A stretch of DNA of 63,064 bases, filler included, from Olpidium bornovanus S191 (lineage: Eukaryota > Fungi > Olpidiomycota), in NCBI GenBank assembly GCA_017911155.1. It is 26 parts of 26 records of this genome, joined end to end, with 100 filler letters (N's around TTAATTAATTAA, not from the genome) between each part and the next. Parts side by side here need not be neighbours in the genome. Positions count along the whole stretch, not along the records: positions 37,329 to 38,657 come from JAEFCI010006693.1; 25 more parts are not named here. One strand, given 5' to 3'. The position numbers and the translations under genes were made by a program. This document shows, one piece after another, positions 1 through 63,064 of the stretch. Position 1 is the first letter of the stretch; every line of letters starts with the position of its first letter. The notes beneath the pieces were generated by a model. It made no database searches. It was not told where the DNA came from and saw only the letters and a program-made list of their open reading frames with translations.

Positions 1-11271: not shown

Positions 11272-12126
11272 TCACGCTGCGTCTTCGAACGACCCTTGTC
11301 CGGCTTTCGACGTGGAAACGGTCTGGCCCCCGCTGACCATGAGGTTCGCGTTGCCAATGACCGTAAGGATTCCCGCCAGCGACGACCGCCAAACGTGCAA
11401 CTTGGCACTCAGCTCCTCCCACTCCGACCGCCCGAAGGTACGGTATGTCGATCGGCTGTCCGGTCGCCAGTTCGCGAAATGACGTCAGTGGGATTGCAGA
11501 GAATGCAGATAATCGAAATTGGAGAACCGTTGGGTACCTTATGGTTACGGTTTGGTTAAGCTGGTTCATCTTCGCCTCCACAAGACCTTCCCGGATTCCT
11601 TTGAATAACAGAGTGCCGGCAAATTCTTTTTGTTAGAGGCCGAAAGAAATCCAATCGTCCAAACGTCGCCATCGTACCGTACGACGTTCGAAACGCCCAC
11701 ATACCGTCTATGATCCAGAATTCCGTCTCGTCCTCGTCGATTTGCAGCACCTCTGCAACTTTAGCGTACGGCAGCTCCTCACTGATGTGCTTGGTGCCCA
11801 AGGCAGCGAGAGTGAGCAGTCTCATCTTCCTGAGGGTGCCCTCGCCAGTCACCGCCGCGCCTTCCTTCGACTTCGCCAACTCGTGGTAGGCCTGTAGATC
11901 GCTCTGCAGGAAAACCCGAACCAGCGCGTGCAGCGCAGCGTCTTGGCCCTCCTTGCTGCCCTGCAAGTGTTGCACGGCAGGCAGGGTGAAGATTTCCTCA
12001 AATTCAACGATGCCCGGTGTTGAAACGGCGAGAGTGACTCCCCGCCGAGCCACCGGGAGGGCGGACGCCACGCTGGCGTCGTCATACGATCGCAGGTGTT
12101 TCACAAGGATGTTGTAGGCGTCTTTG
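11272..12126 (-). CDS. EIF3M: Translation initiation factor 3 subunit M (PCI domain), 5'-partial
   Basis: RKMRLLTLAALG...LPYAKVAEVLQI...EFWIID, EAKMNQLNQTV, RSTYRTFGRSEWEELSAKLHVW; stop at 11272. Confidence 0.88.
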
Positions 12127-12308
12127 CTGCGGGTTTAGGAAAATAAGGGAAAAAAAGGTCGAACGTTGGGAATACGACGCAGAGCAGTCAGTCAGCAGTT
12201 GTCATGAANNNNNNNNNNNNNNNNNNNNNNNNNNNNNNNNNNNNNNNNNNNNTTAATTAATTAANNNNNNNNNNNNNNNNNNNNNNNNNNNNNNNNNNNN
12301 NNNNNNNN

Positions 12309-13329
12309 CGTCCAGATCAGGTACCATGGGTAGGACACGGCTTTTAGCGTCAGTTGGCAGTCCTTTGTGGAATCTTCCTGCCCAGAGTGCTTCATCTCGG
12401 GGCGTGGGTAGTTGCATGTACAGCGTGTTGAAGGCTTCGACGTATTTGTCTAAGTTGTCCTCGCAGTTGGCCTGCGTCAATTCCAAAAGGGCATCCTTGA
12501 TTCCCCGAAGGTGTTCCTTCGGGTAGTACTGGGCGGTGAGCGCGTTGCGCAGTTGCTCCCATGTTTTCCAGCGTCCAGGATGGCGTCTGTCGTACTGTGT
12601 CATATGAGAGAGCCACATGATGCTTGCCTGGCCTGTCAGGCGGTTTGTGGCCATGGCCAGTGCATCTTCTTCGTCCAGGCCAGGCCGCTCGACTGCGGAC
12701 TCCAACTTCGCGATGAAGTTTGCAAGGGAGGTAGCTCCACCTGTCCCTGAGAACGTCGGGATGGCCGCCAGTAGCGTGCGTCCGACGTTGCTTTTCCTTC
12801 TGACCGGAGGCTCGTTGTCGCTTTTGCCACTATCACTGGCGCTTGTATGTTGTCCTTGTTCTCCCGTGTCTTGGGTGACAAGCTCCTCAATTGTTCTCTG
12901 GTAGCTTTGGTCTTGCCTCGACAGGGTTTCCACCTGCTGCCGCAACGTCCGTATCTCCGCGTCGGCGTCCATGGCTCGCCGTTCCTCTCCTCGACGCTCC
13001 ACCTCCTGTCGGTCCTTCTCCCTTTGGAGCATGACAGAGTCCACCACGCGTCGTGAGTGCACTGACAGCCTTGACATTCCTAGCAGCCTTGACGTCCCTG
13101 ACGCCCTTGAGTTCCTTGAAAGGGTGGACCCTCTGGGGCTGCTGCGGTCGCCCGTCGTTGCCGCGTTTCGGCTCGGAGGCCGGTCCCCTCCCGTTGTGGT
13201 GTAATAGGCATGCGCTCTGTCCTCTTCTTTCGTCGCGGACGTCTCCTGAAAAGTTCTCGGCATGCCGTATGCGTACCGTCGCTGTCCTTCCAGCACTGCG
13301 CTCGCGCTCAGCGTGTGGGTGCCCTCCAT
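12309..13329 (-). mobile_element. Retrotransposon gag ORF with a Ty3-type capsid, intact up to the gap
   Basis: PTFSG...NFIAKLE...RLTGQASIMW...TWEQLRNAL...YYP...LLELTQ...YVEAFNTL...RFHKGLP pattern. Confidence 0.88.
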
Positions 13330-13393
13330 GGTTCTTCCGCGAATGAAGAGGAGCTTCTCTTCTTCTTCTGCGTTGGCGGGGAGTCTGTGGTTT

Positions 13394-13405
13394 GGGCTCA
13401 TACCC
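13394..13405 (-). promoter_or_regulatory. Primer-binding site GGGTATGAGCCC (half-tRNAiMet type, 1 mismatch)
   Basis: Lies immediately after the LTR end. Complementary to the GGGCTCATAACC anticodon region of fungal tRNAiMet, as used by Ty5/copia. Confidence 0.8.
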
Positions 13406-13622
13406 TGTTGTATCCAGGAGCCGAAAAGGGGAGAGCGCCGTCACGGAGGCGAGGAGAGCTCGCAGCGAGAGGGAGAAGAACGAAGAAGTGTATTCGGGGC
13501 ATGGCGCCGCTATTCTGCCTAGGCTTGTTTTGTATGGCGGAGAGCTAGGGACTCTACAAAGGGGCAACAGGGGCTGGTGCGCGCAGTGCGCCGGGAGCTC
13601 GCCTCCCCCTTTATTCCCAACA
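13406..13622 (-). mobile_element. 5' LTR ('LTR-A'), 217 bp
   Basis: TGTTG...CAACA termini, adjacent PBS, and core TGTTGCCCCTTTGTAGA.T.CCTAGCT..CCGCCATA.AAAA shared with LTR-B. Confidence 0.85.
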
Positions 13623-13635
13623 CAAAGCCCCCCCA

Positions 13636-13678
<43 letters not shown>

Positions 13679-13966
13679 CGCCGCCCGGCGTGGCGTTTCC
13701 GACAGCCACCTCCGCCGGAATATCTTTTTTTTTTTTTTTCTTTCTTTCTTTCTTTCTTTTTGGGAAAGGTTCGCGTTTCGCCAAAACAAGAGTACTGCTC
13801 TCTCTCTCTCCGCCTTCCGGCGTTTCTCAGGCCCGCGGCGGACCGCCCGCGGCCGGCAGCCGTTTCCGGACCCGGGCCTCGGGCGCCTTCGTGAAGCGGG
13901 GCAGTTGGGGGGCGCCGCCGTCAGGGAAGAGCGGTCCGCTTCCCGGCCGCCCGCCGAGCGCAGATC

Positions 13967-16656
13967 ATGTCCGACCGCGGTCGAGGAGCGCCGAGCGCGC
14001 ACGAACACGTCACCGCGGAAGTCGAGGCCGCCGAGTTCTCGCCGGAGGCGTCGAGGACCTCGCGCCGCCTGCGGCCGGCGTCGTCGCGCTCCCGCTCCAG
14101 CCTGCGCGGCGACAGCAAGATCGGCAAAACCAGGAGCCGACTGCAGAAATCTCCCCGGGGCCGCCTGGAGACGTGGAACGGCGGAACCTCCTCGCCCTCG
14201 GCGGTGGACGACGCGGGAGACGCCGGTCGCGGTGTCAGCGGGGAAGTCGTCCCGTACCACCCGGAATGGGCCGTCATCCTGTAAGGAGAAGCTTTTGCGC
14301 CGCCGCGAGACCAACTCCTGCTCCACCCGACCGTCCGCCGGCTGACTCCGCTTTGTCCTCAGGCGAGACGAACCGTCGGGACAGCTCGTTCTCTACAACG
14401 CGGAAAACAAGACGGTTGCGGTCAGGCGCTCGCCTTCCCGACGGCCTTCGGACGCGCCGGTATGATTCTTCGCTCTTCGCTCGCACTCTTAGCTGCGCGG
14501 GTTCTCTGATCTGCCGCGGGGCCCGTTTTGTTCTTGAAGGTTTCGGGTCCCGGTGTTTGTGCCCTTTGCCGCAGGCCGTACGGACCGAACGCAACCTCGC
14601 AGGTGTGTCGAGGCGTGCAGGTTCATCCAGGTTCATGGGAAGGGGGGGGGGAGGGGCGCGTCCGGGAACGTGTGGAACTTGCACCCCTTGTCAGGCTAAC
14701 GCAGGTATTCGTGACAGCGCCAGAACGCGAATTTTATGGATGCGAACTATTTCCGTCTGCTTGCCATCTCGACACAAGCTCAGGACAACAAGACTCCGCC
14801 CGCTTTGCCCGGTGGCGAACACCCGCACCCGCAATTCAGCCGCCCGGATGCGGATGTGACGGACACCGGAGGCGACTCGGCAGACCACGTGTCGGAAGGT
14901 TCCTTCAACCAGGGATACTACCAGCGGTTTTTCAACGAAGGGCCGAAACTTGGCAAAGGTCTGCGTGGGTCAGTGTTCCGGTGCCAGGTGAGGCTGCCGC
15001 CGCCGGAGGCGCCTAGGCCAGTCAATCCAGCTCTTCGCGCGGCGTCGGAGTTCACGCGCCTGATTCATCGACGTCGTCGTCGTTATGCGTGCCCAGCATG
15101 TTCTCGACGGAATACCGCTGGGCGAGTACGCGGTCAAGAAGGTCGCGGTTGGTAAGCGTACTTTCACTCGGCGTACGAGGCCGTTTTATCGCCGAATCAG
15201 AGATCTCTCATAGACGACAGTTCGACTAATAGGTTATGTTCGTGGTGCGCGCCGGCAGGTGATAACCACACGTGGCTCGCGAGAATGCTGAAAGAAGTTC
15301 ACCTGCTTGGCCAATTCCACCATAACAACATCATCGACTACAAACACGCCTGGCTGGAGCACCACAAGCTGACGAATTTCGGTATGCACGATCCCGCGCG
15401 TAACATCGCCTGGGAGCGAAACTAATCGGCCACCTGCTGTGCGCTCGTCGAACAGGTCCGGAGGTTCCTTGCCTCTTTATTCTGATGGTAACAAAGCCGT
15501 CGTTTTGATGTGCACCTCGATTGGCGCCATCCTTACCCCCAAAGCTGTCCCGTGCTTTAAAAAAAATGTAACAGGAGTGTGCGAACGGGGGAAATTTGGA
15601 GGAGTACATCAACCAAGGCTTCGGTGAATCCTTCGGCGGCGAACGGGAACTCAGGCGGCCTCAGTCGGCGAAGGATTACGCGATTCACGAGAAAGAACGG
15701 CGGCGAAGGCGCCGGCTTCCCTTCTGGGACTCTGGCCTGCGGGATCCGGAACCGTCCCCGAGCGCGGCAGGTCGTCTGAACGAGTCCGGCGGCCGCTTGC
15801 TCTCCATCGACCATATCTTGTCTTTCTTTATCGACATCGCCGAAGGTCTGTCACATCTTCACCGGCACGGCATCATACATCGCGACCTGAAGCCGCCCAA
15901 TCTCCTGCTCAATTTCAAGGACACCTCCGACCCGGACGAAATGCACGTTTTGGCGCTCCCGCCCGTGTCGCAATCGTGGCGGTTTTTGTGCCCGCTTTGC
16001 TTCTTGAAGGTACCAGATTTTCGAACGGGCTTCGCGCGCACGACGCTCACCTCGGTCCACTTTCGCCTGCGCAGCCCGACCGTCCTGCTGTCGGATTTCG
16101 GGGAATGCGAGGTACTCGCGCAGCTGACCAACCGGCACCGAACCGGCGCGACGGGAACCCTGGAATTTATCGCCCCGGAATTGGTTAAAGGTCCGGCCGA
16201 ACTGCGATTTCCTCGCCTTGGCGAGCTCGTCCACCGCCAAAAACGGGGCTTCTGACGCCACGGAGGGGCGGCAGTGGACAAGCAGGGGAAGTATCTTCCG
16301 GAATACAGTCACAAGGCGGACATGTGGTCCCTGGGAATACTGCTCTACTATCTCTGTTTCTCGAAACTGCCGTACCAGCAGACGGACGACGTCGATGCGC
16401 TCAAGGAGGAGATCCTGCAGTTCTCAAAGTGAGTAGGCCTCGTAAATCAGCACGGCCTACACGGCAGATTGGACTTTACAGCGCGTTCCACCCCCCGCTG
16501 ACCACCTTATTCGCGTGTTCTCGAAGGGTCGACTTCCCAGATGAAAACGAACGTGAGCCGGGTCTCGCCCCGCGCGTACTCCAGGAGCTCAAGGACCTAA
16601 TTACCGTCTTACTCAAGCCTGACGCGGCCTCCCGGCCGTCGGTGGACGACATCATG
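13967..16656 (+). CDS. IKS1: IKS1-family Ser/Thr protein kinase, 3'-partial
   Basis: WAVILRDEPSGQLVLYN, FMDANYFRLL, SFNQGYYQRFF...LGKGLRGSVFRCQHVLDG, YAVKKVAVGDNHTWL, HRDLKPPNLL, LLSDFGECE, TGATGTLEFIAPEL, KADMWSLG. Confidence 0.92.
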
Positions 16657-17242
16657 ANNNNNNNNNNNNNNNNNNNNNNNNNNNNNNNNNNNNNNNNNNN
16701 NTTAATTAATTAANNNNNNNNNNNNNNNNNNNNNNNNNNNNNNNNNNNNNNNNNNNNCCACAAGCCCGCAAGGGATAAAAATTTGCGAGCAAGCGGTCGC
16801 AATGACCAAAAAAAAGCATCGTCGACGCTGGAGCAATGTTGCTGATACTCGGGCAACGGGGCGCGACTGGCTTTCATGCCTCTGTTCGTAACGAGAATAT
16901 CCCTCAGTCAAAAACGTCGACGCCTACGGCCACCGCTAACGGAAGCCCCCAGAATTGTGGTGACAAATGGCAAAAGTCACCCACTTTTCTGCTTCTTCTT
17001 TTTCTCCGAATGCTCTCCCTTTTTTCCCCTCTTTGTATCTGCCCGTACAGACCCAAGCAATGCGTAATTGACATCTGCTTAATACAATCCTGCAAACAGC
17101 TCACTACGAGCGCATGGGACGCACTACCTTTCTGTGGAGAAGTCGGGTTTTCCTGGACAAATGTTCAAATGGGTATCCATGATCACATCCGGGCAACGAA
17201 TAGGAAACGCCCGAATTTCGAATCAACCGGAGGAAACCACAA

Positions 17243-18667
17243 TCAACTCACCACAAAGGATAGGGCCTCTTCCACAGTCGCAAGCGTCAGTGCCATTCTG
17301 CTCCCCGGAGGTGCGGGAGCCGTTGATGTCTCTCCTGTGAACGACAAGGGGTTCTCTGGGCCCCTTTCACCTTCGACTTCCCGGTCACGGAGCGTTTCGG
17401 CAATTCGCGAGGCGTTCAGGATAAGGTGATCAACGCGAGTGCGGAATCCAAGAAGCTCTGTTTCTGTCTGTGAAATTTCCGCCGAATCAACGGCATCCGT
17501 TACGACGGGGTCACAGGGGTCGCCTTTCTCTCCAATTGACGGAGATAAGGGCTGCTCATCTGAAGATAGGCTACCGTGATCTGACCTCGACCTGGTTAGT
17601 GGGATATGATGAAGAGACAACTCGCAGGGCATCTGAACAAACAGGCACCTACCGTCCTCGTCCACGTCCGTTTTCCACGTGTACCCTATCGCCGGATGGA
17701 ACCGCACGTGCTTTGTGGCCTCGTTAAAAGCAGATCGTAGATGGTATAGACTCGTCAACTGATGAAGTTCGCCATGTTCAAATTAGCCCACAACAGTGAC
17801 ATTACGTCAACACATGTTTGGATTTCTCCGTCTGGACGAACCATTCGGTTGGCAATGATTGAATAAAGATCCGGCGCCTGATGTACAACGCTATCCAGTA
17901 TGTAATACGCCTCCACGGGGACAGCTGAGCAGGTTTAAGACGGCGGGTGTCCAACAAGGAAAATAGCCAGGTTAATCCTTGGCAATGCACAAGGCGAGTT
18001 CGCCACTCTGGGACGGACCTTCGGTTGGGCTTCTTCTCCGCTGTTTCAATATGATGAAAAACATTGGCCATCGTTCGTAAACGAGCTCGAATTCGATTCC
18101 CGTCATTGCTCTGTGTACAAGATACACGTGACGGTGTCAGAGGGTCATTCGCACGGTGGCCAGCAGATCCCCCGTCGACGCCACGCTTAGGCTTCCTTAC
18201 CTACTTGAGGTTCAAGTTGGCAGCTTGCAGCGCGTTGAATTGCGTCTGCATTCTAAGCGTAGCGTTATTAGAAGTGTTGTCCCAGAAAGGCGATTCACTG
18301 GAAGCGAGGGGAAGGGGGGGGGGGGGGGGGACTGCGACGTCAGAAACCGACATGCAACGGCACCGGCAGCGCAAGCGGACCACAACGTCGCCCGGAGGGT
18401 GAAACGGTTCCGGCGTCGCGCCACGTACTTTCCCGTGGAGCGTGAGGGAGCACCGAGTCAATCATACCTGAAGTAGTCCATGACGTTGTCGGGGTTGAGA
18501 CCACCGTGGAACTGTAGAAGTTGCGGGCCACGCCGACAGGGTCGGCGAGATAGCTGGACATCATTCGCTCCTCTCTCCCGCAAACGTCTGGAAAACGAGC
18601 CGCGCCGACGCACCGTGATCCACTCCGGAAAGTGCCACGTAATTCCCGCCGTAATCTCTTCGGCCAT
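17243..18667 (-). CDS. MED6: Mediator subunit MED6; 3' end uncertain, may splice beyond 17250
   Basis: Spliced ITWHFPEWIT-FHGGLNPDNVMDYFS-ESPFWDNTSNNATLRMQ...MTGIEFEL...FIILKQRRRSP...AYYILDSVVHQAPDLYSIIANRM-LTSLYHL...RFHPAIGYTW. Confidence 0.92.
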
Positions 18668-18908
18668 TTTTTTTTTTTTTTTTTTCTTCTTCTTCCTCCA
18701 CGCCAGAGAATCGACGGTCGGCCGCGGGGTGGGTCGTTCCCGTCGGGTGCGGCGTGGGGCCTTCGGAGCCTTTCCGCCGGGCGCTTTTTCGGTGGGGTGG
18801 GGAGGGGGNNNNNNNNNNNNNNNNNNNNNNNNNNNNNNNNNNNNNNNNNNNNTTAATTAATTAANNNNNNNNNNNNNNNNNNNNNNNNNNNNNNNNNNNN
18901 NNNNNNNN

Positions 18909-20476
18909 CATGGTGACAACTTACGTAAACCGCAGGCGTTACACAACGTCCGGGCTCCGTCAGGTCCGCGCCGCCATTCAGGTGTTTCCGAGACGTTGCA
19001 GGAGTGACAACTACCGGTTCCACCGGCATTTCCCCCTTTCTGGTATCGTGGGCGCGCAGGAGTCAATGGTACGGCAGCGCCGACGATTCCCGGGGGCCAG
19101 CCCCGAACGTGTGTAGCGTCCGCGAAGTCGACCGAAACTCACTCTGCGCTTTCGGTACTTCGGTTTCGACTGTTTGTCTCGTTCCGCGGCGGTGCCAGCC
19201 GACACGGCGCCTTCACCCTTAGTATGTCGTGCAGTGCCTCCGTCGCTGTCGGCGGCGCACGGATTGGCCGTCGGGACGACCGGGGCAGGGTATCCGCCTA
19301 GCGCGGCCAGCGTCCGCAGGACATCGTGCGCCCGCAAGATCAGGTCCCGTACCTCAAACTCGTCCAGCGGAGGCAAAGGGCGGGTACTGATTTGGCACGC
19401 CTCGTCGCTCATCCCGACCGCAAACCTCGCGATGACGGTGCAGTTCTCGTATATCTGCTCGCCGCGACCCGGAACGTGAGTTAAAGAAATTTGTGCGTAG
19501 GGACAGCGGGATCAACGAAAGGGCGAGAACAAACCCGGTCGAAGTCTGCTACTAGCGCGGCAGCTGGCGGGAGACTCGGCCTCCGAACGGGGTGCGCGTA
19601 CTTCTCAGCGCCGAACGCGACGAACGGCGCATTTCTTCCATGAATTCAGCTACAGCTTTCTGAGACACGCGGCACTCTATTCGAATTAAGCGCTTACCCA
19701 GCTCGATATGTCGGGAGAGACCCGTAATAGATGACAGGTGATGAAAATGGCGGATAGCAGGGGTGGTGAGGATGTCCATGAGTGTATGGGTAAAGAAATG
19801 CAGCCTCTTGTGGCACTTGCGGAACGCACAGCCGCACGTCCGTTGCCGAGCCGTCGTGCGGCGGGCCGTAGACACCAGCGCCGTGACCGTACGCGTACGG
19901 CTGCACCGGCGGAAACGTCGGCGAAAGGTCCTCGCAGAGCTTCCAGCGGTCGCGGAGCTTGGCTGCCTTCGGCTGAAAAGCGACGCCCACCGCCGGCTCA
20001 CCCGACGCCAACGCCCAGCCCTCTAAGCGGGCCAGCTGGTCGGACCCATAACCGCGAGGGTGCCACTGCTCCGGCGGCTCTGAATCGGCAACCGATGAAC
20101 CAAACTCGTCTCGGGAAGGATGGTCCTCGCGCAAAACCTGAGCGGAGGGAAACGGCAGCGGTGCAAAATCCAGGCGTTCAGATCTTGGCGGCATCTGCGG
20201 CGGGCACAGCCGCGCCGCCGGCGCTGATTCCGCGGTTTTCGAGGGAGCGGCGGGGAAGTTTCCCGCGGTGTACGTCTCGGGTTTACTCCCGGGTTTATCC
20301 CGAACCCCTTCGCCGGAACGGTTACTGGCGCAGGGCTCCGCCACAGCGTTAACATCATGGTGGGGACGCCGATTCGTGTGGTCTTCCTGCTGTTTCTTTT
20401 CTTCGATTGCCGCACCTGCAGACTTCGCAGGTACGGTAGCGGGCGTCGTGGACGAGCAGAGAAAAGACACGTCCAT
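18909..20476 (-). CDS. GATA zinc-finger transcription factor, NsdD-like, 3'-partial
   Basis: [28 protein letters not shown] preceded by PKYRKRR and a long Pro/Ser/His-rich N-terminus. Start and internal exons are approximate. Confidence 0.85.
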
Positions 20477-21016
20477 CTGTAGCAGAAGGGAGGGGCGCGG
20501 GAAACAAGGGTTCTGTCATTCAAAAACCAAGTTTCGGTGGGCCGGTCGCGTGCGGAGAAGGAGGTAGGAGAGGCGGCGCGACCCGAGCAGCAAAAAAACG
20601 ACGTGAGGTCGCCGTCGATCTCACGGCCGGGTCTCGAGTCCGGCAGGGAGGAGGCCGTATGATCACTCTCTCTCGCTCCGAAAGGGGTACTCCACGGAAG
20701 GTGCACGCGGGGTGCAACGCCGCGCTTCCCCCCACGCCGCGTGGTCCTAAGCCGGCGGTGCGCCCGCTGCCTCGCGCTTCCGGCCCGTCGGCGCGGACGC
20801 CCTTCAGTGTGAGATAAACGCGGCCGCGGGCGTTCCAGTTCTCGTTCCGCTCTCCGCGCAGGCAGGAGCCTCATGCGTGGCCAGCACGAAAGGGCTTTGG
20901 GGCGGTTTCCGGCCGGTCGGGCGGCGGGACCTGCGGCGGCCGCGAGGAGTGGAGGGGTCCAGGGGGGAAGGGGGCGGGGGCGGGGGGGGGGGGGGGCGGG
21001 GGGGGCGGGGGGGGGG

Positions 21017-21091
<75 letters not shown>

Positions 21092-21310
21092 CGGGGAGGG
21101 GGCACCGGGGGAGGAGGAGAGGGGTAACGCAAAACCTCCCGATGACGGCTGGCCCCGCGCTGTATTCCCCAAGTTGTTGCGGCGGGTGGCGGCGGGGCGG
21201 CGGGGCGCGGNNNNNNNNNNNNNNNNNNNNNNNNNNNNNNNNNNNNNNNNNNNNTTAATTAATTAANNNNNNNNNNNNNNNNNNNNNNNNNNNNNNNNNN
21301 NNNNNNNNNN

Positions 21311-22196
21311 CATGCCCACAAATTGGCAGTCGGCGGCAAACTGGACATACTCGTCGTTATCGTGCGGTTCGCGGCGCCTCGGGGGTCGCGCAGCAGGCAC
21401 AGTACGGACAGGTTGGCGCTCCGGCTCGATGCCTATCTCGTCGTGTTCAATGAAGTCGTCGAGATCATCCTCCTGGTAACCTCCAGCACCGGCAACTTCC
21501 GCATCGTCAAACATGTGCGATAGCTCATCGTCGGGAGCGGCGCGTTCTTCGCCTGCCCGGCCCTGTTTAAGGCGCTTAAACTGGCGTGGCAGCACGCGCC
21601 CACGGGTAAGTCCATACGCGCGAGAGTCAGGGAGGGAATGCCGGCCCACTGTGGTCTCTCGCCGGCAACGCACCTCTCGGCGGAACACCTGCCCTGTGTT
21701 CTCCGCCACCAGCTCAAGGTCCTCGTCGAGGTCCTCTTCCTCTGCAGGTTCGGCGAGCGAATGTCAGCGGCAACAGGAGAACGACGCTCCATACCTGCGA
21801 GAAAGAGACCGAGAGGGAAGGGGCAGGGGAAAAAAAGGCGGCCGCACCGTCCACGTCCCGCTTTCTCCGCTTGCGGCGCTTCCGCAGGACGGACGCTCCG
21901 TGCTCGCCGCTTTCTGAGGAGCGGGCAGCGCCGTCCCTGTGCTTTTTTTTTGCGTTCTCGCCGCCGCCGCCGCCCTCTTCGCCGTCGTCGTCGTCGTCGT
22001 CGTTGTCGTCGTCGTCCTCCTCCTCCTCCTCGTCCGCCTCCTCTTCCTCCTCGTCGTCGGCGATGAACCTCCTGTCCTCCTCGTCCATCTCGTCGTCGAG
22101 CTGTTCCTCATCCTCGGTGTCCTCCGGGTCGAGCAGACGGCCGTCGTCGGCGTCCCCCTCCGATCCCGGCCCCGAACGGCCCTCCTCGTCGGACAT
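21311..22196 (-). CDS. SPT6: SPT6 transcription elongation factor, acidic N-terminal fragment
   Basis: MSDEEG..., DRRFIADDEEEE, EEDLDEDLELVAENTG, FKRLKQG, HMFDD...DDLDDFIEHDE. Confidence 0.8.
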
Positions 22197-23713
22197 ATTT
22201 TCTTTTCTTCTCTTCTGTCGCGCCCTGGCGAGGGAGAGGGCGCGCGGGCGAGGGAGAGAGCGCGGCTCGCCGGTCGGGCGGGGCGGCGGCCGGCGAACCC
22301 TCGGTTCCGAACGGGTGCGGGTGCGTGCCCGTCTCGCGTGCGTGTGCGGGCGGTCTGGTGGTCGGGCGGGCGGAAAGGGCGGAAGGCGGGGCGGGCCGGG
22401 GCGGGCGGAAGGGCGCGCGTCCCGGAAATTTTCCCGAACCCGCAAAAAGCAAATCGCCAAATAAAACAGAAAAAAAAAAAAAAAAAAAAAGGGCCTGTTG
22501 GGTTGGAAAGGACTCGCCCCGCCGCAGCACACGGAAATGCTTGCTTTGGACCCTCGTTCCGCACGGGAGCACACCCAGACAAAAGGCCCCAATTTTCCAT
22601 CCGCTCCGCAGGCCTCGCTCTCTTCCGTCTCGTACGCCGTGAAACCAGAAAACTCCACGGGAGCAAGAAGAGCGGGGCTGGTGGGGGCGCAGGGCGGCCG
22701 CGACTAGGCCTTTCCTCCCTTTCCGCGTCCGCGCTCTTTCTGTATTTTCCGGCGGCGCGGAGGTTTTCCTTCCCCCTCTCCCCATTTCGCCGTTCGGGGA
22801 TAATTCCTCCACCACCTCCCGGAAGTGCGACGAGAGGTGGTAAAAAGTACAGAAAGGAACTATCAAGCGCGCCGAGCAGTTTCTCCTGCAAGGCAGGGGG
22901 TGGCCGTCGGCCGGTTTGCGTCCTGCGCAAAATTTCCGGTTCCTTTTTTCTGTTCTCTAAACCAGGGTGTGCAAACGGTTACGCTGCATGGATCATAACC
23001 GGGGAAGGAAACCCAAACGGTCCCCTACCTTCCCTCCCCTCCCACCGACGTCCCATGTTACGTGAACTTTTCACGTTAAGCAACAACTCGGGGAATCGAA
23101 TCAAACGGCCCCTGTGCCTAGCCATTTCCCCTCTTAGTTAAACGCCGTCCAAGAAAAAAAAAAAATGGAAAATAAGAAGCAAAAGGAAAAAGGGCGCACA
23201 CATTTCCGCGATGCTCATGCGCACAGCAACAAGGGACCCGCAGGGCGCATGACTATCAGTCTTGACGCCAGCCGTCCGGATCCTTTTTCACCGAACCGCA
23301 CTACGAAAAAAAAGAAAAAAAAAAAGAGAAAAAACAAGCGGCAAAATGTAAATGCCGCGCACCGTTTTGCTCAAAACGTCCGCGGCGGTTTCAAACCGTG
23401 ATCGCCGTTCATTCAAAACATCAATTCAGTGAAACGCATCCCAGGTGACATAGGGCGTCGAGCGTCGGCGCGGGATGAGCTCCCTCCTTAGCTGAGGCGT
23501 GAAAAGTAAGGGGTCTGAGGTATGCTGAGACTGGAAATTTATTTTCCGGGCCGCCTCCATCCCCCCCNNNNNNNNNNNNNNNNNNNNNNNNNNNNNNNNN
23601 NNNNNNNNNNNTTAATTAATTAANNNNNNNNNNNNNNNNNNNNNNNNNNNNNNNNNNNNNNNNNNNNACATGTATGTGCGAATAAATCAGGGCACCCGCG
23701 AACGTCCGCATAC

Positions 23714-35200: not shown

Positions 35201-37073
35201 TTCGATTATTTAGTTTTTTTTTGTTTTTTGTTTTTTGATGTCTGCTACGTATCGGGGCGTTCTCAGCGGAGAAGTACGAGCGCGAGAGGCAGGCGCAGGA
35301 GAAATTGGCGGTCGCGCGCCAGGAAGCCCTGCTAAAGGTTGTATCGCAGACGTTGACCAACAATGTCGGCCAGCTCATCCAGCAGACGATCCGGACGGAG
35401 ATAAGGGCGCACACGGGCAGCACTTCTGCAAACCTTGACCCTCATTTGGAGAAGACCATAACGGCTGCCGTGCAAAATGTGAGCTGGGGCCCGGTTGATT
35501 TTTAATGTACGCAGGTGTTAAAATCAGCGGCCGGCTGAATTTGCCGCATTCGTTGCCGCCTTCGCTTCTGTACTTTTTCCCTTCGATGGTTGCGCCATCC
35601 ACAGACGCTCGCCGGTTCCGCCGAAGCTGCGCTTGGCACCTCCTTTCAACGGTGCCTTACCAGCCCGGGGGTTATGGAGGCGGTCTCGAAGGACCTGGCG
35701 GCAATGATGCAGCCGGTGATGGTCGAGGGCTTCCGCAGCGCCTTTCTGGACGTGCTCATCCCAGGGTACCAGCGCGCCACGACGGTGATGTTTGAGCAGA
35801 TGCACCAGTCTTTCACGGAAGGAATGGAGGAACGTGCGTGAAGCCTTGTCGAGTTTTCTTTGGTTGTAACACTCGAGCGCTTGCCTACCCGTTGTACTCA
35901 ATGGTGACTTTATTTTTACCCACCAGTGAAGCGGACGACGGCTCTCAGCGTTAGCGGTGGGGCGGAGCTGCAGCACCGCTCGCAGGTGTCCCTGGAGCGC
36001 ATCTCGGATCAGCTGAGTTCGCTTCAGGCTCACCTAACAGGTCCGGCGTTCAGCAGGGCGATATGCGCGGCGTCGGCAGAGATGGAGCTGAACCTTGTCC
36101 GTTCGATATCGGGAGAGATCACGCGCATTTTCCTGCCCGATGGCGCGCCAGAGCCTACGCACCCGCTCCAGCCGTCCAGCCGAAGGACGTCGCACGCCGC
36201 GGCGGGCGATGACCCTGTATGGAGAGAGGTCGTGCGGCTGGCGCATTTCGGAGAGTACGACCAGGCGTTCATCAAGGTAAGGTTGTTTTTCCAGCCTTCC
36301 CGATATTCGAATTTTCTCCTTTTTCCTTTTTTTCCCCCTCTTTCTCCGCCTCCTTATTTATGGTCTTTTATGTGAGCGTGTGCTTGTTTTTGATTTTTCT
36401 TGCGTTGCTCCTTTAGGCATTATCATCGCAAGACCTGAGCGTGGTGCACCGCCTCTGCCACGCCGTGCCCACGCAGACAGTATTCATGCCTGGGAAGACT
36501 TTGCTGTCACAGCCCGTCCTCCTCTCCCTGCTGCAGCAGTTGAGCATGGACGTGGAGACAGACACCAACTCCAAGCTCGGCTGGATTCAGGAGTCACTGA
36601 TGGCTCTTCGGCCGAAGGTGCGTTTCGGGCCGGCGTTTGTGTGTGTGTGTGTGTGTGTCTGTGCGTGTGTGTGTGGAGTTTTCGTTTCTTTATTTCCTTC
36701 CTTTTTTGTTTTTTTGTATTGTTTTAGTTTTTTTTTTTTTTTTTTTGCTTTTGAGTGCCCCGCGTAATTGAATGATTTATCTCATTCAGGATCATCTGAT
36801 TGCGGAGCACGTACAGCGACTGATGCCCGATATGCGCACGCGCTTGGAGGTGTGTGCCCCAACCGAGTTTTTGTTCCCATTTCGTGGGCCTCTCGTACGC
36901 GGATCTGACGCTGCGCACTCTCCTTTTTCTGCGACGTCGGACGTCTTGCCGAGCAGGACACTTACTACAACTTGGCGTCGCTGGAGCAGCGACCCGAGCA
37001 GACGCTACAGGCCCTCAAGTTCATCCTTCACGCGATGAACACCATGACCCCCGCGAGCATACGGGCGCAGTAG
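32292..37073 (+). CDS. EDC4: Enhancer of mRNA decapping 4 (EDC4/Ge-1/VARICOSE); 5' end possibly truncated
   Basis: FSYVNPF motif; WD40 propeller (SVGADSRICVWEL, AAWHP, SLSWCPDGTVLASG); Ser-rich linker; QEALLKVVSQTL coiled region; C-terminal YDQAFIKALSSQDL...LSQPVLLSLLQQLS...KLGWIQE. Confidence 0.88.
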
Positions 37074-37328
37074 GCGAGGGAAAGAAATTGCGCGGCGAGC
37101 TGGACGCCCCGCCGGGCCGCGGCCGGAGAAACCGCCTTCGCGCAGGCGTCGTCCTTCCGAGCGGGGTCTTCGGCCAGGCAAGCGACGACGAGGGCGGCGA
37201 CCTCCCCGGCGGTCAGCTTTTGATTAACNNNNNNNNNNNNNNNNNNNNNNNNNNNNNNNNNNNNNNNNNNNNTTAATTAATTAANNNNNNNNNNNNNNNN
37301 NNNNNNNNNNNNNNNNNNNNNNNNNNNN

Positions 37329-38492
37329 CCCTCGCAATCAAACTCGCGAGACTCTCGCAGCCACTCGTTCACAAACGCCGTCGTCAACGGGAAAGTCTGC
37401 ATGAGCCAGAAGACCATCTTCCGCGTTACCCTCGCCACTTTTAAGTCTCCCGGCTTCGTTATGAACAGAAGGTTCTGGACGCGCGGCAGTCGAACCACCT
37501 GCTGGTTCAACTTCGAGAACGCGTTCATGATTTCCATGTACCCGTTGGCCAGCGCCCGGACACATCCTCGCGACCCCTGCGTCACACAGCTCGAAAGGTG
37601 GTCTGTTAGCGTCAACGCCGTCAAGGTTTGGCTACGGTTGTCTTGCTGGGAGGAGGCGGGGGTTGGGGGGAGGGGGGAAATGTCGTTATGCCAAATAAAA
37701 GAGCGGCGGCCGTGGAAATGTCAAATCCTGACTTTACATCCTCGGCTTTTGGACCGCTTGCGTAAGCCGATGGCATTTCGCTCACAAGCTGCTTGCAGCG
37801 GCCGCGTATCGTCAAAACGCCGGCCGGAGGATTCTGCAGAGTCCTTAAGAAATGCTTCCGCGTCCCTGGGGAATCTGTATCAGATTTATAGTTATTTTCT
37901 TTTTTCGCACGGAAACGGGGACACAATTCGCGATGTGAATTTGCCCGCCACGTTACCAGTTGTCTCTCACCTTCCAGTGTGACCCAGTCGCCGTCCTCGT
38001 CCATCCACTGGAAGACATACCTTTCGGCGCTGGCCGTGAGGTTGAACACCTGGTCGAACTTTTTGGCGATACACTGCACAGACAGTTCATCCCCTTACCG
38101 AAATTAAGGCCGCGCGCGTGCAGGTGTGTCGGCAAAACGAGTGGCCTTTTTCGCCCGCCCGCCACTCTCCCGCCGCCATCCGCGCGCGCGTTCTCTCTCC
38201 GCCAACGCTCCCCCCTTAACCCCGCACCCCCCCTCTCCCCACAACCACGTTTTTTTTTTTTTTTTTTTTTTCGTGCGAAATCGCCGGTTTTCGGACAAGG
38301 AAAGACCACCCTACAGTTCAGCCGGACATACTGGGCCTCCCCGAGCAGCTTGAGCTTCAGCTCCACCGAAACCTCGCCGGAGGTCCGGGGGTCGGCCCCT
38401 GCGTGGTGGGGGTGGCCGCCCAAAGGCAGGCGCGCGTCGGGCTGCGCGCGGCCGTCCAAGGGGCGGAGGGATTGCGGACGACCGGCGTCCAT
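37329..38492 (-). CDS. PB1-domain / NAD kinase (Utr1/Yef1-like) fusion, 3'-partial
   Basis: Phase-consistent GT-AG exons 38492-38315, 38093-37971, 37874-37786 and 37645-37329. PB1: VELKLKL...FQWMDEDGDWVTL. Then VQNLLFITKPGDLKVARVTRKMVFWL...FVNEWLRESREFD, matching the N-terminal region of fungal NAD kinases. Confidence 0.7.
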
Positions 38493-38564
38493 ATCGCGGT
38501 TTCCGGGGGTGGGGGTGGGGGGGGGGGGGGGGGGGCCCCCCCCCCCGCCCCCCCCCCCCCCCCG

Positions 38565-38609
<45 letters not shown>

Positions 38610-38758
38610 CCCCCCCCCCCCCCCCCCCCCCGCCCCCGCCACAACCACACCGCCCGCNNNNNNNNNNNNNNNNNNNNNNNNNNNNNNNNNNNNNNNNNNN
38701 NTTAATTAATTAANNNNNNNNNNNNNNNNNNNNNNNNNNNNNNNNNNNNNNNNNNNNC

Positions 38759-39951
38759 ATGACCGCCGTTCACGATCGAGCGTCAGTCGCCGTCGCGGGC
38801 GTCGTCACGGCAAGTCAGTCCGCGGCCGGAAAGAATTTAGAGGACAAGGCAGCATCGTCGCAAGTCGCTGGTAAGTCTTTGTCGTGTTCTTTTTTTTTTC
38901 CTTTTTTTTTGTTACTTTTGTTCCCCGTCCACTTTGTTTGATGCCGGTGGAATAATCCCACTGCTTTGCGATGCCCGCCGCCCTCACTATTTTTGCGTGC
39001 GACGGCGGAAAAAAATATAAAAAAATAGCAGTGTCTAAAACTGATTTGATACGGACAAGCAGAGGTAAGGGGGGAGGGCGGTGGGGGGAGGGGGTTTCGA
39101 TGGAGTTACTCGCGCGCGTTGCACCCCTTGGCTGCGCGGTTCCCGTTTCCGACTGTTTCTTGCTTACGCGGCTTTCTTGGCTTTATGCCGCCGTATTCCT
39201 TAGGCGCGTTGGAAAAACCCGTGATGCCCGAAATCCGCTCGAGCAAAGAGGCGACCGCGCCGCAAGGGCCAACAGGTTGGGCAGTGCTTTTCCACCGTGA
39301 AAAACCGTCTGCGGGCGCATCACGGAACAGGCGAAACGTGTCCCGCCGAAAATAAAAGGCCGATACGTTCTTTTTTCCTTCCACCCCCTCTCCCTCCCCC
39401 GCTTTCCCCGGCCCACCTCTTCCCCTGTCCCCGGTGGATTCGCGGAAAAAGGCGGCGGCACGGAAAAACCGAAACCCGTCGCCTTTGAGATATCGGTGGA
39501 AGAGCTCAAGCCGCAGAAGACGAGCACGCCCAAGTCGTCCTTGCCGAAGCTCGAACTGTCCGAGGAGGAGATCAAAGCGAAGCTCTCGTTGTCGGAGGAG
39601 CGCTGGCGGGACCTCGAGAAGGAGAAGGAGACCCGCCGCTCGGCGCGCTCTCTGGCGGCGGCGGCGGCGGCGGCGGAGCGGAGCGGGTCCGCAAAGTCTA
39701 ACCCGGAGGAGCTCAAGAGCAAGCTGGTAGAGAAGGAGGCCAAGGTCGAGCAGAACCGCCAGCGCGAGCTCGCCAAGCGGCAAAGCGAGCAGCAGAAGCG
39801 GGACCACCGCGCGAAGGAGGTCCAGAGGCGAAAGCAGGAGCTGCAGAAGAACCGCGAGGAGAAGCAGGAAGGCGGCGAGAAGGAGGAAGATCTCGACCTT
39901 TCCTGGGGCGGGGAGGCGAAAGACGACGACAGCGACGCGCGGTCGCAATAA
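38759..39951 (+). CDS. Stathmin-like domain protein; N-terminus possibly truncated
   Basis: Exons 38759-38870, 39204-39275 and 39452-39951 with matching phases. AFEI, LSEEEIKAKL..SEER, KL..K.....NR and D....EV...K occur at stathmin spacing. Confidence 0.78.
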
Positions 39952-41735
39952 CACCCAGAAAAATCAAAGGCCGAGGCACGCGGCATTCCGTGATTCACGT
40001 ATTAGATGCGTTTTCCGGCCTAACTTGCCATAACCCACACCCCCCCCCCCCTCTCCCACTTTGCCGACGACGTACACGAGTCTCCCTTCCGATACTCCGT
40101 GGAGACTCTACAGTCTTCCAAATCCCGCTCCGCAGCACCATAATGCTTATACCCTTTTCATTTTATTTTATTTACTTTTTTTTTTTTTTTTTTTTCGGCC
40201 ACGCACTCAGCGTCCGCGCAGAACATACCGCTATTGTCGCCGGAAGGCTCTTTCCATGTGCAACACTGGCTCATTTTTTCGGTTGCGGCGAACGTGCCAG
40301 AGCCATGAGTCAAGTGACCTGGTAACTTTTGTGCTCGCTCACTCTTCCTTTAGCAAAAACGACAGGACACGCGACAACCAAACACAAATCCGTCGAGGGC
40401 GTCCAGGCGCGGAGCCCGGCTGANNNNNNNNNNNNNNNNNNNNNNNNNNNNNNNNNNNNNNNNNNNNTTAATTAATTAANNNNNNNNNNNNNNNNNNNNN
40501 NNNNNNNNNNNNNNNNNNNNNNNGCATGCGCATATTTATCCGCGTGCTTCTGCTCGCAAGAGGGCTTTTCCATCCACCACACACCCAGAACCGCGTGTTC
40601 TCAGCAGGCTGTGCAAAACCCGTCATAACACTAACTCGCGTTGGCGTCCTTTCCTTTGATGCGTTTCGCAATCCGACGACTCTGATCGGCGTGGACACAT
40701 CCGCCTGACTTTTTTTTTGGCCCCGACCTTTTCGCTCCGCCGCCGGTCGCCCCGAATGTTCCAGGGGGGCCGTACGTCGACTTTTTCTGTGCTCCAAAAA
40801 TCTTTTCTGGAACTTGGTACCGGGGAATGAAATTCTCAGACTTTTCTCGTCCTCAAAAGCGACCGCGGTTTTCGTAATCCCGGCGATGGGGTTCCCTGGG
40901 AACAGCGGCCCTGCGAAATGTCCACTCGTTGCACCCCCGGGTTGGTTTTTTGTACGGGAATCCTTAACCCCCCGGCGCCCCCCCCCCCCCCCCCCATCTG
41001 CGAAGTCCGCTGTACCCACGACACCCCAAAAGGAACTCAATGATATAGCAATCCCAGAATTTATCATTGACGCAACCGAGATCCAAAAAATTTGATTTGT
41101 AGTTTGTTATTCGGTAAAAGGTAGATGTGGTATTATTTGTGTTTTAAGAGCAATAAACGTGTATTAAAATAATGCGTTGTTGTATTTGGATCGGGTGAAA
41201 GAGAGGAAAAAGGGTAAGGGCGTTATGATTTGGTTTATTCGATTGGGATTTTTGAGGTGATAAAAGGGTGATCTAGTTTAATTTGGAGTTCTTAATATTC
41301 TTTTGTAAATAAAAAAACCAAAAAATCAGGTGGGTTTGTTTGGGGAAAAGGACTGTTATGTAAGTATATAAGTACATTGGTGTGTTCTGCGGCGAAGGGA
41401 TGGGGTTGAGAGAGATGAGAGTGAGGATGGGAGAGGAGAGGGGAGCGAGTTTGGGAGAGGGGAGGGGAGCGGAGTGAGGGGAGAGGAGTAAGGTGAGGGA
41501 TGAGGATGGGGAGGGGTGGGTGTGCGTGGGTGTGCGGTGGGAGGGGTGTGCGGGGGTGGGAGGAGGGGGGGGGACTATCTGACAAACCTTGGGGCGGGAT
41601 CCTACGTGAGGTGCGGGGGTGGGAGCGCGCTGCCCNNNNNNNNNNNNNNNNNNNNNNNNNNNNNNNNNNNNNNNNNNNNTTAATTAATTAANNNNNNNNN
41701 NNNNNNNNNNNNNNNNNNNNNNNNNNNNNNNNNNN

Positions 41736-42430
41736 GAAATACAAGCAGGATGATGCCACCCCTGCGGGACGGGTTGGCCGATGCCAGTGTTGCCCGGCGG
41801 TAAGCGTTATTGGGACGGGTGTTGACGAGTGCAACAAATAATGAAGATTTCCATGTCATGACCCCCTTGCAAATAATTCTGATGCTATCACATCTCGGAT
41901 TTCACCGGAAGTTGCCCAAAAAGTTACGGTGGCATTATGATCACATTCCCTTGCAATGGAGAACAGTGATGTCGAAAATGGCGAGGCGTGCAGGGCTTCC
42001 TTAATAAAAGTCTGAGGCCCTGCGAGTGGGTAAGCAATTCCTGCCCCCAGACAATTGTATATGTGATCCATCTGCAACCTCAATGTCAATGGCAGCTCAG
42101 TGGATGTCAGCAAACGCATCGGAGTCGGTGAACATGTGTTGGTCACACCAGAATCGATGATAAACAGTGGCCGGTGAGATTCCAAATGACAGTGGTCAGA
42201 ATCCGGAATCAATTGATCACTGGCATATGCGACCAGAGCGCGTACGGGTTGCGGATCTTGTTGCCGATGATCATCTTGTGGGCTGTGTTCATTACCTTTA
42301 CCCACGCTCTTCTGGCATTCCTCGATGATCCTCTTCGCATCGTCATGCGCAGATAATCACTTGGAAAGTGGTCCTTCGACATGCAGAACTCGCAGGGGTG
42401 TTTCGGCTTCAAATTAATGTGCGTTCTCAT
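41736..42430 (-). mobile_element. Decayed Ty1/copia gag zinc knuckle, protease and GAG-pre-integrase
   Basis: CEFCMSKDHFPSD(Y) knuckle, FIIDSGVTN, SLFSIA, GNLHYL...WH; contains stops and frameshifts. Confidence 0.8.
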
Positions 42431-42649
42431 AAAGAATCACGTGGGCCCTTGTTGCGACTTGATTGGGACTTGGGGTCTTTTTTGTCCTTCGACTTCCCCT
42501 GTGTGGCTAACGCAGTTGGGGAGGGATCGTCGCCTTCTCTACAGGCCGGCACCATTTCGATTTCTCCAAGGGACCAAAAAAAAAAAAAAAACTGCGGGGG
42601 GGCCCGCCCGGACTGGGGCCCGGCTTGGCGGGGAAAGAAAAAAGAATAA

Positions 42650-44029
42650 ATGACTTCCGCTTCTCGATGCCCGGAGGCCGTCCCGGTTTTCTCTGTCACG
42701 TTCACGGATACGGGCCAAACGAAGTCGTCGAAGGGCAAGGGGGAGCTTGTTATCGGGAGGGACCATTCGCTCGACATTCTCGGTGGGTTGCACCGGGAGG
42801 GAAGGGGGGAGGGCTTGGGTGGTAGGGCTGACCAAAGGTTTGAACCTCGCGACGCGCGTACCAGACAACCACATCAGCAGGAAGCAGCTTAGGTTTTACC
42901 TTGCTGACGACAAGAATGCGTTCGTGGAGCGGGTACGTGGGACCCTTCGAGAGCAGGGCTCTTGTTAGCAGGCGGCGTAAGGTCGGCCCGCGCGCGCGTT
43001 TTTTTCTTTTTCTTTTTTTTAAAAAAAAAAGGAAATTAAGATTCATTCCGCCCCGTTCCGATTTTCTCGTCACCCAGTTAGGGATGCCCGATTCGAAGAA
43101 GGCGGGCGTCCCTTTACCAAAAGGCCAGCACTTCCCGGTCAATGACCGCGATAAGTTTACGCTTTTCCTAGTACGCCGGTTTTTCAGGGTTAAAAAAGTC
43201 GCGTCGCGCTCGAGACCAAGAGAGCAACGTTGTCCCCTGAACCGCGGGAGGCTATCGAACCTTTGTTCCAGGACGAGTATCCTTTTGAGCTCCGGCTTTG
43301 CCTGCCGGGACCGCTGTGCGACGTCCGGGAGGAAAAGCAGGTCGGCGTCGCGGTTGACGGCCCCCCGGAACCGCCGTTCGAAAGTTTGCCGGAGAGGGTC
43401 CTCACGGAAGACGAGGGGAGCGTGGACGAAGGGGAGGAGGAGTCCGACCGAGGGGTAAGCGAGGAGTCGGACTATTACGGGTCGTCGGCGGCTGACAGCC
43501 CCGAAGACGACGAAGGCCGCGAGGCGCAGGAGACGGAGGGGGAAAAGCTGTCGAGAAAGGCGGCGCGGCCAGCGGGGAAGGCGGCGTCGTCGAGGAAGAG
43601 GAAGAGAGGAGCACCCGTATCTCCGGTCGCGCACGGGACCAACGCGGTCCGCGAGCCGGAAGGCGGGGGCTCCGGTCACGCGGACAATGTCGGTGCTCCG
43701 CCGGCGAAGAGGGCGCGAAAGCCGCCCGCCCGGCGATCCGCGAAGCCGAGGACGGAATTCGCCGCATACCGCGCGTTCGTCGAAGCCACCAGGCCACAGC
43801 TGCAGGCGGATTATCCGCACGAGAACGAGAGGCAGATATCGAAATTGCTGAAGGGGCGCTGGAGCAGGATGGACGACAATGCCAAGAAGGTGACGAACAA
43901 AGAAAAAATTTGTTGTTTGTTGTTTTGTTTTGCTCGTGCGCGTGCGCGCGGATTTTTTGCGGACCGCATACCTTTCGCGGTTGTTTTCACTTCCAGGAAT
44001 TCTACGGTCCCGGCGGCAGAAAGACATGA
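42650..44029 (+). CDS. FHA (PNKP/aprataxin type), acidic linker and HMG-box protein; 3' end at the contig edge
   Basis: LVIGRD...HISRKQLRF...LGMPDS...DKFTLFL-DEYPFELRL, then an Asp/Glu/Ser tract, then AYRAFVEATRPQLQADYP...QISKLLKGRWSRMDDNAKK. Confidence 0.75.
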
Positions 44030-44129
44030 NNNNNNNNNNNNNNNNNNNNNNNNNNNNNNNNNNNNNNNNNNNNTTAATTAATTAANNNNNNNNNNNNNNN
44101 NNNNNNNNNNNNNNNNNNNNNNNNNNNNN

Positions 44130-45412
44130 CATGGTCACTTGGTTTTCCTCTAAGGCCTTTACGTTGGTCTTTCTTGGTGTGAATTCCCGGCGGTTAGGCA
44201 CTGCTCGGGCGTAGCCCGATCATCCTTCAGAATTTGCCGAACTTGACCTTGTCTAAAAGTTTGGTGAAAATGTCTGCAGAATTTTCCGCGTTCTTGACTC
44301 TCTGGATCTTAATTCTCCCGTCTGCTGCGCACCAGCGTAGGTGGTGGGTGATACTTGATGTCGATGTGTTTTGACCTACGTGAGGTCTTGAGGTCTGCTG
44401 CGAGCTCGACGGCTCCCGTGTTGTCTATAATCAGCGGCATTGGTTTTTTGTCCGCTTGCGAGATCTCGAGGACAATGGGCCTCATCCAAACGGTCTCTTG
44501 AGCTGCTGCAGAGCCGGCGACAAACTCTGCTTCGCAGGTGGAAGTAGCGATGCACTTCTGCCGTGCTGATCTCCATGACACTGGCCCGTCGCCGTACAGC
44601 ACAACTAAGTCGGTCGTTGAAGCACGGGTCAGTTGGCACCCAGCCCAATCTGCGTCGCAGAATGCGATCAGCCTGGAATCTCCTTCCTTGAACTGGATTC
44701 TGTAGTCAGTCGTTCCCACGAGGTAGTGCAGCGTTTTTTTCAACGGCTCCCCGGTGTTTGGTGCTTGGGGATGCAATGAATCGAGGTAAGAAGGACACTG
44801 CGAATGCCAAGTTGGGCCTGGTCATGGTGGCTAGCCACATAAGTGATCCGATGGCTTCCGATTACCTTTCGATGTACCCTTCCTCTTTTTCGTCACATGA
44901 CGTGACCATGGTCAGCGCCTCCAGGGCTTCTGCTTGCAGGGGAGTCACGAGGGGCTTCGCGTTTGTCATGTGGAACATTCCGAGGAGTGCCTTGGCGAAA
45001 TGCTCTTGGTCCAAGATCCCCCCACTGTTTGTAGTCACCCTGACGCCGAGGATGAAGCAGCAGTTCCCGCGGTTGGTCATCTTGAATGTGTGGGCGAGTA
45101 ATCCCTCGAACCTTTTGATGGTCTCGACATCAGGTCCCGTCAGGAAGATATCATCCACATAGATTGCTATGATCAGGGTGCTTTTTTGACCTGATCGCAG
45201 GATATAGATGCAGGGCTCCGTAGGGAGCTGTGTGAGGCCTAGGCGAAGGAGTTCCTCATGAAGCTCATGATTCCAGATTCTGCTGCTTTGTTTCAATCCA
45301 TATGGGGGACAGTGCAGCCCGTGTACGGAGTTGCCGCGTTTGAACCCTTCGGGTTGCTCGAGGTAGATCTCCTCCTGAAATCTCTCGTTCAGATAGGCCA
45401 GCACCACGTCCC
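44130..45412 (-). mobile_element. Decayed Ty1/copia RT-RNase H
   Basis: AYLN...EEIYLEQPEG, YGLKQSSRIWN, EPCIY, IAIYVDDI, FCDADWAG, STCEAEFVA, SKHIDIKYH; frameshifts and a TGA at 44227-44229. Confidence 0.95.
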
Positions 45413-45643
45413 TGTAACAAGTGAAATATCTAATCTGCGCAATGCGCTATCTGGAGATCATATTTCACTAGTCTGGCTCTGGAATCTGGATCTAGATCTG
45501 GGGCTTTGTGTTCTGGATTGAATGCGTGTTCTGGTATGTGAATGCTCTTGGTTCTTCTGTGCATTTTACGTCTAAAATGTACGTAGGGCGTGGAGCTTTA
45601 TATAGGCGCGGCCTAATGCCTGCGCTAGCGTGATTATGCGGTG
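45413..45643 (-). mobile_element. LTR fragment of a second element that truncates the copia RT
   Basis: TGTAACA terminus lies exactly at the RT break; TATATAAAG on the minus strand near 45600. Confidence 0.5.
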
Positions 45644-47236
45644 TGTAGTGTGCCCCTCTCGACGTCGACTGGGCACGTGACCTGTACCTATATAACCAGT
45701 CTGCCCTCCGGGCACACCGAATAGACTCGAACGTCCTTCTTCCTTCGAACGTATCACTACAAAGTGGGGAATCCGAGGATGAACCATCCTTCGACCAGCC
45801 TCCCTTTCGACCAGCTCTTTCGCTTCGCTCCCTGCAGCGCCCGCGCCATCCCCGCTGCGCCCGCGCTCAGCTTAAGCCGCGCTCCGCCCTTCGCCGCGCC
45901 TGCGCTTTGCCCTCCGCCGCGCCTGCGCTTCGCCTCCGCCGCGCCCGCGCTTCACCCTCCGCCGCGCCCGCGCTCCGCTCCCCGCTGCGCCCGCGCTTCG
46001 CCCTCCGTTGCGCGCCCGCGCTTCGCCTCCACCGCGCCTGCACTTCGCCTCCGCTGCGCGCCTGCGCTTCGCCTCCTCCGCGCCCGCGCTCGGCTTCCGC
46101 CGCGTGACCTTCCGCCGCCGCTCCCGTTTTCGCGCTTGTTTTTGCGTTTGCGTTCGTTTTTGCGTTTGCGTTCGTTTGTTTTCGTCGCCAAAACGACGCC
46201 CGCTTTGCTTCGAAACGCCGCTTTTTCATTGCTTTTGCCTGCTCGGCCCTTCGACGCGCCCGCGCTTCGCTCCCCGCCGCGCCTGCGCTTCGGCGCCGCC
46301 GCGCCCGCGCTCCGCCGCCGCTGCGCCCGCGCTGGGCCCGCCGCCGCTGCGCCCGCGCTCGGCCCGCCGCCGCCCGCCGCCGATGCCCTCGCCGCGTCGT
46401 CGGCGCCGTAAAGGCGCGACGCCGCTGCCGCTGTCGCCCCACATAACGGCGACCAGCTCCGCTCTCCCGCCGCCGTCAAACCCTTCGAACTCTGCAGTTC
46501 GTTCGGCCGCGTCGTCCCCCGCGCCCGTCGCCGCGTCGTCATCCGCGCCCGTCGACCCCGCCGTCGTCCCCATCCCGCCGTCGCCGTCCTTCGACGCCCG
46601 GATGGATCAACCGCCGCTTCGCGTCCCCATGTTCATTCCCGAACAGGCACCCGACGCCACGCCCGCCGCCACGCCCGCCGCCACGCCCGCCGCTGCGCCC
46701 GCCGCTTCGTCCGCCCGTGTCGGACTCGACAATACCGCAAATGCTCCTGACGCCGTCCTTCGTCAGCAGAAGCTTGCTGGACTCGCTGAGTGGCGCGCTT
46801 CGATCGTTGCTCGCGTTGGTGCTGTTACCGCGGCTGCGCTTTTAACCGACATTGACGCCGCCCTTCCCGCCATCGTCAACGACCCGTCTATTTCGTTGCA
46901 GGAGTTGAGCGTTACCTGCGCCTCGCTCGACGAGCGCCTCATTGAGATGGCTGCCTCGTACCGTGCGCCGAGCCGCTCTTTGTCGCTTCTCCAGGCGAGC
47001 CTCGACCGCACGGCTGCTCGACTTGCGGACCCATCGACGACCGTTCGCCCGTCGACCACCACCGCGCGTATTCCGTCGCGTTGCTACCGTCGACAGGTTG
47101 AACGGTTTAAAAATACATGAAAGGTCCTTAATTGGTGCCTACAAACCTTCAGGCTGATCGCGTTTCGGCTCGAAGCTCAGGAACTGGCTCTCGTTTTCGT
47201 GGTGTCACCGATGGGCCTCGAAACGTGTCGACGCTA
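45644..47236 (+). mobile_element. Third element: 118-bp LTR (45644-45761), GC-rich repetitive leader and an unidentified ORF from 46602
   Basis: Perfect TGTAGTG...CACTACA termini, internal TATATAA, followed by AAG-TGGGGAATCC (PBS-like, tRNA unassigned). Confidence 0.65.
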
Positions 47237-47336
47237 NNNNNNNNNNNNNNNNNNNNNNNNNNNNNNNNNNNNNNNNNNNNTTAATTAATTAANNNNNNNN
47301 NNNNNNNNNNNNNNNNNNNNNNNNNNNNNNNNNNNN

Positions 47337-48819
47337 GACCGTGCAGCGCGACCACCCGCTGCAGACCGCCTTTGTCGCGACGGTCGTGACCGAAGATCCC
47401 GCACGGAAACCGTCGGAATCTGACCGCGCAGTCGTGAAGCTCATCCTCGACAAACTCCGGCCGTTCACTGGCCGTAACCACACCCCCCACCACGTGCGCA
47501 ACTTCCTGTCGCAGTTCGAGCAGTACGCCGACTACGCACGCCTAGAACCCTCAGCCAGGGTCGTAGCGGTCGGCGCAATGCTCGCGGACGAAGCAGCCGC
47601 GTGGTACCAAAGCCTGGCGGGCTCAGTATCGAGCTTTACTGAGTTCCGCCGCCTCTTCCTCCACCATTGGGGAGACCCCCTCAAGGAAGAAAACGCGCGG
47701 AGGCAACTGGCCAGCCTCCAGCAGACTGCCTCGGCATGCCAATACACGGAAGAATTCCGATGTTTGGCGTTTTTCCTCCCCAACCTTATCGAAGCCGACA
47801 AGTACTTCGCATACAAGCAGGGCTTGTCAGACGGTCTCCAATGAGACCTCCGCATCATGCGAGTTGCTTCCCTGGAGGAGGCCATATCTGTCACGGAGGA
47901 GCTCGACGAGATCGATCGCCAACGACGTTGAGGACCCGGGCGCTTGCAGGGCCATCCGCAGAGCAGACAGGCTCGCCGCCCAGGACTCCCCGACAACGGA
48001 CCTGTGCCCATGGACCTCGGCGCAGTCGCGACAACTCGCGAGCCGACACCCGACATGGGCAATTACAACAACTTTCTCATCTTCTTGCCTCTGACGGAAC
48101 CGCTGCGCGAGTTCCTCCGGGCGTGGAACGCCTGTATGTACTGCAGGCGTTAAAGAGGCTGACCATCAAGCGTCGGCCTGTCCGATGAAGAGAAAAATCC
48201 GGAAGTCAAAAAACTAGAGGCGGAGACGGGACTCTTGACACCGCAGGCGGCGCTGACCCCGTCACCTGAACCTCCGGCAAAAGCCGCGACCGACTTTCGG
48301 AACACTGACCAACCTCTTGCCAAAATGACCGACTCGCGCCCCGAGGCACGCGAGCCCGGAACAATTGCCGTGAGCTCGACCGCTCTCGGCACCGAGCCCT
48401 CGACGGGGAGCCTCCTGCTGGAGGAGGGGCTCCTCGAGAACCGATCTGTCAAAATCCTTATCAACAGCGGCTGTTCCGGGAAACCTCATGAACTCCCGAG
48501 TGGCCGCGGGACTTTGACAGAAAAACTCGCAAACTCGCCTTTATTTTGTGGACGGCCGTTCCAGCGGCCCGACCAGCACTACGATTGCGACGGTCTCCTT
48601 TCTCGAGGAACGGAAAGTGCCGTGGGCATTCAACTCGGACTTTGTCATCACCGACGAAGTCAAATATGACCTGATTCTCGGAACCCCTTGGCTCCGAGAA
48701 TATGACCGAAAAGTTTCCTGGCAGAAGCTCCCTTTTTGCCTCGGGGGCAGAACCTTTGGGAGCCCGACAGGCTCCCCGACCGACTCGCGGACGACCACCG
48801 CGAAATTAACTCGTTCTGG
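47337..48819 (+). mobile_element. Decayed Ty3/gypsy gag-protease
   Basis: FTG...NFLSQFE...AAAWY...FRRLFLHHW...LASLQQT..YTEEFR; GPVPMDLG; disrupted knuckle CMYC/KEADH/QASAC; LINSGCSG; DLILGTPWL; in-frame stops. Confidence 0.92.
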
Positions 48820-49319
48820 TGTCAGAGGGCAATGTGCCCTCCCTCAGCTGCCCCCCCCCCCCCCCCCGTTTTGCACCCCCCATATAATAGCCCAACTCGC
48901 GCATAATCCGCACCACCACCACCGACTTAGGACCTAATAATAACAAAATAAACAAAGACATACCGCTCGTGCGCGTTTACCCGGAGGACGGCTCGCGACT
49001 GCGACTCCCAGGGCGGAGGGCGGCATCCTTGGGTCCGGTAAGGGTAGGAACGCGAGAGGCGGTGTGAGCTGAATTCTCTTTAGAGGTTTCCCTTCTGAGG
49101 TCCCTTCGAACCCTCCTCGGTGTGCGCATAAACGGCGACCGGAGAGGCCAGCCGACACCGCCGGACGCCTTGCAGCAAGAGCCCCCGCTGTCCCTGTTTT
49201 CTCCCTCCTTTTTCTCGAGGTCGGGCCCTTCTGGGCCAACTGGTGGGAGACGCGCTGCGTAGCGAAGGTTAGACGTAGAGGTAGTGCTGCCTATCGTCAA
49301 GGCACCCGTTGTCTTGACA
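48820..49319. mobile_element. Possible 500-bp LTR truncating the gypsy element
   Basis: TGTCA...TGACA termini, with the left end near where gypsy homology stops. No TSD or clear PBS/PPT. Confidence 0.3.
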
Positions 49320-49629
49320 CCACACCTTAAACGCTTTTCCTCAATGAGCCCGTGGAAGTGCTCTTAGACGGATTGGCCGGTGATAACTGACGCGCTTACC
49401 GTAGCGCCCATATCGCCCGTACCGACCTTATACCAATGCGCTTTCGATAGCGCTTGTAACGACTTCGTTTCGACGTGCCCAACGAACCGCCCGCCCCGGT
49501 GGGCTGGACGGGGCACATCGAAGCGCCCGCCTCGGTGGGCTGGACGGCTTCCCCGGGGGGTATAGAAACCCCTCCGGGGAGTGCACCCACAGGCGAATTC
49601 GCGCTTCGCCCTCACCCGAACAAACAACA

Positions 49630-50152
49630 CAACAAACAAAACGCTTTCCGCCTCCATCCGGGCGCCCTGCCATCCCCGCCGCCCGCATCCGCTCACCGCG
49701 CGGCTTCCACCGCCTTGGGCCGCCTGCCGCGCCGTCCGCGCCGCCTGCATCCACCCGCCGCGCCGTCTGGCCGCCTGCATCCGCCCGCCGCGCCGTCTGC
49801 GCCGCCTGCATCCGCCTGCCGCGCCGTCTGCGCCGCCCGCATCCGCCCACCGCGCAGCTTCCACCGCCTTGTGCCGCCTGCCGCGCCGTCCGCGCCGTCC
49901 GCGCCGCCTGCATCCACCCGCCGCGCCTTCTGCGCCGCCTGCATCCGCTCGCCGCGCCGCGTCCGCCGCCTCCGGCCGCCTCCGCGCCATCTTCACCGCC
50001 TCCGGCCACCTCTGCGCCGCCTGCATCCGCTCACCGCGCCGTCTCCACCGCTTCCTGCCGCCCGCCGCGCCATCTCCGCCGCCCTCGGCCACCTGCCGCG
50101 CCGCCTACGCCGCTTCCTGCCGCCCGCCGCGCCATCTCCGCCGCCACCGGCC
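49630..50152. repeat. GC-rich minisatellite (GCCGCCTGCATCCG / CCGCGCCGTCT units)
   Basis: Many imperfect tandem copies; related to 31060-31270. Confidence 0.85.
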
Positions 50153-50252
50153 NNNNNNNNNNNNNNNNNNNNNNNNNNNNNNNNNNNNNNNNNNNNTTAA
50201 TTAATTAANNNNNNNNNNNNNNNNNNNNNNNNNNNNNNNNNNNNNNNNNNNN

Positions 50253-50688
50253 CATGCATCATCGAAACTCCCAGGACATCCAAGATGGTATCGATTCGCT
50301 CAGGAAAGACTCCAAGGCGTCGACTGGCCGCCTGGCCGTCGTACAGAGGAGGGTGGAGGAGATGAAGGAAACTGTCGATGCAGGGAGGTATCGGGTACGT
50401 GGGCCGGTTTTAGTCGCGTTTGTCGTTCGGATCCAATTCTGAAATGTGGATCTTTTCCCTCCGGCATCAGCTTGACGTTCTCAAGCAGGCTCTTGATTCC
50501 GCGCAGAAGGCGGCCTGGCACCTGACGCTGCTGTCTTCACGGAACGTGACGTTTGCCGGTACGCGCGGTCGTTGACGCTCAAGAACGTAATGGAGCCGGG
50601 TTCTGAATTTTCCTTTGCCCTCGCCGACTGGTTATTCCCAGCTGTTGCGGTCGTGCTACTCGCCATTTTGTACGGCTGTTTATCTTAA
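50253..50688 (+). CDS. Exon fragments of an unidentified coiled-coil protein, possibly with a C-terminal TM segment
   Basis: DIQDGIDSLRKDSK...RRVEEMKETV ends at a GT donor; LDVLKQALDSAQK; hydrophobic AVAVVLLAILYG. The frame model is uncertain. Confidence 0.3.
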
Positions 50689-51859
50689 CGATTGGAGGCT
50701 ATCGTCGTGTAGGTTGCGTTTTAACAGGGAGCAGAAATGAACATATTGAATGGCCACGGCAACATAGCCGCGAATCCAACCCTCGGTGGCGAGGGGGCGT
50801 TCACGGCGCCGATGAGGCCCGTGTGTGCAGTTGGAGGAGATTTCGCATCTCGTGTTAAGGCGGGCGCTTGTGCCCTCCCAGCTACGTTTCTTCCAGTATA
50901 CTGCCACCTTTCATTTGGTTATCCATCGGATAAATCTTAGCGGCTGACGTGTTGCGGGCGCAACCTCCCTCTCCCCCCACCGCCACTTTCCGTACTCCTC
51001 CCTTTCCCCCACATCCCGCCCCCGCTCCCCCCTTCCCCCCCCTCACCATCCCTGCCTCGTTGTTAACGTTTTTGTTCGGAGCTTCCTGTGTGGCGCGCGA
51101 GGAAGTCGTGCCTTTTCAACCCGTCGGGACTCACCCGTTCGTGCCGAAGTACCGAATATTTCTCCATGAACCGCAGTGGCGCGGCAAAACGAAGACATGC
51201 CCACGACAGCTTTTCGCTGAACCTCGTCCTGATCCGCAAGGTCGCAAACGATACGGAAAAGCAAGGAACACGAAAAAGAAAACTTATCACCCAAAGTCTC
51301 CCAAGCCGGACGTGATGTGCTTATTCTCGTCGATGCCCTCGTCGTCGATCGCGCAGGTGGACGAATTTTCACGTCCGGGAACCGTTTCAGGACGGCAGTT
51401 TGCGCTCTCCGTGGTGCAGAGAGATGACAAACAAGAAGCTACGTTTTCCTCCCACACGCGCTTTCTAGCGAGCTCCTCGATGGCCTTGGCGGCAGATCCG
51501 ACGGTGGGCGGTTCGATTGCGGAAGGAGCCGGTGTGTGTGTGTGTGTTGTGGGGGAGGGGGGGGGGCGGGGGGGGGGGGGAGGAACTTTGTCTTTTTGGC
51601 AATTTATATCACACTATGATTATATTGTTAATATTACTATATATTTCCCGCTTTCTTCCCGATTTGCGCTCTTGGAGCCGGCGTAGGGAAAGGCAGCCAA
51701 CTGAGCATGGAACGTAAGCCTCATTGCGACGAAGGAGAAAGCCGGCCGCGGCCGACCGACTTGTTTCCTGTCGCGCTTTTGGGGAACTTGCCTCCAACAC
51801 GCAAAACGGGACGCCCAACAAAGGCAAAGTCCCCCGCGCGCCGTTCAGCTGGTCCGCGA

Positions 51860-52223
51860 AGAGACGACGGAGATTGGCAATGGATGTCTGGCATAGTGCA
51901 GTTCTGCAAATACCGAGAATCGCCCGGCAATCCGTCTTAACAATGAGCGGTACACCTAAGACTGACTGCTGTTCCTCAAGCAAAGCGGTCTTAACCGCGA
52001 ACATCTCGTGCTTTGTCTGCCCATACTCTAGTTGCGCCGGGCCAAAAGCTCTCGCTCCGAATTTTGCCAGCTGACGAGGAGCCTCCCTATCAAGACTCCC
52101 TTGGCTCAAGACCAACACGGCCGTGAATAGACTGGCATCCACCGTGAGGAAAATCTGTGGCACCCCCTGTCCGTAGCAAAGGGGTCGTAGAACGGGCGCG
52201 ACCTCAAGCGCAGCACAAAGGCC
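51860..52223 (-). mobile_element. Ty3/gypsy RNase H remnant
   Basis: APVLRPL...TVDAS...VLSQ...FGARAF..AQLEYGQTKHEMFAV...LGVPLIVKTDCRAILG. Confidence 0.87.
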
Positions 52224-52351
52224 TTTCATCGCTGCTGCGCATGNNNNNNNNNNNNNNNNNNNNNNNNNNNNNNNNNNNNNNNNNNNNTTAATTAATTAAN
52301 NNNNNNNNNNNNNNNNNNNNNNNNNNNNNNNNNNNNNNNNNNNGGGAGAAA

Positions 52352-52404
<53 letters not shown>

Positions 52405-52405
52405 G

Positions 52406-52445
<40 letters not shown>

Positions 52446-52538
52446 GGCTGACCGCTCTCGGTTTCCGCCGTTCCTCCTCCCGTTTCTTGGGCCAACGCCC
52501 CTGTTTGGAATCCGATCCGCTGGCACGCCCCGGAAAAG

Positions 52539-53362
52539 CGACCGAGATCATCCCTTCGGACATGCAACGCTTCGCCAACGACCGCGCGCTCACGCGGTGC
52601 GGCCTCGACACGTCCGTGTACGCCCGAGGAATCGAGTTTTCTGAACCCTACGTCTCGGGCTTCCACCTCCGGGGGCGGAGAGCCTACCTGTGTCTGGCCT
52701 GGCTGGCGCGGCTGGCGTCGGCGTGGTATTTCTACGACAGGGAGTTCGTGATCGCTTCCGTTTGGCAGAGCAGGCCGGGCGACGCGGACTACGGGTGGCC
52801 GGGATTGTCGGGGGCGGGCGGAAGAGGCGGCGGGGCGGGCGAGGCGAACGCGGCGAACGCGACGGGGGCGGCGGCCGCATACGGAGCTCCCGCGGCCCCG
52901 GGGAAGGGCGGTCTTGCCGCCGCCGCGGCCGCCGCCGACGACGGCCGCGCGCCGGAAGACCCGCCCTCCGCTTCGGACGCGTTTTCGCTCCCGGCCGTCC
53001 CGAGGTCGCCGTCGCCGCCGCCGCCGCCGCGGCCACCCGCTTCGTCCGCAGCGGCGGCGGCGGCGGCGCCCCGCGGCCTGCACCTCAAGGTTCGGTGGAC
53101 CTTTACAGGGACGCCCCGCGCGACCGCCCTCCTCGACTGGACGCCGGGAGCGCCCCCGGCGCAGTCGGTGTACACGGGCATCTTCGTCTACGGATTCGAC
53201 TCCCGCGGCCTGGTCAACCTCCACCGCGTTCAGCGCATAAACCCGGCGCCGCGGAACCCCGTCGGCAGGCTCAACCGCTGGGCGCTGCTGCTCGGCGGGA
53301 AGTTCAGGCCTGTCGAGGTGGCGATGACGCACGGCCACCCGACGGAGGACGTCCGTGGATAG
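52539..53362 (+). CDS. DUF2358 / C6orf136-like (NTF2/SnoaL-fold) protein, 5'-partial
   Basis: DTSVYARGIEFSEP...HLRGRRAYL, LKVRWTFTG, YTGIFVYGFDSRGLVNLHRVQRINPAP. Confidence 0.68.
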
Positions 53363-54119
53363 AACCCGCGAGAAAAAAAAAACGAAATAAAAACATATAA
53401 AAAAACGGAAACGAGGCCGGATCGCCCGTTTTGAGCCGATGAGATGATATCCGGGAATTGGATACAGCTTGAGAATGCGGGGCGCTAGCGCGGGGGGAGG
53501 GAGAGGGGGGGTTGGGATTGACAGAGGTGTTTTCAGCGTCGTCCTTTTTTTTTTTTTTTTTTTTTGGTTTTTTGTTTTTCAGAGCCGTACCAAGCGGTCC
53601 CGCCCAAAAGCTGCCACACCGCCGAAGCGACCGTACTTCACAAATAAAAGGGTCACGGGGGAAAAAGAGAGTTGGGGGCCCCGGAGGAAAAAGCGTTTTT
53701 TGTTTTGCTTCTTATTTACCGCCACCAGGGCGGACAGGGAAAGGGGGGTACTGGAAGGGGGCGGGGGAGGGGGGTGTTGTTTCTGCCGGGTGGAAGGTTT
53801 GCGCACCATGGGGGGTTTTTAATGGACATCGCACAATTATCAAGTGAGATATTCTCAGACTGCGCGATTTTTGGCGTGGGCCGGAGCCCGTGCTACGCGC
53901 AGACGCCGGTGTAGCCAACCTGGACACCAGAACCTCGTCGCTCATTAACGGCTTTTACGGTTTCGCGTTTTCTAGATGCTGACGCGCGCCGGTGTTCATA
54001 TCTCCTGCGCCTAGCCCACACTATCGACGCCCCTTGCGTATTCGGGGGGACAGGATTCCTTTTCACGGCGTGTACTTCAAAAATTGATGGCGACTCCCGT
54101 TCTTTTTCTTCTTTTTTTT

Positions 54120-54160
<41 letters not shown>

Positions 54161-55994
54161 TAATCGTTTTTTTTCAATTTTCAATTTTCACATTTTTTGT
54201 TTTTTGTTTTTTTTTTTTTTTTTGGGCGGTCCCCGCGCCCTTCACCGACCCTTCGAACACCCCGCTTTTTTTTTTAAGAAAAACAANNNNNNNNNNNNNN
54301 NNNNNNNNNNNNNNNNNNNNNNNNNNNNNNTTAATTAATTAANNNNNNNNNNNNNNNNNNNNNNNNNNNNNNNNNNNNNNNNNNNNCATGCCGCACGCAC
54401 CTGGACATCAATACCTTGCCATTTGCGCAAATGGCGCGGCTCGTCCGAATGGCGTGTTCGTCGGAAAGTCGCATCAGGCCATCGTCCAAGCTCTGATGCC
54501 CGTGTGGTTCAGCGCGATTTGGAGGGTTAGACGTTAAATAGGAGATGGGCTTTCGAAGCAGCTGGAGAAGCCGCGACCTCAGCTATCCGTCCCTTGCGAG
54601 GACGTTGTGAATTTCTTGCCGGCAACGGACACAGAAATGGAAACAGACACGGGCCGTTATGAGTTTCTCGCGCGCACGCGTCAGAGAAATCCCACCCGTC
54701 GTCCCGTTCCCGTTATGGATAGGGGGAACGGTCATAATCTCATATCGGCTAAATGAAGTTTTAAAGAAAAAAAAAACGACGCAAAAACAAAGAGAAAGGC
54801 AAAAAAAAGGCGGCTTGAGGGGTGTGAGACAAACACGGACATATAAGGGCGCCAGCAAAAGAAAAGAAAAATAAAGTATTTGAGAAAAAAGAGGCTTGTC
54901 GAGACCATCCTCGCGGTCCAAGTTCGCCGCTTTGCACAACAGCGTTCACGACCCTCGGCAGTAAAGGTATTTGGTAGATCTTTTTTGAGACAGATTAAAT
55001 TATTTAATTTGATACACCACTAACTATGGATGAACTAGTACTACAAAATACGCCAGCGCCGGTCTGCCAAAGAGGGATGAAGCAATGCTGGATGCCCGAC
55101 AACCAATGCGCGAACGGTGCGCAATGCGACCCTGATATAATACGGAGAGCCTCAACTTTAAGAAAAAAAGTAACCAGTTGCCATTACAGGAAAAAGAACG
55201 TGAACATCATCGCGACGCACCGTGAAAACTCGCGGCGCTGCTCAAGGCAGGAGTGTCAAACTTAGCCGGGCTCTGCAGGGACAAACAGCGGCCCGTTGTC
55301 CGGGAAGCACTGCGTGAAGATGTTTGATGGGGATAGAAGGCGTCATTCCATCGATCAATTTGCCTAATGTTTCGTTCGCCTCCTCCCGTAGTAGGAGCGG
55401 GGGCTGGCTCTGTGAACATCACGGAAAACACCCGAATGAAACAAAAGACTTCGCAAGGGTACGATCCGTCACGTGACGGGAACAACGCCCCCTCCTCCAC
55501 TCCCCCCCCCCTCCCCCGAACCCGAGCCGCACTGAATCAATACGAACGACACACGCGGAGAAGCCGGAGACAACTGAAAAAGACGCTGTTCTGGCAGACG
55601 TCGATTATGGCGACCGGGATTTGACGGTCGCAGTCGATGTGGGAGGAGTCAACTGCCGCAGAATTGTTACCCCTCTGAACTGAAGTCTACGACGCAAGAG
55701 GGAACAAATCATCATTCAGTGGACAAGTTTTCCAGATGTTGTTATGGCCTGCTCGTTCCGCTGCAATCGGCGCCATGGTTTATGATTTTGATGGCGCGCA
55801 ACGTCGTCGGATCTGCCAGATGATAACGAAGTTTATGCACCGAGGTCTCCTCAAAGCGACCGAATTGCTGTCTTTCCGGAGTTTTCTGCGTGGGNNNNNN
55901 NNNNNNNNNNNNNNNNNNNNNNNNNNNNNNNNNNNNNNTTAATTAATTAANNNNNNNNNNNNNNNNNNNNNNNNNNNNNNNNNNNNNNNNNNNN

Positions 55995-57243
55995 CATGGC
56001 TTCCGAAGATTGCGCTGCCAAGTCGCCGGCGGCCTCGAAATCGTTCACTTTTGCGAAGGCGAACAGACCGCCCGCACTGTGTCCTGCGCCGCATTTGTCC
56101 GTCGAATGTTTAGCAGTCTTCAACTCAAATTTTTCGGCGCCCGACGTTTTGTGCGATCCCCGGAACTCGCTGATACCGTTGCTGGCCACTGCCTTCCGCG
56201 AAGAAAATAACCGATCGCCGTGTTGGGCCAATCCGAAAACGTCGAAAGTGGACTTATCCGCTGGAGAAATCAGGCGCGAAAACGCTACAGCAGCGGTACG
56301 CCGAACCTCTCCCGAGGCTTCCGAAGCTGCCGAGATGGAACGGTGTTCCGCGGACGCCGAGGAGTCGCTGCTCCAACCTTTCAAAAACCGTTGGATGACG
56401 CCCTCCGCTGTCGACAAATAACGCTGTCAACGCTTGCTTCGTTGCAAAACGTAAAACGGGCGCACTTTTTGATCATACCTTCATCGATGACTGGATCGCG
56501 AGCTTTCACAACGAATGGATTGCCTTCTATCTCCTCGTCCTCTCTGTGCATAAACGGGTGCAGACCCATCACCGTCCTATCTAAAAAACCCGTGTCAACG
56601 CCCTCCGGAAGGCGTTTTTTGGGCGCTTTTTCCGGGGTTCGATCCTGGGAGATTCCGCGTTTTCTAGGAATTTCTGGGCGTTTAAAAGGCGACTCGGGTG
56701 TCTTGCGGCGGCCTTTGTTTTCTGCGCGCTCGCCAGCGCCAACGGGACCAACGCTGACTGTCTTTTGATGGGAGGCGGCCGCTACGGCACCAGATTGCGA
56801 CGGGAGTTCAACGCGTCGTCGCGGCGCCTGCGCGGATACATCCACGCTGGGAAATAATTTCTCGGCAGCTATCTTGCGCGGCATTGGCCGAAAACTGGGT
56901 TTTCCGAAACTAGAAGGACTCTCCAGCAGATCATTGGTAGAAATCTCGTTGACCTTCAATCCGCTCCCTGACGCCGTGTCTGGCAGGCCCGAAGTTGGCG
57001 ACGGCGCGGGATCGATACGGTGCCGCTTGCCGTTGAGCGCCGTCTTCATTCCTGTTCTAAAGTGAAGTTGCGCAGAGTTTCTCCCGTCGGACGTCGGAGA
57101 GGCGGAAAGGCGTGCTGGCGCCTTGGACGCGGTTTCAGTTGGAAAATTCGATAAATCGCGGAAAGGAAGACGTGTGGTCGACAACTTCGGAAAACCTTCC
57201 CCGTTAGAAACGGCAACACGGCGTTTTGTTGGCGTGTCCCATG
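55995..57243 (-). CDS. Hypothetical Ser/Pro/Lys-rich disordered protein, truncated at both ends
   Basis: Two long open segments (about 57243-56478 and 56417-55995) probably joined by a short intron. No recognised domain. Confidence 0.5.
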
Positions 57244-58587
57244 NNNNNNNNNNNNNNNNNNNNNNNNNNNNNNNNNNNNNNNNNNNNTTAATTAATTAAN
57301 NNNNNNNNNNNNNNNNNNNNNNNNNNNNNNNNNNNNNNNNNNNCATGATTTTTATACTGAATTGGCGTTATGAGAAGGTGATCTTATTCGAAAACCGCGG
57401 AAACCGGCAAGTTGTCAGCGATTTCGAGACAAGAAATTAGACCGCCACCCACTCCCGACGCGCAGCGAGTCGTGGTTTGGTTGCCGCCGTTATCGTGAAC
57501 TCACCCGCTTTCGTATTTTTGAGCTCACGAACGCGCCGTTGAGATACCGGAGTCCGAAATAGTCCTGGCATTTAACCATTATATTTGCAGAGGCTGGAGT
57601 TTCCCGTTGACAAAAAAGAACCAAAAAAGCTCCAGCTCTTTTCCGTCGACGGGAAACGCCGCCGACACGCAACGGAGAACTTCTTTTAGTTTTTAATTCT
57701 CTTTAATTTTTTTTTTTGCGAAGTCGCGCGTTACCCTGCACGTACAGCGACGCCGATTCCGTCTGTGTTTGTTGTTGTTGTTTCCGGCACATTTTTTTGG
57801 TTTTCTGCGTCGCTTACTTCGGGCCGTTTTCGGCGCACGTCCATTGGGCACGGCGCACGGAACTTCCCCTGGACGACGTGCAGCTGGCACAAGGACGAGA
57901 ATACGACGGGGAAATTGATTTTCCACAATCACGAGTGCGGTTCGACAAATCTGAAATGACGTGCGGCGCACTAAGGAGGTGGCTTTGTTGCCCTGACCAC
58001 CGCGAGCGGGCGAAGGTCGTCTCAGGGCGTGACGGGAAGGTCCAGTGGGGGAGGGTTGCCGTGAACGCGGGGTTGGCGCACTCGCCCCGGTTCCCGCAAT
58101 GGCGGATTAACTCGCCACCTCTACAAAACGCGCGGAAGGGTCGGTGCGTGTGTGTGCTGTCGGACTTTGACCCGGGATTTGACGCGACCGCAGACGCCCC
58201 GGGAGGCCGGAAAGCGCTGTCGAGACGGTGTGGTCGGAATGGTATAGACCGCATGTTTGCAAATGCAAATGCAAAATGCAAAACTTTCTCGGCGCTTGTC
58301 CGACGGCATTGGCTTTTAGGTGCGAATGGGGTCCCGATCGCATTACTACTCGTTTACCGCATCATTTTCGAATCCGCGACATTTTAAAAAGAGGTTGATT
58401 CTCTAAGAAAGAGAAACAGCGTACGCCGGCGGTCCGAATCTGCAGACCTCGGGAATTTGCAAAACCCGCGAATGTGATAATCATGCNNNNNNNNNNNNNN
58501 NNNNNNNNNNNNNNNNNNNNNNNNNNNNNNTTAATTAATTAANNNNNNNNNNNNNNNNNNNNNNNNNNNNNNNNNNNNNNNNNNNNC

Positions 58588-59700
<1,113 letters not shown>

Positions 59701-59808
59701 GGTTGAAAAGTTTCGCGGTTACGTTCTCTCCCGACAGTGGAAACCGGCGCACGAACCGCCTGTTCTGTTGTGAACCATGCGGGATGCGCTTGGGGGAGGG
59801 GGGGGGGG

Positions 59809-60041
59809 TGTTGGATTTGGAAGCCGCAGACCGAACCAGAAGCCGAAGAGGCAGGAGAGAATTGTATTTTCGTGTGTACAGGGTGTGGCGTCGCTATCTA
59901 CTCCAGGCTCATTTTATATGGCGGGCAGCTAGGAATTCTACAAAGGGGCAACAGAGGTAAACGAAGGAGGAGTGGGCGCAGGGGACTATTCCCCTTGTTT
60001 CAGGCTGTGTTTCAGCCCCTGTTTCAGGCTTCGTTTCAACA
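59809..60041 (-). mobile_element. 3' LTR ('LTR-B'), 233 bp, with PPT TGAGGCGGGG at 60042-60051
   Basis: TGTTG...CAACA termini, CCGCCATATAAAAT core, downstream of copia pol. Confidence 0.85.
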
Positions 60042-60142
60042 CCCCGCCTCACTGAGCACACTATTCACTATAACGCCCATGGTCACTCTAAATCTGCGAT
60101 TTTGTAACACCTGGCCTTTGACACCCTTGATGTCAGGCGGTT

Positions 60143-61128
60143 TCACGTGTGCTCGGTTTTGGTAGTTAAGCACGTTGTACGCCGTACGCCGATCATCTCG
60201 CGGAACTTTACGAACTTAACTTTCTCCAATGGTTTGGTAAACATATCCGCTGGGTTCTCGACGGAAGCTACGTGATAGACCTTGACGACGCCATTTGCTG
60301 CGCACCATCGGAGGTGGTGATACTTGATGTCTATATGCTTGCTTCTGCGCGTCGCCTTGGGGTCTCCAGCCAATTCCACTGCACCAGTATTGTCTATCAT
60401 GAGTGCGGTTGGTTCTGTTGTGGCCATGGGGTCGAGGTGATGCAGGACTCCACGTATCCATTGTGTTTCCTGCACGGCTGCAGAGCCGGCGACGAATTCG
60501 GCTTCGCAGAATGAGGTGGCGACGCATTTCTGTCGGGTGGATCTCCAAGATATCGCTCCGTGGTGGTAGAGAGTGACAATTCCCGTCGTTGATGCTCGCG
60601 TTTGGCGACATCCTGCCCAGTCGGCGTCACTGTAAGTTGCCAATTGCGCGGGCACTCCGTCGTTTGATGGCCCGCGGAAGTAAATTCCATGGTCGATTTT
60701 GCCACGGAGGTACCGCATTACGCGTTTGACGGCGCCCCAGTGTCGGTCGGTCGGTTTGGCCGTGAATCTCGCCAGGAAGGAAACGGGGAAGGCAATGTCG
60801 GGGCGAGTCATAGTTGACAACCACATCAGGGAGCCCACTACTTCAGCGTAGCGCTTGACGTCAGTTCCGTTGGCGTTCGCGTCTTCATCTTGCAGTGAAA
60901 GGCTCTCCACTGCATTGCCTTCCAGGGGCGTAAGTACTTGGTTGGCGTCCATCATCCCGAATTTTTCTAACAATTGTCGGGTGCAGTGCCCTTGGTCTAG
61001 TAGTCGTCCATGGTCGTCAAGGCTGGTTACCTTGATGCCGAGGATGAATGAGAGGTTGCCCCCTTCAGTCGTTTTGAACTTTTCCGCGAGATTGGCTTCG
61101 AAGTCCTTGATGAGGCGCTCATCGGGGC
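60143..61128 (-). mobile_element. Ty1/copia RT C-terminus and RNase H, largely intact frame
   Basis: YAEVVGSLMWL...TRPDIAF, HWGAVKRVMRYL, YSDADWAG, SFCEAEFVA, SKHIDIKYHHLR, ENPADMFTKPL. Confidence 0.96.
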
Positions 61129-61678
61129 NNNNNNNNNNNNNNNNNNNNNNNNNNNNNNNNNNNNNNNNNNNNTTAATTAATTAANNNNNNNNNNNNNNNN
61201 NNNNNNNNNNNNNNNNNNNNNNNNNNNNCATGCAGCGGGATTAGCGACGCATTCGGGCGCGCTCGGAAAGCGGAAATTTTGGATGAAGCAAGTGTCCGAG
61301 CCAACTGCGACTACGGATGAGCAGTTTTATGTGGTGTGGGTCTCCTGGGCGTTAGCAGGTCTCCTGGGAGTTGCAGGAGGACGCTGCCGGCTGGCAATGT
61401 CGCCCGCTTCGGCTGGTAACGTGCCGCCCGCGTCCCATCGCAACAAGAGCTCACCCGGGCGTCGCGGGTGGCGTGCCAGGCGGCGGAGGCGCGCATTCAA
61501 GGGGGCCGCGGGGGCGCCCGAACCCGCCCCCCCACCCAAATAGTCACGTGACCACGAAGACGCCTGTCGTTTAACAGGGAAGCGGAAGGAACACCCTTCC
61601 CCTTTCCCACAAATAACAACAACCGAAACCAAAACCAAAAAAAAAAAAAAAAAAAAAAAAAGACAAAAAAAAAAAAAA

Positions 61679-61720
<42 letters not shown>

Positions 61721-63064
61721 CAAACAAACAAAAAGCCGAAACGGCGGCACCGCACGGACGGGAAAAAGCCCCGCCAAAAAAAAAACCCCCATTCCCAGCC
61801 CTGTCCGAAACCCCCCCCCTTCCCCCACAGCGGAGCAAAAAGGTCAAGGGCCGTGCGTTTCAGCCGTCGGGCAGGACAGGGCAAGAGAGAGAGAGTGTGT
61901 GCGAAAGCCAAAACCCAGGTGAGCGAGGCGAGCCCGGAAAATAACGCCGTTGAAGCTCTTGTGGGGACAAGGAGGATGATGATTTTGGATAATAGAGTCA
62001 AGCACTGACACGGAGGGGGGCGAAGCAAAGACTACCCGTCTCCGGTGATGAGTGCTAGCGTATACGAAACTGACCTTTTCTTTGGGAGACCGGCGCGAGA
62101 GGCGAGCGGGCGCACCCGTGGTTGTCGGCGTTATGGAGACTTACCGCCGTTTCGCCTTCGTTTTTGTTCCTGCTCTGCACAGGTTTCGAAAAGCCTGCGA
62201 TTCCGACGGCGAGTTCTTGACGGCAAGGATTTGCTCATCGGGTCACGGCGTTCGAGACAACCTTTTTGCCGTGCTGGGCACAAGGGTTTTGCTAACCGGC
62301 GGGGTTACGTTTATGCTGTGAGCGCGCCTGTTTGATTGTTTCGCTATTTTTTTAAATTTTCCACCCGTTTGAGCGCGGGAATATATGAGTGCGGCTGTTG
62401 TGCGAGCTTTAAGCCCTTTAGCGTGGGGAGTGCGTGGGAATGTGCGAGAGTGAAGGTGGCCACCCTCCGGACAGTGCCGACATATGTGGAGTTATTTCGG
62501 TGCTTTTTTTTCGTCCGTTCCGTTTGGCCTCACGTCCGCTGTGCCGTTCGTGGTGACGGAAACTCAAACCACGGGGATTTCGGCTCTTTCGGAAATGCAC
62601 AAGGCTGTAGTAGTGGTGCCCCTCGCGCAGCGCCCGCGTTCCTCTTCGGTTCTTCTGCTTCTTTCTGGCTCCAAAACTCCGCAAATTGCCCGTCCGCCCT
62701 CACCTCCCCGACGGAAAGCGAGCGCTTTTGAATACTCCCCGCTGAATCTAATTGTCTAATTATAACGTGGATGGAGGAAACGGAAGAGGAAAAAAGGAAA
62801 GGAATGAACCGGATGATAGGGAGGGCAAAACGGAAAAACGCGATACTGTTTACACTTTGCGGAAAGCGATAAGCAAAATTACCTTCAACAGCAAAAAAAG
62901 GGACGGACGACGGACGGGATTAGTCAAGTAACTCCCAAGCAGATGCGGGTATACCGAAACTGCCGGGAGAATCCGGTGCGGCTATCTCGGGACTGTCGAG
63001 AGAGTCCGCGTGCGCGTCGCTTGCTTCCTCCGCTGACATCCCGTCGAGGCCGAGGTCGGCCATG

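What the first reader, a model, noticed from the sequence alone, without database searches (positions are those of the whole stretch)
37329..38492. PB1 domain fused to an NAD kinase
Four exons join in frame (phases 1, 1, 0) to link a PB1 domain (basic K plus acidic DEDGD OPCA motif) to a segment matching the Utr1/Yef1 NAD-kinase N-terminus (compare fungal VMIVTK.RD..L..LTRE...WL and VYVDAKLR.SKRFD). Established: fungal PB1 domains assemble Cdc24-Bem1 and the NADPH-oxidase regulator NoxR. I know no NAD kinase with PB1. Inference: a kinase that could dock on a Nox/polarity scaffold and supply NADP(H) locally for ROS production, or polymerise through PB1. The catalytic GGDG motif lies beyond the gap and is not seen.
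Basis: partly seen in the sequence, partly recalled or inferred. Interest (0 to 1): 0.72.

Follow-up and report, generated by a model that had tools for sequence, protein, structure and literature searches.

The report
PB1 domain joined to NAD kinase
This is the expressed, correctly spliced 5' part of a gene that joins a PB1 protein-docking domain to an NAD kinase, an unstudied pairing that is nevertheless already present in public sequences of many early-diverging fungi, so it is a new member of an existing family and not a unique invention.

Summary
On the minus strand, an ATG at 38492 opens four exons with GT-AG introns in phases 1, 1, 0. Assembled contigs from two independent studies of the same organism carry exactly these junctions in one molecule. 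The third intron uses two alternative donors 48 nt apart, both in frame. Exon 4 starts at 37645.

Exons 1-3 encode a divergent PB1 domain with a beta-1 lysine and a DEDGD acidic motif. Exon 4 encodes a conserved linker helix and the first ~46 residues of the NAD kinase N-domain. The GGDG motif lies beyond the piece and was not seen.

Forty-eight of the 196 fungal NAD kinases fetched at that point carry the same N-terminal domain. They come from Mortierellomycota, Glomeromycotina, Basidiobolus, Syncephalis, Synchytrium, Spizellomycetales and Rhizophlyctis. All 23 that I put in a tree fall in one strongly supported paralogue clade. One passes Pfam's PB1 threshold, and UniRef names two of them "PB1 domain-containing protein". 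A predicted structure of one such domain matches the PB1 domains of NBR1, aPKC and p40/p67phox.

I found no paper that describes the fusion. Its function (self-assembly, scaffold docking or cis-regulation) remains inference.

The parts
38493..38505 (-). Minimal 5' UTR: the RNA-derived contigs end 5-6 nt beyond 38500, at the edge of the G/C homopolymer tract
   Evidence: table 8 (record ends)
38315..38492 (-). Exon 1 (178 nt, ends in phase 1). It encodes the ATG, about 40 low-complexity residues, then PB1 strands beta1-beta2, including the conserved beta-1 lysine (VELKLKL)
   Evidence: weak but colinear match to positions 4-20 of the family profile
38094..38314 (-). Intron 1, 221 nt, GT-AG, containing a 22-nt A run (T run on the + strand, 38250-38271)
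   Evidence: joint 38092|38314 (cut +1) in X1 and X6
37971..38093 (-). Exon 2 (123 nt): PB1 helix alpha1 and strands beta3-beta4 with the OPCA motif WMDEDGDWVTLE
   Evidence: Pfam PB1 E 0.003; family N-terminal profile 31.1 bits; NBR1 PB1 alignment
37875..37970 (-). Intron 2, 96 nt, GT-AG. It is a multiple of 3 without a stop, but it is spliced out in both contigs
   Evidence: joint 37874|37971
37786..37874 (-). Exon 3, short form (89 nt, ends in phase 0): the end of PB1 (helix alpha2, strand beta5, GVLTIRGR)
   Evidence: X6 contig; colinear weak match to family profile positions 80-85
37738..37785 (-). Alternative 48-nt extension of exon 3 (16 residues, in frame) through a downstream donor GTAAAG at 37737
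   Evidence: X1 contig joint 37645|37738
37646..37737 (-). Core of intron 3 (92 nt, or 140 nt with the upstream donor at 37785); acceptor AG at 37647-37646 after a pyrimidine tract
37472..37645 (-). Exon 4, first part: linker and the conserved helix (YMEIMNAFSKLNQQVVRLP) that precedes the kinase domain in fungal NAD kinases
   Evidence: alignments
37329..37471 (-). Exon 4, second part: the first ~46 residues of the NAD kinase N-terminal domain (LLFITKPGD ... FVNEWLRESREFD), cut by the edge of the piece
   Evidence: phmmer hits align to positions just before and into PF01513 of the homologues; region profiles 69.5 / 59.6 bits

Best explanation
The piece holds the promoter-proximal 5' part of an expressed gene for a PB1-NAD kinase. 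This is a member of a distinct NAD-kinase paralogue clade of early-diverging fungi in which a ~95-residue PB1 domain and a conserved linker helix precede an ordinary two-domain ATP-NAD kinase. Shown: the splicing, the single transcript, the PB1 and NAD-kinase homologies, and the conservation of the architecture. Inferred: the kinase part makes NADP+ from NAD+ as its relatives do, and the PB1 domain is a protein-protein contact module. It keeps both the basic beta-1 lysine and the acidic OPCA face, the form described for type I/II PB1 domains such as p62, aPKC and plant NBR1. Through front-to-back PB1 contacts it would cluster the kinase oligomers or tether them to another PB1 protein, and so set where or when NADP(H) is made. 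My split for the PB1 role: PB1-PB1 contact of some kind about 55% (self-assembly about 30%, a heterologous partner about 25%), cis-regulation of the kinase about 20%, other about 25%.
For: The spliced contigs from two studies join all four exons with GT-AG introns in frame. Exon 4 hits only NAD kinases among 1.84 billion representatives (Mortierella alpina E 2.2e-06, Modicella, Actinomortierella, Synchytrium, one JGI protein), and all carry PF01513, most with PF20143 as well. Region profiles give 69.5 bits (PB1-clade members) and 59.6 bits (other fungal NAD kinases). Exon 2 hits Pfam PB1 (E 0.003) and the family N-terminal profile (31.1 bits). Eight of ten homologues tested have a Pfam PB1 match at the N-terminus, and one is above the gathering score (P0049, 25.7 bits). 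The family profile hits PDB PB1 domains of NBR1, Cdc24 and PKC zeta/iota. The AlphaFold model of P0049:1-100 has pLDDT 89.6 and the order beta-beta-alpha-beta-beta-alpha-beta. Its best Foldseek matches are PB1 domains of NBR1, aPKC-Par6, p40/p67phox and MEK5/MEKK. In a tree built from the kinase part alone, all 23 PB1-bearing rows sit in one clade with SH-aLRT 100. The beta-1 Lys is kept in 25 of 28 family members (Arg in 3) and the first OPCA Asp in 27 of 28.
Against: The catalytic part (GGDG, the NE/D motif, the C-terminal domain) of this organism's gene was not seen. The organism's own full-length protein was not retrieved. Pfam's NAD_kinase model, NCBIfam and PDB sequences gave nothing for exon 4 alone. 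Runs X1 and X6 are only guessed to be RNA, and two RNA-seq raw-read runs laid no read. No evidence bears on any PB1 partner, and the homodimer job returned no verdict. In Spizellomycetales the OPCA acidic residues are degenerate, so self-polymerisation cannot be the universal role.
Confidence: 0.8

Rival explanations
1. One reading: the PB1 domain docks the kinase on the NoxR/Bem1/Cdc24 polarity and NADPH-oxidase scaffold, so that NADP(H) is supplied locally for ROS production.
For: The fold and sequence are closest to PB1 domains that include Cdc24 and p40/p67phox. The basic lysine is kept in every lineage, while the acidic face decays in Spizellomycetales. That pattern fits a conserved acidic (OPCA-bearing) partner better than obligatory self-assembly. 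This is inference.
Against: No partner was tested. Whether this organism has Nox/NoxR is unknown from a 1.3-kb piece. PB1 matches to NBR1 and aPKC are as good or better. I found no paper linking NAD kinase and PB1.
Confidence: 0.15
2. The N-terminal beta-grasp domain acts in cis as a regulatory or autoinhibitory lid on the kinase, as N-terminal extensions do in other eukaryotic NAD kinases, and not as a PB1-PB1 docking module.
For: The PB1 domain is always followed by a conserved linker helix directly abutting the kinase domain. Alternative splicing changes the linker by 16 residues, which could tune such a contact. From general knowledge, the human NADK N-terminus is inhibitory and plant NADK2 is regulated through its N-terminal extension.
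Against: Conservation is concentrated on the two canonical PB1 interaction faces (Lys 25/28, first OPCA Asp 27/28, DGDW in most). That is what intermolecular PB1 contacts predict.
Confidence: 0.2
3. The fragment belongs to a decayed or truncated gene: PB1 and the kinase start are present, but no working kinase follows.
For: Only the first ~46 residues of the kinase domain are visible. The organism's full protein was not found in 15 billion predicted proteins.
Against: The transcript contigs run 715 and 932 nt past the piece's edge. The frame is open across all junctions. One of two differences from the RNA contigs is synonymous and none is disruptive. The whole clade keeps a full kinase.
Confidence: 0.05
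4. The link between PB1 and kinase is an assembly artefact (a chimeric contig or a mis-joined piece).
For: The piece is short and ends in a long G/C homopolymer tract typical of assembly trouble. Logan contigs can span two genes.
Against: The genomic piece and two spliced contigs from different studies agree. The same colinear architecture exists in dozens of independently assembled fungal genomes.
Confidence: 0.03

Closest known systems
PB1-NAD kinase paralogues of early-diverging fungi, e.g. Basidiobolus ranarum K7432_007436 (P0049), Linnemannia schmuckeri BG015_009754 (P0016), Mortierella alpina NAD kinase (P0001; UNY86307.1 in the same 90% cluster), Synchytrium microbalum NAD+ kinase (P0004), Syncephalis fuscata (P0048)
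   Same: The same order: PB1 (beta-1 Lys, W-x-D-x-D-G-D-W OPCA), a conserved linker helix, then an NAD kinase start of the type 'ILIVTKP-DP-L..LT..L..WL'. Exon 2 and exon 4 align colinearly.
   Different: Only 31-40% identical in the parts seen, about the distance between fungal phyla. The window's protein has ~40 extra low-complexity residues before PB1 and an alternatively spliced 16-residue linker insert. Its kinase body is unseen.
Saccharomyces Utr1/Yef1-type (long) fungal NAD kinases and their Mucorales, Basidiomycota and Blastocladiomycota relatives
   Same: The start of the kinase domain and the preceding helix match.
   Different: In the fetched set they have no PB1 domain and form separate clades on the kinase-domain tree. 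Several species have both a long form and a PB1 form.
Canonical PB1 domains (Pfam PF00564): NBR1, p62/SQSTM1, aPKC-Par6, Cdc24-Bem1, p40phox-p67phox, MEK5-MEKK2/3
   Same: Beta-grasp fold in the order beta-beta-alpha-beta-beta-alpha-beta, an OPCA acidic motif after beta3 and a lysine on beta1. These are the best sequence-profile and Foldseek matches.
   Different: Very divergent: most family members fall below Pfam's gathering score. It is attached to a metabolic enzyme, not to a kinase-signalling, polarity, autophagy or oxidase adaptor.
N-terminally regulated NAD kinases of animals and plants (human NADK, plant NADK2); from general knowledge, not tested here
   Same: A regulatory extension lies N-terminal to a conserved NAD kinase core.
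   Different: As far as I know, those extensions are disordered phospho-regulated or calmodulin-binding segments and not a folded PB1 domain.

Membership tests
PB1 domain (Pfam PF00564) | Score at or above Pfam's gathering threshold (23.6 bits) | tested here: inconclusive
Exon 2 alone scores 17.9 bits, E 0.003, over profile positions 27-56 of 84. Homologue P0049 passes (25.7 bits), and seven others match at the same place with 12.8-23.3 bits.
PB1 domain (Pfam PF00564) | Ubiquitin-like beta-grasp fold, beta1-beta2-alpha1-beta3-beta4-alpha2-beta5 | tested here: inconclusive
   Met for homologue P0049:1-100 (pLDDT 89.6; top Foldseek matches are PB1 domains of NBR1, aPKC, p40/p67phox). Not folded for the window's own domain, which would need joined exons.
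PB1 domain (Pfam PF00564) | OPCA acidic motif (D-x-D/E-G-D-x8-D/E) after beta3 | tested here: met
   Exon 2 reads WMDEDGDWVTLE, followed by the junction codon D. It aligns to the family's OPCA columns.
PB1 domain (Pfam PF00564) | Conserved basic Lys on beta1 | tested here: met
   Exon 1's VELKLKL aligns with the family's LrlKl (Lys in 25/28). The exon-1 alignment alone is weak (0.8 bits), but it is colinear.
ATP-NAD kinase (Pfam PF01513 + PF20143) | Match to the NAD_kinase N-terminal domain | tested here: inconclusive
   Pfam's own model gives no hit on the ~46 residues present. However, phmmer finds only NAD kinases, aligned from just before PF01513 position 1, and region profiles score 59.6-69.5 bits.
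ATP-NAD kinase (Pfam PF01513 + PF20143) | GGDG motif and the NE/D and glycine-rich motifs of the catalytic site; C-terminal beta-sandwich domain | not testable with these tools
   They lie beyond 37329. The contigs that extend 715/932 nt further are not readable here, and the organism's protein was not retrieved.
PB1-NAD kinase paralogue clade of early-diverging fungi | Colinear PB1, conserved linker helix and kinase start on one transcript | tested here: met
   One spliced contig in each of two studies. Exons 2 and 4 match the clade's profiles in the right order.
PB1-NAD kinase paralogue clade of early-diverging fungi | Placement inside the clade on a kinase-domain tree | not testable with these tools
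   Too little of the kinase domain is in the piece. The PB1-clade profile scores only 10 bits better than the other fungal profile. The clade itself is well supported (SH-aLRT 100).

The most novel reading that the evidence does not exclude
The PB1 domain makes this NAD kinase part of a higher-order assembly. That could be PB1-driven head-to-tail polymers of kinase oligomers (a p62/NBR1-like metabolic filament or body). Or it could be a kinase tethered by its basic face to an OPCA-bearing scaffold such as Cdc24 or a Nox regulator, so that NADP(H) is produced at a defined cellular site. This would be an unreported way of spatially organising NADP(H) supply, ancestral in fungi and apparently absent from the Dikarya and Mucorales sequences fetched here.
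Probability: 0.2. Interest if true: 0.7.

Novelty: new member of a known kind. Interest (0 to 1): 0.4.

Why it matters
NAD kinase is the only enzyme that makes NADP+, so how cells place and regulate it determines NADPH supply for biosynthesis, redox defence and NADPH oxidases. A conserved fusion to a dedicated protein-docking domain, kept for a long time across several early-diverging fungal phyla, points to a regulatory or spatial layer that nobody has studied. I found no paper that names both NAD kinase and a PB1 domain. The family includes Mortierella alpina, which is oleaginous, so its lipid output should depend on NADPH supply. The window itself adds a divergent, expressed, alternatively spliced member. 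It does not add a new kind.

Tried and rejected
- Pfam, NCBIfam and PDB-sequence searches of exon 4 alone found nothing. The ESM Atlas feature search gave only a weak lead to an NAD-kinase cluster, score 0.78.
- Rfam found no RNA family in the piece.
- I tried three times to retrieve the organism's own full-length protein by adding the exon rows, unjoined, to alignments of homologues. No hit was more than 40% identical to exon 4 (checked).
- A JGI metagenome scan with exon 4 found no relative.
- RNA-seq raw-read runs X22 and X23 laid no reads, which is no test.
- Complex prediction on two copies of the P0049 PB1 domain returned 'no answer' (score 0.00). This is not evidence for or against self-association.
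- My first exon-4 acceptor at 37576, chosen by eye after a CTAAC branch-point-like motif, was rejected by the contigs in favour of 37645.
- An alternative exon 1/2 join in phase 0 (donor after 38328, acceptor before 38073) was considered and rejected for the same reason.
- A lectin hit (6gxs) and the Tektin hits in the PDB searches are repeat or coiled-coil noise.
- All searches were exon by exon, by reference.
- The organism could not be named. The runs are coded, and the nearest relatives are about equally distant early-diverging fungi.

Full report
WHAT IS IN THE SEQUENCE

The piece 37329-38657 carries one gene on the minus strand. An ATG at 38492 opens a frame that stays open across four exons:
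- exon 1, 38492-38315
- exon 2, 38093-37971
- exon 3, 37874-37786
- exon 4, from 37645 to the edge of the piece at 37329

All introns are GT-AG, with lengths 221, 96 and 140 nt.

I did not have to rely on consensus rules. When assembled contigs of public runs of the same organism were laid on the piece, one contig from run X1 (1483 nt) and one from run X6 (1653 nt), from different studies, skipped exactly these three introns. Each linked all four exons in a single molecule.

Intron 3 has two donors. X6 uses GTGAGC at 37785 and X1 uses GTAAAG at 37737. The two forms differ by 48 nt (16 residues) and both are in frame, so this looks like real alternative splicing in the linker.

I had first placed the exon-4 acceptor by eye at 37576. 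The contigs put it at 37645, 69 nt upstream in the same frame. The contigs continue 715 and 932 nt past the left edge of the piece, so the transcript goes on well beyond what the window shows.

Caveats:
- The two runs are only guessed to be RNA. Precise removal of GT-AG introns that are present in the genomic piece is hard to explain otherwise.
- Two true RNA-seq raw-read runs laid no read, which is no test.

THE KINASE END

Exon 4 alone has no Pfam, NCBIfam or PDB-sequence hit. An exhaustive phmmer search of its last 82 residues against 1.84 billion cluster representatives found five proteins with E <= 0.001:
- Mortierella alpina, E 2.2e-06
- Modicella reniformis
- Actinomortierella ambigua
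- Synchytrium microbalum
- one JGI protein

All five are NAD kinases by Pfam (PF01513, most also with PF20143). The match covers the helix just before the kinase domain and its first ~46 positions.

I built profiles of that region myself. The profile from PB1-bearing relatives scores exon 4 at 69.5 bits, and the profile from other fungal NAD kinases scores it at 59.6 bits.

GGDG and everything after it lie outside the piece and were not seen.

THE PB1 END

Exon 2 alone gives Pfam PB1 at E 0.003 (17.9 bits, below the 23.6 cut-off) and a weak NBR1 PB1 alignment. The decisive evidence comes from the relatives.

The Mortierella, Synchytrium, Basidiobolus, Syncephalis and glomeromycete NAD kinases all carry a ~95-residue N-terminal domain, and exon 2 aligns to it colinearly. 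In eight of ten relatives tested, Pfam PB1 matches that domain. One of them (Basidiobolus ranarum, P0049) is above the gathering score.

Further support for PB1:
- A profile of nine such N-termini scores exon 2 at 31.1 bits. It places exon 1's VELKLKL and exon 3's GVLTIRGR weakly, but in the right order.
- A 28-sequence profile finds the PB1 domains of NBR1, Cdc24 and PKC zeta/iota in the PDB.
- An AlphaFold model of P0049:1-100 built on that alignment is confident (pLDDT 89.6) and has the PB1 order of elements.
- Its best Foldseek matches are PB1 domains of NBR1, aPKC-Par6, p40/p67phox and MEK5/MEKK.

Across the family, the beta-1 lysine is kept in 25 of 28 members (arginine in the other three). 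The first OPCA aspartate is kept in 27 of 28, with D-x-D/E-G-D-W in most. The acidic motif is degenerate in Spizellomycetales. The window has both the lysine and WMDEDGDWVTLE-D, so in form it has both PB1 faces.

HOW COMMON IS THE ARCHITECTURE?

It is not unique. My N-terminal profile hit 48 of the 196 fungal NAD kinases fetched at that point. They come from:
- Mortierellomycota (many genera)
- Glomeromycotina (Rhizophagus, Funneliformis)
- Basidiobolus
- Syncephalis
- Synchytrium
- Spizellomycetales
- Rhizophlyctis

It hit none of the Mucorales, Basidiomycota, Blastocladiomycota or Coemansia sequences fetched.

I built a tree of 64 chosen rows, subsampling Mortierellomycota, from the kinase part only. 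All 23 PB1-bearing rows fall in one clade with SH-aLRT 100. The eight rows without PB1 inside that clade include short or partial gene models. Several species also have a separate long, Utr1-like kinase in other clades. This was a quick search, unrooted, with some long branches.

The fusion therefore looks old and arose once, defining a paralogue. Public annotation has already noticed it in places. P0049 has PF00564 + PF01513 + PF20143 on record, and UniRef names P0049 and P0016 'PB1 domain-containing protein'.

The open literature has not noticed it. No paper in the library holds both 'PB1 domain' and 'NAD kinase', or both PB1 and NADK. The four papers with 'NAD kinase' and 'PB1' as whole words look unrelated by title and abstract; two are on influenza.

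WHERE THE WINDOW'S GENE SITS

It is a divergent member. It is at most ~40% identical to any retrieved relative in exon 4 and 38% in exon 2. No closer protein exists among the representatives. Three alignment-seeded searches and a metagenome scan failed to retrieve its own full-length product. I cannot name the organism. The nearest relatives are early-diverging fungi.

MECHANISM

Shown: one transcript encodes a PB1 domain, a linker helix and the start of an NAD kinase, and the arrangement is conserved.

Inferred from the families: the kinase phosphorylates NAD+ to NADP+, and the PB1 domain mediates front-to-back PB1 contacts.

Both faces are conserved in most lineages, so self-assembly of the already oligomeric kinase is plausible. 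The basic face is universal while the acidic face decays in one order, so an OPCA-bearing partner is about equally plausible. A cis-regulatory role through the conserved, alternatively spliced linker cannot be excluded. The one complex prediction I could run (two copies of the P0049 PB1) returned no verdict.

VERDICT

- The piece is a new, divergent member of an existing, uncharacterised PB1-NAD kinase family.
- Interest is moderate. The family deserves an experiment, but the window adds little beyond another member and evidence of alternative splicing.

Noticed in passing
window 38505-38640: The piece ends in a G run (about 38505-38535) followed directly by a C run of about 100 nt with a few interruptions. 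The spliced contigs stop right at its edge. It looks like an assembly or sequencing artefact or an unusual promoter-proximal homopolymer tract, and it probably explains why the contig breaks here.
   Followed up: partly
window 38250-38271: A 22-nt T run (A run on the gene's strand) lies inside intron 1. Read laying skipped 38239-38280 as a repeat.
   Followed up: no
window 37394 and 38368: Both RNA-derived contigs differ from the window at two places. 37394 A>G is synonymous (ACT to ACC, Thr). 38368 G>A changes codon 42 from TCG (Ser) to TTG (Leu), just before PB1 strand beta1. This is probably a strain difference.
   Followed up: partly
window 37738-37785: An alternative 5' splice site adds 16 residues (VSEMPSAYASGPKAED) to the PB1-kinase linker in run X1 but not in X6. 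Each form was seen in one contig only.
   Followed up: partly
P0002, P0019, P0024, P0037, P0039, P0062 (Mortierellomycota gene models of 698-890 aa): In these long models the PB1 match starts only at profile position 25 and lies 300-430 residues into the protein. In P0002 it sits behind a membrane-protein-like N-terminus. These are probably gene models fused to an upstream neighbour with the first PB1 exon missed, not a different architecture.
   Followed up: no
P0197 (Logan-derived, 766 aa): A divergent clade-like NAD kinase from an AT-rich organism. By eye it has a PB1-like segment with a degenerate acidic motif, although my N-terminal profile did not hit it. It also has a ~200-residue Asn/Ser-rich linker before the kinase. 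Source unknown.
   Followed up: no
window 37401-37982 (+ strand): A 193-codon ORF runs antisense to exons 3-4 and intron 3. Nothing supports it as a gene. It was not searched.
   Followed up: no

Follow-up and report, generated by a model that had tools for sequence, protein, structure and literature searches.

We propose that the window, that is, the whole 63,064-nt stretch of Olpidium bornovanus DNA analysed here, carries in its piece at positions 38758-40423 most of an expressed gene for a divergent, lipid-anchored stathmin resembling STMND1. Taken as a whole, and with its putative tubulin-binding mechanism, this reading is likely, in our judgement of the sequence comparisons. A membrane-anchored stathmin of the STMND1 kind is the best reading since most full-length relatives of the protein start with MGC[GA]xSK, which is near the STMND1 motif. 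The architecture of these relatives consists of a Met-Gly-Cys motif with predicted myristoylation of Gly2 and palmitoylation of Cys3, a disordered extension of ~50-200 residues and a C-terminal stathmin-like domain, and within this domain an AFEI segment and an SLPKL linker lead into ~100 helical residues. The family is found in all three phyla of zoosporic fungi and was probably inherited vertically.

The piece holds one gene, located on the plus strand. Assembled contigs of two RNA libraries, aligned to the piece, showed that this gene is spliced, with four exons in the piece between 38759 and 39951; the evidence for splicing comes only from the assembled RNA contigs of X2 and X5, and the raw-read runs X20 and X23 had no reads on the piece. 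The part of exon 1 that is visible in the piece (38759-38870; 37 codons plus 1 nt, with the contigs of X2 and X5 covering 38758-38869) has a reading frame that is open up to the piece edge, and it is part of the disordered N-terminal extension. It is followed by a micro-exon of 36 nt (39029-39064), which encodes AVSKTDLIRTSR, is included in both contigs (X2 and X5), keeps the frame and is flanked by the introns 38871-39028 and 39065-39203. The next exon of 72 nt (39204-39275; contig joints 39064/39204 and 39275/39452) contains the family motif LEKPVMPEI (39209-39235), and the last coding exon (39452-39951) encodes, as read from the RNA contigs and their translation, the whole stathmin-like domain and an acidic tail and ends in the stop codon TAA (39949-39951). 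All three introns are of the GT..AG type. Joined from the ATG at 38759, the exons form an open frame of 720 nt, or 239 codons, up to this stop. The span 38759-39951 given in the initial annotation comprises four exons instead of one ORF, and its start may not be the true one.

The ATG at 38759 is in frame, lies one base inside the piece edge and falls opposite Met25 of the relative P0001 in a global alignment. Since the X2 contig continues for 364 nt to the 5' side of the piece edge (38758), this ATG is probably internal and the N-terminus of the protein is missing from the piece. Two metagenome scans for the upstream part of the gene, one with DNA words and one with protein, gave no match, and the full-length Olpidium protein itself was absent from the collections that were searched with P0001 or by exact look-up. 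At the other end, the X2 contig adds a 3' UTR of at least 197 nt (39952-40148, plus strand) and stops before a T run near 40170-40195, and a contig that ends at 40148, just before this last T run, does not fix the poly(A) site. The sequence between the gene and the end of the piece (40200-40423) showed neither RNA contig coverage nor a convincing ORF. Several homopolymer tracts are present, namely T runs at 38881-38910 in intron 1, a C run at 40041-40053 in the 3' UTR and ~24 T at about 40170-40195. The micro-exon 39029-39064 is situated between two AT-rich or low-complexity introns and is invisible to plain ORF reading. Two long ORFs on the minus strand, 39106-39954 (282 aa) and 39183-39998 (271 aa), were rejected as candidate genes because the splice joints place the transcript on the plus strand. 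Such antisense ORFs are by-products of the purine-rich, stop-poor coding strand, and the GC content over the last coding exon was ~58-71% in sliding windows of 150 nt.

By translation, the last exon encodes ...KPVAFEISVEELKPQKTSTPKSSLPKLELSEEEIKAKLSLSEERWRDLEKE...linker...NPEELKSKLVEKEAKVEQNRQRELAKRQSEQQKRDHRAKEVQRRKQEL...LSWGGE..., and the domain comprises residues 83-215 of a spliced product of at least ~240 aa. The domain contains 18% Glu and 14% Lys and is also rich in Arg. It opens with the motif VAFEI (39478-39492, plus strand), the counterpart of the N-terminal segment AFE(L/V)I of stathmin and RB3, and the Pfam Stathmin alignment of the protein also begins here, at profile position 15-16. 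Across 40 family members the F and I of AFEI are invariant and the E is nearly so, while the following residue, a nearly invariant P in most members, is S in the Olpidium protein. The SLPKL linker, whose L and P are nearly invariant in the family, is present as well; together with the start of the first helix it forms the stretch SLPKLELSEEEIKAKLSLSEERWRDLEKE (39541-39624, plus strand), which aligned to RB3 in the HMMER comparisons and where L30, K43 and W51 are nearly invariant in the family.

AlphaFold2 predicted a disordered N-terminal part and two long helices with mean pLDDT values mostly above 85 per 10-residue block. Helix 1 covers residues 37-78 of the exon product (39562-39687; block means 82-96 over most of its length and 76 in the last block) and helix 2 residues 84-140 (39703-39873, PEELKSKLVEKEAKVEQNRQRELAKRQSEQQKRDHRAKEVQRRKQEL...; block means 87-98). 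Helix 2 also aligns to RB3 and is the best-conserved part of the protein, with R102 and R126 invariant in the family. Between them, DSSP assigned a helix break on the model at SAKSN, directly before Pro84 (39688-39702), so that both helices together span 104 residues with an interruption of five. Neither PDB nor AlphaFold/Swiss-Prot yielded a meaningful Foldseek match to the model, which is not surprising for a long helix on its own. Downstream of helix 2, the motif LSWGGE (39898-39915, plus strand) lies outside the Pfam Stathmin match; it is conserved in most family members and, as a feature of the fungal family, is not part of the animal stathmin domain.

HMMER aligned the last exon to solved stathmin-4 (RB3) and stathmin chains with single-residue gaps only, and SLP, S.EEI..KL..[SA]EER, KL, NR, D, EV and K fell into the same columns in the Olpidium protein and RB3. 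The translation and these printed alignments confirmed that the motifs named in the initial annotation are where it had placed them, and the equal distance of 55 residues from EER to NR that it had described was recovered against RB3. Relative to the stathmin/RB3 domain (PF00836; 1SA0, 3RYC, 4I4T), the protein is colinear from AFE(L/V)I via the SLP linker through ~95-100 helical residues, it has the motifs S.EEI..KL..AEER, KL....E...ENR and D.HA.EV in common with it and its two halves are equally far apart, but identity is only ~20-25%. Among Pfam families Stathmin was the top match, colinear over positions 15-135 of the 136 in the profile, with scores (12.4 bits and E 0.16 for the exon-4 protein, 13.8 bits and E 0.057 for the domain only) below the gathering score of 24.7 bits. 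Likewise, stathmins ranked first when the Olpidium protein was compared with the PDB, at non-significant E values of about 2-5. Since the Olpidium protein alone is not significant, the case for homology rests on its relatives.

Among these, P0020 of Gorgonomyces haynaldii, which phmmer linked to the Olpidium protein with E 2.5e-7, reached 26.6 bits (E 6.5e-6) over Stathmin positions 15-135 of 136, above the cut-off, and P0006 scored 23.5 bits. The Stathmin profile search suggested in the initial annotation thus left the Olpidium protein below 24.7 bits and brought a relative above it. Stathmin was matched at E <= 0.1 by 14 of 40 members when only their domains were used, and all matches with given coordinates follow one register and cover almost the whole profile. 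A profile built from the domain only (A3) was compared with 177,635 distinct PDB sequences, among which coiled coils and spectrin repeats are numerous; its 19 top-ranking distinct sequences were all stathmin or stathmin-4 (E 2.7e-4 to 5.6e-3), and the next chain was unrelated (E 1.4). The full-length family profile A1 also found only stathmin in the PDB. In the ESM Atlas, the best three neighbours of the Olpidium protein, and 33 in all among those listed, were Stathmin clusters (score 0.92, 203 of 256 features), and the full-length relative P0001 had 'Stathmin domain containing 1' as a neighbour (0.90, 196 features). Together with the lipidation motif of the relatives, these family-level Pfam matches, the stathmin-specific PDB profile search and the Atlas neighbours back the homology to stathmin that was first proposed from the motifs, and we regard it, on the sequence comparisons, as very likely for the family of the Olpidium protein. 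The top Atlas neighbour of P0001 was a cluster of molluscan hypothetical proteins (306 aa) annotated with both Stathmin and DUF4619 (PF15398), so that the label DUF4619 may refer to a portion of proteins of the STMND1 type.

The competing view that the gene encodes an unrelated charged helical protein of this lineage only, which resembles stathmin through a Glu-, Lys- and Arg-rich helix, draws on several of the same data. Besides the non-significant scores of the Olpidium protein itself, Spectrin-repeat matches were of similar strength in the single-sequence scans, and shuffled proteins reached 0.9 in the Atlas in 4-10% of cases. Internal duplication, with one copy per tubulin dimer, is typical of stathmin domains. 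In the helix of the Olpidium protein hhalign detected no such duplication, aligning the first half to the second over 16 columns in another register (probability 3%, E 0.014), which also fits a merely compositional resemblance. HMMER scores are, however, already corrected for composition, and the Stathmin matches include the non-helical N-terminal motifs. The identical register in all members with match coordinates given, the one member above the curated Pfam cut-off and the restriction of the family profile to stathmins among the PDB sequences likewise speak against composition, as do the MGC lipidation motif and the overall architecture, which are common to the family and STMND1. We consider chance likeness of this kind very improbable. 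The Spectrin-repeat family was rejected separately: its sub-threshold matches, about as frequent as those of Stathmin (13 of 40 members, best 9e-5), are partial, covering less than half of the Spectrin profile, and differ in register among members, and no spectrin chain appeared in the PDB profile search.

A phmmer search against 1.84 billion representatives returned 38 proteins at E <= 1e-3 (best 2.2e-28), with no animal or choanoflagellate proteins among them, and two further searches enlarged the collection of relatives to 61 sequences; a word-index protein search with the last exon found no match. Every named relative is a 'hypothetical protein' of zoosporic fungi, and a precomputed Pfam domain was present on none of the relatives. 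Chytridiomycota contribute members from many orders (Chytriomyces, Obelidium, Rhizoclosmatium, Batrachochytrium salamandrivorans, Spizellomyces, Rhizophlyctis, Cladochytrium, Polychytrium, Synchytrium, Lobulomycetales and others), Blastocladiomycota are represented by Sorochytrium and Blastocladiella, and Neocallimastigomycota by Piromyces. The searches run yielded no named relatives from Dikarya, Mucoromycota, animals or protists, and within their scope the family is restricted to flagellated fungi. The occurrence of named relatives in three zoosporic phyla only backs the earlier proposal of a stathmin retained in flagellated fungi. In a maximum-likelihood tree the sequences clustered roughly by fungal order, and since the tree roughly follows these orders, vertical descent fits. 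The Olpidium protein paired with the transcript-derived P0001 (support 100/98), outside the Blastocladiomycota pair.

In relatives 250 to 440 aa long, the AFEI motif lies at positions 45-205. About 42 of the 61 start with MGC[GA]xSK, including members from Blastocladiomycota and Neocallimastigomycota, and those that do not are mostly partial or doubtful gene models. Further family motifs are L.KPV.P(S/E)I, with the family consensus L..V.PSI and LEKPVMPEI identical in P0001, then KxVAFEIPLD and SLPKLxLSxxDIxAKLANTEARWKDLE. A basic, Ser/Thr- and Pro-containing linker separates these from DPxxLKxRLLEKEAxAxxNRxRExxKLQxKLAKQEEHARxVQERKRxLG, and many chytrid members carry the tail DSGKGS...SRSGSGRS.

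In STMN2-4 palmitoylation occurs on a different N-terminal domain, and STMN1 is a soluble protein. The closest architectural match to the fungal family is STMND1, the human member of the most ancient stathmin clade, a protein of ~280 aa whose conserved MGCGPSQ start carries both myristoyl and palmitoyl groups, as experiments showed (Deng et al. 2024, Mol Biol Cell 35:ar82; PMC11238091). Its N-terminal extension precedes a C-terminal stathmin-like domain with an embedded nuclear localisation signal, and the protein shuttles to the nucleus, binds tubulin and localises to motile cilia; the authors of that study see its role in sensing tubulin, not in sequestering it in bulk (Deng et al. 2024; PMC11238091). 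In the initial annotation, 'sequestering' is the least secure term. The fungal family resembles it in the MGCGASK consensus, the long disordered extension, the C-terminal stathmin-like domain and the total length (~250-400 aa), and, as for STMND1 and the choanoflagellate stathmins, its occurrence tracks cilia or flagella. It is nevertheless too distant from STMND1 for single-sequence searches, and LEKPVxPxI, EARWKDLE, LSWGGE and DSGKGS..SRSGSGRS are its own. As regards the Olpidium copy, whose N-terminus is outside the piece, the MGC start is known from the relatives only; we infer that this copy, too, begins with Met-Gly-Cys and would be lipidated.

According to the mechanism that we propose, the lipids would tether the protein to the plasma or flagellar membrane, and its stathmin-like domain would bind soluble alpha/beta-tubulin, AFEI capping alpha-tubulin and the helices lying along the dimer or dimers. 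Since the membrane-tethered domain is proposed to bind soluble tubulin, the protein could buffer or report free tubulin at sites of zoospore flagellum assembly or retraction. Tubulin binding, its stoichiometry, the localisation and the flagellar role are thus putative properties of the Olpidium protein. A wider and rather speculative extension would be that the stathmin of the opisthokont ancestor already carried myristoyl and palmitoyl groups and sensed tubulin at the flagellum. Fungi would have kept it in every lineage whose zoospores are flagellated and lost it when the flagellum was lost; in chytrids it might help to control the length of the flagellum, or to retract it rapidly and dispose of tubulin after encystment.

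The linker between the helices sets the fungal family apart from its animal counterparts. The helix of STMN1-4 is continuous. In place of the one continuous helix seen in RB3, the fungal proteins have a Pro-containing, length-variable linker, with a predicted break (39688-39702 in the Olpidium gene) inside it. The distance from the invariant Trp to the invariant Arg of the NR/RR dipeptide is 51 residues in the Olpidium protein and 44 in its closest relative, and the family as a whole covers 39 to 81. Pro occurs in the linker of all members; the linker is basic in most of them, with a cluster R..RRRG.KP.L, and Ala/Ser-rich instead in the Olpidium protein. Since this distance varies so widely, even in the closest relative, the spacing match to animal stathmin is, as judged from the aligned sequences, best regarded as a coincidence of the Olpidium lineage, and the earlier argument that fixed spacing speaks for homology fails. 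A run of (GCG)7 (39655-39675, within 39646-39686 flagged as repeat) encodes Ala7 in the region of predicted helix 1 and the linker, and this lineage-specific filler helps to produce the stathmin-like spacing of 51 residues. Since the linker is Pro-bearing and variable in length and a helix break is predicted, the model of one rigid helix on two tubulin dimers at a fixed register may not apply to the fungal family. Its helical halves may instead bind while the linker forms a loop between them, or the complex may have another stoichiometry.

The same features bear on the possibility that the protein is a true stathmin homologue in a fungal family whose main mode of action is no longer through tubulin. 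The strongly conserved features peculiar to the fungal proteins, namely the invariant Trp in EARWKDLE, the basic linker with its prolines, LSWGGE and the Ser/Gly-rich tail, would then be needed for a different partner, or for signalling in the nucleus or at the membrane. In favour of this, some of the best-conserved columns belong to motifs of the family that animal stathmins lack, the variable linker and helix break depart from the canonical continuous helix along two dimers, and STMND1 itself has an NLS within its domain and moves in and out of the nucleus (PMC11238091). AFEI, SLP and both helices, which align to RB3, are conserved too, however, and STMND1, as the closest architectural match, binds tubulin (PMC11238091). 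We therefore consider a main function away from tubulin unlikely, less so than a purely compositional likeness, and prefer the reading of a tubulin-binding, membrane-anchored stathmin.

Deng et al. (2024; PMC11238091) list stathmins 'from Fungi, Ciliophora and Choanoflagellatea' and do not describe them; in their main text no fungal species is named and no fungal feature described. The fungal entries are probably the family described here, or a few of its members that pass InterPro thresholds, P0020 of Gorgonomyces being such a case. The observation itself is confirmed, but a stathmin in a fungus, presented in the initial annotation as a surprise, is less of one since fungal stathmins had already been mentioned (PMC11238091). 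Our literature search found no paper joining stathmin with chytrids, no experiment on any fungal member and, on STMND1 biology, only Deng et al. (2024). Fungal stathmin-domain proteins are therefore on record, while the description of the family is apparently new, in particular its family-wide MGC motif, its spread over three zoosporic phyla and its variable linker.

The fungal proteins add a well-defined family with an STMND1-type lipid anchor that is confined to fungi making flagella. Work on stathmins has dealt almost exclusively with animals, and there is still debate about their basic role in the cell. Since a family with an STMND1-like anchor is confined to flagellated fungi, it provides independent phyletic support for the idea that the oldest stathmins act at cilia. 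Spizellomyces punctatus, which has a member and is transformable (PMC7213984), offers a tractable non-animal test system. About 60 database proteins labelled 'hypothetical' can now be named.

Some of the database entries deserve a comment as gene models. P0019 of Spizellomyces punctatus ('hypothetical protein, variant') has 191 aa and starts with MPPIQ, not MGC, and this model is probably truncated or an alternative isoform. The members P0020, P0022, P0024, P0035, P0038 and P0058 carry an insert VG.(Q/E)(L/I)D.LL... right after the invariant Trp-Lys. Judged by its sequence, the insert resembles an intron that the gene models have failed to remove, and it would then mark a conserved intron position that is absent from the Olpidium gene.
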